A stretch of 64,000 nucleotides of DNA from Bdellovibrionales bacterium. Its GTDB lineage: Bacteria; Bdellovibrionota; Bdellovibrionia; Bdellovibrionales; DASUEL01. The notes beneath the pieces were generated by a model, which saw only the letters and a list, made by a program, of their open reading frames with translations, was not told where the DNA came from and did not search any database. Below are positions 1 through 64,000 of this stretch, in pieces; the first letter of the stretch is position 1; every line of letters begins with the position of its first letter. The translations under genes were made by a program, and so were the position numbers. Location of the stretch: the NCBI GenBank assembly GCA_050250255.1, contig JBFWOZ010000008.1, forward strand, positions 24,516 through 88,515. The letters are read 5' to 3'.

Positions 1-252
1 GAGCATATCCATCTCTTTAGTCACGAAAGCCTTCAGCGCATCATGAAGCAGCATGGCTGTACAGAAGTCCATTTTCAAAATCACTGGAAAAAACTTCCGA
101 TCGAATACGTCTACAATATGTTCGCAACGTTTGGACCTGAGTTTCATAAGCTCTTAACACCCGCCTACAACGTGTGCCCAAGCTTTATCCGTAAACGCTC
201 TCTCCCCTTTTACGGCGGCGAGATGCTCACGCTTTATCAGCGATCAACGTAA
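1..252 (+). CDS. 3' end of a probable class I SAM-dependent methyltransferase (partial, starts before the window)
   Basis: Frame open from base 1 (EHIHLFSHESLQRIMKQHG...); the EHxxxFSxxSL motif is typical of glycan-locus methyltransferases. Confidence 0.55.
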   Translation, partial: EHIHLFSHESLQRIMKQHGCTEVHFQNHWKKLPIEYVYNMFATFGPEFHKLLTPAYNVCPSFIRKRSLPFYGGEMLTLYQRST

Positions 253-1305
253 AAATTCGCCACTATCGCCCGATTGTTGATTCATCAAAAGCTTATTATC
301 GAATAGGTATTTATAAAGTGTTGGCTGATCCATCAGATCATCTTTTGAGCTGTATTCACCATCCAGAACCGCAGTTTTATTCTCTTTTACAAGCTCCGGC
401 AGCATTGGCTGAATGGCGTAGTGATCTTTTGAGAGATAGGTACGGTTGGCTTCTTCGTCAGAAACCATAATTTCGTGAGTCTTTTCTCCTGGGCGAATGC
501 CCGTCACCTCAACACTGATTTTACGATCTTCGATGAGCGCTTTTGCAAGCGTCATCATGCTTGTTGCTGGCACTTTTGGAACGAAAGTCTCTCCCGGCTT
601 TGCACGCTCAATGGCACTTAAAACCGTATCGACCGCGCGATCAAGCGGGAGTAAAAATCTCGTCATTTGCTCGGTCGTGACAGTGACAGGACCGCCGTTT
701 TTAATTTGTTCATGAAAGAGCGGGATGACCGAGCCGCGACTGGCAAGAACATTTCCGTATCTCACGCAGACAAAACGAGTTTTCGGAAAGGTGACGTTAG
801 CTGCGATAAAAATACGCTCTTGCATCGCCTTGCTCATTCCCATCACGTTCACGGGCTTACAAGCTTTATCCGTAGAGACCCCTACGACCACTTCCACAGG
901 AAAATTATGTTCGCGAACCCCGCGCACGATGTTTTCAGCACCGATAACGTTCGTACTAAAGGCCTCAAAAGGAAAATATTCGCAAGACGGTACTTGTTTG
1001 AGAGCTGCCGCGTTCACCACGATATCGGCTGTTCTTAACACGTTCACGACCGATGCGTAGTCGCGAACATCGCCAATACGAAATTCTAAAGTTTTACTGA
1101 AGTTGTGATAGATCACTTCTTCTGTGGGATTTTTCTTTTGAAGATACTCAAGACGCATGAAGTGTTGCTTTGCTTCATCGCGAGAAAAAATAATGAGTTT
1201 TTTCGGTGTTCCGCATTCGCCTGATAAAATCCGACGGGTTAACACTTTCCCGAGAGACCCTGTGCCTCCGGTGATAACGATTGTTTTGTTAGAAAATAAA
1301 TCCAT
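244..1305 (-). CDS. UDP-GlcNAc 4,6-dehydratase, CapE/WbjB/FnlA-like (Polysacc_synt_2)
   Basis: ITGGTGSLG, FSRDEAKQ, AAALKQVPSCE, STDKA, MGMSKA, RYGNVLASRGSVIP, GIRPGEKxHE. Confidence 0.9.
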   Translation of the reverse strand: MDLFSNKTIVITGGTGSLGKVLTRRILSGECGTPKKLIIFSRDEAKQHFMRLEYLQKKNPTEEVIYHNFSKTLEFRIGDVRDYASVVNVLRTADIVVNAAALKQVPSCEYFPFEAFSTNVIGAENIVRGVREHNFPVEVVVGVSTDKACKPVNVMGMSKAMQERIFIAANVTFPKTRFVCVRYGNVLASRGSVIPLFHEQIKNGGPVTVTTEQMTRFLLPLDRAVDTVLSAIERAKPGETFVPKVPATSMMTLAKALIEDRKISVEVTGIRPGEKTHEIMVSDEEANRTYLSKDHYAIQPMLPELVKENKTAVLDGEYSSKDDLMDQPTLYKYLFDNKLLMNQQSGDSGEFLR

Positions 1306-1312
1306 ACACCCT

Positions 1313-2170
1313 CTACTTCTTATAAAGTGAAGAATTGATATAGTACTCGTGCATTTTTTGAATCATCACATCCCACGACTCCGGCTTATACCCTGTCTGT
1401 GCTTGAAACTTTTCCGAGTTCAAACCGCGATTGAGTTTTGCTACGTCGTTGGGAATGATTTCAATTTTTTTACCATAAACATGAGCCACTTTTTTTAAGA
1501 GATCATATTTTGAAATTTCAAAACTCGAAAGATGATAAATACCCATAAGATGGCTCTTCAGAATGTGATGTCTTAAGATTTCCGAGACAATGATTGTCGG
1601 AAGCCCGCTGTATAGCACTTGGCGAAAGCCCGTGCAGCTCTCTTCTTGTTTTAAAAACCATTCGAGAAGATGGTGAGAAGTTCCCAGCTCGTGGCCGATA
1701 ATAGAAAGTCGGAGGTTCAAGGCATGGTCCCCCTCCACTTCACCCAACAACTTCGTTAACCCATTGAGATCACGTCCATCAGGAATATCATCTTCTTTAC
1801 GATCGTTGCGATTGCCCGAAAATACACCGTCAGAACTAAAATGAATCAAACGAGTTTTATGTTTCAAACACAAATCCGAAAGCTTGTGAGGCCAGAGCGA
1901 ATTCGCTTCGATGAATTGGTCTTTGTGGGTCTGCTCACTACGACGAATCAGGCTAATGCAATTCATCACTACGTCCGGTCGAAGTTTCAAAATCGTCTGA
2001 TCCACTTTTTCGAGCTGCTCAGGCTTTAATCCCTCAATGCTGATACCGCCGATAAGCTTTGGATCTTGGCTCGCAGAACGAACTGTGCCGTAGACCTCAA
2101 AGTCACGGCCAAGATCATGAAACAATGTGTGCCCGAGCATGCCGCTCGCACCAAAAATCAATATCTTCAA
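1313..2170 (-). CDS. NDP-4-keto-6-deoxyhexose reductase, RmlD-like SDR (WbvR/QnlA-like)
   Basis: GASGMLG, HFSSDGVFSG, xGLTKLLGE, RxSIIGHEL; lies between dehydratase and epimerase. Confidence 0.8.
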   Translation of the reverse strand: MKILIFGASGMLGHTLFHDLGRDFEVYGTVRSASQDPKLIGGISIEGLKPEQLEKVDQTILKLRPDVVMNCISLIRRSEQTHKDQFIEANSLWPHKLSDLCLKHKTRLIHFSSDGVFSGNRNDRKEDDIPDGRDLNGLTKLLGEVEGDHALNLRLSIIGHELGTSHHLLEWFLKQEESCTGFRQVLYSGLPTIIVSEILRHHILKSHLMGIYHLSSFEISKYDLLKKVAHVYGKKIEIIPNDVAKLNRGLNSEKFQAQTGYKPESWDVMIQKMHEYYINSSLYKK

Positions 2171-2181
2171 AACTCAAATCC

Positions 2182-3264
2182 TTAGAAAAAATTTGTGATG
2201 TTAGATCTCACGGCATTCACAATCACATTCGACGGCTTAAAGTCCTTACAGAGGTCAAATCTCGCACACCAAGTTTGTCGCGTGATGGTTTCTACCGATT
2301 CAACGAGGGAACGTGGGTCAGTACCCGCCACGATGTGCGCTCCCGCCTCAAGAGTTTCGTATCGTTCTGTTGTTTTACGTACACTCACCACTGGTTTTTT
2401 AAAATAAATGCCTTCTTCAGGCGTTGAGCCCGAATCTCCGATGAGGCAAAAGGCATGTTTGTTCAAACAATTGAAGTCGTAAAAACCAAGTGGCGCGTGA
2501 ATTGTGATTCCTTTAGGGACTTGCACTTGATGAATTTTGCTCTGAGTTCGTGGATGCATGAGATAAATCACTTTTTTGCCGTACTTCTCGTAGAGCGCGC
2601 CAAGACCATTGAGAATTTTCTGTAATTCTTCTGGGTTGTCGACATTTTCTCTACGGTGAATCGTCACGCTGAAATATTCACCGGGCTTCACATCGAAATA
2701 TTTAAGTATTTCACTTTTATCAATTTCGTTTTCGAAGGCTTCCATGACTTCAAAAACGGGATTCCCGGTACAAATAATTTTGGAAGGGTGGATGTTCTCG
2801 CGAACCAAATTTTCTCGGTGATACGGATAGTATGGGAGAAGAATATCCGACATATGATCAATCAGAACGCGATTTCTCTGCTCAGGCATTCTCTTATCGA
2901 ACGCACGAAGACCTGCTTCAAGGTGGAAAATCTTAATCCCACGATTGGCCGCCGGCAAAACCGAAAGTCCGCTAAAAGTATCTCCAAGGATCAATAGAGC
3001 ATCGGGCTTTACCTTCTCAAAAAGTTCATCGGATTTTCTCACGACATCAGCCACTTCTTTACCGTAAGATGTCACATCAATTCCCAAATAATGATCGGGT
3101 TCACGCAGTTTTAAATCGCGAAAGAAAAAGTCCTTCAGTTCTTTTGTATAATTTTGCCCGGTATGCACAAAAATATGTTCAAAGTTCGACTCTTCAAGAA
3201 GCTTCATTGTGGACCACATCTTGATCATTTCAGGACGCGTGCCCATGATGGACATGACTTTCAT
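2182..3264 (-). CDS. non-hydrolysing UDP-N-acetyl-sugar 2-epimerase (WbjD/FnlC/CapG-like)
   Basis: GTRPEMIK, VHTGQNY, LGDT, HLEAGLR, MPEQRNR, TIHRREN, DSGS..EE, TTERYE. Confidence 0.9.
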   Translation of the reverse strand: MKVMSIMGTRPEMIKMWSTMKLLEESNFEHIFVHTGQNYTKELKDFFFRDLKLREPDHYLGIDVTSYGKEVADVVRKSDELFEKVKPDALLILGDTFSGLSVLPAANRGIKIFHLEAGLRAFDKRMPEQRNRVLIDHMSDILLPYYPYHRENLVRENIHPSKIICTGNPVFEVMEAFENEIDKSEILKYFDVKPGEYFSVTIHRRENVDNPEELQKILNGLGALYEKYGKKVIYLMHPRTQSKIHQVQVPKGITIHAPLGFYDFNCLNKHAFCLIGDSGSTPEEGIYFKKPVVSVRKTTERYETLEAGAHIVAGTDPRSLVESVETITRQTWCARFDLCKDFKPSNVIVNAVRSNITNFF

Positions 3265-3395
3265 TTCTTAATTCTCCCTATAACCAACTTTTATGGTCGT
3301 TCTTGCGAGAAGACCATGCGTAATACCTTGCGTTATCCCTATGAAACTTCCTTCCTTTCTCCTCGCATGGAAGTACAGCTCAAGCTTGCAAAGAT

Positions 3396-4193
3396 GTGGA
3401 AAATCGCCTAATTCTCATTCAGAATAAAACAGTGCAGTTCCCGTCGTCGAAAGGTCATTTTTTGAAATTTGCCGTCGCTCTTCCCATGTTTAATGAAGCC
3501 GAATGTGCGGAGCGCTCTGTTCGACGAATCAACGAAGAATTGAACACCATTTCCCACGAAAGCTTCATTCTTACGATCAACGACGGCAGTAAAGACAAAA
3601 CTCTCGAGATTCTTCAATCTATCAGAGATGTTCCACGCTTAGTCGTTGTGAATCACGAAGTGAACAAAGGTTACGGTGGCGCGATTTCTACCGCTTATAA
3701 AACGGCCAGCGAAAAAGGCATTGATTACGTACTGTTTATGGATGCGGATCTTACTCAAGATCCTAAGTATCTCCATGCCTTCGTACCTAAAATGCTCGCA
3801 GGACACGTGATGATCAAAGGTTCACGATACGTTCGCGGCGGTGGAATGCAGGGTGTACCTCTTTATCGTGTTGCTGTTTCCAAAGTGGGTAATATTATTT
3901 CTTCAATTTTGTTTCGACATAAAATCAAAGATTACACCAATGGGTTTCGTGCCGTTCGAGTTGATATGGCCAAAAAACTTCAATTGAAGGAACGTGGGTT
4001 TGCGGTTCTTCTCGAAGAGATTTATCAACTTTCTCAGTGGACCTCCGATTTTTCCGAGGTGCCTTACATTCTCACCTTCCGTCAAGAAGGTGATGGAGTT
4101 TCGACTTTCACTTACACCCCAAAAGTCTTTATGAATTATTTAAAATACCCTGTACGTAAAGCTCTCAAGGTTCCAACCAAGGAGTCTCCATGA
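3396..4193 (+). CDS. GT2 glycosyltransferase (polyprenol-phosphate glycosyltransferase/DPM1-like)
   Basis: LPMFNE, INDGSKD, NKGYGGA, MDADL, GSRYVRGG, DYTNGFRA; start codon uncertain. Confidence 0.85.
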   Translation: MENRLILIQNKTVQFPSSKGHFLKFAVALPMFNEAECAERSVRRINEELNTISHESFILTINDGSKDKTLEILQSIRDVPRLVVVNHEVNKGYGGAISTAYKTASEKGIDYVLFMDADLTQDPKYLHAFVPKMLAGHVMIKGSRYVRGGGMQGVPLYRVAVSKVGNIISSILFRHKIKDYTNGFRAVRVDMAKKLQLKERGFAVLLEEIYQLSQWTSDFSEVPYILTFRQEGDGVSTFTYTPKVFMNYLKYPVRKALKVPTKESP

Positions 4194-5389
4194 GAACCAC
4201 ATGTCGATCTTGTGGCGATGCAAAATCCGAAATGTTTTTAGACTTAGGTCCGCAACCTCTCGCTGGAGGCTTTCTACCTCCCACGACAGAAGCCAAAGAG
4301 CTTGAAAAAATGCATCCGCTCCCTATTCACTTCTGTCATTCCTGTGGCTTGGTTCAGACCTTTTACGTCGTGCCAGCTGAAACTCTTTTTACAAACTACT
4401 GTTTTTCCTCCAGCACGGTTCCTTATCTCGTTCAACATTTTACCGACTACGCCAAGTGGCTCAAAGCAGAGTTGAAAGCCAATTCTGTTTTGGAATTTGG
4501 ATGTAACGATGGAATTTTGCTCAAGCCTCTTGAAGCCATTGGCGTAAAAGCGGTGGGTATCGACATCTCCGAAAATATCACAGAAGTGGCGAGAGAGAAG
4601 GGCCTCAAAGTCAAAACAGGCTTCTTTAATCCCGCTTCTGCAGATCAGCTGAAAGATGAATATGGCGCTTTTGATGTTGTTACGGGCAGCAACTGTTTTC
4701 CTCACAACGATGAGCCCGAGCATATTTTAAAAGCTGCAAAAAAAGTTTTAAAACCAGACGGACATCTCTGTTTAGAAATTATGTACGCGGGAGACCTGCT
4801 GGAAAAATTGCAGTGGGATTCCATGTACCATGAGCATTTAAATTACTTCAGCTTGAAGACTCTCGACATCTTACTTCGTCGTCATGGGTTTCATACGGTA
4901 CACGTGGAAAGACTTCCGATGCACGCAGGGACTCTCCGGCTCGTGGCTGCAGTGAACCCTTCCGAGACTCCACGCACGAGTGTCGCCGAACTCATGAAAT
5001 ATGAAGAAGCCACCGGGCTTAATCGCTTTGAAACTTGGAAACGTTTTGCACACGATGTTTTACGACAGATCAAAGTCACAAAAGAAGTTTTGGGTGCCTT
5101 GAGCACACGTCACCGTATTTGGGGTTACGGAGCCGCCGGCCGTGCGACAATGTGGGTGAATGCTTGCCAGATGAATTATTTAGAATTCATGGTGGACTCT
5201 TCACCTTTTCGAAGTGGCAGACTGATGCCAGGTACTCATACGCCAATTGTATTTCCCGAAGCTTTAAGAACAAAACCACCTGATTATATTTTTGTTCCAG
5301 CTTGGAATTACATCGACGAAATCCGCAGAAAAGAAGCCTGGTTTCAAGGCATCTGGTGTATTCCAGTACCCTTTCTTAAATTTTTATAA
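4190..5389 (+). CDS. NDP-sugar C-methyltransferase (TylC3/MtmC-like, Zn-binding N-terminus)
   Basis: CRSC...LDLGPQPLA...CHSCGLVQ, EFGCNDG, YHEHLNYFS, GYGAAGR, GTHTPI, AWNY. Confidence 0.85.
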   Translation: MRTTCRSCGDAKSEMFLDLGPQPLAGGFLPPTTEAKELEKMHPLPIHFCHSCGLVQTFYVVPAETLFTNYCFSSSTVPYLVQHFTDYAKWLKAELKANSVLEFGCNDGILLKPLEAIGVKAVGIDISENITEVAREKGLKVKTGFFNPASADQLKDEYGAFDVVTGSNCFPHNDEPEHILKAAKKVLKPDGHLCLEIMYAGDLLEKLQWDSMYHEHLNYFSLKTLDILLRRHGFHTVHVERLPMHAGTLRLVAAVNPSETPRTSVAELMKYEEATGLNRFETWKRFAHDVLRQIKVTKEVLGALSTRHRIWGYGAAGRATMWVNACQMNYLEFMVDSSPFRSGRLMPGTHTPIVFPEALRTKPPDYIFVPAWNYIDEIRRKEAWFQGIWCIPVPFLKFL

Positions 5390-5406
5390 TTAGGAGAATC
5401 GCTCCT

Positions 5407-7455
5407 ATGAGTTATTTTATTATTCTTCTTCTTTCTTTATTCAGTTCGCTAGCGAGCGCCAAAACCGTTCGTTACGAACTTCAGATCACTAGACAGCCTG
5501 TGAATTTAAGTGGCCACAAGACTGTGGATTTTTCACTTATGGTGAATCACTCCATTCCCGCACCCACTCTTGAGTTCACCGAAGGGGATGAGGCTGAGAT
5601 CGTTGTGAAAAACGGTCTTGATAACGAAGAAGTTTCTCTCCATTGGCATGGAATCCTTCTCCCTCCAGAAATGGATGGCGTAGCCTACGTCAACACGCCC
5701 CCCATTCATCCCGGCCAGTCACACACCTTTCGTTTTAAAATTCGTCAGCATGGAACCTACTGGTACCACTCACACACAATGGTGCAGGAACAAAAAGGCG
5801 TTTATGGTGCCTTTATTATTCATCCCAAAAATAAAACGATTCGAGCCGATAAAGAAGTTGTGGCCGTCTTAAGCGATTGGTCCGATGAGAATGCCGATAA
5901 TATCATTCGTAACCTGCGAAAAGATGGAGAGTACTATGCTTATAAAAAGGGAACTGTTCGTTCGTGGGCGGGCGCCCTTCAAGCCGGAAAATTCGGAACT
6001 TTTCTTGGTAATGAATGGACCCGTATGGGCGGAATGGATCTCTCCGACGTGGGTTATGATGCTTTTTTGATCAATGGAAAACGAGAGTTGCAACTTGTCG
6101 ATGCGAAGGCCGGTGAAAAAATTCGACTTCGCATTATCAATGCGGCAGCATCGACTTACTTTTATGTGTCTTTAGGAAATCTTCCGATGAAAGTGATTTC
6201 CGCCGACGGTATCGATATTGAGCCAAAGACCGTTAAACAGGCATTGATGGGAATGGCCGAGACTCTTGATGTGTTATTCGAAGTTCCTCAAAATAAAAAT
6301 TTTGAATTACGTGCGACCGCGCAAGATGTGAGTGGCTTAGCCTCCGGGTGGATTGGGTATGGCGAGAAAGTCGCCGCCCCGGCTATAGCACCACCCGATC
6401 TTTACGCTAGCATGGAGCACGATGCACACGCAGATCACACCGCAAAACCGGAGAACTCTCACGAGCATCACGGAAATCATCATGGGAACCACAACGCTTC
6501 CCCGACCGTGGTAGAGCAACTCACTGTCGACGAGATAAGAGCCCAAGAAAAAACTCTCTTTCCCGCGAAAATCCCTCGCTACGACGTGAAACTCGTTTTA
6601 GGTGGCGACATGGAGCGATACGTTTGGCACATCAACGGGAAAGCCATTCATGAAGATCGTACTATCGCGATTAACGAAGGTGATGTCGTACGATTCACTT
6701 TTGAAAACGAAACAATGATGCATCACCCGATGCATCTTCATGGACATTTTTTTCGAGTGCTTAATCAATATGACGATTATTCGCCACTCAAACACACTGT
6801 CGACGTTCCTCCTCATGGAAAAAGAACGATCGAATTTTTGGCCAACGAACCAGGCGAGTGGATGCTTCATTGCCACAATCTGTATCATATGAAAACCGGT
6901 ATGGCCCGAGTGATTCAGTACTCTTCTTTCAAACCGAAAGCTGAGATCACTCATCACCAAAAACACGATCCGCATCTGCATGACCATGTTTATTTTGATG
7001 GTTCCGCAAAAGCCGCTACAAATTTGGGGGAAGCAAAATTACGATTGTCACAAACATGGCATAATTTTGAGGCCCGCATTGAAGCTCGAAAAGATGATCA
7101 TTGGGAAACGGAAGGGGATCTTCTCTACCGTCGGTGGTTTGGACAATACTTTAATGTTATCGCAGGTGGTACAAGCAGGCATCATGAACAGCGTGGGATG
7201 CTAGGCGCGGGTTATCTCTTACCAATGCTCATTGAAACACAGATTTTGATCGACCATAAAGGAAAACTCCGAGTGGATTTGGAAAAATCCTTTCAATGGA
7301 CAAAATATGTTTTTAGCGACGTAGAAGTAAGACTGCGGCAAGAGGAAGCGGCCGAATGGACCACATCTTTGATGTACGCACGTTCTTGGGCCTGGAGCGC
7401 CGGGTTTTTCTTTACAGGAAAAACACTCGGCGCCGGATTACATTATAAATTCTAA
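5407..7455 (+). CDS. CopA/PcoA-type multicopper oxidase with His-rich linker and CopB-like C-terminal domain
   Basis: Signal peptide; HWHG, WYHSH, HPMHLHGH, HCHNLYHM copper ligands; beta-strand-rich C-terminus ending in F. Confidence 0.85.
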   Translation: MSYFIILLLSLFSSLASAKTVRYELQITRQPVNLSGHKTVDFSLMVNHSIPAPTLEFTEGDEAEIVVKNGLDNEEVSLHWHGILLPPEMDGVAYVNTPPIHPGQSHTFRFKIRQHGTYWYHSHTMVQEQKGVYGAFIIHPKNKTIRADKEVVAVLSDWSDENADNIIRNLRKDGEYYAYKKGTVRSWAGALQAGKFGTFLGNEWTRMGGMDLSDVGYDAFLINGKRELQLVDAKAGEKIRLRIINAAASTYFYVSLGNLPMKVISADGIDIEPKTVKQALMGMAETLDVLFEVPQNKNFELRATAQDVSGLASGWIGYGEKVAAPAIAPPDLYASMEHDAHADHTAKPENSHEHHGNHHGNHNASPTVVEQLTVDEIRAQEKTLFPAKIPRYDVKLVLGGDMERYVWHINGKAIHEDRTIAINEGDVVRFTFENETMMHHPMHLHGHFFRVLNQYDDYSPLKHTVDVPPHGKRTIEFLANEPGEWMLHCHNLYHMKTGMARVIQYSSFKPKAEITHHQKHDPHLHDHVYFDGSAKAATNLGEAKLRLSQTWHNFEARIEARKDDHWETEGDLLYRRWFGQYFNVIAGGTSRHHEQRGMLGAGYLLPMLIETQILIDHKGKLRVDLEKSFQWTKYVFSDVEVRLRQEEAAEWTTSLMYARSWAWSAGFFFTGKTLGAGLHYKF

Positions 7456-7468
7456 AATGACCTCATGA

Positions 7469-7966
7469 TTAATTGACGTCCGTAATTGAACACATTTCGC
7501 GTTCAGTGTAGTAACCGGGATGACAATAATATCCGTTCCACCAGTAACCATTTCGGCCTCTATAATCCCAGCCATCCCATAGCCCTGGGCAAAATCCTGG
7601 GTTATAATCAACGATAACTCTGCATTGTACACCCACAGTGGCAATAAGGCTTGAATCAACCTGTTGACGAGGCTTTTCGCCATACACTTCAACATCATAA
7701 TGGCGCTGAACACCATCTGCCGCGACCAACTTTTCTTCGGCATCAAACTTTTTAAATTTGACGGCCTTGGCATGAATGGCTCTCATCATTTCTTCCGTTC
7801 CATAACGTTCAAGAGCACGACCTTGCAAATGATCTTGATAGTCTGCAAAATCTAGATCCTGAGCCGCCTCAACAAGATCTTCTGCCATATCCTCAGCTGC
7901 CGAATCCGCAAAGGCCATAGGGCCTCCGAAAACAAGCGCTACTGTTAACAAAATTTTTTTCAACAT
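7469..7966 (-). CDS. hypothetical secreted protein (W/Y/G/C-rich C-terminus)
   Basis: GAAGGAG RBS before ATG 7966; signal peptide MLKKILLTVALVFGGPMAFA. Confidence 0.7.
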   Translation of the reverse strand: MLKKILLTVALVFGGPMAFADSAAEDMAEDLVEAAQDLDFADYQDHLQGRALERYGTEEMMRAIHAKAVKFKKFDAEEKLVAADGVQRHYDVEVYGEKPRQQVDSSLIATVGVQCRVIVDYNPGFCPGLWDGWDYRGRNGYWWNGYYCHPGYYTEREMCSITDVN

Positions 7967-8000
7967 AATTTCCTCCTTCAGTGAGTTTCTCAATGAAATT

Positions 8001-8016
8001 TGCAAAGAGTTTGCCT
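8001..8016 (-). promoter_or_regulatory. candidate sigma54 -24/-12 promoter
   Basis: Minus strand AGGCAAACTCTTTGCA has the GG-N10-GC spacing, about 35 nt upstream of ATG 7966. Confidence 0.4.
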
Positions 8017-8138
8017 ACTCTAGGCTTGCAAACAAATTGCATATGACCAACAAATTGAATTTGGTAGCACTTAGGAAAAAGTTTGGGTCAATGTGGTACT
8101 TATTATAGTGATTTATGCCCCACAAAAGGAGATTGAAA

Positions 8139-9257
8139 ATGAAATGGTTACTCCTCTCTTTAGCATTCATAGCTCTTGCACAGGGTCAAAAAACCACAAC
8201 CTATGTTTCCGAAAAGGAAAAATTTCAGGTCGAGATTCTCACCCAACAAAAAGATGTTGTTTGGGGCTTCGACTTTATTTCTGAAAATCAGATGATTTTT
8301 AGCGAGCGTAGCGGCGCCCTCCGACTTTTGAATATCTCCCAGAAGGCTGTCACCGATCTCAAAGGTGCACCTCCAGCTTGGGTGAATGGCCAAGGTGGTC
8401 TTCTCGACGTACGCGTACATCCTTCTAGCAAAAACAAAATTTATCTCACCTACTCAGAGCCTGTAAATGATGGTGCCACCACCGCTTGGGGTATTGGGAT
8501 TTTGGTCGGAGATCAGCTTCGAGATTTTAAAAAAATGTTTTCGGCCCACAAACCAAATAACAACGAGATTCATTTTGGTTCTCGGCTCGAATTCGATGGC
8601 CAAGGACACATTTTCGTGAGCGTGGGTGATCGCAACGAACGAAATCAATCTCAAGATCTCTCTTACCATATGGGGAAAGTACTTCGTTTTAACGAAGATG
8701 GCTCCATTCCTAAAGACAACTTCTTTTTACAAACGAAAAACGCCAAACCAGAGGTTTGGAGTTACGGTCATCGTAATCCCCAAGGCCTTGCTTGGGACGC
8801 ACAAAAAGAAACTCTCTGGCTCGCCGAAATGGGCCCACGCGGCGGCGACGAAATCAACATTGTTCGCCCCGGCGCAAACTACGGTTGGCCGGTTATTACA
8901 TACGGCCGTGAATATTATGGTCCTAAAATAGGAACGACTTCTAAAGAGGGTATGGAACAACCGGTGGCGTATTGGGTTCCATCGATTTCTCCTTCGGCAA
9001 TCGCGGTTTATAACGGAACAAAGTTTTTAAACTGGAAAGGAAATCTTTTTTTAGCCAACTTAAGCTCACAGCATATCCGACGTTTAGAAATTCAAAACAA
9101 GAAGGTCATTCATCAAGAAGAACTTCTCAAGGCGTTAAACCTGCGCTTTCGCAACATCCGCGCAGGTCCCGATGGTCTCCTCTATTTCTCAACTGACGAT
9201 GGGAAGATCGGAAGACTGATTCCTATTAATGATAAGAAGGTGGCTCCCGCACCTTAG
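8139..9257 (+). CDS. PQQ-dependent soluble aldose sugar dehydrogenase (YliI/GSDH family)
   Basis: AGGAGA RBS; signal peptide; GQGGLLDV, HFGSRL, YGHRNPQG, EMGPRGGDEIN, NYGWP. Confidence 0.9.
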   Translation: MKWLLLSLAFIALAQGQKTTTYVSEKEKFQVEILTQQKDVVWGFDFISENQMIFSERSGALRLLNISQKAVTDLKGAPPAWVNGQGGLLDVRVHPSSKNKIYLTYSEPVNDGATTAWGIGILVGDQLRDFKKMFSAHKPNNNEIHFGSRLEFDGQGHIFVSVGDRNERNQSQDLSYHMGKVLRFNEDGSIPKDNFFLQTKNAKPEVWSYGHRNPQGLAWDAQKETLWLAEMGPRGGDEINIVRPGANYGWPVITYGREYYGPKIGTTSKEGMEQPVAYWVPSISPSAIAVYNGTKFLNWKGNLFLANLSSQHIRRLEIQNKKVIHQEELLKALNLRFRNIRAGPDGLLYFSTDDGKIGRLIPINDKKVAPAP

Positions 9258-9258
9258 C

Positions 9259-9900
9259 CTACTCCAAACGACGGATCAGGCTCGCTAGAACTCCCAAGAT
9301 TTTAAACTCGGCATCTTGCTCAACTTCAATGACTTGATAATTGGGGTTGGCAGGGTGAAGCTCCACCCTCTCCTTTGTTCTATAAAATCGTTTGATCGTC
9401 GCTTCGTCACCTACGAGAGCTACCACCGTTTGCCCATTCATCGCTGTATGCTGGCGCTTAATGATCACGAGATCTCCATCCATGATGCAATCATCGATCA
9501 TAGAATCACCCTTCACTCGAAGCGCAAAGTAATCCGTGTTCGCTGTAATAAGGCCTCGCGGAATGTCCACGTATTCACGATTTTGTACGGCTTCTGTGAG
9601 GCGCCCTGCCGCCACCAAACCTTCGAGAGGTACCGAAACCACTTCGCTCTCTTGATAACTGGCTGGAACCAAAGTGCGTTTTTTATTTGTGCCGACTTGA
9701 GCTTTTAAAAAACCCTTCTTCACTAGCTGTTGGACGAACTGTTGAACTGACGAGATCGATTTGTAATCAAACTTTTCCCTGATTTCCTCGTAGGTTGGAG
9801 AAAAGCCATTTTGCTCGGTGTAATCCACGATGAATTCGTAGACTTTCATTTCCTTAGGAGTCTGTTCGTTTAGGCGGGGATTTAAATGCTCTATGATCAT
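9259..9900 (-). CDS. lexA: SOS repressor LexA
   Basis: N-terminal wHTH (GFSPTYEEI), VAAG cleavage site, GDSM catalytic Ser, ATIKR catalytic Lys. Confidence 0.95.
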   Translation of the reverse strand: MIIEHLNPRLNEQTPKEMKVYEFIVDYTEQNGFSPTYEEIREKFDYKSISSVQQFVQQLVKKGFLKAQVGTNKKRTLVPASYQESEVVSVPLEGLVAAGRLTEAVQNREYVDIPRGLITANTDYFALRVKGDSMIDDCIMDGDLVIIKRQHTAMNGQTVVALVGDEATIKRFYRTKERVELHPANPNYQVIEVEQDAEFKILGVLASLIRRLE

Positions 9901-9933
9901 AAGGACCTCGGCGGTTAATGGTTATGTACTACT

Positions 9934-9973
9934 TACGTATCTACAAACGATATACGTAGGTTTTACGTAAAAC
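9934..9973. promoter_or_regulatory. candidate LexA operator region
   Basis: Three TACGTA copies (9934, 9953, 9964), the last inside the perfect palindrome GTTTTACGTAAAAC (9960-9973), directly upstream of lexA. Confidence 0.45.
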
Positions 9974-10032
9974 AATTGACCGAAGGTCTAGATTTGGAAC
10001 GCGATTAGTTAGAACCCATCTCATAAGGCGAT

Positions 10033-10066
10033 AAAAAAAAGACCAGAGCGTTTTACCCTGGTCTTT
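10033..10066 (-). terminator. intrinsic terminator
   Basis: AAAGACCAG/CTGGTCTTT stem with a T-run on the minus strand, downstream of 10120..11235. Confidence 0.7.
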
Positions 10067-10119
10067 GAAGTCATCTTGTTTCATTTGATATCCAACCGAT
10101 ATTACAACCCTGGCGTTGG

Positions 10120-11235
10120 TTACTGTAAGCGAAAGATATAGTTATTGAATCCAAATTTTGGATTCAACCTGTAATCGTAATCGAGACGTGGCTCGAAGGT
10201 TTTTGTCCCAACTAGACGCCCATATTGTCTCGCATAGATGGTCACTGTGACTGAATAAACATCACGACACCAAATGTTGGTAAATATCTCACCTCCATTG
10301 AGGAGTTCGTTCGGATACCTTACCGACTGCACATGGACAGGGTCTGTCAGTTGGCCACTCTTTACAAATCGATTCGTGGATGACGTAATCGCATCACGCT
10401 GCACGGAGTTGGGTAGTTTCATAAGATAAACACCAAGTGTACATTCGGCAGAACTAAGAGCACTTAGAATTTTAAATTCTGCACTGATATCCAGGGACGA
10501 AACCGCCTGCGTAAGCGGGAAAACTTGATAGTTAGGCCATAAATTAGATTTTAAACTCAAAAGCTCTTCATAGAATTTCGTCTTAAGTTTATTGAGATCT
10601 TGAGGACTCGAAGTGAACAACAAAGACGTGATTTCTCTAACCAAATCGGAATTTTCAATGGAAGCGTTCCGTTTTTTTGCTATTCTATAAGCCGCCTCAT
10701 GAAAGTAAAATCCTGCAAAATCAAGTTGTGTTAAAACTCCTCTAATCTCACCATCTACCATCACTAAACCGTTAGTTTGAAAATTTGCGAATTGTTCAAA
10801 TTCACAACCTCTCTTTAATCCGATACGAGGATTAAAGTCATTTGTTTTTGCAGGGCCTGCTGACGGTGATTTAAATGTTCGTGTATTAAGTTTGATATGG
10901 GCAATCTCAGCCAAAATTTCTTGATAGACTCCTTTGTACTCAAGATAGTCTCTATCGGTGGGTTGGATTCTTTTGAGTCCCTCAGCTAAAATTTCCTCCC
11001 AAGTTGGTTTTAGATTATTGAACTCCATACCTTCTGGGTAATCGAGATAGACAGGTTCTCTAGCCTCTGCAAGGTCTAAAAGCTTAGCCGACACAATACT
11101 TCCACCTGCATCACGGCAGACAACGGAAATCCCACCTCCGCCTTCTTTGGTTGCAAACGCTGCGGGGCTCGCAACTGTTAAACACAGCAATACGGAAAAT
11201 AAATGCGTTTCCATTTTTTTAGTAAATTGTTTCAT
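10120..11235 (-). CDS. hypothetical secreted protein (EGGGG..VVCR N-terminal motif, HEAAY motif)
   Basis: 371-aa ORF with signal peptide ending AFA; 4-nt overlap with the upstream regulator. Confidence 0.75.
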   Translation of the reverse strand: MKQFTKKMETHLFSVLLCLTVASPAAFATKEGGGGISVVCRDAGGSIVSAKLLDLAEAREPVYLDYPEGMEFNNLKPTWEEILAEGLKRIQPTDRDYLEYKGVYQEILAEIAHIKLNTRTFKSPSAGPAKTNDFNPRIGLKRGCEFEQFANFQTNGLVMVDGEIRGVLTQLDFAGFYFHEAAYRIAKKRNASIENSDLVREITSLLFTSSPQDLNKLKTKFYEELLSLKSNLWPNYQVFPLTQAVSSLDISAEFKILSALSSAECTLGVYLMKLPNSVQRDAITSSTNRFVKSGQLTDPVHVQSVRYPNELLNGGEIFTNIWCRDVYSVTVTIYARQYGRLVGTKTFEPRLDYDYRLNPKFGFNNYIFRLQ

Positions 11236-12038
11236 AGGGGCTCCTTTTTACTTGTATTCGTTAATGGGAAAAAACTAATTTGAATTTGGTAGACTTCATC
11301 TGACTCTTCTTTATTGTAAAATTCTTGAGCAAAACTTCTTCGAAATTCGGTAATTCTTTTTTTGGCTCGCTCCATATCTTGAGATTTAAAAGCGAAAGTG
11401 GCTGAAGTATGATTTCGTTGCAATAACGGAACTTCCTGAACTGCCTTTTTGGAAATTTCAAGAAGTTGACATTGGTATTTTCGTGCAGCGCTTGAAGTCA
11501 TATCGTTCGTAAGATGAGAGAGATTTCCATTTTCAGAAATGTCCTTCCACGTTCCATCGGGCATTTCTTGTAGCAAATCCAATCTCATGAGACGCTCTAC
11601 TGCGATCTTCGCTTCGGTCTTCGTGATCCCTAAACGTCGACTAACCCATTGGGCATTGGGTTCGAAACTTTTAAGATAAGTTAATTCTAAAATTGCGTAG
11701 TGATACCAATCGGAGATCACAGAAAAGGCATCCAAAGTTTGGTGCTGAAATGGAACGATACTGCCTTTGGTTATTTCGTTATTTGGAATTTTATTGAGTT
11801 CATGAACAGAGAGGCCAAGTACACTTCCTAAACGCAACTTCATTTTTTCTGTCAAAGGCCGCTTGCTACTTAATATTTGTGATAAAGCAGAAGGTTCAAT
11901 GTTTAATGATCGCGCAAAGGCTCTCAACGAATAATTGGGGTTAGAACGGCATCGGCTCACGAGCTCTTCTTGCAAAAGCCGACGAAAAGACAAGGCTTCA
12001 GAAGATTTTAATTTTTTACTCTTTACGCTGACTTCCAT
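11232..12038 (-). CDS. TIGR02147/DUF4423-family HTH protein
   Basis: NPNYSLRAFARSL..PSALSQIL..KRPLT HTH; ISDWYHYAILEL; VYQIQISFFPLT C-terminus. Confidence 0.85.
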   Translation of the reverse strand: MEVSVKSKKLKSSEALSFRRLLQEELVSRCRSNPNYSLRAFARSLNIEPSALSQILSSKRPLTEKMKLRLGSVLGLSVHELNKIPNNEITKGSIVPFQHQTLDAFSVISDWYHYAILELTYLKSFEPNAQWVSRRLGITKTEAKIAVERLMRLDLLQEMPDGTWKDISENGNLSHLTNDMTSSAARKYQCQLLEISKKAVQEVPLLQRNHTSATFAFKSQDMERAKKRITEFRRSFAQEFYNKEESDEVYQIQISFFPLTNTSKKEPL

Positions 12039-12077
12039 GGGTGGAATCTACTGAAAGTTCAGAAAACTCGCCACAGG

Positions 12078-12112
12078 TTTTGACACAACATGTGTCAAAA
12101 TGACTGACACAT
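12078..12112. promoter_or_regulatory. candidate operator (perfect 10-bp inverted repeat plus a third half-site)
   Basis: TTTTGACACA-aca-TGTGTCAAAA at 12078-12100 and TGACACA at 12105, about 40 nt upstream of the TIGR02147 gene. Confidence 0.55.
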
Positions 12113-12202
12113 ATAAATCCTTCACAGATAGAGAAAGCCGGAGCTGTCTAGAAAGTTTACAAGCCTAAGACGATCGCTTCCTGTCTTCCTTCATTGTTAG
12201 CT

Positions 12203-13894
12203 CTACAACTTCTTACGAAGTTCCTCAAGCTTAGCACGAGTCTCTTTCATGTTGGGCCAATTCACATCCGTGCGGGCGAGATACTGATCCAGAAGTAACT
12301 TCGCCTCTTCTTTTTTGCTCGCGCCTATATAGGCTTTTGCCAAGAGCTCGGCCACCCAAAATTCATTTCGTTCGTAAGAATTTTTAATCGCTTTCTTTCC
12401 GAGAGGTATGGCCTCTCCAAATTTCTTAAGCTCAACCAAGACTCGGAGGCGACGACGCTGAACATCTCCGTCATTCGGGTTACGCCTTAAGAGGTCCATT
12501 GCGAGTTTGTTGGCTTCTTCAAATAGCTGTGCAGAAGTGAGAATGAAAAGATAACGAACCGCCGGCCCACTCTGACGAGCGGTGATTTTTAAAGAGCGCC
12601 CCACATCGGCCGCTTTCTTCCAAGCCTCTTTCGCATCCATGCCTGCAGAATCTATTAAATCCGCACGAAGCATGGCGATCAGCAAAGTTTCGTATCCCGT
12701 AAATTCTCCAACGATGTCCCCAGCGAGCACCGTTTTTCTTTTTTCTGGGCTTGCAAGGAGCTCATCCGCGAACGCAACACCTTCAGCGGCGACCACTTCT
12801 TTTTCTTTTTTATCGCTGAGCTCACCGACGAGTCTTGTTCTCCAATCCAAAGAACGAAAACTCTTTGGATCAACGGCTATCGCCTCTTTTAAAGTTTTTA
12901 TGTAACGCGACTGAAGAGACTTATCGTTTTTATAGTCAACAGCTACAGATTCGACTTTCGCCGTCCAATACTCTAATGGCTTCGCCGTCCAATACTCTAA
13001 TGGCTTCGCCGATAAACGATCAAAAACTTTTAATGCCTCATGAAACTGATTGGCCACAACGAGTCGTTGTCCCAAAAGAAGCAATTTTGATTCGTCAGTT
13101 TTTTCAGCTTTCTCAAGCTCCTCTTTAAGAACCTGAATCGGTGTTGAATCTTTCTTGATATCGGCAAAAAAACTTTCGATTCGCGATAGGGGTTGGTAAT
13201 CAACGACGCGATTGATTTCTTGTTGATCTGCATTCAAGACCAAAAGGGTGGGGATCGCTTTCACATGAAACTTATCGGCGATCACAATGTTTTCAAAACG
13301 ATCCATATCAATTTTTACTTTTACATAGTCACGGCCTAGTTTTTTAAAGCGCTCAGATTCGAAAACTTCTTTTTCGAGCCTTACACAGCCCGGACACCAA
13401 CGTGCAGAGAAATCAATGATCACAAGTTTTTTACGCTTCTTGGCTGTCTCTAGTGCCTGAGGCAAATCATCTTCAATAAAACCATGGTGATTTACCCGAC
13501 CGCGATTTTTATGGGTCGATACCTTTTTCGGGGCTGTCGTAGAGCCTGGTGTTGTAGGCACAAAGCCCGCATTCCAACTCGCTTCGTGAGCCTCACAAAA
13601 AGTGTTCGCATCATCACAAATATAAAACGTGCTGCTTGCTACAGACCACATTTCGGGCAGTTCGTAGCGAATCTCGCGTGCCGAAAAGGAAAGAACTTCG
13701 CGCGTTTCGTTTTCGTTAATATGGATTCGGTGAGGAGCCTTTTCATTAAAATGAAAACCTTCCTTCAACTGAGCCACGACCTCCCGCTCTGTCGCTTCTG
13801 AAGAAAATGCTTCTGCACTTCTCTGAGCTGAAGAGGCCGCTTGGACCGATATTGCAAAATAAAAAGAATACATAAATAAAATTATTTTTTTCAT
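12203..13894 (-). CDS. exported thioredoxin-domain protein with helical/TPR-like C-terminus
   Basis: Signal peptide; DsbD-N-like YICDD...CE; DFSARWCPGC thioredoxin motif. Confidence 0.8.
   Translation of the reverse strand: MKKIILFMYSFYFAISVQAASSAQRSAEAFSSEATEREVVAQLKEGFHFNEKAPHRIHINENETREVLSFSAREIRYELPEMWSVASSTFYICDDANTFCEAHEASWNAGFVPTTPGSTTAPKKVSTHKNRGRVNHHGFIEDDLPQALETAKKRKKLVIIDFSARWCPGCVRLEKEVFESERFKKLGRDYVKVKIDMDRFENIVIADKFHVKAIPTLLVLNADQQEINRVVDYQPLSRIESFFADIKKDSTPIQVLKEELEKAEKTDESKLLLLGQRLVVANQFHEALKVFDRLSAKPLEYWTAKPLEYWTAKVESVAVDYKNDKSLQSRYIKTLKEAIAVDPKSFRSLDWRTRLVGELSDKKEKEVVAAEGVAFADELLASPEKRKTVLAGDIVGEFTGYETLLIAMLRADLIDSAGMDAKEAWKKAADVGRSLKITARQSGPAVRYLFILTSAQLFEEANKLAMDLLRRNPNDGDVQRRRLRVLVELKKFGEAIPLGKKAIKNSYERNEFWVAELLAKAYIGASKKEEAKLLLDQYLARTDVNWPNMKETRAKLEELRKKL
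12957..13011. repeat. perfect 24-nt in-frame tandem duplication (2.3 units)
   Basis: TTCGCCGTCCAATACTCTAATGGC x2 plus TTCGCCG; encodes AKPLEYWT twice. Confidence 0.95.
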
Positions 13895-13998
13895 GACCAC
13901 ATCATGTCCTTTCTGAGGTCCCACTGGCAAGATCACAACTTCTGCGTCATTGCAGGTGTTATGATTGACACTCTATGTAGCTGAAATTTAAATAGATT

Positions 13999-16224
13999 AT
14001 GGCTCATTTACCGGTTTTAATTAAAGATCTTGCACTCATCCTCTTTGCCGCGGGGGTGGTGACTCTTTTATTTCGAAAAATGAAGCAACCCCTTGTTCTT
14101 GGCTACATCCTAGCGGGTGTCCTTGTGGGACCAGCTACTTCCCTTTTTCCCACCATCACAGATATCGAAAACATTAAAATTTGGGCAGAAATTGGCGTGA
14201 TCTTTTTGCTCTTTGGCCTAGGCCTTGAGTTTAGCTTTAAAAAACTTTTTCGCGTCGGTGGATCAGCTCTCATCACTGCCTTGATTGAAATCACTTCGAT
14301 GCTTCTTCTAGGGTTCTTCTGTGGAAAACTTTTGGGTTGGAGCAATACGGATAGTTTTTTTCTTGCCGGTATTCTTTCTATCGCTTCAACGACTATCATT
14401 ATTCGTGCCTTTGATGAACTAGGTGTCAAAAATCAAAAGTTCACCCAAAACGTTTTCGGCGTTCTTGTTATTGAAGATCTCGTCGCCGTTGTTCTTCTGG
14501 TTGCGCTAACAACGATTAGCATCGGCCGACAGGTTGAAGGTCTCGAAATGGTGAGCTCGGTCATTCAGCTCGGCTTCTTTTTAATTCTATGGTTTCTTGC
14601 AGGAATTTTTCTCATCCCAACTTTCCTCAAAAAAGTGAAATCTCTGATGAGCGAAGAAACACTCATGATTGTTTCCTTAGGTTTATGTCTTATGATGGTC
14701 ATGGTGGCTTCGGGTGCAGGTTTTTCTCCCGCCCTCGGAGCATTTATTATGGGATCTATTTTAGCCGAGACGACCGAGGCCGAAAAAATTCTTCGTTCTA
14801 CAGAATCTATTAAGAATTTTTTTGGAGCCGTCTTTTTCGTATCGGTAGGAATGCTCATTGAACCCAAAATGATCATTCATCATTGGAATCCCGTTTTAGT
14901 CATCACTCTCGTGCTACTCGCAGGCAAAGTCGTAAGCGTTGTTACCGGCTCTCTAGTTGCTGGGCAATCTCTTAAACCTTCAATTCAGACTGGTATGAGT
15001 CTCGCTCAAATAGGAGAATTCTCTTTTATCATTGCAAGCCTTGGACTTACTCTCGGAGTTACGAGTGATTTTCTTTACCCCATCACGGTCGCGGTTTCTG
15101 CGATCACAACCTTTACGACGCCCTACATGGTTCGTTTTTCTGAACCAACTTTCCAGTGGGTGTCGAAAAAAATGCCTCCCACTTGGAAAGAGCAACTAGA
15201 AAGTTACTCTGTGGGTGCCCAAACAATTTCTGCTGCGGACGACTGGAAGCTTCTTCTCAGATCCTACACCTGGAGAGTTATCGGAAACTCTGTCATCGTC
15301 ATCGCGATTTTCTTGCTCTCCATTAACTTTCTACATCCATTTTTCATCGCCCAAATCTCGAGACTTTTTCATGCCTCAGTTCTCACGGTGATGACCGCTC
15401 TACTTTTTGCCGCCCCTTTCCTCTGGGCGCTAGCGGTTGCAAAGTCTCACCGCAAATCTTTTGAAGTTTTATGGAAACAAAAAAAATATCGTGGGCAGAT
15501 CATTGTTCTCGAACTTTCACGAATTTATATTGCGATCTTGCTTGTGACTTTTTTACTGATTCAATTTTCTTCTTCATCTTGGGCAGTGGTCACACCACTT
15601 CTGGCCATCTCAGCAGGAATGATTTTGTTTCGTCACCGTCTTCAAAAAGTTTATCACCTTCTTGAAAATAAATTTCTTGCAAACCTGAGGTCCCGCGAAG
15701 AGCAGGATGCACAAAGCTCTCCCGTTCTTGCTCCCTGGGATGCACACATTGCCCATTTTCATATCACCCCCAATCTCGCATGCATTGGCAAAACATTAGC
15801 TGAACTTTCGGTGCGTGAGAATTATGGCGTCACAATCGCACTGATTCAACGAGGGCAAGAAAGGATCACCGCTCCTGGGCGTGATGTTCAACTGTTTCCT
15901 CATGATCGTGTCGCGGTGATTGGCAACGACGAGCAGCTGGATAAATTCAAACAGCTCGTCACACCACCTGTTTTCTCTGCCTCAGACGAGATAGAAGTTT
16001 CAGATTATTCTCTTCATAAAGTTATTTTACCAAGGAGCTCCCCTTATATTGCCAAATCCATTCGTGAATCGGGCCTTCGCGAAGCAACCCAGGGTTTAGT
16101 CGTAGGGATCGAACGCAAAGGGCAAAGAATTTTAAATCCTGACTCCAATATTCAATTTGAACCTGACGATCTCATCTGGATTGTGGGAGATGCAAAACGC
16201 ATTCGCAAACTTGGAACAGCTTAA
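13999..16224 (+). CDS. CPA2 cation:proton antiporter with two C-terminal TrkA-C (RCK_C) domains
   Basis: KQPLVLGYILAG, GLEFS, EDL, ALGAF, LAQIGEFSFIIA; two TrkA-C repeats. Confidence 0.9.
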   Translation: MAHLPVLIKDLALILFAAGVVTLLFRKMKQPLVLGYILAGVLVGPATSLFPTITDIENIKIWAEIGVIFLLFGLGLEFSFKKLFRVGGSALITALIEITSMLLLGFFCGKLLGWSNTDSFFLAGILSIASTTIIIRAFDELGVKNQKFTQNVFGVLVIEDLVAVVLLVALTTISIGRQVEGLEMVSSVIQLGFFLILWFLAGIFLIPTFLKKVKSLMSEETLMIVSLGLCLMMVMVASGAGFSPALGAFIMGSILAETTEAEKILRSTESIKNFFGAVFFVSVGMLIEPKMIIHHWNPVLVITLVLLAGKVVSVVTGSLVAGQSLKPSIQTGMSLAQIGEFSFIIASLGLTLGVTSDFLYPITVAVSAITTFTTPYMVRFSEPTFQWVSKKMPPTWKEQLESYSVGAQTISAADDWKLLLRSYTWRVIGNSVIVIAIFLLSINFLHPFFIAQISRLFHASVLTVMTALLFAAPFLWALAVAKSHRKSFEVLWKQKKYRGQIIVLELSRIYIAILLVTFLLIQFSSSSWAVVTPLLAISAGMILFRHRLQKVYHLLENKFLANLRSREEQDAQSSPVLAPWDAHIAHFHITPNLACIGKTLAELSVRENYGVTIALIQRGQERITAPGRDVQLFPHDRVAVIGNDEQLDKFKQLVTPPVFSASDEIEVSDYSLHKVILPRSSPYIAKSIRESGLREATQGLVVGIERKGQRILNPDSNIQFEPDDLIWIVGDAKRIRKLGTA

Positions 16225-16745
16225 TGGAATTTCAAATTGACCTTGCTAAAATCAGTGATTCCGCAGAGCTCAATCGTCTCGTTAATAGCGCCTACCGCGG
16301 AGATTCTTCAAGAAAAGGTTGGACCACGGAAGCCGATCTTCTCGATGGAATACGGATCGATGAAGAGCGATTGAAAGAGCTCGCACAAAAGACCAACTCC
16401 TATCTTCTTCTCTTACGAAACTCCCAACACGAAATCGTGGCCTGTGTCCATTTAGAAGAAAAAGGTTCTTCGCTCTACCTCGGGATGCTCACCGTAGATC
16501 CTAAGATTCAGAATCAGGGTCTCGGAAAAATCCTACTAAAAGCCGCAGAGGAAAAGGCTCGTGAATTTAAACTCAAATCTGTTTTTATGACCGTGATTTC
16601 GGAACGAAAAGAATTGATCGACTGGTACGTCCGTCACGGATACCACAAAACAGGAAAGACTGAACCATTCCCTACGAATGATCCTCGATTTGGTCTCCCA
16701 AAAAAGCCACTAGAGTTTTTAGTACTCGAAAAACTTCTCACTTAA
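16224..16745 (+). CDS. GNAT family N-acetyltransferase
   Basis: LVNSAYRG..GWTTEA, LGMLTVDP..QNQGLGK, WYVRHGY. Confidence 0.9.
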   Translation: MEFQIDLAKISDSAELNRLVNSAYRGDSSRKGWTTEADLLDGIRIDEERLKELAQKTNSYLLLLRNSQHEIVACVHLEEKGSSLYLGMLTVDPKIQNQGLGKILLKAAEEKAREFKLKSVFMTVISERKELIDWYVRHGYHKTGKTEPFPTNDPRFGLPKKPLEFLVLEKLLT

Positions 16746-16793
16746 GTAACAGCTAAAGGCAGCACTTTGGCAGTAAAACAATCACAAATGGTG

Positions 16794-17963
16794 TTAGCTA
16801 AGAGCTTGATCCAAATCCCGAATCAGATCTTCGGAATCTTCAATTCCAATGGACAGACGAAAGGTGCCATCAAAGAGCTGAGCTTGTTTTAGTTGCTCTT
16901 CGTTAAGATCCACTCCAAAGAATCGTTTTGCTGGAGCAATCAACGATTCGGTAGAACCAAGGCTTCCCGCTAAAACAAATTGTTTAAGTCTATTAATAAA
17001 ACTCGGGAGTTTTTCTGCAGATTGTAATTCAGCTGTTACGATCGTTCCAAACTCCTTCATCTGTTCGCGCACAAGCGCATGGTGAGGGTGAGACGCCAAG
17101 CCCGGGTAAGAAACCTTTTTAATCATGGAATGTTTTTCTAAAAAGCTCGCCACCTTAAAAGCGTTTTCGCACTGACGTTCATACCGAAGGTGGTAGGTCT
17201 TCATTCCGCGAAGAAGCAAATAAGCCGCATGCGGATCAAGGGTTGCCCCCACATTCCAAACAATCGGTTTAATGAGCTGTAAAAGCTTTTCGCTAGTGAT
17301 GATTGCACCACCCATCACATCGCCATGTCCCGATGCATACTTGGTCAGGCTATGAATGTAGATATCCACATCATACTGGCCATGTTGATGAAAACCCGCC
17401 AACGTATTATCGAGTAAGGTGAGCACACCCTGCGCTCGAGCTGTCGCCGTCAGCGCTTTTAAATTAAAGACAGAAAGACTGGGATTGGTGGGCGTCTCAA
17501 AAATAACGAGTCGCGTTTTCCCTTTTTGAATGTGCTTTTCAAGATGGTAAGCCTCCCGAACCGATAGCAAAGTATGGGTCACACCATATTTTGCTAGCAA
17601 ATCGCGAATCAAATAGCGAGTCGGCATATAGGACTCGGTAAAGAGAATGACGTGATCATCTTTTTTCAAAAGGGCGATCAACGGAAGGGAAATCGAAGCC
17701 ACTCCGGTGCTGACGCAAATTGCATCGTCCCGCCCTTGAAGCTCTGCTAATTGTTTTTCTAATTGTCTCACCGTAGGATTTGAAATCCGGGAATAAAAAA
17801 AGCCCGTCATTTGATTAGCAACGAGCGATTCGTAGGATTCAAAACTGTATTTTACGCTTTGGTAAATCGGAGCCACCAAAGGTTCATTCCCCTTTTGGAG
17901 ATTCACCTTTGGTGGATGTTGTAACCGAGTATTAAGCCCTAAGCTTTCTTTCTTCTTGTCCAT
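16794..17963 (-). CDS. Cys/Met metabolism PLP-dependent enzyme (cystathionine gamma-synthase/lyase family)
   Basis: YSRISNPT, ETPTNP, DNT, HSLTKYASGHGD, SLGSTESL, RLSIGIED. Confidence 0.9.
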   Translation of the reverse strand: MDKKKESLGLNTRLQHPPKVNLQKGNEPLVAPIYQSVKYSFESYESLVANQMTGFFYSRISNPTVRQLEKQLAELQGRDDAICVSTGVASISLPLIALLKKDDHVILFTESYMPTRYLIRDLLAKYGVTHTLLSVREAYHLEKHIQKGKTRLVIFETPTNPSLSVFNLKALTATARAQGVLTLLDNTLAGFHQHGQYDVDIYIHSLTKYASGHGDVMGGAIITSEKLLQLIKPIVWNVGATLDPHAAYLLLRGMKTYHLRYERQCENAFKVASFLEKHSMIKKVSYPGLASHPHHALVREQMKEFGTIVTAELQSAEKLPSFINRLKQFVLAGSLGSTESLIAPAKRFFGVDLNEEQLKQAQLFDGTFRLSIGIEDSEDLIRDLDQALS

Positions 17964-17975
17964 AGAAGAACCATA

Positions 17976-18830
17976 TTATTCTTCTTCGTGGAAATTGTAA
18001 GAATTAATTAAACTTTGACCTTTCGCAGGACAACCAGATCCCGCTGGCGGTTCTTCCTGTGTTTGACAGTTCGGGCTAGTACTTGGACACTTTACGCGCA
18101 CATGCATGTGATCTTGATGATTGGTAATTGGGCGTAATCGTCGAAGAGTTTCTGTCGAACGTGATGCCATAGCACCTTTTGGAAGTTGAGCGGCGTACCG
18201 ACACAAAGCTTCTTTAATCACAGAATCTGTGAAGATTCGTCCCACCTGACCGGTGGCCACAAGAGCGTCTATGAAGTGATAGTTTCTGACCACATCGAAA
18301 TTGGGAGTTATTTTTCCAGTTTTTACAAACACTTCATCAAACCCGCCAAAGCCTTCTGGATTCATTTCTCGACGATTTACTCTATAGTAAGCCAAGTCTG
18401 CATCGAGTCCATTTTGATGGCTAGCATGTCGACTTAATTGCCCCCCATTAGAGTCTGACGTGTCCCCGATTTGCACACGTTCAGAGTCAGGATATCCTTC
18501 TTTTAATTCGGCGGCAGCCTCCGTAAGTACCCAATACAGCAAATCGGTCACGTAACCGCGATCACGAGTACGAAATACTTTGATAAATCCAAATCCGTCC
18601 AGCGGAAGATTATAAGAATTGATTAAACTTCCGCTGGCATAAAATCCTACTGCCTGAGGAAGCGAATCTTTAGGCATATCCTCTGGAAGTTTGCCAGGAT
18701 CAGCTGGCGGTAGATCTTTTACGAGCTCCCCTCGCTGTCCGCTGACTTCACTGTTACTTTCGTCCGTTTTTGCACAACCGACGGTTCCCAACAAACTGCA
18801 AATCAACATCAACTGCACGACTTTAGGCAT
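17976..18830 (-). CDS. mepA: penicillin-insensitive murein endopeptidase (M74), predicted lipoprotein
   Basis: AVGFYASGSL, IGDTS..GG, HASHQNGLDAD, HQDHMHVRVKCP...C; lipobox TVGC. Confidence 0.85.
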   Translation of the reverse strand: MPKVVQLMLICSLLGTVGCAKTDESNSEVSGQRGELVKDLPPADPGKLPEDMPKDSLPQAVGFYASGSLINSYNLPLDGFGFIKVFRTRDRGYVTDLLYWVLTEAAAELKEGYPDSERVQIGDTSDSNGGQLSRHASHQNGLDADLAYYRVNRREMNPEGFGGFDEVFVKTGKITPNFDVVRNYHFIDALVATGQVGRIFTDSVIKEALCRYAAQLPKGAMASRSTETLRRLRPITNHQDHMHVRVKCPSTSPNCQTQEEPPAGSGCPAKGQSLINSYNFHEEE

Positions 18831-19036
18831 GGGCGTGTCCCCCTTTTCTCATTTGTTTTTTGTCTTTCATCCATCTTAGATGCTCAGTGGACAAAAGTGG
18901 GTAATCGGCGCCGAAAATCCATTCTTACGTCCAGCAAGCTTCGTAAAACCTAGACTTAAATCTCAGCAGTTCTCGTTGACCGTTTTTTTCTCGTGATTCA
19001 TCTTTGTAAGAGGGAAGATAAAGGGAAGAGGGAAAT

Positions 19037-19909
19037 ATGTTTTCAAAAAATGTTTTAATCGTAATTTTATTATTATCCATGGCTGTCTCAGGCTGTTCAT
19101 TAAAAAGAAAAAGACATGCGCGAAATCAGGTCGAGCACGTCATGCCGACTGCGGCTGAACAATTAGATGAGCGATTGATTCCACCGCCCACAGAAGAAGT
19201 CACGACTCATACCCATGCGACGGAAGAAGTCGTCGCGGTTGAAACCGCAACGCCTGCTACAGAATTACCTGCGGTGAAAGCACAAGCGTCCGCAGCGGAA
19301 CACCATACTCGACCCGCTTCTGTTTCAGCGGCAAAAGCAACAAAATGGCTGAAGAACGGAAATATTCGTTATTTAAAATCTTATTTTCGAAAAGATGGCA
19401 AGACCGGAAAAGATCGCGAGCGTCTTTATAAAGGACAACACCCTCATACGATTGTTCTTTCTTGCTCAGATTCACGCGTGCCTCCGGAACTTGTGTTTGA
19501 TCAATCACTTGGTGAAGTGTTCGTGATCCGTGTCGCCGGCGAAGCCCTCGACTCTTCGGTTGTCGCAAGTATCGAATATGCGGTTGAACATTTAGGAACA
19601 AATAATATTTTGGTGATGGGCCATACAAAATGTGGAGCAGTTGACGCCGCCATGAAAACTCCTCCAGGGAAAACTGCGGGTTCTGCGGATCTAGATCAGC
19701 TCCTTTCAGACATTCGCCCTCGGGTAGCACGCTTGTCGCGTGATACAGCCTCACACGATCTTTACCGAGAATCCTTTGAGAACGCAAAGGGCGTGGGTCA
19801 CGATCTTCTCAAGCGTTCTGCGATTATTCGTAGTCGCGTGAATCAAGGAGAAGTGAAAGTCTCTTCTGCCATTTACAACATCACTACTGGCATCGTGGAT
19901 TTCGAATAA
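19037..19909 (+). CDS. beta-class carbonic anhydrase, predicted lipoprotein
   Basis: GQHP, CSDSRVPPE, RVAG, SIEYAV, GHTKCGAV; N-terminal lipobox VSGC. Confidence 0.9.
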   Translation: MFSKNVLIVILLLSMAVSGCSLKRKRHARNQVEHVMPTAAEQLDERLIPPPTEEVTTHTHATEEVVAVETATPATELPAVKAQASAAEHHTRPASVSAAKATKWLKNGNIRYLKSYFRKDGKTGKDRERLYKGQHPHTIVLSCSDSRVPPELVFDQSLGEVFVIRVAGEALDSSVVASIEYAVEHLGTNNILVMGHTKCGAVDAAMKTPPGKTAGSADLDQLLSDIRPRVARLSRDTASHDLYRESFENAKGVGHDLLKRSAIIRSRVNQGEVKVSSAIYNITTGIVDFE

Positions 19910-19914
19910 CTTGC

Positions 19915-20586
19915 GTGTCTGACTTAGAGTGTGTTGAATACATTCATTCTCACCAACCAAAAGCCAACATCGTTTTCTTCCATGGATACGGAGCCGACAT
20001 GAACGATCTGGCTCCCCTCGCCGGAGTCATTGATCCAAAGGGAGAATACAATTGGTATTTCCCTAACGGTTCACTTGATGTCCCTATCGGGCCGGGCTTT
20101 TTTGGGAAAGCTTGGTTTAATATCAACATTGCTGAGTTTGATGAGGCTGTACGCACTGGACGACATAGAGATATGTCAGCACGAAGACCTAAGGGACTGG
20201 ATGAGGCATTCCAACTCGCCTCTACTTTTTTAGATAGCCGAAAACTGAGTAATGCACCTTTGATCTTAGGGGGTTTCAGCCAAGGGGCTATGCTCGCAAC
20301 CGAAATCACTTTGATGATGAAAGAGACGCCGAAGGCTTTAGTCATTTTATCCGGCGCTCTACTGGATGCAAAAAACTGGAAGTCAAAAATGGCCGCAAAA
20401 AAAGGAATGAAGTTTTTTGCGTCTCACGGCACTAACGATCCTATTTTAAGTTATGAAGGTGCACAGGATCTTGTAAAAGCTTTGACGGAAAGCGGTTGGG
20501 ATGGGCATCTGGAAACATTTCGTGGAGGACACGAAATCCCCCAAAACGTTTTGCAAAATTTAGTTTATTTCTTAAGAGGTCTTTAG
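19915..20586 (+). CDS. phospholipase/carboxylesterase (alpha/beta hydrolase)
   Basis: FHGYGAD, GGFSQGAM, HGTNDP, GGHEI. Confidence 0.9.
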   Translation: MSDLECVEYIHSHQPKANIVFFHGYGADMNDLAPLAGVIDPKGEYNWYFPNGSLDVPIGPGFFGKAWFNINIAEFDEAVRTGRHRDMSARRPKGLDEAFQLASTFLDSRKLSNAPLILGGFSQGAMLATEITLMMKETPKALVILSGALLDAKNWKSKMAAKKGMKFFASHGTNDPILSYEGAQDLVKALTESGWDGHLETFRGGHEIPQNVLQNLVYFLRGL

Positions 20587-21237
20587 TTTCTTTTGCTCCG
20601 CACGAGCTTTCAACCACGTAAAAACCATAGGTAGCATCGACACGATAATGATTCCGAAGATCACGATGTGGAAATTTCTTTTCACTTCAGGAATATTTCC
20701 AAACATGTATCCCGCGACAAGAAAAATCCCGACCCACAACACGGCACCAATAATGTTGTACACGAGGAATCTCGTGTAGTTCATGCGCGCCACTCCCGCC
20801 ACGAAAGGCGAAAAGGTACGAACGATTGGCATGAAGCGAGTGACGATAATCGTGAGGGCTCCGTGCTTGTCATAGAATTTTTGAGTTTTAAGAAGATGTT
20901 GCTTATTTAAAAGCCAAGTAGATTTTCTTTCAAACACTTTGGGACCAAGCCATTTTCCAATAGCATAATTCACCGTATTGCCAAGGACACCAGCAACTAC
21001 GAGGAGCACAAACATGAGGGGAAGGCTTAACTCACTTCCCTCGAGCGTGATCACAGCACCTACTGCGAATAGCAGCGAATCTCCAGGGAGAAAGGGTGTA
21101 ACGACCAGGCCCGTTTCTGCAAATATAATTAGGAATAAAATGAGGTAGGTCCACAGGCCAAAATAAAGCGTGAGTTTTACGAGGTGAACATCAAGATGCA
21201 ACATTACGTCGATAAAATAAAGTAGGTAATCCATCAT
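20572..21237 (-). CDS. dedA: DedA family membrane protein
   Basis: FAETGLVVTPFLPGDSLLF, RFMPIVRTF.PFVAG; likely start at ATG 21237 or 21234. Confidence 0.9.
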   Translation of the reverse strand: MMDYLLYFIDVMLHLDVHLVKLTLYFGLWTYLILFLIIFAETGLVVTPFLPGDSLLFAVGAVITLEGSELSLPLMFVLLVVAGVLGNTVNYAIGKWLGPKVFERKSTWLLNKQHLLKTQKFYDKHGALTIIVTRFMPIVRTFSPFVAGVARMNYTRFLVYNIIGAVLWVGIFLVAGYMFGNIPEVKRNFHIVIFGIIIVSMLPMVFTWLKARAEQKKLKTS

Positions 21238-21324
21238 GGACTTATCATCGTCGCGTACCTGAGAAGTTGCAAATAAAATATTTGGTAAGTTGACATGTCT
21301 GTAGAGAAATAACAGCCTCATAAT

Positions 21325-21645
21325 ATGAAGATATTAACTTGGCTGATGTTTACATGCTTGGTAGCACAATCCGAAGTTGATAAAGTATTTGTTGGTACAT
21401 TCTCTAAAATTGAGTGGGGCGATTACAACCATATTGTTCTTATAGATAAAGCTGGCAAAAACGTGAGTTTTTGGTGTGGCATGATGCAGGGGCAAGCACT
21501 CAATTGTAATGAAATCGAATCGCATTCAAATAAATATGCCGGAAAGAAAATGAAAATAACTTATAAAACCATTAAAAGTTATGTACCAGAAGCTAAAGAA
21601 AATATCACAAAACAAGAAACTACTAAAATAGAACTTCTTAAGTAA
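21325..21645 (+). CDS. small AT-rich hypothetical exported protein
   Basis: 106-aa ORF, hydrophobic N-terminus, lower GC than neighbours, converges on the HNH gene. Confidence 0.65.
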   Translation: MKILTWLMFTCLVAQSEVDKVFVGTFSKIEWGDYNHIVLIDKAGKNVSFWCGMMQGQALNCNEIESHSNKYAGKKMKITYKTIKSYVPEAKENITKQETTKIELLK

Positions 21646-21688
21646 TTCATTATGCTAAAGCAACCTTGAATGAACCTAAAACGCATAA

Positions 21689-22492
21689 TCAATGCGTATG
21701 CGTCAGCCGATGGTGCCCCGAACAAAGCGTCGTAAGATTCTCTAAAGCATCATTTCCACCTTTATTACGAGGAATAATGTGATGGGTGTCGAGCCACCTC
21801 CGCTCCTCGCACCTTTGTCCCATTGAGTCGCGGTGAGTGCACTGACCGCGATCTCTCAAAATCACCTGTCGCGCGACAGGGAAATTGGCCCGATGCTGTA
21901 ATTTCTCGGCTTTTCTCACTGGATCTTTTTGCTCTAAGTAGATATTGAGCAAAGCTTCAAGCGTATCTTCAAGACTCGCATGTTTTTGTTGGCGTTGAGA
22001 TTCCAACTCTTGGGCTCGTTTGAGTTTTTGATGAAGCTCTTTAGAAATGCCCATTTGCAGGTTGAGTCTTTCTTCACTTACAAACTTCACCCGCTCAGGA
22101 GTCGACTCTTGAGGGCAAATTGTAGCAACTTGCTGTTCAAGTTTTTTCTGCGGCAGCTCAATGGCCATCTTGAGCCACTCCTCCTGATTCGTAGGAGTCA
22201 AAACCGGCGTGATCTTTCTTGCCTTCGAAACGCTGAGCGTACCTGATTGAATCGCTCGCTTCAGCTCAGGCACTTCCTTGGCTTTTCTCGCTACGGTGAT
22301 AAAATTGTAAGCCGTACTTTCACTCAACTTCAACACATTCACCGTATAGTCATAGAGACTTTTGCATTCGAATTTTAAATACACCCGGCCATCATCGATT
22401 TGCTGGAGAACTTCAATCACATCTGATTCCGCCTTTTTGAATCGCCCCGCTACAGCCAAAGCTTTTTGATGAATTTCCATATACTTCGTCAT
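21689..22492 (-). CDS. HNH endonuclease with long helical N-terminal domain (copy 1)
   Basis: RD.GQC...C....DTHHIIP...GG.D..ENLTTLCSGHH; AAGGAG RBS; colinear paralog at 61636..62439. Confidence 0.9.
   Translation of the reverse strand: MTKYMEIHQKALAVAGRFKKAESDVIEVLQQIDDGRVYLKFECKSLYDYTVNVLKLSESTAYNFITVARKAKEVPELKRAIQSGTLSVSKARKITPVLTPTNQEEWLKMAIELPQKKLEQQVATICPQESTPERVKFVSEERLNLQMGISKELHQKLKRAQELESQRQQKHASLEDTLEALLNIYLEQKDPVRKAEKLQHRANFPVARQVILRDRGQCTHRDSMGQRCEERRWLDTHHIIPRNKGGNDALENLTTLCSGHHRLTHTH
21865..21880. repeat. 16-bp perfect palindrome inside the HNH gene
   Basis: CCTGTCGCGCGACAGG; identical copy at 22750-22765. Confidence 0.95.
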
Positions 22493-22740
22493 GCTTATCT
22501 CCTTTTCGCTAAAAGTTGCATGACCATAACATAGATTTTTCTGAGCACATTTATGAAGAGCGAAGAATGGTTTTTAAAATGCATTTAAACTTTCATAAAT
22601 GCTCTCGGTCAAATTGATTTTATAAATTCAAAAATCGAAAATATTTTTTCATGTACGTGACAAGTATTCAACTTTAAGATTTAAGAAAATGTGTCAATGT
22701 TTTCTTCATATTTATTTGATTAGATATATTTGAACTACAC
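22493..22740 (-). promoter_or_regulatory. AT-rich upstream region conserved with HNH copy 2
   Basis: Shared blocks GACCATAACA (minus strand TGTTATGGTC, extended -10-like), TTTTTAAAANNNATTTAAAC, TTCATATTTATTT, CTACAC. Confidence 0.65.
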
Positions 22741-22749
22741 GGCCGCAAG

Positions 22750-22765
22750 CCTGTCGCGCGACAGG
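22750..22765. repeat. 16-bp perfect palindrome, extragenic copy
   Basis: CCTGTCGCGCGACAGG, identical to 21865-21880. Confidence 0.95.
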
Positions 22766-22786
22766 TAATTTCAACAAGTCTCTGTC

Positions 22787-22806
22787 TTTCATGACGAATG
22801 ATCGCT
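22787..22806 (+). repeat. 20-nt motif, copy 1
   Basis: TTTCATGACGAATGATCGCT; 16/20 identical to 23388-23407. Confidence 0.65.
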
Positions 22807-22871
22807 GCTAAAATTACGTTTATTGACAGCTTTGATTCGACAACCATAGACTATGGCTAAAGGATAATTTT

Positions 22872-23327
22872 ATGAGAAACCTCTTCCTCTGTTGTTTTTT
22901 TCTAGCGGGCTGCACAACTTCTTTCAAACGAGAAGGCTACAGCATTAGCTCGTACCAAGCTGATCCTCAGCAGTGCAAAGTGGCTATACGGTATCAAGCC
23001 AAACCTGAAGAAAAAGCTGGAAAGCTTTTAGGAACAATTTCGGCAAGTGAACCCGGATTAGGAACCACTTGTGATCATGAATATGTCGTCCTTCAGTTCC
23101 TGAAAGATGCCTGCGAGATAAAAGCGGACTTAATCAATATCATCGAAGAAAAGTTTCCAGACCATATTAGCACTTGTTATCGTGCAAAGGCCGAATTGAT
23201 TGCTGTGAACTCTAAACGCTTACTAAGAACTGATGCCAGATATTATCCAGACAAAATACGTAAAAATACCAAGAAGCTTGGCCAAATATTTACTGAGCAG
23301 TTTAAAGCTCAATGGAACAATGAGTAG
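22872..23327 (+). CDS. hypothetical lipoprotein
   Basis: AAGGA RBS; lipobox LAGC; Cys-containing domain (C...ADLINI.EE...STCYRAKA). Confidence 0.75.
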   Translation: MRNLFLCCFFLAGCTTSFKREGYSISSYQADPQQCKVAIRYQAKPEEKAGKLLGTISASEPGLGTTCDHEYVVLQFLKDACEIKADLINIIEEKFPDHISTCYRAKAELIAVNSKRLLRTDARYYPDKIRKNTKKLGQIFTEQFKAQWNNE

Positions 23328-23387
23328 TTGTTGCTGAAATATTCCTAGCCGAAAGCGCTGATCACAGCAACAGCATTTCAGGGAGCA

Positions 23388-23407
23388 TTTCGTGACAAAT
23401 AATGGCT
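23388..23407 (+). repeat. 20-nt motif, copy 2
   Basis: TTTCGTGACAAATAATGGCT; AGCATTTCRTGACAAATA (17/18) is shared with 24020-24037. Confidence 0.75.
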
Positions 23408-23550
23408 AAACGTTATACTTTTTTTGTTACTTCTGATGAGCTCTGCCGGGTGAAATATCCCTCAAATTCAAATAAACTAACAAGCAGTTGTCTTTTCTCA
23501 GGTCTGTCTCTTGCACTTACGTCTACTACTTATCAAAACAGGAGAATCAA

Positions 23551-23820
23551 ATGAAACTTTCGCTTATTGGAATGCTGGTTTTGTCTTTTAGCACCATGGC
23601 TTCTGCTGATAGTTTTTCTGACAATTGCGACAGCATGCGAGAGCATGCAGTTATTCTATCCACCAATCTTCAAGCGATTAGCAAAAATGAATTAAATATT
23701 GCGCTTGAAGCTGCAAAAGAAGGTAAGCAAATTGATTTGAAGTCTTCTAATGAAGGCATTATAAATATTGCAGATACTATCGATAGACTAAACTACAAAA
23801 TCAATCAGCAGTGCAAATAG
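23551..23820 (+). CDS. small secreted hypothetical protein
   Basis: AGGAGA RBS; signal peptide MKLSLIGMLVLSFSTMASA; two Cys. Confidence 0.75.
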   Translation: MKLSLIGMLVLSFSTMASADSFSDNCDSMREHAVILSTNLQAISKNELNIALEAAKEGKQIDLKSSNEGIINIADTIDRLNYKINQQCK

Positions 23821-23877
23821 CTACCAACTACATACCTGAGCAAGCAACGACCGCAATACCACGAAATTCCATAGGAA

Positions 23878-23893
23878 CCTGTCGCACAACAGG
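23878..23893. repeat. degenerate copy of the 16-bp palindrome
   Basis: CCTGTCGCACAACAGG (14/16), followed by TAA as at 22766. Confidence 0.8.
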
Positions 23894-24023
23894 TAAATAG
23901 AAGCCAACAAATATTTTTAGTGAATCAATGATTAGATAACGACCCAAGTATGTTTATCGTGGATAGCTAGCTTGCTTCTGAAACTTTCATACCTGCTCGC
24001 CTACTAACTGCAATCCCACAGCA

Positions 24024-24042
24024 TTTCATGACAAATATTGCT
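24024..24042 (+). repeat. motif copy 3
   Basis: TTTCATGACAAATATTGCT. Confidence 0.75.
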
Positions 24043-24145
24043 CTCGGGTTGGCAAACTAATAATTTATTGGAGTCTGAAATTTGCAATAGATGATTCAGA
24101 GTCCATTAGACATTGGTTCAAATCGTATTTAAGAGGAGGCTATTT

Positions 24146-24460
24146 ATGAAGAGCACAATTATTGTCACTTTCATCGCATTTTTAGGATTGATTTCAAATG
24201 CCCACGCCCAAAGCGGGACCGCCAAAGTGTGCGGTAAGGTAAGCCGAATTACCACTGAAGACATCGGTTCTTCTGACATTGAAATTAAGAATGCGAATGG
24301 GACTATAGAAGTCGTACGACTATCTACAAATGCCCATAAGCTTTATCCTAGTTTTTTTCTTGCACAAACTGCTTTTATTTCTAAAGCAAATGTATGTGCC
24401 GATGTGGAGTGGGGAACAAGCCTGATTAAGAATGTCTATTCTATGACAATTTCGAATTAA
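24146..24460 (+). CDS. small secreted hypothetical protein
   Basis: GAGGAGG RBS; signal peptide ending AHA; two Cys. Confidence 0.75.
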   Translation: MKSTIIVTFIAFLGLISNAHAQSGTAKVCGKVSRITTEDIGSSDIEIKNANGTIEVVRLSTNAHKLYPSFFLAQTAFISKANVCADVEWGTSLIKNVYSMTISN

Positions 24461-24461
24461 G

Positions 24462-24843
24462 TTAGCTCGCCTTGGAAACAAACGGGCTGCTGAGTGTTAC
24501 ACACATGAACACATACACAGGCAAGCCCTTGTGCCCCTCGATCTTCCATTCTTTCGAAGTCATCTTCAGAGAAGAAATTGCGCTTGAAGCAGTCAAGTGT
24601 TGGTAAACATTCTCAGAGACCGCAACCTCATGAGCATCGGCAAAAGCTTGTAATTTAGAAGCTAAGTTCACGGAGTTTCCAAAGTAATCCATACCGTGAT
24701 TGAGATTCACCGCAATCACCGATCCGACGTGCATTGAAATTCTTAATCGTAAGGGCGTATCCAGATTATTCTGAGCAAAGCTTTTTTTTGGATTTCAACA
24801 GCAGCTTCGAAAGCATCATCGATGGATCCAAAAGCGCCCGTCA
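24462..24843 (-). pseudogene. class III adenylate/guanylate cyclase C-terminal remnant
   Basis: LRLRISMHVGSVIAVNLNHGMDYFGNSVNLASKLQ; upstream AF..DDAFEAAVEIQ is out of frame across an A8 tract (24782-24789); N-terminal part absent. Confidence 0.75.
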
Positions 24844-24899
24844 CTTAAGAATTCTTCGGATTTTTTAAGGGCCTCACCAAGTCTAGATCGACCTTCGCC

Positions 24900-25781
24900 C
24901 TAGGTCTTTACAACAGAAGTTTCGGTGCGCACTACGCCATAAGCCGAAGCGATAATGAGAAGCGCCCCGCCCCACTGAGTAAGGCTTAAGCGGTCACCTA
25001 GAATCGCAAACGCAAAGAGAGCTGCGAAAGGAGATTCGAGAAGAAACAGGAGGCTCGCAAGTGACGAAGATAAAACTTTTTGCGCACGAATCTGAAGCAT
25101 AAACGCAAGAATTGTACTTCCAAAAATCAGCCACGCGAGTCCAAAAAGACCGACATTGGACCACGGCCATCGCCACTCTTCTGGAAAAACAAAAAGCAAA
25201 ACAGCCGGAAGCCACATCGCCCAAAAACTTTGATAAGTATTAAAGGCCACCGAAGAATCAATACGGTTGGAAACTTGTCCCACGAAGAGGATATGCATAG
25301 TCGCACCCAGAGAACATCCGAGCGTGAGCAAATCTCCTAAGTTCCAATCCCCAGCGTGGAAATTACAAATGAGCGCCGTACCTACAAGCGCAATCAGCAC
25401 GTACACGTAATGACTAAAAATAATTTTTCGACGGTAGAAAAAACGCTCCATCAACGGAACAAACACGATATAAAGAGTCGTAATGAAACTGCTCTTCGTA
25501 GCGGTTGTGTATTGCAATCCCCAGGTTTGTAAAACCATGAGAAGACCGAGCATCATGCCCGGCCAAAAAGACAAAGTTAAAATTTTACGATGATTGGTAT
25601 TTTTAAGTGACGGAATGAGAAAGAAAAATGGCAGAGTCGCAACAATCGCAACTACAAACCGAACCACCGCCATGGTCAGCGGACCCATGTCCCTTAGAGC
25701 AAAAACGGTGGCAATAAAACCAAAACCCCAGATGGCGCCAGCGAAAATCAATTCGCCGACGGCACGACGCTCACTGATCAT
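24900..25781 (-). CDS. EamA/DMT family transporter
   Basis: IWGFGF, QTWGLQYTTATKSSFIT, GDLLTL, LESPFAALFA; about 10 TM segments. Confidence 0.9.
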   Translation of the reverse strand: MISERRAVGELIFAGAIWGFGFIATVFALRDMGPLTMAVVRFVVAIVATLPFFFLIPSLKNTNHRKILTLSFWPGMMLGLLMVLQTWGLQYTTATKSSFITTLYIVFVPLMERFFYRRKIIFSHYVYVLIALVGTALICNFHAGDWNLGDLLTLGCSLGATMHILFVGQVSNRIDSSVAFNTYQSFWAMWLPAVLLFVFPEEWRWPWSNVGLFGLAWLIFGSTILAFMLQIRAQKVLSSSLASLLFLLESPFAALFAFAILGDRLSLTQWGGALLIIASAYGVVRTETSVVKT

Positions 25782-27661
25782 TACGAAATACGTTCAGATC
25801 TACGTACGCCACGTAAGTTTTGAGCAAGAACCTTTTTACGAATACGGATGCTCTCAGGAGTTACTTCAATCCATTCGTCTTCTTCAATCCAATCGATACA
25901 ATCTTCAAGAGACATGTTTTTAGTACCCGCAAGAGTCACAAGAATCTCCGCACCTGATGCACGAACGTTCGTGAGTTTTTTCTCACGGCAAACGTTCACG
26001 TTCAGCTCGTTTTCTTTATTCGATTCACCCACGATCATTCCTTCGTAAACAGGAACGCCTGGTCCAAAAAAGAAAATGCCTCGATCTTCTAAACCAAGAA
26101 GAGCGTATTCCATCGTTTCCCCTTCACGGTCCGAAATAATCGCACCGGAAGTTCTGTTAGGAATATCTCCTTTATGAGGAACGTAATCTAAAAATTGAGA
26201 GCTAAAAAGTCCCGCACCACGAGTTGCAGTGAGGTATTTTGAACGAATCCCGAGTAGCCCACGTGTTGGAATATCAAATTCCAAACGAACGCGACCACCA
26301 ATAGCTCCTGGCTCCGAACGGGTTTCATATTTGGTCATGATCCCTTTTCGGCCTTGGAACATCTGCGTGACTTCGCCCGCATGAAGCTCTGGAAGATCAA
26401 GAACCGCTCGCTCCAGAGGTTCTAAACGACCTTCAGCGCCGCCATCTTTATAAAGAACGATGGGTTTACCCACCATGAACTCCATACCTTCACGTCGCAT
26501 TTGTTCGATCAGAATCGCAAACTGCAATTCGCCTCGACCGAGTACACGGAACTGATCTGGCAATTCTGTTGGTTCAAATCTGAGAGCCACGTTATGACGA
26601 ACTTCTTTTAAGAGGCGATCGCGTAATTTTCGAGACTGCACAGCCTCCCCTTCTCGACCCGAGAAAGGAGATGTATTGACCGAGAAAATCATTGCAAGAG
26701 TTGGTTTTTCAACCAAGATGCGTTTTACAGTTGGAGTGGCTTCTGAACCGACCACCGTGTCGCCAATTTCAAAACCTTCCACGCCCGCAAGAACGCCGAT
26801 GTCTCCTGCTTCTAATTTTTCTACTTCAACTTGTTTAAGACCGTCGTAGGTAAAAACTTTGGTCACGTTAAAGCTGTCCGTTTTAGGATTGCCAGCGTCG
26901 TCAACTCCACGGCGCCAAGCCTTTTGATTTTTCTGAATTTCTCCAGAGTTCACACGGCCAATCGCTAAACGACCCACGTAATCAGAGTAAGAGAGATTAG
27001 AAACCAACATTTGGAAATCTTGATTCTCTACAATTTTTGGAGGAGGCATATACTCTAAGAGCATCTTAAAGAGCGGCTGCAAAGACCCTTTTTTTGCTCC
27101 ACTGATCAAATCCGGCACTTCATCAAAATTGGTTGTACACCAGCCATCACGACCGCAAGCGTAGATGATGGGGAATTCTGCTTGCTCGTCGGAAGCTCCG
27201 AGTTCTACGAAAAGATCAAAGGTTTGGTTGACCACTTCTTGAACGCGAGTTCCATCCTTGCATTCAGGACGATCCACTTTGTTGATGAAAAGAATAATTT
27301 TGTGATTGTACGCGAGCGCTTTTTGAAGCACGAAGCGCGTTTGCGGCAAAGGACCTTCGGCGGCATCAACAAGAAGAACTGCGCCATCGACCATTCCGAG
27401 AATACGTTCTACTTCACCACCGAAATCGGCGTGTCCCGGAGTATCCACGATGTTCACTTTCGTATCGCCGAGGCGAATAGAAGTATTTTTCGCCATGATC
27501 GTGATTCCACGTTCACGTTCAAGATCCATGGAGTCCATCATTCTCTCACCAACAGTTTGATGTTGTTGAAAGGTTCCAGCCTGGCTCAGCAGTCCGTCGA
27601 CGAGCGTTGTTTTGCCATGATCCACGTGAGCGATAATACAGATATTTCGAATTTTTGACAT
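25781..27661 (-). CDS. typA: translational GTPase TypA/BipA
   Basis: RNICIIAHVDHGKTTLVD, DTPGHADFGGEVER, GRGELQ, PTRGLLG, VYEGMIVG, EVTPESIRIRK. Confidence 0.97.
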   Translation of the reverse strand: MSKIRNICIIAHVDHGKTTLVDGLLSQAGTFQQHQTVGERMMDSMDLERERGITIMAKNTSIRLGDTKVNIVDTPGHADFGGEVERILGMVDGAVLLVDAAEGPLPQTRFVLQKALAYNHKIILFINKVDRPECKDGTRVQEVVNQTFDLFVELGASDEQAEFPIIYACGRDGWCTTNFDEVPDLISGAKKGSLQPLFKMLLEYMPPPKIVENQDFQMLVSNLSYSDYVGRLAIGRVNSGEIQKNQKAWRRGVDDAGNPKTDSFNVTKVFTYDGLKQVEVEKLEAGDIGVLAGVEGFEIGDTVVGSEATPTVKRILVEKPTLAMIFSVNTSPFSGREGEAVQSRKLRDRLLKEVRHNVALRFEPTELPDQFRVLGRGELQFAILIEQMRREGMEFMVGKPIVLYKDGGAEGRLEPLERAVLDLPELHAGEVTQMFQGRKGIMTKYETRSEPGAIGGRVRLEFDIPTRGLLGIRSKYLTATRGAGLFSSQFLDYVPHKGDIPNRTSGAIISDREGETMEYALLGLEDRGIFFFGPGVPVYEGMIVGESNKENELNVNVCREKKLTNVRASGAEILVTLAGTKNMSLEDCIDWIEEDEWIEVTPESIRIRKKVLAQNLRGVRRSERIS

Positions 27662-27697
27662 ACAGAGCCTATCCTAAATTTAGGGGTTTGAAGGAGA

Positions 27698-28558
27698 CTA
27701 CCCGAGTCCGAACGGAGGAACAATAAAAATCCTCTCATGATACTCTTTCGGGATACGATCAAAAATAACGTTTCGGGCCTGAGCCGCCGTATAGCGCCTT
27801 GAAAGGTGCATGATCCCGATATGACGACACTCTAAATCCTTTAATCGCGTTAGAAGCTCGTCCAAATGCAAATGACCCCACTCCCGCGCTTTTTCCACAG
27901 GTTTTCTCTCATCTATGTAGGTGACTTCGAGAAAAAGAATCTGAGAACGTTTGACCCAATCCGCACGATCTAGAAACTCAATTTGAGTGTCCCCTGTAAA
28001 ACTCACAAGAGGTTCATGGAGATGATTCTGTATGCTCTGCCCCTGCGCCTTCAAATCCACGATCTCACGAGGCGAAAGCTGAAGAAATTCTGGTTTTAAC
28101 TTTTTGGTCTCTCGAAAGAGAGTATAGCCCTGGGAATGAATTCGATGAACCGTAGGGAATGGAACGACGGAGTATTGAGCGTTGATTTCAATCTTTTCCT
28201 CTGGTTTCACAGCCACGAATCGATAATTGTATTCATGATTCTCAAGCTCCATCCATGTTTTCATGATGTAGTGGAGTGGCTCGACCATATACTCGGGCAT
28301 GTAAAACGTGGGTGCCCGGTGATTATTCATAGCTTTTTGGGAAATCAGATAAGGAATTCCCGCTGCGTGATCCATATGTCCATGAGTGATGAAAAAGCGG
28401 GAGCAGTTGACGGCGGGAGGAAGGCCTTGGGCGACATCAAAAACGAGGTCCAGTTCAGGCAAAACAATGCAGGTTCCCACGCCCGCAACAGAACCTCCGA
28501 CAAATTGAAAAGTGCCCAGCTGCCAAGGTCTAAAAATTTCTCTATTCCAAATCGGCAC
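27698..28558 (-). CDS. metallo-beta-lactamase-fold hydrolase, RNase Z-like
   Basis: THGHMDH, HRIHSQGY...KKLKPEF arm, TGDT, LEVTY, GHLH, HLSRRY. Confidence 0.75.
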   Translation of the reverse strand: MPIWNREIFRPWQLGTFQFVGGSVAGVGTCIVLPELDLVFDVAQGLPPAVNCSRFFITHGHMDHAAGIPYLISQKAMNNHRAPTFYMPEYMVEPLHYIMKTWMELENHEYNYRFVAVKPEEKIEINAQYSVVPFPTVHRIHSQGYTLFRETKKLKPEFLQLSPREIVDLKAQGQSIQNHLHEPLVSFTGDTQIEFLDRADWVKRSQILFLEVTYIDERKPVEKAREWGHLHLDELLTRLKDLECRHIGIMHLSRRYTAAQARNVIFDRIPKEYHERIFIVPPFGLG

Positions 28559-28699
28559 GTCCTGTACATAGTCTAGCTAAGGGTTCGAAACAAGATCAAA
28601 TTCTGTCTGACTCAGCGAATCTTAATGGACTCTCGTGGAGCCGACCCTTAAGCTTTTATTTCAGCCGCTAAGTTAGGTGATGCATCAAGGAAAAACGTT

Positions 28700-29881
28700 A
28701 TGATGAAGGTGATTTTTCTCGCGCTCTTAATCTCATTTTATTCCCCTGTTTTTGCCCAAGAAACGGTAGTCCCCACGTTCGATCCTTGGACCCAATTTGT
28801 AGAGAATCAATGGAACAAAAGCATGGGTCTTTGCCTCATGGGAGACGAAGAATATGCGAAATATCAAACCGAGTGGCAAAACTTCCGCATTATTTCGGCC
28901 ATCCGTTACGAACTTTTACTGAAACACTGGTTTAAGAGAGATCCACCCAAGCAAAACAATCTTGAAATCGATAGCGCTTTTCAGTTTCAAAAGCTTGAAC
29001 CCTACATGATTGCAGGCATCAGCGAGGCCGAAAAAATCTCAAACATCGACCAAGCGATTCTTCATGCGCTCGAACTAGAGCTTCCGTCAGCAAGCCCTGA
29101 AGAGTTTCGAAAACGTTTTGGATTTTTAAAAGCGAATTTGACGGCTTACCTTCAGGTTCTCAACAAAGATTCCCTCATGGCCGCTCCCTATAACGGCCAT
29201 GAGGGATTTTCGATTTTGTATCAAAACCTTTGGAAGAAAAAAGCTGCGACCTCAGGTTCTTGGAGTCTTGAAAATTATCGAGTATCAGCTCAGGATTTAA
29301 AATCCGTCGATGCGATGGCACGTACGCTTTGGCTCGCAGGGAATTCCTGCAAGGAACCACAAAAGGGCGCTTACCAAGCCCTCGCACGAATCATGATTGA
29401 TCGTTCGAAGTTCTGTCAGGATTTTGATAAAAAATCGATTGAGTACTGTAGCTCCGATCGTCGTCTGAAAGATGCTTCTCCTATCGAAAAAGTGATCGCG
29501 AAAGCCAACGCCTTTGAGGTTTGGCGAGGGGGACTCTTTGAACAATTCCCTCAACAAAACAAAAAAAAATCGTGGGTGCGTAGCTTTTATAAGCTCTCTG
29601 TCGGAAATCCCTCACTGCAAAAAGCGCTGTGTCCCACAGCTCTCGTAAACCCCGAGCAACTCGCACAACTCAAACAAGTCTATGTGTTAGCTCTAAAAGC
29701 ACATCTTGAGACGACAAATTTTGAAAAACAGTGGGTATGGGGAGCTAACCGAAAACTCAAAAGCAAAATCAAAGCGGTAACCCAAATTTTGGATTCCACC
29801 CAAATGCCGCCACTCACTTACGATTTAAAAAAGAATTCCACCTCACAGTGTCAGCTCACAAGCTTTGTCCAGGAGCCTTAA
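28700..29881 (+). CDS. secreted hypothetical protein with a possible degenerate SleB/Hydrolase_2-like segment
   Basis: Signal peptide ending VFA; MARTLW...ALARIMIDR...IEKVI...AFEVW pattern. Confidence 0.6.
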   Translation: MMKVIFLALLISFYSPVFAQETVVPTFDPWTQFVENQWNKSMGLCLMGDEEYAKYQTEWQNFRIISAIRYELLLKHWFKRDPPKQNNLEIDSAFQFQKLEPYMIAGISEAEKISNIDQAILHALELELPSASPEEFRKRFGFLKANLTAYLQVLNKDSLMAAPYNGHEGFSILYQNLWKKKAATSGSWSLENYRVSAQDLKSVDAMARTLWLAGNSCKEPQKGAYQALARIMIDRSKFCQDFDKKSIEYCSSDRRLKDASPIEKVIAKANAFEVWRGGLFEQFPQQNKKKSWVRSFYKLSVGNPSLQKALCPTALVNPEQLAQLKQVYVLALKAHLETTNFEKQWVWGANRKLKSKIKAVTQILDSTQMPPLTYDLKKNSTSQCQLTSFVQEP

Positions 29882-30430
29882 ATGAAATCTCTGCTTGTCG
29901 TTTTACTGATCAGCACTTTTATTTTTATTGATGATGCCGATGCACGCAGGAGAAGACGTCGCAGCAAGGAGCCTAAAACTCCTCCGAGCAAGTATGAATT
30001 AACCGATGGCGTTTCAAAAATTGAAATGAAGAAAAATCAACTCCTTTACACGCATAAAGGTCAGACCCAAACACTGACTCTCCCTTTTACCGAGCCAGAA
30101 TTTAAATTGGCTTCTTTTCGTTACAGCGATCCCATCCCAGGTCAAAGACACTTCATTCAACTTTTTTATTGGACTCAGCCAACTATAAGCTCTTACCTAC
30201 ACCAAGCGCAGCGTCCCCTGACTCTTCTCTGGGCGCTGTATGAAGCTAAACAAGGGAAACTTGTACACATTACCACTGAGGAAGAAGTCTACAGTAACTT
30301 CGGCTCCCCTCTCGTTGGACCGCCGACACATATCGAAAATGCCGTACGACTTCAGGTCAATGCCAAGCAACAAGTAGAGTGGGTGAAAGAACCTCGCGAT
30401 CCCGAACTGATTCCTGCTACTCTCGAATGA
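29882..30430 (+). CDS. secreted hypothetical protein
   Basis: Signal peptide ending ADA followed by RRRRRR; starts immediately after the previous stop. Confidence 0.7.
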   Translation: MKSLLVVLLISTFIFIDDADARRRRRRSKEPKTPPSKYELTDGVSKIEMKKNQLLYTHKGQTQTLTLPFTEPEFKLASFRYSDPIPGQRHFIQLFYWTQPTISSYLHQAQRPLTLLWALYEAKQGKLVHITTEEEVYSNFGSPLVGPPTHIENAVRLQVNAKQQVEWVKEPRDPELIPATLE

Positions 30431-30485
30431 TAAAAACTTGAAATAAGGCAGTTTTAGTGGTCTCTTTTGATATGCGGAGGCCATC

Positions 30486-31508
30486 ATGATTCGTTTACTT
30501 GCTTGTACTTTTATTCTTGCTTTGAGCTTTGGTTGCACAAAAAAATCTGGCGATAACACGACTCCAAACCAATCTTCTGGAAATAAAATTCGAGTCGCAT
30601 TGATTCTCGATAAAGGTGGAAAAGACGACAAGTCTTTCAACACTGCTGCCTGGGAAGGTGCCCTTAAAGCAAAAAAAGAATTTGATATCGAACTCAAAGA
30701 TATCGAGAGCCCTGACGACAGTGCCTATGAACCTGCAATGCGAACTTTCGGCGAACGTGGTTTCGACTTGATCGTGGCCATCGGTTTCGCACAGAAAGAT
30801 GCGGTTGCGAAGGTCGCTCCGCAATTTCCAAAAACTCAATTCGCTCTTGTTGATGCGGTTGTGGATGCACCGAACGTGCTTAGTATGATGTTCAAAGAGC
30901 ACGAGGGAAGTTTTCTCGTTGGTTATTTAGCGGGCCTCACTAGCAAAACGGGTACGATCGGATTTGTTGGTGGTATGGACATCGCGATGATTCGTCGATT
31001 TTTACTTGGTTACGAGTCTGGCGCAAAACTCGCCAATCCTAAAATCAAAGTGGTTTCAAACTTCGTAGGTGTAACTTCCGACGCTTGGGCGAACCCCACT
31101 CGTGGAAAAGAATTGGCGATTGGTCAATTTGGTCGAAAAGCCGATGTGATTTATGCAGGCGCTGGCGCCAGCAACTTAGGCGTGTTTGATGCTGCGGAAG
31201 AAAAGAAATTTTTCGCAATCGGTTGTGATAGCAATCAAAATGGCATTAAACCTGGTCGTATCTTGACGAGCATGCTCAAAAGAGTCGACGTTGCCGTTTA
31301 CGAAGCCATTGCCGCTAAAGTGAAAAACACATTTCAAGTGGGTACCCGACATTTTGGTCTTGCCGATCAAGGAATTGATTACGCGGTGGATTCCAACAAC
31401 GAAAAGCTTGTCGCTCCTCACAAAGCGGCTGTTGATAAAGTAAAGGCAGATATCATCGCCGGAAAAATCATTGTTCCTGATCATTACATCACGAGCAGAA
31501 CGAAATAA
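30486..31508 (+). CDS. BMP-family ABC transporter substrate-binding lipoprotein (nucleoside-type)
   Basis: Lipobox SFGC; GGKDDKSFN, FKEHEGSFLVG, IGFVGG, TSMLKRVD. Confidence 0.92.
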   Translation: MIRLLACTFILALSFGCTKKSGDNTTPNQSSGNKIRVALILDKGGKDDKSFNTAAWEGALKAKKEFDIELKDIESPDDSAYEPAMRTFGERGFDLIVAIGFAQKDAVAKVAPQFPKTQFALVDAVVDAPNVLSMMFKEHEGSFLVGYLAGLTSKTGTIGFVGGMDIAMIRRFLLGYESGAKLANPKIKVVSNFVGVTSDAWANPTRGKELAIGQFGRKADVIYAGAGASNLGVFDAAEEKKFFAIGCDSNQNGIKPGRILTSMLKRVDVAVYEAIAAKVKNTFQVGTRHFGLADQGIDYAVDSNNEKLVAPHKAAVDKVKADIIAGKIIVPDHYITSRTK

Positions 31509-31511
31509 AAA

Positions 31512-32999
31512 ATGTCGATTATCCTTGAAACACGTCAACTCACAAAAGAGTTTGGACCACATAAAGCGGTTCAGGACGTAAATTTCAAGGTTCAAGCTGG
31601 ATCCATTCACGCCATCATCGGTGAAAACGGGGCCGGAAAATCCACTCTCATGAAATTGATTTTTGGTTTGTACAAGCCGACTCATGGAGAAATTCTCTAC
31701 AAAGGTCAGCCGGTGAAGTGGGCCTCACCTGTAGAAGCCATTCATTCCGGAATTGGGATGGTTCACCAGCACTTTAGTCTTCTCCCTACTTCCACCGCGA
31801 TCGATAACATTGTGCTTGGTTTTGAACCTTTAAGTGGTTTTGGTAGAATAGATCGCAAAAAAGCCATCGAAGAAATTGAAAAGCTTCTCCCTAGCGAATC
31901 ACTTCGTGTGCCATGGCATAAAACTATTGAGGAACTCAGTATCGGCGAGAGACAGCGAGTGGAAATACTCAAGGTCCTCTACCGTCGAGCCGACTTTTTA
32001 ATTTTAGATGAACCGACGGCTGTGCTGACTCCCCAAGAATCCGAAGATCTTTATCAAGTGATGAAAGATCTTAAAAAATCGGGTCGAACGATCGTGATCA
32101 TTAGTCATAAAATCCATGAGCTTCTACCCCTCGCCGATGACTACACAGTTTTAAAAGGTGGAGTTGTCACAGGCACCGGGAAAATCAGCGAAGTGAATCA
32201 AGAAAAACTTGTTCACATGATGATCGGTCGAAATCTCGCACCTAAAACTTCTGAACGAACCGCTTGTCAAACTGGCCTTCGACTTAAAGCAGAACAAGTC
32301 TGTGATCTCGAAGGTCGTAGACTCAAAAATGTTTCCCTGTATTTACATGCAGGAGAAGTTGTAGGAATTGCTGGCGTTGAAGGTTCGGGACAAAAGGAAT
32401 TTATCAATAGCATTATCGGCCTCCATCCTTTTCGTGGAAATCTAGAGGTTTTGCATCACAAAGTCGAATCAGGACATGTGCATCCTCATGGCAACATCGG
32501 GTTTGTTCCCGAAGATCGTTTGCTCAACGCGCTTTGGAGCCAGGCGAGCTGTTATCATAACCTTGTCGTGGGAATCGAAGAGCATTTTTCAAAATATGGT
32601 GTGATGAGTGAAAAGAAAATCCGGAGCACCGTAACTCCTTGGGCTCAATCACTTGACGTACGTGCACGTAGCCTAGAACAGGCAGGCGGAGAACTCAGCG
32701 GTGGAAATCAGCAAAAGCTTGTGTTTGCTCGCGAAGTTTTTGGAAAACAGCCACCCCTCTTGATCTGCCATCAGCCCACTCGCGGTGTCGATTTAGGTGC
32801 GATGGAGAAAATTCATCAGCTTATTCTCCAAAAACGAAATGAAGGTACGGGCGTTCTTCTCGTCAGTAGCGATCTTGATGAATTGATGGATCTTTCGGAT
32901 CGTATTTATGTTTTTTATTCCGGCGGAATCACTGCCGAACTTCCGCGTGCTCAATTTGATCGTTTTCTTCTCGGAAAATACATGGCTGGTGGACAATGA
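31512..32999 (+). CDS. ABC transporter ATP-binding protein (double NBD, CUT2/Nup)
   Basis: GENGAGKSTLM, GMVHQHF, LDEPT, LSGGNQQK, QPTRGVD. Confidence 0.93.
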   Translation: MSIILETRQLTKEFGPHKAVQDVNFKVQAGSIHAIIGENGAGKSTLMKLIFGLYKPTHGEILYKGQPVKWASPVEAIHSGIGMVHQHFSLLPTSTAIDNIVLGFEPLSGFGRIDRKKAIEEIEKLLPSESLRVPWHKTIEELSIGERQRVEILKVLYRRADFLILDEPTAVLTPQESEDLYQVMKDLKKSGRTIVIISHKIHELLPLADDYTVLKGGVVTGTGKISEVNQEKLVHMMIGRNLAPKTSERTACQTGLRLKAEQVCDLEGRRLKNVSLYLHAGEVVGIAGVEGSGQKEFINSIIGLHPFRGNLEVLHHKVESGHVHPHGNIGFVPEDRLLNALWSQASCYHNLVVGIEEHFSKYGVMSEKKIRSTVTPWAQSLDVRARSLEQAGGELSGGNQQKLVFAREVFGKQPPLLICHQPTRGVDLGAMEKIHQLILQKRNEGTGVLLVSSDLDELMDLSDRIYVFYSGGITAELPRAQFDRFLLGKYMAGGQ

Positions 33000-34045
33000 A
33001 CGTGCGTGGTTTTCTCTTCTCACTGACTTGCGCAATTTTAGGTCTGATCGTGAGCCTCGTGATTTCTTTTTTCATCGGCGAAAATCCCCTGCATGTTTTA
33101 AATGTCATGACGGCAGGTGCCTTTGGTTCATGGACCAACATTGGTTACACTTTTTACTACGCCACACCTCTCATGTTCACAGGATTTGCCGTCAGCTGGG
33201 CGCTTCGCACAGGTCTTTTTAACATTGGAGCCGAAGGCCAAATGGTGATGGGTGCGATGGCGGCTACAGTTTTAACATTGAGTTTGCCAGAAATCCCGTC
33301 TCCACTTTCGTGGTTATTGGTCCTCATCGTGGCTTCTTTTGCTGGAGGACTCTGGGGTGCCCTTGCCGGTTGGCTCAAAGCCTATCGTGGAGCTCACGAA
33401 GTTCTCGCCACTATTCTACTTAATATTGTTGCCGCGGGGATCACCGGCTACGTGGTGAACCATCTCTATAAAAATCCTACGTCACAAAATCCTGAAACGT
33501 TGCCATTCACCGAAAACTTTTTGATCTCTACGATTCCTTGGCTCGGTGGACAGAGTCCCCTCAACTGGAGTTTTGTTTTTGCGCTTATCCTTATTGTTTT
33601 TTTCTCGCTCGTAAATCACTACACCATCTTAGGTTTTCGCAGTCGTCTCACTGGCGATTCACCGGGACTTGCGCTCCACGCAGGTGTTGACGTGAAAAAA
33701 CAAATTCTCCTCGCAATGGCGATCTCGGGAGCCTTCGCAGGTCTTGCAGGTATTTCGGAGGTGTTTAGTTACTCTGGAAAACTCAAAGAAGGGTTTGCAG
33801 CAGGTGCAGGCTTTACCGGAATTGCCGTGGCACTTCTCGGTCGTCACCATCCCGTAGGAATTATCGCATCGGCTTTTCTCTTCGGTGCACTTCACAAAGG
33901 CTCACTCGATTTAGATATTGATACCGAATACATCAGCCGCGATTTTGCGCTGGTGATTCAAGCTTTGATCATTCTCTTTATCGCGAGCGAAAACGGTCTG
34001 GTGGCAAAAGTGCGCGAACTCACCAAAGGAAAAAAGAATGCTTGA
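32996..34045 (+). CDS. ABC transporter permease
   Basis: GLFNIGAEGQ, GAHEVLATILLN, GFTGIAVALLG. Confidence 0.92.
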   Translation: MNVRGFLFSLTCAILGLIVSLVISFFIGENPLHVLNVMTAGAFGSWTNIGYTFYYATPLMFTGFAVSWALRTGLFNIGAEGQMVMGAMAATVLTLSLPEIPSPLSWLLVLIVASFAGGLWGALAGWLKAYRGAHEVLATILLNIVAAGITGYVVNHLYKNPTSQNPETLPFTENFLISTIPWLGGQSPLNWSFVFALILIVFFSLVNHYTILGFRSRLTGDSPGLALHAGVDVKKQILLAMAISGAFAGLAGISEVFSYSGKLKEGFAAGAGFTGIAVALLGRHHPVGIIASAFLFGALHKGSLDLDIDTEYISRDFALVIQALIILFIASENGLVAKVRELTKGKKNA

Positions 34046-34922
34046 AGAAATTCTGCTTTCAACTCTAAGACTTGGTATTCCTCTCGCATTTGCCGCTCTT
34101 GGCGGGCTTCTTTCTGAGCGAGCGGGAGTTGCCAACATCGCTCTTGAAGCAACGCTTTTATTCTCGGCTTTTGCCGCTGCCGCGATGACCACCCTTTCTG
34201 AATCTCTCATGATGGGTCTGACTTCTGGAGTGATCGCCGGACTCATCGTCGGTTTACTTTTTAGTTCGATTTGCATTTGGGGACGCGGCGATCAAATCGT
34301 TGTGGGTGCCGCTTTTAATCTTTTTGCCGTAGGCCTTTTACCGCTCATGATGAAAGCGCTCTTTCAAGTTTCCGGCTCAACTCCGGCACTTCCGCTGGAA
34401 CTTCGCTTTTCCTCTATCACTTTATTCGTGATTCTCTGCGGAGTTCTCGTACTTGGAGTCTGGTATTTGTTTCGAGAAACTTTCGTGGGTTTACGCATTC
34501 ACGCTGCCGGAGAAAATCCACAAACTCTCGCAAACCAAGGGGTCTCTTACCGCATGGTTCGCTTGGGTGCGGTGACTTTAGGCTCGGCACTCGTAGGCCT
34601 CGGCGGAGTTTACTTAAGTCTTTGTCAGGGAAGCGGATTCATCCGAAATATGTCAGCAGGTCGAGGATTTATTGCGCTTGCCGCTCTCATTCTCGGCGGA
34701 TGGAAACCCTTTCCCACTCTGGCTGCCTGTTTCTTTTTTGCTTTCACCGATGCCATCCAAATTCGTTTACAAGGCACAACTGTCGGTGGTTGGAACGTGC
34801 CGAATCAGCTCGTACAGATCTCTCCGTTCATTATTACTTTCGTGGGCCTCGCTCTCTTTGGCGGCCGCATGAGAGCGCCTCTCGCCATCAATCGCAGCGA
34901 TGAGCAAATGCGCACGAACTAG
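34038..34922 (+). CDS. ABC transporter permease
   Basis: SERAGVANIALE, GENP, GRGFIALAALILG. Confidence 0.92.
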   Translation: MLEEILLSTLRLGIPLAFAALGGLLSERAGVANIALEATLLFSAFAAAAMTTLSESLMMGLTSGVIAGLIVGLLFSSICIWGRGDQIVVGAAFNLFAVGLLPLMMKALFQVSGSTPALPLELRFSSITLFVILCGVLVLGVWYLFRETFVGLRIHAAGENPQTLANQGVSYRMVRLGAVTLGSALVGLGGVYLSLCQGSGFIRNMSAGRGFIALAALILGGWKPFPTLAACFFFAFTDAIQIRLQGTTVGGWNVPNQLVQISPFIITFVGLALFGGRMRAPLAINRSDEQMRTN

Positions 34923-34993
34923 CTCGACCTAAGTCGAATAGTCGGGAGTCCTATGGACTCGCACTCATATGTCACCACTGCTAAACTATCTCT

Positions 34994-37906
34994 ATGATTT
35001 ATTGGGGAAAACGTTTCTTGATGGCCTGGCTTATTTTAGGTGTGCTCACCTTTGGAGTCGCCTTCGTGTTTTCCCAGTTTTTTGCTGAAGGTTATATCAA
35101 AGACTTCGTTGAAAAGGATCTCGCACAAAAAACGAATCTTCAATTAAAAGTCGGCTCGGCCAAAGTTCGTTTGCTTCCTCCGATCGCAATTTCCATGGGA
35201 CAAGTGGAAGCTGCAGCACCCGATCAAACAAAAAAAATGATTGCCGAACAAGCCGAGGTGAGAGTCGATCTATTTTCATTGCTTACTCATTTGCCTCGTC
35301 ATCATATAAAAACACAAATTCTCCTCTTAAAACCCGTGATTCAAATACGTTTACCGCCAGCGCCGACAGCGAACGCATCGGCGACAACAGCCGTACCCCC
35401 TACAGTCACCAGCACCTCCATATCGTTTCCAGAAAACTTTGATGCCAATGTCGTATTCGACTTACAAGGTGGAGAATTTCACGTCACTCAGCAAGGAGTG
35501 AACCCTACAATTCCTGACACCAAACTTTTATCTCTGAATCAGCTTTATATTACGCTTGAAATGCCAAACTTACGTTCACCCTGGAATTTAAAAGTTTTAG
35601 CTGAGCAAAACACCTTCACTCCGTTTCTCATCACACTTCCTCTCGACTTTTATTCTGAAATTCACCCGAACTTTGAAACCATGAAGCTTGATTTTAAAAA
35701 CGCCGGCCTTCGCTTTGTGGGCATTAGCACCCAGATCGCAGGACAAGTGAATTTAAACAATATGCATCACAGTTGGGATGCGAAATTCTCCGCCCCCGAT
35801 CTTGCGAGTATCAAAAATTTATCACTTCCTGGAATTTGGCGCGGCTCCATTCTTGCCAACATTAAGGTGAATGCCGCAGAAAATTTAGCGGTCAGCGGAG
35901 CCGTTAACGTGAAAGACGTGATGGGAGATTTTTCTTTAAAAAAAGAAGGTTTCTCGTATGAGGGGATTTTAAAAAGCACTGCATCTACCTCTTTCGTTTA
36001 TCAAAAGCAGCTCGATTTAAAAACGGCCGTCGGCTTTTTAGATCTCACCGAAGCTTCGCTCACCTATAAAAATTTATTTAAAAAAGAACGGAATGTGGCT
36101 TTCAACGCCGATTTTGATTTAGGAAATGATCAAAATGGAATTCAGGTTAAAAAATTAAAAGCACGCCTGGCACAACTTCAAGCATCAGGAAGCGGTCTAT
36201 TAGCTCTCTCACCAGAGCAGAGTTCGGAAATCGACATTCACATTCCAAAAACAAATATGGCAGGGCTTGAAAAGAATTTTCCATTGCTTCAAGCGCCGCT
36301 CGTTGGCTCCGTTCAAATCGATGCCTCGATCAAAGGAGACTTTCAAAAACCAGACACTCTTCTCGTAAACGTCAATCCCATCGTACTTGAGAATCTTAAA
36401 GTGAACGCCAAATGGAGTTCGGAAGACAAAACGAAAACGATTAATGGCCTCTCCGTTATCAACGCAAAAGCCACCGTGATTCTACAGGGTCATGACTTAA
36501 AATCGTCGCAGGTAGATGCGCAGGCCGATCTCACCCACGCTAGCCTGCTCGTGCAAGATATGTTCGTCAAAGCCTTAGGCCAACCTTTTCGCCTCAGTCT
36601 CGTGACGAGTCAGAGTGCAAAAACTGTGAACATTTCAAAAGCCACTTTTTATTCGAGTGCGGGCCCCATCGATATCAAGGGAACCGTCAGCGATCCACTC
36701 AATCCCCTTATGAATCTCAATATAGAAACCGCAGGCTTAAATTTAACCAATCTTGCACAAATTTTTCCGATGCTTAAAAAATGGAAACTGAGTGGTGTAA
36801 CACAAGCACGACTCAATCTTTCGGGACAGTATTTATTTAAAGAGGGCATTACTCTTTCACCACTAGCCCTCAATGGAAGAGTCTCCGCGAATTTACCAGA
36901 ATTTAATTATCAATCACCACCAGCACCGGTAGGAGCTACTGGCTCTGAGCCTGCTCCCGCGCCAGCTCCTGAGTCGATTTTTCCTCAATGGCCTATTCTC
37001 AAAACCCTCAAACTCCAAACCGATCTCAAAGTTGGCAAGCTCACCTACAATGACTTATTGATCTCAGGTCTTACTTGGCAGGGAAAAATTGATAAGGGTC
37101 AATTGAACGCCAAATTTGATATTAAAAATCTTTTTGATGCCACGGTTTCTGTCATCAAATTGAGAACTTCACTTACTAATATTGCTCCAACTACACTCGT
37201 GGATGTGATCTGGGGCAATATGGATCTCGCACGTGCGACAGATTGGTTTTTTCCAAACTGGAAAGGCCTCGTCTCGGGAGTGTCAAGCGGAGCCATGGAT
37301 ATTAGCCTCCTCCACCCCACTCATAAAAAGTTTCTGAACGATACTGTGATTCGCGGAAGCATGAAGGTCTCTCAAGGGTTTTTGAGCACCTTAAAGTTTG
37401 ACGAAATCATCAACAAAAAATTGCATGAGTTTCCCGGAGTTGGTGATCAAACCAAAATTAATTCGAAGGGTGTTGCGGGCAATATCTCGACAAGTTTTGA
37501 ATTCACCAAGTCTATGCTCAACCTCAAACCTTTTAATGTCGTTACGCCTGAAAAAAACGAACTTCAGGCTCAAGCATGGATCAAGACAGACAAAAGCATG
37601 GAGCTAAGAGGAGATGTTTATCTCAGTAACCCTCCAGTCAAAGGTAGTATCCTTGAAGCGAACTCTGACGAAAGTGGTCGCATGGTTGTCCCCGTACGCT
37701 TTACAGGAACGGTGACGAATCCTGAGCTCAACATCGCGGAGCAAACCATCAAAACCATGCTCACCAAAACGGCCCAATACGAAACTCGCAAAGCCGCCAA
37801 CCTTCTACGAAAAAAAGCCGAATCCGAATTTAACCAGCAAGTGGATCAAGGTAAAAAGAAACTTCAAGAAGAAGTCTCCAAGGGCTTTAAGAATATTTTT
37901 AAATAA
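34994..37906 (+). CDS. AsmA-family protein
   Basis: N-terminal TM anchor, long beta-rich body, C-terminal VPVRFTGT..NP plus helical tail. Confidence 0.75.
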   Translation: MIYWGKRFLMAWLILGVLTFGVAFVFSQFFAEGYIKDFVEKDLAQKTNLQLKVGSAKVRLLPPIAISMGQVEAAAPDQTKKMIAEQAEVRVDLFSLLTHLPRHHIKTQILLLKPVIQIRLPPAPTANASATTAVPPTVTSTSISFPENFDANVVFDLQGGEFHVTQQGVNPTIPDTKLLSLNQLYITLEMPNLRSPWNLKVLAEQNTFTPFLITLPLDFYSEIHPNFETMKLDFKNAGLRFVGISTQIAGQVNLNNMHHSWDAKFSAPDLASIKNLSLPGIWRGSILANIKVNAAENLAVSGAVNVKDVMGDFSLKKEGFSYEGILKSTASTSFVYQKQLDLKTAVGFLDLTEASLTYKNLFKKERNVAFNADFDLGNDQNGIQVKKLKARLAQLQASGSGLLALSPEQSSEIDIHIPKTNMAGLEKNFPLLQAPLVGSVQIDASIKGDFQKPDTLLVNVNPIVLENLKVNAKWSSEDKTKTINGLSVINAKATVILQGHDLKSSQVDAQADLTHASLLVQDMFVKALGQPFRLSLVTSQSAKTVNISKATFYSSAGPIDIKGTVSDPLNPLMNLNIETAGLNLTNLAQIFPMLKKWKLSGVTQARLNLSGQYLFKEGITLSPLALNGRVSANLPEFNYQSPPAPVGATGSEPAPAPAPESIFPQWPILKTLKLQTDLKVGKLTYNDLLISGLTWQGKIDKGQLNAKFDIKNLFDATVSVIKLRTSLTNIAPTTLVDVIWGNMDLARATDWFFPNWKGLVSGVSSGAMDISLLHPTHKKFLNDTVIRGSMKVSQGFLSTLKFDEIINKKLHEFPGVGDQTKINSKGVAGNISTSFEFTKSMLNLKPFNVVTPEKNELQAQAWIKTDKSMELRGDVYLSNPPVKGSILEANSDESGRMVVPVRFTGTVTNPELNIAEQTIKTMLTKTAQYETRKAANLLRKKAESEFNQQVDQGKKKLQEEVSKGFKNIFK

Positions 37907-37911
37907 ATAAT

Positions 37912-38619
37912 TTATTTGTTCGCTGGTTTGCTCAGCGCAGGCTGTGTACGAATCGGATGAGTTTGTTTTAAGATTTCTTTCACCCAGTGAGCTGCACCGA
38001 CTTCGTTTGCATGCATTCCATCTTTTGTTTTATTCCCCATCGTTCCGGGACGAGTCATCGGTCGACTATCAATTAATTTACAAAAAGGGCTGACCGACGC
38101 CTCAAGAGAGGCGTAAAACGGATCAAGATTTTTTTCCATTTTTGTAAGAAGGGCCGGAGAAAAGCCTTTTGCTTCCATAGGATTTAAGTGCGGGGGGCTA
38201 ATCCATTCGCAGTCGTTGTTTTTCAGGGCTTCTGCCATCTGACGATAATAAGAATCAGCTTGAGTTCCTTGCAGCGAATTTGTGCCCAATGCCACGATGA
38301 CTTTTGAGTCTTTGTGTTTCTCTAGCAAAGCCGTAAAAATTGGCATCTGACCTTTTGGTTCGCAGGGTATAAATGTTTTTTTCTCCACACTTCGTGTGTG
38401 GCAAATTTGACCTGAAGGTTTTTGACCTTTCACCCAGTGCTCTGCCTTGCTTGAGATTGCACATAGAAGAGTGACTTCATGATTTTTTTTCGTCAGCGCA
38501 TCTACAAGTTCCGCTCCAAAGGCTGTACAACTTATGGAGTCCCCGATCACAAGAATTTTTTCTGCGTGAGCCTTTGTCACAAATCCAAAAAATAAAAGCA
38601 AAGTAATGAACTGTTTCAT
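37912..38619 (-). CDS. secreted SGNH/GDSL hydrolase
   Basis: Signal peptide ending AHA; IGDS, LGTN, DGMH. Confidence 0.8.
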   Translation of the reverse strand: MKQFITLLLFFGFVTKAHAEKILVIGDSISCTAFGAELVDALTKKNHEVTLLCAISSKAEHWVKGQKPSGQICHTRSVEKKTFIPCEPKGQMPIFTALLEKHKDSKVIVALGTNSLQGTQADSYYRQMAEALKNNDCEWISPPHLNPMEAKGFSPALLTKMEKNLDPFYASLEASVSPFCKLIDSRPMTRPGTMGNKTKDGMHANEVGAAHWVKEILKQTHPIRTQPALSKPANK

Positions 38620-38706
38620 TCCCCTAATGTAACACAAGGCACGACAGCAAAGCTTCTTGGAAGCTTGTAGGTTGACAGGGGCTATACGAAGATCTAGGTT
38701 GCCTCT

Positions 38707-38916
38707 ATGGATCCACAAAAAAATCCCTACGCGGGACCGCAAAAATCAGTCATTACGAAAAAACTCATCGCTCTTTTTATTTTGTTTGTTGCGATCCTTT
38801 TCTTCACTTACCAAATTTGGTTGTCGAAGCATAATGCCGTAGCTCCATCGAGCCAATTCCCAACACCGCTTGAGACACAACAGACGCCGCCAGTTGGGCC
38901 ACCAGCCAATCCTTAA
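38707..38916 (+). CDS. small single-TM hypothetical protein
   Basis: One TM helix, Pro-rich tail; 11 nt before the next gene. Confidence 0.55.
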   Translation: MDPQKNPYAGPQKSVITKKLIALFILFVAILFFTYQIWLSKHNAVAPSSQFPTPLETQQTPPVGPPANP

Positions 38917-38927
38917 GAGAGGTTTTC

Positions 38928-39335
38928 ATGAACCCACCAGATTCAGAAATCAAAAAGGTCTTAACTCAATATAAAAATATCGCCGTGGTGGGACTTAGTC
39001 CGCAAGCGGATCGGCCCAGCTACGACGTCACCGAATATATGATTCATGCCGGTTACAACATCTGTGGCGTACGCCCCGGTGGGATCAAATCCATTTTGAA
39101 TCGTCCTTGCTTTGAAAGCTTAGCCGATGTGACCGAGCCTTTTGAAATTGTGAATGTGTTTCGTGCGAGCGATGCGATCCCTGGAGTGGTCGACGAAGTC
39201 TTGAAGACAAAAGCCAAAGTTCTTTGGCTCCAACTCGGTATCACTCATCCCGAAGCCGAAGAGAAGGCCCGCAAAGCCGGCCTCATCGTGATCTCCAACA
39301 AGTGTATTCTTGTCGAGCACCGCCGTTTGTTATAA
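38928..39335 (+). CDS. CoA-binding protein (YccU-like)
   Basis: IAVVGLS...RPS, VNVFR, LWLQLGI, CILVEH. Confidence 0.92.
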   Translation: MNPPDSEIKKVLTQYKNIAVVGLSPQADRPSYDVTEYMIHAGYNICGVRPGGIKSILNRPCFESLADVTEPFEIVNVFRASDAIPGVVDEVLKTKAKVLWLQLGITHPEAEEKARKAGLIVISNKCILVEHRRLL

Positions 39336-39406
39336 TAAAGGCGCCGCAGCCTTGAAGCACCATCCTTGTTTATGCTTAAAAAGCCACCCACAATTTCGGT
39401 CTTAAA

Positions 39407-39532
39407 CTAACGGAACAAAGTCCAGATCCACCAAAGAAGTTTCAGCCAAGATAAAATAACATACGTACCATGAACCCAAGCCTTAAGTTTTCTTTGACGT
39501 TTTACGATATAAACAATGGTTTGTTTGTTCAT
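39407..39532 (-). CDS. 41-aa basic/Trp-rich hydrophobic peptide, type I toxin-like (not in the ORF track)
   Basis: MNKQTIVYIVKRQRKLKAWVHGTYVILSWLKLLWWIWTLFR; AGGAGG SD 5 nt upstream. Confidence 0.6.
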   Translation of the reverse strand: MNKQTIVYIVKRQRKLKAWVHGTYVILSWLKLLWWIWTLFR

Positions 39533-39705
39533 ATCTTCCTCCTATTATCAGTAGGAGGTTCTAATCCTTGAATCCCAGTTGCACTTCAGTAGGCTGCGGC
39601 ATTCGTGGATATTGCAAATATAAAGTTCAGCTTAAAAGTAAATAAAACCTAAAACGGTTTTTGGAATTTCGAAACTCGGAGCTTCATACCTGAGCTCTGT
39701 AGGCC

Positions 39706-40644
39706 TCAACCTTCTTCAAATAATTTTTGAAAGTCCTCAGGCGGAGGACACTCGATGGCGAGATTTTGCTTGAGCGTTGGGTGGTGAAATTCCAATTGGA
39801 AGGCATGGAGCATGACTCGTTCGCTCTTAGGGCCGCCGTACAAAACATCGCCCACAATCGGGAGACCTGACTGCTGTAAGTGAACACGGATTTGGTGTGT
39901 ACGACCTGTCTGTGGCTGGGCTTCTACCAAATGATATTTCGCAGTACTGGTGAGAATTTGAAACAGCGTATGAGCGTAGTCTCCACCCGACGTGACTTCA
40001 ATCATGTGCTGCACTTTTCCTGTTCCTTTTTTGGCGCGAGCTAAGTGATTCTCTACTTCCCATTCGGTTTTGTCGCCACCAAGAACGGTCAAAGCATGAT
40101 AAGTTTTTTGAATTTCGCGATCACGAAAAAGATCTGACACCCATTTATTGGCCGACTGTTTTTTTGTGAAAAGCACAATGCCAGAAGTTTCATAATCGAG
40201 GCGATGATGAAGCCCTACATAGCTTTCATGACCATCACGTTTGGCAAGAAATCGTTTTACAGATGCAAACAAGTGATCGCGAGCCTCATCAAGTGTTGGT
40301 TGTGTTGGTAATCCTGATGGTTTATTGACGACGATGATTTCGCTGTCTTCGTAAAGGATACCTTCTTCAGTGAGTTCAAAAATTTTGTTTCTCGCGGGTG
40401 ATGTGGACTGAAGCTTCTTTAAATCAACCCGCGTTTCTACGATGGCACCTATTCGTAATTCTTTTGAAGCAATGCGAACGCGTTGCTTGTTGAGATAAAC
40501 TCCTCCGGCAATAATTAACTGACGAATTTTGGAACGGGAAAGGTCGACCCCCATTTTGGCGGGCAAAACTTCAGCAAGATAATGGTCGAGACGTTTGCCG
40601 ACATGGTCTTTGGTGACCTGAAATTTGATATGCTGGGAAGACAT
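39706..40644 (-). CDS. RluA/RluD-family pseudouridine synthase with S4 domain
   Basis: RLDHYL, NKPSGL, HRLDYETSG, TGRTHQIRVH, PIVGD.LYG, LHA. Confidence 0.93.
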   Translation of the reverse strand: MSSQHIKFQVTKDHVGKRLDHYLAEVLPAKMGVDLSRSKIRQLIIAGGVYLNKQRVRIASKELRIGAIVETRVDLKKLQSTSPARNKIFELTEEGILYEDSEIIVVNKPSGLPTQPTLDEARDHLFASVKRFLAKRDGHESYVGLHHRLDYETSGIVLFTKKQSANKWVSDLFRDREIQKTYHALTVLGGDKTEWEVENHLARAKKGTGKVQHMIEVTSGGDYAHTLFQILTSTAKYHLVEAQPQTGRTHQIRVHLQQSGLPIVGDVLYGGPKSERVMLHAFQLEFHHPTLKQNLAIECPPPEDFQKLFEEG

Positions 40645-40705
40645 TATTAAGCCTCGTTAAGGTTTATACCTTGCCATGAGAAAACCCATTCAGGGAGAAT
40701 ATTGA

Positions 40706-41692
40706 GTGATGAGAGAAATTCCTACAAGCTTTACTAAAATGATGAAGTGTCAGCTCCCTATTATTGGAGCTCCTATGTTCCTTGTCTCTAATGTGGAGAT
40801 GGTCGTCGCGGTCTCCGAAGCGGGTGGTATCGGTGCCTTCCCGGCGCTGAACTATCGACCCATTGAGGAATACCGCACAGCCCTCAAAGAGATGAAGGCA
40901 CGCACGAAAAAGCCTATTGGCGTAAACGTTATTGTGAATAAGAGCAACACTCGCCAAGGCGAAGATCTTAAGCACGCCCTTGATGCCGGAGTCGACCTCT
41001 TCATCACCTCCCTTGGAAGTCCTAAAGAAGTCATCAAAGAGGCCCATAAAAATGGTGCGAAGGTGATTTGTGACGTCACGAATCTTGATCACGCTAAAAA
41101 AGTACAAGATCTCGGCGGTGACGGAGTGATTGCGGTGGGAAGTGGCGCTGGTGGACATGCCGGTCCCATTTCGCCGATTGTTCTTATTCCTTGGCTTGCA
41201 AAAAATTTAGAAATCCCCGTGATTGCTGCTGGCGGAGTTTCCGACGGTCAAACCATGGCCGCAATGTTGGCACTTGGTGCTGGCGCAGTGAGTATTGGGA
41301 CTCGCTTTATTGCGTCCAAAGAAGCACAAGTGGACCAAGCTTATAAAGATGCTATTTTGAAATCCACACCTGAAGATATTGTCATGACCATGCGTGTATC
41401 GGGAGTTCCAGCAAGCGTCATCAGAACTCCCTACATTGATAAAGTCGGAACGGAGCTTCCGTGGGTGATTGATTTTCTCCAAAAAAATTCCAAAACAAAA
41501 AAATACATGCAGGCATTAATTCATTTAATGGGTGCGAAGCAGCTTGAACAAGCGGCTTTAAAACCAACGTGGAAAACGGTTTGGAGTGCGGGGCAAGGCG
41601 TTGGACTCATAGATGAAATTCTGAGCTGCAATGAAATCATGGAAATGCTTGTGCAGGGCTATTTCCAGACAATTAAAAAGTTACCGACTTGA
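40706..41692 (+). CDS. nitronate monooxygenase/FabK-like flavoprotein
   Basis: PIIGAPMFLVS, AGGHAG, IAAGG, GTRFIAS.E, WSAGQGV. Confidence 0.9.
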   Translation: MMREIPTSFTKMMKCQLPIIGAPMFLVSNVEMVVAVSEAGGIGAFPALNYRPIEEYRTALKEMKARTKKPIGVNVIVNKSNTRQGEDLKHALDAGVDLFITSLGSPKEVIKEAHKNGAKVICDVTNLDHAKKVQDLGGDGVIAVGSGAGGHAGPISPIVLIPWLAKNLEIPVIAAGGVSDGQTMAAMLALGAGAVSIGTRFIASKEAQVDQAYKDAILKSTPEDIVMTMRVSGVPASVIRTPYIDKVGTELPWVIDFLQKNSKTKKYMQALIHLMGAKQLEQAALKPTWKTVWSAGQGVGLIDEILSCNEIMEMLVQGYFQTIKKLPT

Positions 41693-41722
41693 CAGAACTT
41701 GTAGGGACCACAGATTCCCTAC

Positions 41723-44095
41723 ATGGAAACACAAAAAATTTATCCCGTTCTTCCTATTCGAAACACAGTTACAATGCCCGGCACCACGGTTCCCCTTGTG
41801 GTTGGTCGGGCTCGTTCTGCGGCAGCCGTGCAATACGCACAGTCGCAGGACGGACTTATTGTCGTCGTAACTCAACAGAACTCGTCACAAAACGAGCCTC
41901 AAGCCACTGACCTGTACAAAACAGGAACCCTCTGTCGTCTTGAGAGCGTGAACGGATCCGAGGAGCGGGGTTACCAAATTCTGATCACTGGTATCGAACG
42001 TTTTACGATTCAAAATTATTTCACCGACGGTGATTTTATCACCGCTGAGGGAGATATGTTACCGGATGATCTACGCGCCGACTCTGTTCGCCGAGTGGCT
42101 CTCTTCCATAGTCTTAAAGATGCGGCGAAAGATATTTTAGCGCTTCTTCCACAAGTGGACGAAGCCATTTTAAGACTCATCGACAAACTCGAAAATCCCT
42201 CACAGCTTACATTTTTATGTGCGACCTATCTCAACGTGTCTCTTGAAACAAAGCAAGAGCTGCTCGAAACCAAAAACGTCGAAGAGCGCATGGAAAAGCT
42301 TCTTGCCCTTATGCAAAAAGAGCGTGAAGTCCTTGAAGTACAAAAAGACATTCGTGAGAAAATGACGGAACGTCTTTCTCGCGCTCAGCGGGATGGACTT
42401 CTTCGCGAACAGATGCGCGCCATCCAAGAAGAATTGGGGGAAAGCGAAGGCGCCGTAAAAGATGAACTCGTCGAAAAAATTAAAAAGGCGAAGCTCCCCG
42501 AAGAAGTACAAAAAGTCGCCGACAAAGAACTCGAACGTCTCGAACATATTCCACCGGCTTCTGCCGAGTACCACGTGATTCGAAACTATCTCGAGTGGCT
42601 GGCCGGTATGCCTTGGCATACCGAAAAGTCTGAGCCGATCGATTTAGTGAAAGCTCGAGAAATTCTCGATAACGATCACTATGGTCTTGAAAAAGTAAAA
42701 AATCGTATCATTCAATATTTGGCCGTTGCGAAACTCAAGAACGATCTTAAAGGACCGATTTTATGTCTCGTAGGACCTCCGGGAGTTGGTAAAACAAGTC
42801 TTGGACAAAGTATCGCCAAAGCTCTCGGCCGTGAATTTGTGAGAACAAGTCTTGGTGGCGTTCGCGATGAATCAGAAATTCGTGGTCACAGACGCACTTA
42901 CGTTGGTGCGATGCCTGGACGAATCGTTCAGAGTCTCAAGCGCGTAGGTGTTAATAACCCACTTATGATGCTCGATGAAATTGATAAATTAGGTGCAAGC
43001 TATACTGGTGACCCAGCGAGCGCAATGTTAGAGCTTCTTGATCCCGAACAAAATAAAAACTTTTACGATCACTATTTGGATGTGCCCTTTGATCTTTCAA
43101 ATACGTTTTTTATCGCAACAGCGAACATGATCGATACGATCCCACATGCGTTAAGAGATCGCTTGGAGATTATTCATCTTTCAAGCTACACCTATGCCGA
43201 AAAGCTTCATATCGCAAAAAAGTATCTTGTTCCGAAACAACTCCAAGAGCATGGGTTGAAACCCGAGCAGTTAGAGATACCTGATGAGCTGTTAACTCAC
43301 ATTGCGGTTCACTACACTCGTGAAGCTGGCGTGCGTGAACTTCAGAGAACCATCGCTTCGGTCTGTCGTTATGCTGCAGAACAAATTGTTTCTAAGAATG
43401 GTGAAAAGGTCGTGGTGAGCGAAGCTCTTATGCCAGATATTTTGGGACTCATTAAGTTTCATCCGGAAGTGACAGACAAAGTGGTTCGACCAGGAATTGT
43501 GACCGGTCTTGCTTGGACACCTTTTGGTGGAGATATTCTTTCTATCGAAGCGAGTGTTATGCCAGGGACAGGACAACTTCGCCTGACCGGGCAACTCGGT
43601 GATGTGATGAAAGAGTCGGCACAGATCGCGTCAAGTTATATTCGATCAGAGCTCAGTAAGTTCACTTCGAATTACTTTTACGATAAACACGACATTCACG
43701 TTCACGTTCCGTCAGGAGCGATTCCAAAAGATGGACCTTCCGCGGGCGTAACACTCTTAACAGCAGTGACTTCGCTTCTTTTAAATAAGTCGGTTGATCC
43801 ACAGGTGGCAATGACTGGGGAAATTACGTTGCGTGGAAGTGTTCTTCCCGTAGGTGGAATTAAAGAAAAAGTGTTGGCCGCTCACCGTGCAGGTTGCAAG
43901 ACCTTGTTTTTACCAAAGCGTAATGCACCCGATTATTCGGAAGTTCCCGAAGAAGTTCGCAAACAGCTCACCGTTCACTTTGTCGAAGACGTGCATGAAG
44001 TTCTCTCAAAAGTGCTTGGACTTGAAGGCATTATTCAAGAACGTGAACAACGATATCGAGGCCTTAAGAGCGTCGAAGCCATCGGAAATGCCTAG
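41723..44095 (+). CDS. lon: ATP-dependent protease La
   Basis: LON-N domain; [29 protein letters not shown]. Confidence 0.97.
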
Positions 44096-44168
44096 AACCT
44101 CTTGCAAGTCTCACGGGAAGAAGAGATGATCATTCTGTGAGACTTATTTTATCTTATTGTGAGGCCTC

Positions 44169-44426
44169 TTGATTAAATTAGCCGTATTACTTTATGTGGT
44201 TTCTCTCTTCTGTGCGGTCTATATTTTTTGGCCAGCCATTTCAAAAAATGAATATGCTCAGAAAGTGAGTGCTCAGGTGCTTTCTTTTATTTATCCATCC
44301 ATCGACACGATTAATAAAATGGATGACCCCTTCGCTCCTAAGATACCACCTCCGACACCACCCTCTGAGCCACATCTTGAGAGTTCTCCGCCACCACCAC
44401 CCCCTCCGCCCCTATCAGGGAACTAG
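44169..44426 (+). CDS. small membrane-anchored Pro-rich protein
   Basis: TTG start, one TM, poly-Pro tail. Confidence 0.45.
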   Translation: MIKLAVLLYVVSLFCAVYIFWPAISKNEYAQKVSAQVLSFIYPSIDTINKMDDPFAPKIPPPTPPSEPHLESSPPPPPPPPLSGN

Positions 44427-44555
44427 AGCCCCTCAACGATAAATCTCCAACCTTTAACGTGAACAATTAAAAACAATTAATTTTGTTTTCATCAGGTTTT
44501 TAACTCCTCGTGAGATATTGGTTTTAACAACACGTAAAACCACTAGGAGGTTTTC

Positions 44556-44744
44556 ATGGAACACGCAGCTGCAACAACACTACTCGCTTTTGCCGTTATG
44601 ATCGCAGGATTTTCAGCGCAGGCAAAAGACCCAGTCAAAACAGCGGCAAGTGTGGATGCTCCAGCGGTTGCAGAACTTCATAAAAAAGTAAATGGCGTCG
44701 TTACAGCTCACGCTAAGAAGGTGAGGACGACAAAAAATAATTAA
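44556..44744 (+). CDS. small secreted protein
   Basis: AGGAGG RBS; signal peptide ending AQA. Confidence 0.7.
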   Translation: MEHAAATTLLAFAVMIAGFSAQAKDPVKTAASVDAPAVAELHKKVNGVVTAHAKKVRTTKNN

Positions 44745-44799
44745 GTTCGATTCCCCTGAGCTCATTTGAACCAATGAGTTTTCCCCTTGTTTTTCTCTT

Positions 44800-44835
44800 A
44801 GGGAATGGTCTCGTCAACCATTCCCTTCTTTATTT
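44800..44835 (+). terminator. probable intrinsic terminator between convergent genes
   Basis: AGGGAATGGT-N7-ACCATTCCCT followed by a T-rich tract. Confidence 0.6.
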
Positions 44836-44845
44836 TAAAATGAAA

Positions 44846-45304
44846 TTAGAAGCAGTCGTAACCAACAGATTTTTGAGTCACCTTTTGCAGTACAGGCTTT
44901 TGACCTTGCGGAAAAACATCAGGTCTACTTTGTTCACTGCCACCGATGACATCTGCTGAAAACCAAACATATTCAGATAATATATTTTTGCTATATCCCG
45001 AGATTCTGAAAGTATTCATATCAACAATTACGCCGTAGGCTTTTGCTTGTTCTACAATTTTCTGCGCACCTATAGATTCACATTGGCTTACAACTTTAGG
45101 CAGCAGACCTTTTGTATCTGCACTACGCTCAATCGAGATTGCTTCGGGCAAGGCAAATGCAGCTGTGGTTGTTTGACCGTCAGAGACAACGTTTGTCTTT
45201 TCTAACGATCCTACGCCAATTTTCGCATCTGCAAAGCGACTTTGTGCATGGGCACCTTGGGTGAATAAAAAAGTGACTAATAATCCAAATACAGTAAGTT
45301 TCAT
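44846..45304 (-). CDS. secreted hypothetical protein
   Basis: AAGGAG RBS; signal peptide ending AHA; two Cys. Confidence 0.75.
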   Translation of the reverse strand: MKLTVFGLLVTFLFTQGAHAQSRFADAKIGVGSLEKTNVVSDGQTTTAAFALPEAISIERSADTKGLLPKVVSQCESIGAQKIVEQAKAYGVIVDMNTFRISGYSKNILSEYVWFSADVIGGSEQSRPDVFPQGQKPVLQKVTQKSVGYDCF

Positions 45305-45416
45305 AAGCTCTCCTTAGATTCCTTTAGGAGAGCAATTACGGGACCATCTCGTAAAGAATAGGTTTAAGGATGCCTCTTAACAAGTGACCAGGAATGTCAC
45401 TTTGTTGAGATACCTA

Positions 45417-46913
45417 CTACTTCATCATGGTACGCTCAATCGCCTTTTTCCAGCGAGCAAGACGTAGCGTGCGATCTTTTGTCGTCATAGCAGGTTTAAA
45501 ATTGCGATCGATCTTCCAAACTTTGGTGATCTCCGTAAGATTTTTCCAAATGCCGACGCCAAGTCCTGCGAGATAGGCAGCACCGGCCGAAGTCGTCTCT
45601 ACCATTTCGGGACGAACGAGGGTAAGATTTAAATAATCCGATTGAATTTGCATTAATAAATTATTGGCACTCGCTCCACCATCTACACGAAGTGAAGAAA
45701 TCTTTTTTCCTAAATCCTTACTCATTGCCATCAAGAGATCACTGTTTTGAAGAGCAATGCCTTCCAGAGTTGCGCGCGCCAGGTGCGCCTTCGTTGTTCC
45801 ACGCGTAAGTCCGCAGATGAGACCTCGTGCTTCGGGATCCCAATGAGGAGCGCCCAAACCCGTGAGTGCCGGAACAAACTCCACACCGTCAGAATCTTGA
45901 ACCAACTTTGCGAGTCCTTCAATATCTTGGCTCGACTGAATGAACTCTAAACCATCGCGGAGCCACTGAACCGCCGCTCCCGAAACAAAGGCGCTGCCCT
46001 CAAGAGCGTAAACAATCGGGGATTTTTCACTGAGTTGCCACGCGATCGTTGTCAAAGCCCCTGACTTCGCTTTTAAACACTTTGTGCCGGAATTCACGAG
46101 AAGAAAACTTCCCGTTCCGTAAGTGCATTTTGCTTCGCCCACTTTAAAACAATTTTGCCCAAAGAGTGCGGCTTGCTGATCTCCCGCAATTCCCGCAATA
46201 GGAGTGCGATCGACAAGCTCGCTCATCCCTTTCGTAACTCCAAACACACCACTCGAAGGACGAATCTCTGGCAAAAGCTCTTCAGGCACTCCAAAAATCT
46301 TTAAAAGTTCCGCGTCCCATTTCCCTGTTTTGATGTTCATAAGTTGCGTGCGTGAAGCATTACTCACATCGGTCGCATGACTTTTCCCTCCGGTGAGTCT
46401 CCAGAGAAGAAAGGTATCCACGGTTCCACAGGCTAATTCACCAGATTTTGCACGTTTCATGCTTCCCGACACGTGATCCAAAATCCAACGAATTTTGCTC
46501 GCTGAAAAATAAGGATCGATCACGAGTCCCGTTTTCTCTTTGATCACTTTCTCGAGTTTTTTCTTTTTTAATTTCTCACAGAAATCAGAAGTTCTTCGAC
46601 ATTGCCAGACGATCGCATTGTAGATGGGTTTCCCGGTGGCGCGATCCCACACCATCACCGTTTCTCGTTGGTTCGTGATCCCAATCGCGGCAACATCCTC
46701 GGGCTTTGCTTGAATTTTTTGAAGCGCAAGCTTGATGGTTGAGCGAACAGAATTCCAAATATCTTCGGGATCATGCTCGACCCAGCCTGGCTTTGGAAAG
46801 ATCTGTTTGAAATCTTCATTGGCTTCGCAAACTCGCTGGCCTGATCGATCAAATAAGGAGACCGTGGTGCCTGTCGTGCCTTGATCTATGGAGAGAATAT
46901 ATTTTTGATTCAT
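45417..46913 (-). CDS. glpK: glycerol kinase
   Basis: IDQGTT, GITNQRET, IVWQCRR, TDVSNASRT, GDQQAALFGQ, YALEGS, VDGG. Confidence 0.97.
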   Translation of the reverse strand: MNQKYILSIDQGTTGTTVSLFDRSGQRVCEANEDFKQIFPKPGWVEHDPEDIWNSVRSTIKLALQKIQAKPEDVAAIGITNQRETVMVWDRATGKPIYNAIVWQCRRTSDFCEKLKKKKLEKVIKEKTGLVIDPYFSASKIRWILDHVSGSMKRAKSGELACGTVDTFLLWRLTGGKSHATDVSNASRTQLMNIKTGKWDAELLKIFGVPEELLPEIRPSSGVFGVTKGMSELVDRTPIAGIAGDQQAALFGQNCFKVGEAKCTYGTGSFLLVNSGTKCLKAKSGALTTIAWQLSEKSPIVYALEGSAFVSGAAVQWLRDGLEFIQSSQDIEGLAKLVQDSDGVEFVPALTGLGAPHWDPEARGLICGLTRGTTKAHLARATLEGIALQNSDLLMAMSKDLGKKISSLRVDGGASANNLLMQIQSDYLNLTLVRPEMVETTSAGAAYLAGLGVGIWKNLTEITKVWKIDRNFKPAMTTKDRTLRLARWKKAIERTMMK

Positions 46914-46979
46914 GTTTAATGACCCCTCGCTAATTTAGGACTGCTCAATGAGGCGTAATTCAGTTATTACCAAGATGTC

Positions 46980-47762
46980 ATGATAAACTTTTTCGGGAAA
47001 AAATCAGCTCCCCTTTTTGATCTTAAGAACCTCTCTCGAGACGTCCTGCTGTATCGAGTCATGCCTTACCTGCTCATGGAGATCGTTCGTAAGTATTTTC
47101 GCTTAGAGGTCGAGGGCCTCGAGCATCTTCCAAAAACGGGTCGCTGCCTCATCACTCCCAACCATTCGGGCTACTCGGGGTTTGATGCAGTGGTGCTCGG
47201 GCATGAGATCTACAAAGCCACGGGCCGAATCCCTCGAGTTCTCACTCATCACCTCTGGTTCATGAACGAAAAAACTTCTCTCCCCGCTCAGAAAATGGGA
47301 TTTGTGGAAGCAACCACCGAAAACGGAAATCAACTTTTAAAAAAGAACAACATGGTGGTGCTCTTTCCGGAAGGAGAGCACGGAAACTTTAAGCCCACTC
47401 AAAAAAGATATCGCCTTCAAGAGTTTAAACGCGGCTTTATTCGTATGGCTCTCAACACGAAGGCCCCCATTATTCCCACGCTGATCATTGGTGCAGAGGA
47501 AACCCACATCAATCTTCGGCAGTTGAAGTTCTCAAAGTTTCTCCATGGAGTGGTGTTGCCACTACCTCTGAATGTCATTCCACTGCCCGCAAAATGGAAA
47601 ATCATTTTCATGGAACCCGTACATCTTCCTTATAAAGCGTATGCCGCGGAAGATAGTGAACTGATGAGGGAACTCGCCAGCGATCTTCGTGAAAAAATGC
47701 AAAGACGTTTAAACAAAGAACTCGCAAAACGCGAGTATATCTATTTCGAAAAATTATTTTAG
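46980..47762 (+). CDS. lysophospholipid acyltransferase (PlsC-like)
   Basis: NHSG...D, FPEG, GFIRMAL..KAPIIP..IIGAEE. Confidence 0.9.
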   Translation: MINFFGKKSAPLFDLKNLSRDVLLYRVMPYLLMEIVRKYFRLEVEGLEHLPKTGRCLITPNHSGYSGFDAVVLGHEIYKATGRIPRVLTHHLWFMNEKTSLPAQKMGFVEATTENGNQLLKKNNMVVLFPEGEHGNFKPTQKRYRLQEFKRGFIRMALNTKAPIIPTLIIGAEETHINLRQLKFSKFLHGVVLPLPLNVIPLPAKWKIIFMEPVHLPYKAYAAEDSELMRELASDLREKMQRRLNKELAKREYIYFEKLF

Positions 47763-47984
47763 TTCGTCGGCTGTGTCTTCGCCGATGACGAGAAGCATTT
47801 TATCCCATAATTGAATCATCATACCGGCCTGGTCCTGTTGCCGGCTGACACAGCCTCGCATCATGAGCGAGGCAATCGCGATGGCCACGATCATCAACAT
47901 CACGTATTCCACGACGATTTGACCTGAATTTGTTTTCCCGTTAAGCTTTTTATGTGACGAACAAATCTGACGATTCATCTTCAT
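47754..47984 (-). CDS. Flp/TadE-like pilin or pseudopilin
   Basis: SG|QIVVEYVMLMIVAIAIA prepilin-like motif; start uncertain. Confidence 0.65.
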   Translation of the reverse strand: MKMNRQICSSHKKLNGKTNSGQIVVEYVMLMIVAIAIASLMMRGCVSRQQDQAGMMIQLWDKMLLVIGEDTADELK

Positions 47985-48649
47985 CCTCTGGCTCCCGTGG
48001 AGCTCCTAACGATGCACCGGTCTCTGACTACGGGGATCTGAACGAGTTTGGCAGCCACAAACAGCCTAAAAAACGTGGTTTTCAAATACCTCTCCTCGCC
48101 AAAGTCTTTCTTATGCTTTGCACAGTCTTCTTAGCCAGCATTGGGTATTGGAAAAGCCAATTCTCAAGTGAACAAGAGTTGATCCAAGACCCCATGGACC
48201 AAGCGACCATGGATCAGAGAGCACCTGCCCCTGAAGTTGAGTTTACCACGAAGGATGGGAGCATCTCAAAGCTTTCTCAGTACAAAGGCAAAGTGGTATT
48301 GCTGACCTTTTGGGCTCATTGGTGCGAACCTTGCCTTGTCGAATTACCGACCTTTAGACAGTTAGCCGAGCAGTTTGAGGATAAGGGTTTTGTCATCGTA
48401 CCGGTAAACCTAGATAACAAAGGCGAAGCCGACGAATTCATTAAAAACTTTTGGTCCAATGAATCTTTGCCTTTTGAAACCCATTTTGATTACGAAAAAA
48501 AGGCGGCCAAGCTTTTCAACATTGATACTTTACCAGCCAATTTCCTTATCGATCGCCAAGGTCGAATCGCCGTCACCAGTTATGGGTTCAACGATTGGAC
48601 AAGCCAATCGACGATGGACATGATCGCCGGCCTCGTCGCCGAAAAATAG
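47954..48649 (+). CDS. TlpA-family disulfide reductase
   Basis: TM anchor; GKVVLLTFWAHWCEPC..ELP; LPANFLIDRQG; start uncertain. Confidence 0.9.
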   Translation: MTNKSDDSSSSSGSRGAPNDAPVSDYGDLNEFGSHKQPKKRGFQIPLLAKVFLMLCTVFLASIGYWKSQFSSEQELIQDPMDQATMDQRAPAPEVEFTTKDGSISKLSQYKGKVVLLTFWAHWCEPCLVELPTFRQLAEQFEDKGFVIVPVNLDNKGEADEFIKNFWSNESLPFETHFDYEKKAAKLFNIDTLPANFLIDRQGRIAVTSYGFNDWTSQSTMDMIAGLVAEK

Positions 48650-48650
48650 C

Positions 48651-48777
48651 GGGTCTGCTGAGGAAGCATTAGCTGCGTCGTTACAATCACCAAAATCTCG
48701 CTCCAACGTACAGTGAAGTACGTCTCCGCGCGATTTTAGCTTACATGCCTCGCATCTAATACTTCCTCAACAGACCC
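48651..48777. repeat. 127-nt long-hairpin element (MITE/ERIC-like)
   Basis: Terminal 27-nt inverted repeats match 24/27; internal pairs AAAATC/GATTTT and ACGTAC/GTACGT. Confidence 0.75.
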
Positions 48778-48784
48778 TTCAAAA

Positions 48785-49312
48785 CTACAGAGCCGAAATA
48801 CCTTTTACGACCGCGCTCAAGCGCGCGATATCGTGAATTTTATCTGCACTTAAGCCTGCATCTCTTAAAACTTTCTCGTGAGATTTAATACACATCTCAC
48901 ATCCATTCAAAACCGATACAGCGAGGGCCAACATTTCAAAACGTTCTTTCCCAAGTTGAGGACGAGCCAAGGCCGTCATTCTTAACCCTGCCTGTCGATA
49001 ATCCTCTTCTTTTCCCACCATGTGTTTGAAACGATAATAAGTGTTGAGCATCGCCATAATAGCAGCACTTTCTACTGCTTCTTGAATTTGCTCCGTTGAG
49101 ATCTGGCTCGTCTCAAGCTCAGCGCGTGCTGCATCTCTTAAAGCAGTCGCACCAACAGATTGAGCCGTTGCAAGAGTCACGAGTAGAGCCTCTTCTTTTG
49201 GGAGTTGGCTTTCTTGAAGAAGACGTTGCAAATTCAATTTCAGATCGCGAGCAATTGTGCTCTCGCGACCTTCAAAAATACTTTCAATTTTAGCTAATAA
49301 AACTTCTGACAT
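48785..49312 (-). CDS. ahpD: alkylhydroperoxidase AhpD
   Basis: DLKLNL, AAIMAMLNTYYRF, AVSVLNGCEMCIKSHE. Confidence 0.92.
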   Translation of the reverse strand: MSEVLLAKIESIFEGRESTIARDLKLNLQRLLQESQLPKEEALLVTLATAQSVGATALRDAARAELETSQISTEQIQEAVESAAIMAMLNTYYRFKHMVGKEEDYRQAGLRMTALARPQLGKERFEMLALAVSVLNGCEMCIKSHEKVLRDAGLSADKIHDIARLSAVVKGISAL

Positions 49313-49337
49313 AGAGCACTCCTTTCAGAGTCTTCAC

Positions 49338-49880
49338 TTAACCTAAAGTTTTCTGTCCTTTTTCCCAGTTACATGGACAAAGTTCGTCGGTCTGAAGAGC
49401 ATCTAGGGTTCTGATCACTTCCTTCACGTTACGACCTACATTTAGATCGTTCACACTCACCCATCGTACAATCCCATCTGGATCTACGATGTAAGTGGCT
49501 CGAAGAGGCACCTCATCTGTTGGATGAAGAACGCCCAAAGCTCGGCTCAATTCTTTTTTGTAATCGGCAAGCATAGGGAACTGTAGATTTTTTAAATCGG
49601 CATGATCATTTCGCCACGCTAAGTGTACAAAATGGCTATCTGCGCTGGCACCAAACAGTTGAGCTCCTCGCTCTTTGAAGTTTTTAAATTCTTTATTAAA
49701 TTCTGCAATTTCCGTTGGACACACAAATGTAAAATCCAGTGGCCAAAAGAAAATCACATTCCATTTTCCCTCTAATGCTCTCTGGTCAATCGTTTGAAAC
49801 TCTTTCCCCTTTTCTAACGACATCACCGCCTGCAGTGAAAACGAAGGGAATCTTTCTCCAATACCTAATAATCTCGACAT
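49338..49880 (-). CDS. ahpC: peroxiredoxin AhpC
   Basis: DFTFVCPTEI, VGRN..E, DALQTDELCPCNW; AGGAG RBS before ATG 49880. Confidence 0.95.
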   Translation of the reverse strand: MSRLLGIGERFPSFSLQAVMSLEKGKEFQTIDQRALEGKWNVIFFWPLDFTFVCPTEIAEFNKEFKNFKERGAQLFGASADSHFVHLAWRNDHADLKNLQFPMLADYKKELSRALGVLHPTDEVPLRATYIVDPDGIVRWVSVNDLNVGRNVKEVIRTLDALQTDELCPCNWEKGQKTLG

Positions 49881-49922
49881 ATAAGTCTCCTTTTCTTTCT
49901 CTATTTTCGTGGTGTTTGACAT

Positions 49923-49973
49923 ATAAGTAAAATCTATTATAATTATGTTATTAATAGTTTTTAACTATTAATA
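49923..49973. promoter_or_regulatory. OxyR-type operator
   Basis: ATAG-N7-CTAT (49954-49968) inside an 11-bp perfect inverted repeat (49949-49973); second ATAA-N7-CTAT at 49923-49937. Confidence 0.75.
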
Positions 49974-49986
49974 CTGAGGAGATTCA

Positions 49987-50907
49987 GTGGACATTTCATG
50001 GCTTACCATTCGCGATCTTCAATATATCGTAGCCGTCGCCGAAACGTCTCACTTCGGTCAGGCAGCAAAACAATGTAATGTGAGCCAACCTGCCCTCAGT
50101 ACTCAGATTAAAAAATGCGAAACTCTTCTCGGAGTCGATTTCTTTGAACGCACAAAACGAAAAGTGCTGATTACGGAGTCGGGTCAGAAAATCGTAGAGC
50201 AAGCGAAAAACGTTCTACGAGAAGCTCAAAAAATGGCGGAAGTCGCTCACGCAAAAACCTCCCCACTCACGGGCCAACTTCGTCTTGGAGGAATCGTAAC
50301 GATTAGCCCTTATCTCACTCCTTACTATCTTTCGCCCCTCAAAAAGGCCTATCCCCAATTAGAATTAAGAATTCATGAGGGCTACACCGACACCCTTCTG
50401 AAGGATCTTAAAAAAGGCAGTCTCGATATGGTGATCGCCTCTCCTACTTTTGATGAGGCGGGCTTTGAACTCACTCACCTCTATTTCGAACCCTTTCTTC
50501 TCGCCTACCCTGTGGGTCATCCCGTGGGCAACATCAAAGATCTTACACCTAATAAACTCACCGAAACAGATATGGTGCTACTCAGCGATGGCCATTGCTT
50601 AAGCGATCAAGTCTTACAGGCCTGCTCAAAAATGCGCGGAAAAAGTAGTGCGGATTTTCAAGCGACAAGTCTTATGACGCTTTTGCAGATCGTGGCCACC
50701 GGCACAGGTTACACTGTAATCCCTACTTCAGCAGCAATCGAAGATTCAAGGCTCAAAGGGCTTGTGAAGTTTAAAGATTTTTCGAATAAAAAGACTGGAC
50801 GGATCGTGACGTTAGTGACTCGAGAAGGTTCTTCGATGAGAAAAGATGTGGAAGCGTTTAAAGAAGTGCTTCAAAAACATCTTCCACATGGCACTACGAA
50901 ACTTTAA
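49987..50907 (+). CDS. oxyR: hydrogen-peroxide sensor OxyR (LysR family)
   Basis: HFGQAA..CNVSQPALS HTH; GHCLSDQVLQAC with both redox Cys; divergent from ahpC. Confidence 0.9.
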   Translation: MDISWLTIRDLQYIVAVAETSHFGQAAKQCNVSQPALSTQIKKCETLLGVDFFERTKRKVLITESGQKIVEQAKNVLREAQKMAEVAHAKTSPLTGQLRLGGIVTISPYLTPYYLSPLKKAYPQLELRIHEGYTDTLLKDLKKGSLDMVIASPTFDEAGFELTHLYFEPFLLAYPVGHPVGNIKDLTPNKLTETDMVLLSDGHCLSDQVLQACSKMRGKSSADFQATSLMTLLQIVATGTGYTVIPTSAAIEDSRLKGLVKFKDFSNKKTGRIVTLVTREGSSMRKDVEAFKEVLQKHLPHGTTKL

Positions 50908-52155
50908 TCAATTAGCAGAATAAATTCTCTGACCTTCAAAATAAACATTTTGAACAGGCATTTCACCTACGTGATAAAAAAAGTCTGATGGAGCAGCCTC
51001 GGTCACGAAAAAATCTGCTCTTTTTCCTACGGTTAAACTGCCCAGCACTTTCTCAAGTCCAAGGGCCCATGCGGCTCCCATCGTATAGGCACAAAAAACT
51101 TCGGCTAGAGACATCTTCATTTCTTGACGAGCCAGTAAGCCCGTAAAAGATAAATCTTGAGTGGGCGAACTTCCCGGATTGTAGTCCGTCGCCACCGCAA
51201 CGCGAACCCCCTGATCAATCATTTTGCGCGCTGGAGGGTAATTTATTTTTAAATAAAAATCAGAAGCGGGAAGAAGGACCGCCGTTGTTTGGCACTTTGC
51301 GAGATCCCGAATTTCATCTTCTTGGATATGTACTAAGTGATCCACAGAACGTGCTTTCGCTTCAATCCCTAAACGTGTTCCGCCAGAGTGGCTAAGCTGT
51401 TCTGCGTGCACCACAACGTCAAAGCCAATTTCTTTTGCACGTCGAATGTATTTTTGAGCCAAATCTTTTTCAAAAAAACCTTTTTCGACAAAAATATCGG
51501 CGCGACAAGAGAGCTTGGAACGGTAAATCGCCTCTAGGTCTTTATCGATGATAGTCTGCAAATATTCTTCTAACGAGACTTTTTCGGGAGGACGGGAATG
51601 AGGACCTAAATAGGTCGAAATCACCCGTGGCGATTTTTTATTTTTATTTAACTCTTGATGAATTGAAAGAATCTTTTTTTCATTTTTAAAATCAAGACCA
51701 TATCCTGACTTCGCTTCAACCGTCGTTACCCCTTGAGCTAAAAATTTCTGCAAACGTTTTTCCGCAAGAACCTTTAAAAGGTTAACTGAAGCTTTTCTCG
51801 TGGAGAGAACGGTTTTTTTAATTCCCCCGCCGGCTTCAGCAATTTGACCATAAGTCATTCCCTGCTGGCGAAGTTCATATTCATCCGCTCTCTCGCCCGC
51901 AAACACAAGATGTGTGTGGCATTCTACGAAGGCGGGGAAAACTTTTTTTCCTTTTAAAGAAATTCGTTTTGATTTTTTGTAAGTCGAAGGCAAGCCTTGG
52001 GAAGGCCCTATCCATACAATTTGACCACGCTCCGAAACCAACGAAGCTTTTTTGATGATGAAAAAATCTTTTTCTTCTACACAACGACCTTCTTTTTTCT
52101 GAAAGCCTTCAAACGTGTAGAGCTTTTCGATGTGTTCAAAGACCGTGGCCATCAT
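50908..52155 (-). CDS. hutI: imidazolonepropionase
   Basis: [36 protein letters not shown]. Confidence 0.95.
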
Positions 52156-53804
52156 TTCTCCAGCCAGAGAGAGTGGACACCACGCTCTTGTCCCACTTGC
52201 ATGGCCTCGGTGTAACCCGCGTCAATATGACGAAAGAGTCCCATCGCAGGATCGGCCGTTAATACACGCTTGAGTCGTGCCGCCGCTTCTGGAGTTCCAT
52301 CGGCCACAATCACCTGACCTGCATGTTGACTGTAACCCATACCAACACCACCGCCGTGATGAAAACTCACCCACGTGGCGCCGCAAGCTGTATTCACAAG
52401 AGCATTAAGAATCGCCCAATCCGAAACCGCATCGGAACCATCTTTCATCGCTTCTGTCTCGCGATTTGGTGAGGCCACACTTCCGCAATCGAGATGATCA
52501 CGACCAATCACGATCGGAGCTTTGAGTTTTCCTTGCGCAACGAGTTCGTTAAATTTTAATCCGGCCTTTGCGCGCTCTCCATATTCCAGCCAACAAATAC
52601 GTGCCGGGAGACCTTGAAATTGAATTCTCTGTTCGGCCATATCAAGCCATTTCAAAAGAGGTTTTTTATCTGGAAAGAGCTCACGTAAAGCATCGTCGGT
52701 CACTTGAATGTCAGCGGGATCGCCGGAGAGAGCCACCCAACGAAAAGGCCCACTGCCCCGGCAAAAAAGCGGGCGTATGTACTCGGGAACAAACCCCGGA
52801 ATATCAAAAGCATTCTTGCAACCCGCCTTAAGCGCTTCCGCACGAATATTATTTCCATAATCGAAAGTGATCGCTCCCATTTTTTGTAGTTCAAGCATTC
52901 CTTCAACGTGTTTTTTCATGCTCATTGTAGAGCGACGAACATACTCTTTAGGATTACCTACTCGAAGTTCAGCAGCCTCCTGAAGAGTCAAATCTTCGGG
53001 AATGTAGCCATTAAGAGGATCATGAGCAGAAGTTTGATCTGTTAACAAGTCGGGAATAAATTTTCGTGTGCGCAATTGGTGAATGACCGTTGCCATATTT
53101 CCCTTAAGTGCAATCGAACGGGCACGTCCCTGCCTGCGATACTCAGAAACGCGTCTTAAAGCATCGTCTAAATTGTCGGCAACTTCATCTACGTACTTTG
53201 TTTCCAGTCTCTTTTGAATTTTTGCGGGATCTACTTCCACCGCAAGTACAACGGCACCGGCAAACACACCCGCAAGAGGTTGTGCTCCGCCCATCCCACC
53301 GAGGCCAGCGGTGACAATGACTCTCCCCTTAAGATCCGAACCAAAATGTTTTCGGCCAGCTTCTACGAAAGTTTCATAAGTTCCTTGGATGATCCCTTGA
53401 GTTCCGATGTAAATCCAAGAACCCGCCGTCATTTGCCCATACATCATGAGACCTTTTTTATCGAGCTCATGAAAGTGTTCCCAGGTCGCCCAATGAGGGA
53501 CGAGATTTGAGTTCGCAATTAAGACTCGCGGGGCATCGGGGTGAGTTTTTAAAATTCCAATCGGCTTTCCAGATTGCACAAGAAGTGTTTCATCATTCTC
53601 TAATGTCGTGAGAGCCTCTAGAATCTTTTCAAAACAGGGCCAGTTGCGTGCGGCTTTTCCAATTCCACCATAAACGACTAAATCCTCAGGTCGCTCTGCC
53701 ACTTGAGGATCAAGATTATTTTGAATCATGCGGTACGCGGCTTCTTGTAACCAACCTTTGCATGACATCTTTGTACCCGTGGGGGCTTTTACCGTGTGTG
53801 ACAT
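52152..53804 (-). CDS. hutU: urocanate hydratase
   Basis: [50 protein letters not shown]. Confidence 0.98.
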
Positions 53805-53831
53805 AGCTCTACCTCTTAATAGGTTACGACT

Positions 53832-55370
53832 TTACAATATTTCAATATCTGGATGTTCTTTGATGAGAAGTTGGTACAATTCATCATTCTCAATGAGTTC
53901 TAAAACTTCTTTGATATCGAGAGAAAAGTTACGATCATTCTCCGCATACGGAACTTTTTTACGAATGAGTGCATAGACCGCCTCAATCATCTTTGTGGAT
54001 TTTTGAGGTCTTGAAAAATCAAGCCCTTGGCAGGCCGCCATCAACTCCATCGCCACAACAGTTTTTGTATTTTTCAAAATCTGAGTGAGCTTTCGTGCTG
54101 CGATCGTTCCCATACTGACGTGATCTTCTTTGTCCGCACTCGTCGGAATGCTATCCACACTCGCGGGATGACTGAGAACTTTGTTTTCACTCACGAGTGA
54201 AGCCGCCGCCACGTGCACAATCATGTAACCGCTATTAAGCCCGCCGTTTTTTGTTAAAAATGCGGGCAGACCGCTGAGCGCCGGATTGATGAGTTTTTCA
54301 ATTCGTCGCTCCGAAATGCTCGAGAGGGCCGTTAAGGAAATCGCGAGATAGTCGAGAGAAAAAGCGATCGGCATTCCGTGAAAGTTGCCGCAGGATACGA
54401 TTTTTTCTGACTCTGAAAATACGAGAGGATTATCTGTAGAGGAATTCGCCTCAATTTCTAATTTCTCAAGCACGAATTTCAAAGTGTCTTTCACTGCCCC
54501 ATGAACCGCTGGCATACAGCGAAGAGAATAAGCATCTTGGACTTTGTCACAATCCGCATGTCCGCGAGCGATTTCTGATTCGGGGCTTAAAAACTTTAAA
54601 AGATTGCGCGCGGTTTTGGCTTCTCCCGGATGAGGACGCGAGGCCGTAATCTGTGGATCAAAAGGAGTGCGACTCCCATGAAGAGCTTCGAGAGTCATAG
54701 CTCCCGCTAGATCCGCAAGAGCGCAGATACGTTGTGCACGGTAGGCGTTGAGAAGACCAACTCCCGTCATCACCTGGCATCCGTTAATAAGAGAAAGCCC
54801 TTCTTTTGCCTGCAGCTCCAGCGGCTGAATATTTTTTTTCTGTAAGTAGGGCGCTGTCTCACCCGGTTTCCCATCGATCCAAACTTGGCCTTCGCCGATG
54901 AGAGCTAATGCTAAATGAGAGAGCGGAGCTAAATCTCCGCTCGCACCGACACTTCCTTTTTGCGGAATGACGGGAATCACGTCTTCATTTAAAAACTCCA
55001 AGATTTTTTCTACAACGAGAGTTCGGATCCCACTATGTCCTCGCGCCAGTGCGTTGGCACGTAAAAGCATAATCGAGCGAGTTTCCTCTTCGGTAAAAGG
55101 ATCGCCAATGCCCACCGAATGAGAGCGAATCAGATTTTTTTGTAATTGTACGATATCTTTTTTATCAATCTTTGTTTGGCTGAGATAACCAAAGCCCGTA
55201 TTTACACCGTAGACCGTGAGACCTTCATCCATCTGTTTTTCGATATATGTACGCGAGTGTTCCATCTTCTTTTTTGACTCGGGAGCCAGCTGTACTGAAG
55301 ACTTGCGGTTTTGAGCCACGGCCCATACATCCTTCATATTCAGCTGTTCACCATCTAAAATTAATTTCAT
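53832..55370 (-). CDS. hutH: histidine ammonia-lyase
   Basis: YGVNTGFG, GSVGASGDLAPL (MIO ASG), QDAYSLRC, GNFHG, EDHVSMG. Confidence 0.97.
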   Translation of the reverse strand: MKLILDGEQLNMKDVWAVAQNRKSSVQLAPESKKKMEHSRTYIEKQMDEGLTVYGVNTGFGYLSQTKIDKKDIVQLQKNLIRSHSVGIGDPFTEEETRSIMLLRANALARGHSGIRTLVVEKILEFLNEDVIPVIPQKGSVGASGDLAPLSHLALALIGEGQVWIDGKPGETAPYLQKKNIQPLELQAKEGLSLINGCQVMTGVGLLNAYRAQRICALADLAGAMTLEALHGSRTPFDPQITASRPHPGEAKTARNLLKFLSPESEIARGHADCDKVQDAYSLRCMPAVHGAVKDTLKFVLEKLEIEANSSTDNPLVFSESEKIVSCGNFHGMPIAFSLDYLAISLTALSSISERRIEKLINPALSGLPAFLTKNGGLNSGYMIVHVAAASLVSENKVLSHPASVDSIPTSADKEDHVSMGTIAARKLTQILKNTKTVVAMELMAACQGLDFSRPQKSTKMIEAVYALIRKKVPYAENDRNFSLDIKEVLELIENDELYQLLIKEHPDIEIL

Positions 55371-55380
55371 GGAGTTCCCC

Positions 55381-56037
55381 TTACGACAAGGATTTCAGAA
55401 AATGAATGCTTTTCTGATAGTCATTTTTAAAAATATAATTTCCGGCAACAAACACATTTGCACCCGCTTTTCGACAGAGAGGAGCTGTCACTTCATTCAC
55501 TCCTCCATCAACTTGAATATGTGCAGAAGAATTCAAACGATCGAGCTCACGTCTCACGATACTGATTTTATCGATCTGATCTTCCATAAAACTTTGCCCG
55601 CTAAACCCAGGCTCTACCGTCATGATCAAAATCATATCCACATCTTTCAAATAAGGCAGAATGCGATCTATCGCTGTCGACGGACGCAAAGTGAGTCCCA
55701 CCTTCACATTGTGAGATCGAATGAGTGAGAAAGTTTTTCGCGGATCTGTCAGCACTTCAATATGCACGGTGAGAATGTCGCTGCCTGCTTTCGCAAATTC
55801 TGGAATGTACTGATCAGGATGTTTAATCATCAGGTGTACATCCATCACGTTTTTCGTCAGCGGCCTTAAGCTTTTCACCACCGAGGGTCCAATCGTAATG
55901 TTCGGAACAAAATGTCCATCCATCACATCCACGTGAATCCAATCGGCCCCTGCTTTTGTCACAAGATCTATCTCTTCACCCAATTTTGAAAAATCCGCTG
56001 ACAATATGCTGGGAGAAACGTGAATAGGTTGGCTCAT
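55381..56037 (-). CDS. rpe: ribulose-phosphate 3-epimerase
   Basis: PSILSADF, HVDVMDGHFVPN, DVHLM, MTVEPGF, VDGG. Confidence 0.97.
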   Translation of the reverse strand: MSQPIHVSPSILSADFSKLGEEIDLVTKAGADWIHVDVMDGHFVPNITIGPSVVKSLRPLTKNVMDVHLMIKHPDQYIPEFAKAGSDILTVHIEVLTDPRKTFSLIRSHNVKVGLTLRPSTAIDRILPYLKDVDMILIMTVEPGFSGQSFMEDQIDKISIVRRELDRLNSSAHIQVDGGVNEVTAPLCRKAGANVFVAGNYIFKNDYQKSIHFLKSLS

Positions 56038-56972
56038 AGAGATTCTCCTACTTTAAGTGTGTGACCCTTTAAGTACTCACTCACGGGCATCGCGGCTTTA
56101 CTTTCGGGTTGCACCATGTCGATTTCCAATGCGTTTTGTCCACAAGCGACGATAAAGAAAGTTTTTCCAACTTCAAGCAGTTGGCCCGGCTTCGCTTGAG
56201 AAGAAGTTTTCTTCACTCTACATGATTTGATTTTTAAAATTTTTCCATCGCGAAGAGTCCAGCTTCCCGGCCAGAGATAAAGCCCGCGGAATTCGTTACA
56301 AATTTGCAAAGCGGGCTTTGACCAATCAATAAGTCCTTCTTCTTTTTTAATTTTAGGGGCGATGGTGATTTGAGATTCGTCTTGATCGTGAGGAGCTAAG
56401 TGTCCTCGGAGGTAGTCCGCAAGTTCTACTTCTAAAAGTTCAGGCCCAAGAAGTTTTAATTTTTCGTAAAGAGTATCCGCACGAATTTTGTCGTCGAGCG
56501 CAAACTTTCTCACACCGATTACGGCGCCCGCATCAAGCTTCGGTACGATCACCTGAAGAGCGACACCCGTTTCTTGATCTCCCTCCATGAGCGAACGTTG
56601 AATCGGAGCGGCTCCTCTCCATCGCGGGAGGAGACTCGCATGAACATTCACTGCTTTACCCGGAAAGAGATCTAAAAAACTTTGCGGTAATATCTGTCCG
56701 TAAGCCACCACCACAGCAACTTCGGCTTGCCAATCGGCAATCTGTTTTAAGGCGTCGGCCTCTTTGACTTTTTCAGGTGTCAAAACAGGAATTTGGTGAC
56801 GAAGCGCGAGCTCCTTCACGGGACTTGCTTTCAACTTCATCTGTCGACCCGCCGGTCGATCTGGTTGAGTGACGACCCCTACGACATCAAAGTGTTCGTC
56901 CGTTAAAAGCTTCTCGAGGCAAGGAACCGCAAAATCCGGTGTCCCTAAAAAAACGGTTTTAAATCGGCTCAT
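56034..56972 (-). CDS. fmt: methionyl-tRNA formyltransferase
   Basis: GTPDFA, TQPDRP.GR, NVHASLLPRWRGAAPIQ, LDAG. Confidence 0.97.
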   Translation of the reverse strand: MSRFKTVFLGTPDFAVPCLEKLLTDEHFDVVGVVTQPDRPAGRQMKLKASPVKELALRHQIPVLTPEKVKEADALKQIADWQAEVAVVVAYGQILPQSFLDLFPGKAVNVHASLLPRWRGAAPIQRSLMEGDQETGVALQVIVPKLDAGAVIGVRKFALDDKIRADTLYEKLKLLGPELLEVELADYLRGHLAPHDQDESQITIAPKIKKEEGLIDWSKPALQICNEFRGLYLWPGSWTLRDGKILKIKSCRVKKTSSQAKPGQLLEVGKTFFIVACGQNALEIDMVQPESKAAMPVSEYLKGHTLKVGESL

Positions 56973-57559
56973 GTGCGCACCGATTTCGAAGGGTCACGAC
57001 CCTTGGGATATTTTGGATATCCATGTTTTTTGATCTTTTGTTTCAGCATGTTTCTACGAATGGGCGACAGACGATCTATAAAAAGATTCCCATCAAGATG
57101 ATCACATTCATGCTGTAGACAAATCGCGAGAAGCCCATCAGCTTCGATCTCGACCGTCTCCCCTTTTTCGTTCATGGCTCGCGCGGTTACAAACTCATGA
57201 CGTTTCACAAGATCAATGTAACCCGGGACACTCAAACAACCCTCTTCCGAGTTGGCTTGCCCACTCGTTTTTAATATTTCCAGGTTAAAGAGAATGAGGG
57301 GGAAGGTTAATTTTTTTTCTGATTCCGAAAGCTCGTTCTCGATCACTTCGCCTTTTTTGTCGCGCGATCTCGTATCGATCACCGCCAAACGTTCTGGCCG
57401 ACCAATTTGATTCGCCGCTAATCCTACACCTGGGGCATCATACATGGTTTCAATCATGTCTTGCGCCAGAACTAAAAGCTCCGGCGTAACGGTCTTCACC
57501 GTCTCTGCCTTTTTAGACAGAATAGGATTTGGAAAATGCACAAGTTCTAAAATGGCCAT
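56969..57559 (-). CDS. def: peptide deformylase
   Basis: GVGLAANQ, EGCLS, QHECDHL. Confidence 0.97.
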   Translation of the reverse strand: MAILELVHFPNPILSKKAETVKTVTPELLVLAQDMIETMYDAPGVGLAANQIGRPERLAVIDTRSRDKKGEVIENELSESEKKLTFPLILFNLEILKTSGQANSEEGCLSVPGYIDLVKRHEFVTARAMNEKGETVEIEADGLLAICLQHECDHLDGNLFIDRLSPIRRNMLKQKIKKHGYPKYPKGRDPSKSVRT

Positions 57560-57602
57560 TGGTGTTTGGTTCTACCGGAAGAACGGGCTGTTGAAAAGCC
57601 AG

Positions 57603-58685
57603 TTAGCGTTTAAGACGCAAGAGAAGAACAAGAGCTGCAAGAGACATTAAAACATTAGGAGCCCAAGCCGCAAAAATGGGATGAAGGGCTCCATGTCGAC
57701 CCAAAGTCAGACCCGAACTGTAGAGAGCCCAATAGAGAAAAGCGAGGCCTAAACAGATTCCCACCCCTCTTGCCCAGCTTCCCGAACGGGCTTTGCCCAC
57801 GCTAAAAGGGATACTTAAAAAACACATCACAAACCCGGCAAGAGCAAAGCTAAACTTCGCTTGTAGATCCACTTCATAGCGCACGGTGTCCAAACCTGCT
57901 TCCTTGTTCTTTTTGATGAACTTAGAAAGCTCTCCTACCCTTAGGGTTTCAGAGGTACTGACGGTCGACTGTAGATCACCCATGTCTTCTTCAATAGTGA
58001 TGCTTTTCAGTTTAAAGGATTTGGTGAGAGGAAAGCTGGACTCCTCTACAAAGACCGTCACGGTCCCGTTCTCTAACTCCCAGTTGTGACCTTCACGGAT
58101 GTGAACTTTTTCAGCATTCACGAGCTGAATGAGCTCCCAGTTTTGATCAAAATAATAAAAAGTCGCGTTCTGAGCAACTTTGGTTTCTGGATTGAGCGTC
58201 TTGATGTTAAAGAGAATATTCCCGCTTCGATACCAAATTTTATTCGTCTTTACCGTCGAGTATCGCCCTGGCTGTTTCTTAATTTCAACATACTCAACAT
58301 AGGATTTCTTTTGAGAAAAGACCGGGATCAGCCAATCACCCGCGAAAAAAGAAATAGCAGAGATAATGGCGACGAGGGATAGAATGGGAGTGCTGATCCT
58401 CGCAAGGCTCATACCGGTACTAAAAAGTGCCGTAAGCTCGTTAGAACGGCTCATCGTTCCGAGTGTAAAAATGCAAGCAACCAGGCATCCAACGGGAATC
58501 ATTTCGTAGAGAAAGTTGGGAAGTGAATAGATGTAATAGCTAAAGAGGGTGCCCATTGGAACGTCGTATTGAACCGCAAGAGAAGTCGCATCGGCAGTGA
58601 TTCTAAGAGTTAGAAAGACGATCAGTCCGCTGATAAAATACGTCAAAAATAGCTTAGAGATGTAACGATCTATGAGGTTTATCAC
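57603..58685 (-). CDS. lptG: LPS export ABC permease LptG (LptF/G family)
   Basis: IDRYI, NELTAL..G.S, 3+3 TM around a beta-jellyroll region, AAWAPN. Confidence 0.85.
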   Translation of the reverse strand: MINLIDRYISKLFLTYFISGLIVFLTLRITADATSLAVQYDVPMGTLFSYYIYSLPNFLYEMIPVGCLVACIFTLGTMSRSNELTALFSTGMSLARISTPILSLVAIISAISFFAGDWLIPVFSQKKSYVEYVEIKKQPGRYSTVKTNKIWYRSGNILFNIKTLNPETKVAQNATFYYFDQNWELIQLVNAEKVHIREGHNWELENGTVTVFVEESSFPLTKSFKLKSITIEEDMGDLQSTVSTSETLRVGELSKFIKKNKEAGLDTVRYEVDLQAKFSFALAGFVMCFLSIPFSVGKARSGSWARGVGICLGLAFLYWALYSSGLTLGRHGALHPIFAAWAPNVLMSLAALVLLLRLKR

Positions 58686-58806
58686 GAATTTTTAGTTTAG
58701 GCCGTATCTGAGAAATTTCCTAAGGTTTCGCATAATTTCCTTCTTCTTTATCCGAGGCGTCGAGGAGGAGGTTGACTCGCCTTTTTAATCGTCGTTAACT
58801 GAGAGC

Positions 58807-59889
58807 ATGGCATTACGCGTCTTGTTGGCAGACGAGAGCCCGACAATCAAAAAAGTCATGCAAATTTCATTGCAGGATTTTGGGGTGGATCTCAAAACGG
58901 TCCAGCTCGGCATTGACGTGCTTCAAGTGGCAAAACAATTTCAGCCCGACATTATTTTCGTCGACGTTCTCTTACAGAAAAAAAATGGTTACGAAGTTTG
59001 CCAACTTTTGAAAGCGGATAAAGAAACGAACGCCATCCCCGTCGTGTTGATGTGGAGTGGATTCATGGATTTGGATGATACCAAATTTACTGAATGTGGA
59101 GCCAACCACCAACTTGAAAAACCATTCGATGCCGATGCCTTAAGAAATATTGTAAAAACTTTCGTAAAAAAAACAGGCTCTCAAGATCTTGCAAAGTTTC
59201 TTGTGTTTCCCGAATCTGGCGAAGAGGGATCAAAAAAAGCGTCGGCTCCTCAACATCGAGAACTCCCACCAGAGGCAACAGCCGCGACTCAAATGGCTTC
59301 CTCTACAGGTTCTATAAAACCACCACCCGCGCCGCCCACAACTCCTCGCAATTGGAATATGGATAGCTTTGAAGACATGGATCAATTTAAAGAATTTGAT
59401 CGCAACAGTGTTTTAGGAGGTACGGTGAATTTATCAGATGACCTTTCTGTACCGATGTCTGCTGAAGCTCCCGCGCTACAAACCGAAAAGCACAGTTCAC
59501 CGCCACTCGATGTGGATGGGTTTACGCATCGATCTCTTAAAAAATTGGGGAAAGAAATCCGCAAGCAGGAGCCAGAAGAGTCGCTCAATCAAAGCCACAC
59601 TCCAGAAGATCAACTTTCTCATACCGAGCTTCTCGCGAGCGTGGCAATGAACGAAAAGGATTTGCAGAAATTAAAAGTGGAGAAAGCAGCTTCTCAGGCG
59701 AAAGCACCTGTGACTCAAGATCCTTTCATGGCTTCCATGCCCCAGCTGTCTGAAGAACAGATCGAACTGATCATTCGCTCTCAAAGTAAAGAAATCATCG
59801 AGAAAATTGTTTGGAAGCTAGTGCCTGACATTGCTCAACAGCTGATTAAAAAAGAAATCAGCCGCTTGATGGACGAAACAAAGCTATAA
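58807..59889 (+). CDS. romR: RomR-like response regulator (REC, Pro-rich linker, conserved C-terminal helix)
   Basis: LLADES.TI.KV REC start; C-terminal EIIEKIVWKLVPDIAQQLIKKEISRL resembles RomR-C. Confidence 0.75.
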   Translation: MALRVLLADESPTIKKVMQISLQDFGVDLKTVQLGIDVLQVAKQFQPDIIFVDVLLQKKNGYEVCQLLKADKETNAIPVVLMWSGFMDLDDTKFTECGANHQLEKPFDADALRNIVKTFVKKTGSQDLAKFLVFPESGEEGSKKASAPQHRELPPEATAATQMASSTGSIKPPPAPPTTPRNWNMDSFEDMDQFKEFDRNSVLGGTVNLSDDLSVPMSAEAPALQTEKHSSPPLDVDGFTHRSLKKLGKEIRKQEPEESLNQSHTPEDQLSHTELLASVAMNEKDLQKLKVEKAASQAKAPVTQDPFMASMPQLSEEQIELIIRSQSKEIIEKIVWKLVPDIAQQLIKKEISRLMDETKL

Positions 59890-59899
59890 AGAGTTCCCC

Positions 59900-60721
59900 A
59901 TGGATATCAATATTTTAATTGCTGAGGCCGTGAACGAAGATTCACCCACCGGCGATCTCACAACCGACAATTTAAATCTGCAAGATCGAGATGTGCGAGC
60001 CAAGCTTGTCGCAAAAGAAGATCTGATTCTTTCCGGTACAGTACTTTTTGAAAAAGTAGTTTTGCATTTTGATCCCGCAGCTGTAATACGCTGGGAATTT
60101 AAAGACACCCAGCTCGTTCTCAAAGGGCAAACCATCTGCGTGACCAAGGCAAAGGCCGCACCTCTCTTAAAAGCCGAGAGAATTGCGCTTAATTTTTTAG
60201 GTCATCTTTCGGGGATTGCCACTCTCACCCGTTGTTACGTTGATAAGATCAGGCATACAAAAACAAAAATTCTCGACACACGCAAAACTCTCCCTGGCTA
60301 CCGCTCTTTACAAAAACAAGCGGTCCGCGACGGTGGAGGCATGAATCACCGGATGAACTTAAGTTCCGCAGTGATGATTAAAGACAACCACATACAAGCA
60401 GCGGGTGGGATCACAAAAGCCGTAGAGTTAATTCGCGAAAAAACGGCAGAGCCCATCGAAGTGGAAACCACCACATTAGAACAAGTAAAAGAAGCTGTCT
60501 CACTTAAAGTTTCGCGTATCATGCTCGACAATATGTCGTCCGCACAAATGAAAGAAGCTCTGGCGCTGATTCCAACAGCGATTGAAAGTGAAGCCAGCGG
60601 GAATATGAATTTAGATCGCATCAGAGAAATCGCAGAACTAGGGGTCGATTACATCAGCGTGGGCGCACTCACTCACTCGAGTCCCACAGCCGACATCAGC
60701 CTGAAAGTAGAATGGGACTAG
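59900..60721 (+). CDS. nadC: quinolinate phosphoribosyltransferase
   Basis: ED...GDLT, ERIALN, DTRKTLPG, HR..L, KDNH, EVE, MLDN, ISVGALTHS. Confidence 0.96.
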   Translation: MDINILIAEAVNEDSPTGDLTTDNLNLQDRDVRAKLVAKEDLILSGTVLFEKVVLHFDPAAVIRWEFKDTQLVLKGQTICVTKAKAAPLLKAERIALNFLGHLSGIATLTRCYVDKIRHTKTKILDTRKTLPGYRSLQKQAVRDGGGMNHRMNLSSAVMIKDNHIQAAGGITKAVELIREKTAEPIEVETTTLEQVKEAVSLKVSRIMLDNMSSAQMKEALALIPTAIESEASGNMNLDRIREIAELGVDYISVGALTHSSPTADISLKVEWD

Positions 60722-60722
60722 T

Positions 60723-61439
60723 ATGAGTTTTTCTGTACCGACGGTCACCCGCATGTGGGCGGAGAAACAATCCATCCCTTTAAAATATTGGGCGAGTATC
60801 GAGAGCACAAACACTCAAGCAAAAAATGATTCTCTTAATGAACCGTTTATTTTGTATCTCACCTCACACCAAACCGGAGGCCGCGGACGCGGCACAAACA
60901 CTTGGACCGACGCGAACGAGCCTTCGTCTCATTTTCTTTTATCGTCATGGTGTTTTCGCATGGATAAAAATCCTCAACCCATTGCGAGTCCTCTCATGGG
61001 ACTTGCGCTCTATCAAGCCGCGAGTCGCGTGTGGCCAAAACTTCATTGGAGTTTAAAAGCCCCGAACGATTTGTATTTAGAAGGCAAAAAAGTAGCGGGT
61101 CTTCTCGTAGAAACAGTAAAAATGGGTCGCGAAGTAAGAATCGTTATTGGACTCGGCATGAACGTGTTCTCCCATCCTCCCGTAGAGCTTGCCGGCTCAA
61201 TTGCAGAATTTTATCCCGAAGTGAACGAAGAAGAATGGCATCGATTTCTAACCGCATGGCTCAAGGAATTACACCGAACAAAATCTCAATGGGCAGAATC
61301 TGTGATGAATCATTCTGCCTGCCGAGACCTCATGACAGCACTCAATCGCTGGCCCTTACTCCCAGAAAAAATCGAACGCGTCGACCCGAGCGGGAGTTTG
61401 CAAACACCTTCGCGTATATACAGTTGGTTTGACCTTTAG
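60723..61439 (+). CDS. birA: biotin-protein ligase, catalytic domain only (no HTH)
   Basis: STN, QTGGRGRG..W, LKAPNDL....KKVAGLLVE, IGLGMNV. Confidence 0.9.
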   Translation: MSFSVPTVTRMWAEKQSIPLKYWASIESTNTQAKNDSLNEPFILYLTSHQTGGRGRGTNTWTDANEPSSHFLLSSWCFRMDKNPQPIASPLMGLALYQAASRVWPKLHWSLKAPNDLYLEGKKVAGLLVETVKMGREVRIVIGLGMNVFSHPPVELAGSIAEFYPEVNEEEWHRFLTAWLKELHRTKSQWAESVMNHSACRDLMTALNRWPLLPEKIERVDPSGSLQTPSRIYSWFDL

Positions 61440-61447
61440 CTTTTCCG

Positions 61448-61502
61448 AAAGTACGGACACACTTTTGGGACGCACTAAGTCCCAAAAGTGTGTCCGTACT
61501 TT
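61448..61502. repeat. perfect 24-bp inverted repeat (REP-doublet-like hairpin, possible bidirectional terminator)
   Basis: AAAGTACGGACACACTTTTGGGAC-gcactaa-GTCCCAAAAGTGTGTCCGTACTTT. Confidence 0.9.
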
Positions 61503-61547
61503 TTAGGCTTTTTCCGTTTGAGGTTGGGTAGCCCATCCGTGGTCTTT

Positions 61548-61634
61548 ACTTTTAAAAATTCGCGCTGCCGCATCCCCTACGTTGGGGGACCCTCGGCAGG
61601 GCGCTCAGCCCTAGCGGGCCAAGTTTTGAAAAGT
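61548..61634. repeat. GC-rich multi-stem element abutting the HNH stop codon
   Basis: ACTTTT/AAAAGT ends; CTGCCG/CGGCAG, TCCCC/GGGGA and AGGGC/GCCCT stems. Confidence 0.55.
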
Positions 61635-61635
61635 T

Positions 61636-62439
61636 CTAATGTGTATGCGTTAATCTGTGATGACCTGAACAAAGAGTCGTGAGATTCTCAAAAGTATCTT
61701 GGCCTCCCTTGCTCTTTGGAATCACGTGGTGCGTGTGTAACCATTTTCTTTCAGTGCAGCGCTCACCTTTTTGGTTTCGGTGCGTACACTGGCCTTGATC
61801 ACGCAATTGTATGTGTCCCGGGACAGAGAAATTCGCGCGATGCTGTAATTTCTGAGCTTTTTGTACAGGATCCTTCTTCTCTAGATAGAGATTGAGCAAA
61901 GCTTCAAGAGTCTCTTCAAGACTCACATGTTTTTGTTGTCGCTGAGACTCCAGTTCTTGAGCGCGTTTCAATTTTTGCTGAAGTTTTTCAGAAATCCCCA
62001 TTTGTAGACTGAGCCTTTCTTCACTTACAAATTTCATTCGCTCAGGAGTCGCTTCTTTGGGAGAAGCTTTCGCGACTTGCTGTTCGAGCTTGGCTTTAGG
62101 GAGCTCAATGGCCATCTTGAGCCATTCGACTTGATTAGCTTTGTTAAGGATTGGGGTAATCTTCCTTGCTTTGGAAACCGTAAGATTACCTGCTTGAATC
62201 GCTTGTTTTAGTGCGGGTACTTCTTTTGATTTTCGGGCAACGGTGATGAAATTAGAAGCGACGCTCTCACTGAGTTTCAAAACTGTTGTCGCATAGTCGT
62301 ACAGACTTTTACAATGGTGTTTCAAGTACACGCGATGTTCATCGACTTGCTGAAGAATATCGATCAAATCGCTTTCGGCTTTTCGAAAACGACCGGCAAC
62401 TTCGAGAGCTTTTTCGTGAATTTGTAGATGTTTTGTCAT
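61636..62439 (-). CDS. HNH endonuclease with long helical N-terminal domain (copy 2)
   Basis: AAGGAG RBS before ATG 62439 gives 267 aa, the same length as copy 1; ungapped alignment, roughly 70-75% identical by eye. Confidence 0.9.
   Translation of the reverse strand: MTKHLQIHEKALEVAGRFRKAESDLIDILQQVDEHRVYLKHHCKSLYDYATTVLKLSESVASNFITVARKSKEVPALKQAIQAGNLTVSKARKITPILNKANQVEWLKMAIELPKAKLEQQVAKASPKEATPERMKFVSEERLSLQMGISEKLQQKLKRAQELESQRQQKHVSLEETLEALLNLYLEKKDPVQKAQKLQHRANFSVPGHIQLRDQGQCTHRNQKGERCTERKWLHTHHVIPKSKGGQDTFENLTTLCSGHHRLTHTH
61814..61825. repeat. 12-bp perfect palindrome inside HNH copy 2
   Basis: TGTCCCGGGACA at the position homologous to TGTCGCGCGACA of copy 1. Confidence 0.9.
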
Positions 62440-62707
62440 AAATTTCTCCTTTAACGAAAGAGTTAGCGTGACCAGACCATAACACATGTTTTTTAAATGC
62501 AATTTTTATGAAAATCGAAATAAGAAAATGAACTTTTTAAAACATATTTAAACGTTAGTAATCAGCTTATGACGAATGCATTTCCAGAAATGAATCGAAA
62601 CTGGAGAAATTTACAAATGCACAGCCGAACTGCTCTTATAAATTGCGAGAAACAGGTCAAATTATTTTTTCACTTTTCATATTTATTTTTCTAACAAGCC
62701 GCTACAC
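62440..62707 (-). promoter_or_regulatory. upstream region conserved with HNH copy 1
   Basis: GACCATAACA 62475, TTTTTAAAACATATTTAAAC 62534, TTCATATTTATTT 62676, CTACAC 62702. Confidence 0.65.
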
Positions 62708-62771
62708 ATTATTGCATACAAGTACGCATTGAATAGTCTTCCGCTATTTAAAAATTCTTCCTCCCAAATGG

Positions 62772-62800
62772 ACTTTTATTAGGCTTAGCCTAATAAAAGT
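62772..62800. repeat. 14-bp perfect inverted repeat with 1-nt spacer
   Basis: ACTTTTATTAGGCT-T-AGCCTAATAAAAGT. Confidence 0.85.
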
Positions 62801-62908
62801 ATGCGACGAAAACCCAAACTCCTAGAAATCACAGAAATTCATTGAGGCGCAAGCATGACCTAGCTCAACTCGCGAATCAGCTACTACAGCAGATACGAAA
62901 TAAAACCT

Positions 62909-63946
62909 TTATTCATCTTGAGTACAAAACTTGTTTTTGAATTTAGGGTCATAAATGAAGCACCCTATGTAGGCTTTTGGGTCTGCATGCGTCTCATCTT
63001 CTTGACCATCACAGATCCATACCAATCCGGCAGTTCCCCATTCGCCAGCAAAGACGATGTCCGCAAAAGCTTCATCGGCCCAACGATCAAGATTCACTCT
63101 CTTACGAAAATCACCACTCGTTCCGTTATAATAAGAATGAAGACCTTTCGTCACGCAGTCAGCTCCATCTTTTCCGATATAATCAGAAAGATCGCGAGCT
63201 GTTTCCTCAAAACTTGGTGTTCGCAACTTTTGTTCGGAAGATTCTTTCTGCCATCTACGACATGAATGCCCTAACTCATGAAGCAGTACTTTATCAATAC
63301 AATCTGCCGTAAAACAATTTGCAATCCTTCCGGTTGAAAGTTCAATCTCGGCTATAGTATTTTGACGGATTTGTGCCAGCTGACTCTCCACACCCAGGCC
63401 AACAACAAGATGTAGTTTTGTTGCTGACCAACGTTCTTTACAATTTTGATTGTTACCACAGCAATGAAATTGCATAGCGGGATCTTGCGTAAGGAGTTTA
63501 AATTTCAGAGCCGTGTATTGAAACGCTTTTTCTCGATGGCGTACGAGCTGATCATCTGAAATTCCCTGACCAGCAGGGCAGATGCTACCCGTCTTCTGGG
63601 CAAGAGCACCAAAAGCATAGGATGATGTTGTGTGATGTTTCGCAAAGGCCTTAGTCACTTCACAGATTTGATACACCTTCTCTGGCTTACATAAAGCTTT
63701 GGTGATCTTCAGATCAGGTAACCGTGGCATATATTGATCAAGATCAACTACTTTGCATGTATCTTTTTTCATGGATTTTAGGGCGTTACTAACCACTGCG
63801 AGTGCATCTAAAGGAACCACTCTTTCTGGAGCGAGAGGAACACAATTGAAGGCATCGTCTGCAGCGTGCGCCGCCTGCACAAAAATGATAAAAAATAATG
63901 AGATGATTTTACACTTCACTGAGTAGCTTTTCGGAAAAAGCAGCAC
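62909..63946 (-). CDS. secreted Cys-rich putative zinc metallopeptidase
   Basis: Signal peptide ending AHA; VLLHELGH plus downstream EAFAD; many Cys; start uncertain. Confidence 0.65.
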   Translation of the reverse strand: MLLFPKSYSVKCKIISLFFIIFVQAAHAADDAFNCVPLAPERVVPLDALAVVSNALKSMKKDTCKVVDLDQYMPRLPDLKITKALCKPEKVYQICEVTKAFAKHHTTSSYAFGALAQKTGSICPAGQGISDDQLVRHREKAFQYTALKFKLLTQDPAMQFHCCGNNQNCKERWSATKLHLVVGLGVESQLAQIRQNTIAEIELSTGRIANCFTADCIDKVLLHELGHSCRRWQKESSEQKLRTPSFEETARDLSDYIGKDGADCVTKGLHSYYNGTSGDFRKRVNLDRWADEAFADIVFAGEWGTAGLVWICDGQEDETHADPKAYIGCFIYDPKFKNKFCTQDE

Positions 63947-64000
63947 ATCTCTGAATGCTCTTACAGACCTTCGTCGTGAACTACAACCCCAACCGCTACT

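Follow-up and report, generated by a model that had tools for sequence, protein, structure and literature searches.

A row of small foreign genes beside a likely mobile HNH gene module in a Bdellovibrionales genome

Introduction

The hallmarks of integrons and CALINs are IntI and the attC cores and hairpins that close their genes. The locus described here resembles these systems, being a co-oriented row of small, unrelated and often AT-rich genes with a predicted outward promoter and a divergent enzyme gene, but no IntI was found in the genome and no attC cores or hairpins along the row, and the repeat described here in the window (i.e., the whole stretch of 64,000 nt analysed in this study) precedes the genes rather than closing them. 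In REP/REPIN-RAYT systems, a short palindrome, recognizable by a GTAG/CGTC tag, is multiplied around the gene of a cognate Y1 (HUH) transposase. Here too a palindrome is clustered around its cognate gene (47 copies in another genome, G029), but the cognate is an HNH nuclease, the palindrome also lies in the coding sequence and the GTAG/CGTC tag is missing; Y1_Tnp profiles match eight times in our genome and never in the window.

Three other described systems come close. Single-element transposable modules (TMo), IS and ISCR elements share with the present case a single mobile gene copy that carries adjacent DNA, an outward −35 box at the end of the element with the ability to drive the following gene, and insertion into conserved operons (PMC3281130). 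Of the systems considered, these come nearest to the module in their working. The copies of the HNH module are likewise dispersed between otherwise adjacent genes (nine full-length copies; 4/4 loci). Unlike those elements, however, it has no DDE, HUH or tyrosine transposase, its enzyme being an HNH nuclease with predicted ParB-like and ribbon-helix-helix (RHH) domains, while neither terminal repeats nor target duplications were found in a rough search, and its copies are old instead of near-identical. The PeSL cassettes of T4-type phages are similar in that a repeated intergenic regulatory sequence stands before each ORFan, with integrase-free shuffling proposed (PMC2839356). PeSLs are about 100 bp long, number ~50 per genome, combine a consensus promoter with a stem-loop and come with no cognate nuclease (PMC2839356), whereas the extra copies in the window are 22 nt long, without conserved fold, and tied to an HNH gene. 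Finally, the DUF222-HNH elements REP13E12 of mycobacteria are also dispersed multicopy genes with a helical N-terminal part, a C-terminal HNH domain and a mobility mechanism that is unknown, as far as the available part of the source goes (PMC10589994). DUF222 matches are nonetheless marginal in our family and concern only 3/91 relatives of the window protein, not the window protein itself, and neither a passenger slot nor an outward promoter is described for REP13E12 in that part (PMC10589994). A full-text literature search, with most subscription papers outside its scope, returned no description of a module made of an HNH gene, a leader and a passenger.

Organization of the Locus

The row lies in a 3.09-Mb source genome that is 99% complete (hereafter G000), and its features are collected in Table 1. 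The original prediction had described small exported-protein genes, each with its own ribosome-binding site and preceded by a copy of a 20-mer; its coordinates, start codons, ribosome-binding sites and motif-to-ATG distances (85, 163 and 122 nt) were all confirmed. The AT-richness attributed to these genes holds for A, C and D (0th, 4th and 18th GC percentile of length-matched ORFs) but only mildly for B (41% GC, 31st percentile). Similarly, the palindrome reported before the first and third genes of the array is exact at 22750, but degenerate at 23878.

Table 1. Features of the row and of the adjoining HNH module (positions within the window).
Feature	Position	Strand	Description
TTGACA box	21290..21295	+	29 nt 5′ of the gene A ATG, leaderless-type geometry; putative promoter
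Gene A	21325..21645	+	106 aa, 33% GC; convergent with the HNH gene; no preceding 20-mer copy
HNH-family gene	21689..22492	−	267 aa
Palindrome, 16 bp, within the HNH coding sequence	21865..21880	.	Encodes PVARQ at the linker
HNH module 5′ leader	22493..22697	−	Conserved, AT-rich; terminates at the GTCAA anchor (22693)
Palindrome, perfect copy in the leader	22750..22765	.	Position approximately as in G029 modules
Module outward segment	22771..22852	+	AAGTC, 20-mer copy 1 (22784-22803), −35 TTGACA (22823), −10 TAGACT (22847)
Gene B	22872..23327	+	Predicted 151-aa lipoprotein; first passenger of the module
20-mer copy 2	23385..23406	+	Outward-segment core of 22 nt, isolated; a promoter-like site (GTGACA-16-TATACT) overlaps it
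Gene C	23551..23820	+	89 aa, predicted exported
Palindrome, degenerate copy	23878..23893	.	Two mismatches; left flank matches that of the in-gene copy at 11/20 nt
20-mer copy 3	24021..24042	+	Isolated 22-nt core
Gene D	24146..24460	+	104 aa, predicted exported
Adenylate/guanylate cyclase remnant	24462..~24850	−	5′-truncated, frameshifted; Pfam PF00211 (E 8.5e-10) and three-frame reading; left gene end approximate

Export signals were judged by eye, from a lipobox (LAGC) in B and signal-like N-termini in C and D. Homologs are scarce for all four genes. Those of gene A (30–36% identity) were found in 3/300 genomes of the order, in differing contexts, and those of gene B in 6/300, the five that were inspected all being without HNH gene or leader within 1.5 kb. 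For genes C and D, no homolog was found in the 300 other genomes of the order or, at similar length, in a set of 5.8 billion proteins, and gene C has one weak PHROG match (E 7e-4). The row is bordered on its right by the cyclase remnant, a feature missing from the original prediction, which comes directly after eamA and for which no similar copy was found elsewhere in the genome.

Two further details of the intergenic DNA can be recorded. The interval from the gene B stop to copy 2 (23325-23385) holds GCATTTC in two copies and a nest of short inverted repeats, which may be a terminator or the scar of a duplication, and an imperfect 32-nt inverted repeat (75%) lies in the HNH leader (22526-22623). 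As for the left flank of the palindrome at 23878, its likeness to that of the in-gene copy has a P of about 0.005, for a comparison that was picked post hoc.

The HNH Gene Family and Its Protein

Nine full-length copies of the HNH gene are present in G000 (69–75% identical to the window copy, itself counted), along with several fragments and a second family near 28% identity. Fourfold-degenerate sites are 25–60% identical among the paralogs, i.e., synonymous sites are near saturation, which indicates that the copies are old and that the conserved content of their leaders is probably under selection. In the tree, the window copy is not firmly placed with either the other G000 copies or those of G029, which are 62–67% identical. 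The family, annotated as hypothetical, counts 2,701 cluster representatives at E-values up to 1e-30 and is present in 36/151 genomes of the order; locus scans with the single HNH protein returned one metagenome and seven genome loci, all distant.

A structural model of the protein (pLDDT 96.7) predicts a ParB/KorB-like helical DNA-binding domain followed by a ribbon-helix-helix and an HNH nuclease. Briefly, for residues 17-128 of the model the best alignments are those to ParB, KorB and Spo0J DNA-binding domains (Z 7.1, 6.8 and 6.4; rmsd 3.0–3.4 over 92–98 residues), while residues 140-190 align with RHH proteins (Z up to 5.0) and residues 204-267 with HNH domains, including conserved His/Asn/Cys residues; all these fold Z-scores are modest (<8) and of a range that the tool rates as common. 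Foldseek returned no match at E up to 0.001. Searches of Pfam, NCBIfam and PHROG yielded HNH-type matches only, without any DDE, HUH or other transposase or recombinase domain. DUF222 does not match the protein itself, being detected in 3/91 aligned relatives (best E 5.8e-5) and in 21% of one Atlas cluster. The protein is also predicted to form a homodimer (score 0.74 vs. 0.00 for the best control; contacts agreeing at 94% between runs; pLDDT of 85 or more), by a mark that is passed by 20/30 solved pairs and 1/23 single chains. The predicted interface involves strand 143-148 and the helices after it, and the pass may echo a likeness to solved RHH dimers.

Other members of these families have neighbourhoods of their own. 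Between murB and ftsQ in G000 (locus L145, 4880-7100, on contig C1) stand a hicA/hicB-like pair, an HNH remnant and a gene for a 229-aa exported protein, and a family match just past murB in G006 and G008 hints at a recurrent insertion site. Second-family HNH genes (G000:C10:40311-44357; C18) have AT-rich exported-protein genes on both flanks.

A Palindrome inside and beside the HNH Gene

The palindrome CCTGTC-N4-GACAGG has nine exact occurrences in G000, of which five are within HNH genes; three copies, one of them degenerate, lie at the present locus. When the spacer of its 14-nt core (CTGTC-Nk-GACAG) is varied from 0 to 12, ten matches are obtained at k = 4 and 0–3 at each other value. A variant of the palindrome occupies the linker in 9/9 HNH copies of G000, six or more of them with a self-complementary centre (CGCG, TTAA, CCGG) in spite of residue changes. 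G029 holds 47 copies with exact arms, mostly upstream and downstream of its HNH genes and with no small genes between them, against none for a reversed-pattern control. In distant genomes, the occurrence is patchy, with a strict linker palindrome at 8/38 loci, four of which have a flanking copy (two of these looking duplicated), with none in a far control. To judge from G000 and G029, the palindrome is the HNH family's own repeat, carried both inside and beside the gene. ParB-type domains bind palindromes of about 16 bp, and given the ParB-like domain predicted in the HNH protein, the 16-bp palindrome is a natural candidate for its binding site.

Larger repeats were also seen around HNH genes. 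In G029 (L043-L057), these genes are surrounded by palindrome mosaics with repeated spacers of ~330–350 nt, REPIN-like and often at contig breaks. In G148 (L097), a perfect palindrome of 56 nt, located 1.6 kb upstream of the HNH gene, has the sequence of that lineage's in-gene palindrome at its heart. In G000, a palindromic repeat of 85–100 nt (C1:10043-10142; C29, C30, C39, C10, C11) is found past the 3′ end of several HNH copies, as well as at both ends of the module lying between flaG and fliD.

Leader, Core and Outward Promoter

The three spacers of the row share a 13-mer with 11 identical columns, a score reached by 1/600 triplets of real intergenic sequences (an A/T run) and by 0/600 Markov shuffles; the exact 13-mer occurs six times in the 3.09-Mb genome, three of them at the window locus. 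A profile of the HNH leader finds 15 places in the genome, i.e., 14 belonging to this HNH family (some of them at contig ends that lack the assembled HNH gene) and one, only partly matched, at a gene of the second family (C31). Going outward, these leaders present a GTCAAA anchor, AAGTC, a 22-nt core (consensus near GCATTTCRTGACAAAYAATG), AATCATT and a TTGACA-like box. By its sequence, the 20-mer belongs to the HNH module, being the core conserved in its leader at the outer end. Matches to TTTCATGACA in G029 were rejected because they correspond to the start codon region of the HNH gene.

The relation of the isolated copies to the leaders was evaluated with a matrix built from 12 other leaders, without any window sequence. 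Its columns were picked with the motif position known, the letters coming from other loci. Across 6.18 million positions, copy 2 ranks first and copy 3 fourth, and with one training row re-anchored and five choices of columns, their ranks vary from 1 to 6 and from 3 to 20, respectively. Both fit the family matrix better than most leader-linked copies do. Copy 1, being 2 nt short, ranks between 2,099 and 42,234 with the ungapped matrix, but a gapped profile built without the window locus matches it over 117 nt (E 2.3e-6); within a 4-kb region, the gapped profile also picks up copy 2 (33 nt; E 0.011) and copy 3 (26 nt; E 0.067). Apart from copies 2 and 3, the top matrix matches are either HNH-linked or in coding sequence. 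On one point, this genome-wide scan supports the original prediction, which would have failed had the motif been a generic promoter before many housekeeping genes: the 20-mer is not of that kind, being linked to HNH genes.

Similarity among leader-linked copies extends ~30 nt beyond the core, up to the −35 box, while the flanking DNA of copies 2 and 3 resembles a leader no more than random intergenic sequences do (P 0.16–0.64); the idea that C and D are preceded by decayed full leaders was rejected, these flanks not being above the null. Compared with each other, copies 2 and 3 are identical at 18/22 positions and weakly alike over the 60 nt upstream (P about 0.01).

The TTGACA-like box lies at +75 to +84 in 7/12 leaders, beyond which identity drops to 0.19–0.25 (four sequences), and is predicted to serve as a promoter. 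In a promoter scan, the outward −35/−10 pair before gene B scores 10/12, promoter-like sites appear at copies 1 and 2 only, and none is found at the expected distance behind copies 2 and 3. No conserved fold was detected in the outward segment, since 14/15 leaders have a z above −2, the exception being the partial second-family match on C31.

The core contains a CATT-N11-AATG dyad, which resembles the LysR box consensus (T-N11-A), and in leaderless-type cases it is centred 62–65 nt 5′ of the passenger ATG; activators and LysR-type regulators bind at about such a distance upstream. The genome encodes eight LysR-type regulators, the nearest ~26 kb away, and the gene divergent from the core is the HNH gene, not a LysR gene. 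Throughout G000, 74 TTGACA-like boxes lie 28–31 nt before start codons, vs. 1–11 per position elsewhere, a bias which suggests that many mRNAs of this organism are leaderless; a literature search returned nothing on leaderless mRNAs for Bdellovibrio. That the leaderless geometry is specific to the module was rejected in light of its genome-wide occurrence.

A Passenger Slot Inserted between Resident Genes

The start codon of the gene beyond the leader, hereafter the passenger, is at a nearly fixed position, at +108 to +112 from the anchor in 7/14 leaders and at +119 in two more, with a −35-like box 28–29 nt before the ATG. Other passengers start at +135, +179 (the window, where the palindrome lies in between), +197 and +226, and one leader is without convincing gene. 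Ten passengers were scanned and are unrelated: a peroxiredoxin, a deoxyribosyltransferase-like protein, GspG and an epimerase are among them, while six have no Pfam family. The GspG/pseudopilin-like passenger on C22 (PF08334; ending near 48690) has an apparently altered N-terminus.

Comparisons with related genomes indicate that this divergent gene travels with the HNH gene. In 19/23 relatives with enough flanking sequence, flaG is directly upstream of fliD, whereas in G000 the two are separated by an HNH gene and a peroxiredoxin gene, neither of which is carried by any of the 23. The genes flanking three other modules behave similarly: g202 and plsC are adjacent in 2/3 relatives and separated by ~0.6 kb in the third; for gyf and exbD, adjacency is seen in 9/19; the response regulator gene and g103 (C39) are adjacent in 2/19, these two being the only informative ones. 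In G001, the sole genome of the same family, the gene directly after gyf is the one found past the module in G000, in a partial match at a contig end. On these comparisons, the HNH gene and its passenger are inserted as a unit between genes that are neighbours in relatives at 4/4 other loci tested, so that the divergent gene is not a resident neighbour. For the interval between dedA and eamA, where the window row is located, G001 keeps typA next to eamA but its contig ends there and dedA is in another context, and the region is rearranged in G029, G006 and G022.

One place of the genome (C10:40112) has an outward segment of 70 nt that is accompanied by neither leader nor HNH gene (E 1e-4 genome-wide), 5 nt after a core gene and ahead of an AT-rich block of three genes, which implies that the segment can outlast its HNH gene. 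No divergent-passenger pattern stands out in G029 or, on examination by eye, at 40 HNH loci from six other genomes, and the slot may therefore be limited to this lineage. The rough search for terminal repeats and target duplications covered five modules and found none; the longest shared words were 6–11 nt with gaps up to 446 nt, for module ends that are undefined and without a null for comparison.

Origin of the Row

The account that we favour, and to which we give a slightly better than even chance, is that the row is a stack of passengers left by a mobile HNH module with a leader that terminates in a 22-nt, operator-like core and an outward promoter, the latter predicted. The unit, which recurs across the genome, comprises the HNH gene, a ~290-nt leader, the core/outward segment with its −35 box and one unrelated divergent passenger. 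Gene B is the passenger of the window module, in the normal slot, and the sites before C and D are copies of the module core. A dimeric HNH protein would bind the 16-bp palindrome through its ParB-like domain, and cutting by the HNH domain, followed by repair, would promote both the copying of the module and the uptake of foreign DNA at the leader end. C and D would then have come as earlier passengers, with an HNH gene and a leader that were since lost or displaced from this hot spot, and the core would have been retained before them as their control site, i.e., a putative regulator site ~62–65 nt upstream of the passenger start, and the third palindrome (23878) would be a leftover of a lost module. 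The spacer before D has a worn palindrome then a core, in the same order as before B. Since no detectable leader sequence surrounds copies 2 and 3, the lost modules are not directly visible, and the sole HNH-gene-like trace in the spacers has an E-value of 0.41.

How much of the cassette-array reading survives can now be stated. Foreign genes tied to the HNH element, with both repeats derived from it, are supported by the leader matrix and the insertion loci. The reported lack of an integrase stands, the best of 11 matches to TIGR02249 scoring 65 bits for a cut-off of 265 that none reaches, as does that of attC structures, in that no core pair occurs within 21201-24950, the three copies fold at z −0.3 to +1.1 and Rfam gives no hit. 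Of the two roles envisaged for the repeats, a shared promoter/operator fits best, while junction scars fit poorly, because copies 2 and 3 stay near the family matrix (above most leader-linked copies) when synonymous sites of the paralogs are near saturation. An array with a recombination site per gene is not borne out, considering the absence of a 3′ motif and of attC/IntI, extra cores at 1/15 loci and no joint that skips a unit. Specifically, no end motif is shared among the 3′ ends of the passengers, and both the multi-gene row and extra high-scoring intergenic core copies are found at the window locus only, among the 15 loci scanned (three with <5 kb of flank). Contigs from three sequencing runs of a single study, one of which (X1) may be the source and two of which (X2, X3) have short identical pieces only, contain no unit-skipping joint, but contigs drop rare variants, so that this lack says nothing about circles. 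A 3′ sequence common to the C6 and C37 passengers is an unrelated REP-like repeat, and the joints seen in sequencing contigs, all within typA or the HNH gene, seem to stem from other organisms or from paralogs.

Integrase-free serial capture, in which the 22-nt core would be a recombination site where circles made of a core and a gene integrate, regenerating the core and pushing older genes outward, is an unlikely explanation. It would account for copies 2 and 3 being near-consensus, isolated, in direct orientation, one per gene and without leader flanks, for passengers that vary by locus yet start at a near-fixed offset, and for an outward segment that begins at a near-identical profile position on C10 and in the window (243 and 246). 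PeSL repeats are proposed to shuffle ORFans in this manner in T4-type phages (PMC2839356). However, with extra intergenic cores at only 1/15 loci, donors flanked by two cores are lacking, the passengers have no common 3′ motif, similarity among leader-linked copies continues for ~30 nt beyond the core, as far as the −35 box, the HNH protein yielded no match to a recombinase domain, and the five inspected homologs of gene B are without leader. We are equally reserved about its strongest version, a transposase- and integrase-free capture element, whose dimeric protein would bind the palindrome, cut the leader end, serially insert genes and regenerate the 22-nt site, thereby building integron-like arrays in predatory bacteria; that such an element exists is doubtful.

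It is also improbable that C and D arrived separately and received their site either from the neighbouring leader, through a short local duplication or conversion, or through selection for the operator of a host regulator. Such a history agrees with the core alone being shared, with copies 2 and 3 being 18/22 alike and their upstream 60 nt weakly so (P about 0.01), with a core centre 62–65 nt before the passenger ATG in leaderless-type cases, and with a genome having eight LysR-type genes and a LysR-like CATT-N11-AATG dyad in the core. A host regulon would nonetheless be expected to have orphan sites elsewhere, whereas the best other matrix matches are HNH-linked or coding, the nearest LysR gene is ~26 kb distant, and the third palindrome is left unexplained whichever the source of the sites. 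Lastly, chance similarity of AT-rich spacers in an ordinary plasticity region is largely refuted and very improbable, for even though AT-rich intergenic DNA readily shares short words and 1/600 real triplets equalled the score, an independently trained matrix puts the two copies at ranks 1 and 3–4 of 6.18 million, both within 1.6 kb of the HNH start.

Conclusions

The feature found in the window is real and its link to the HNH gene was rightly recognized, the cassette-array mechanism coming second to the stack of passengers left by a mobile HNH module. By its organization, it may represent a novel form of single-element, gene-carrying mobile module. In G000, each HNH copy behaves as a carrier: the foreign gene differs from one copy to the next, its expression slot is fixed, and several copies are located within conserved clusters of genes, e.g., the flagellar one. 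The locus provides testable substrates in its 16-bp palindrome, its 22-nt core and the defined position of its passenger. If it is true that the HNH protein mobilises the module, genes would be acquired by a route that is independent of transposases and integrases alike, and the HNH gene family likely marks a little-studied mobile module that brings in genes and switches them on without an integrase.
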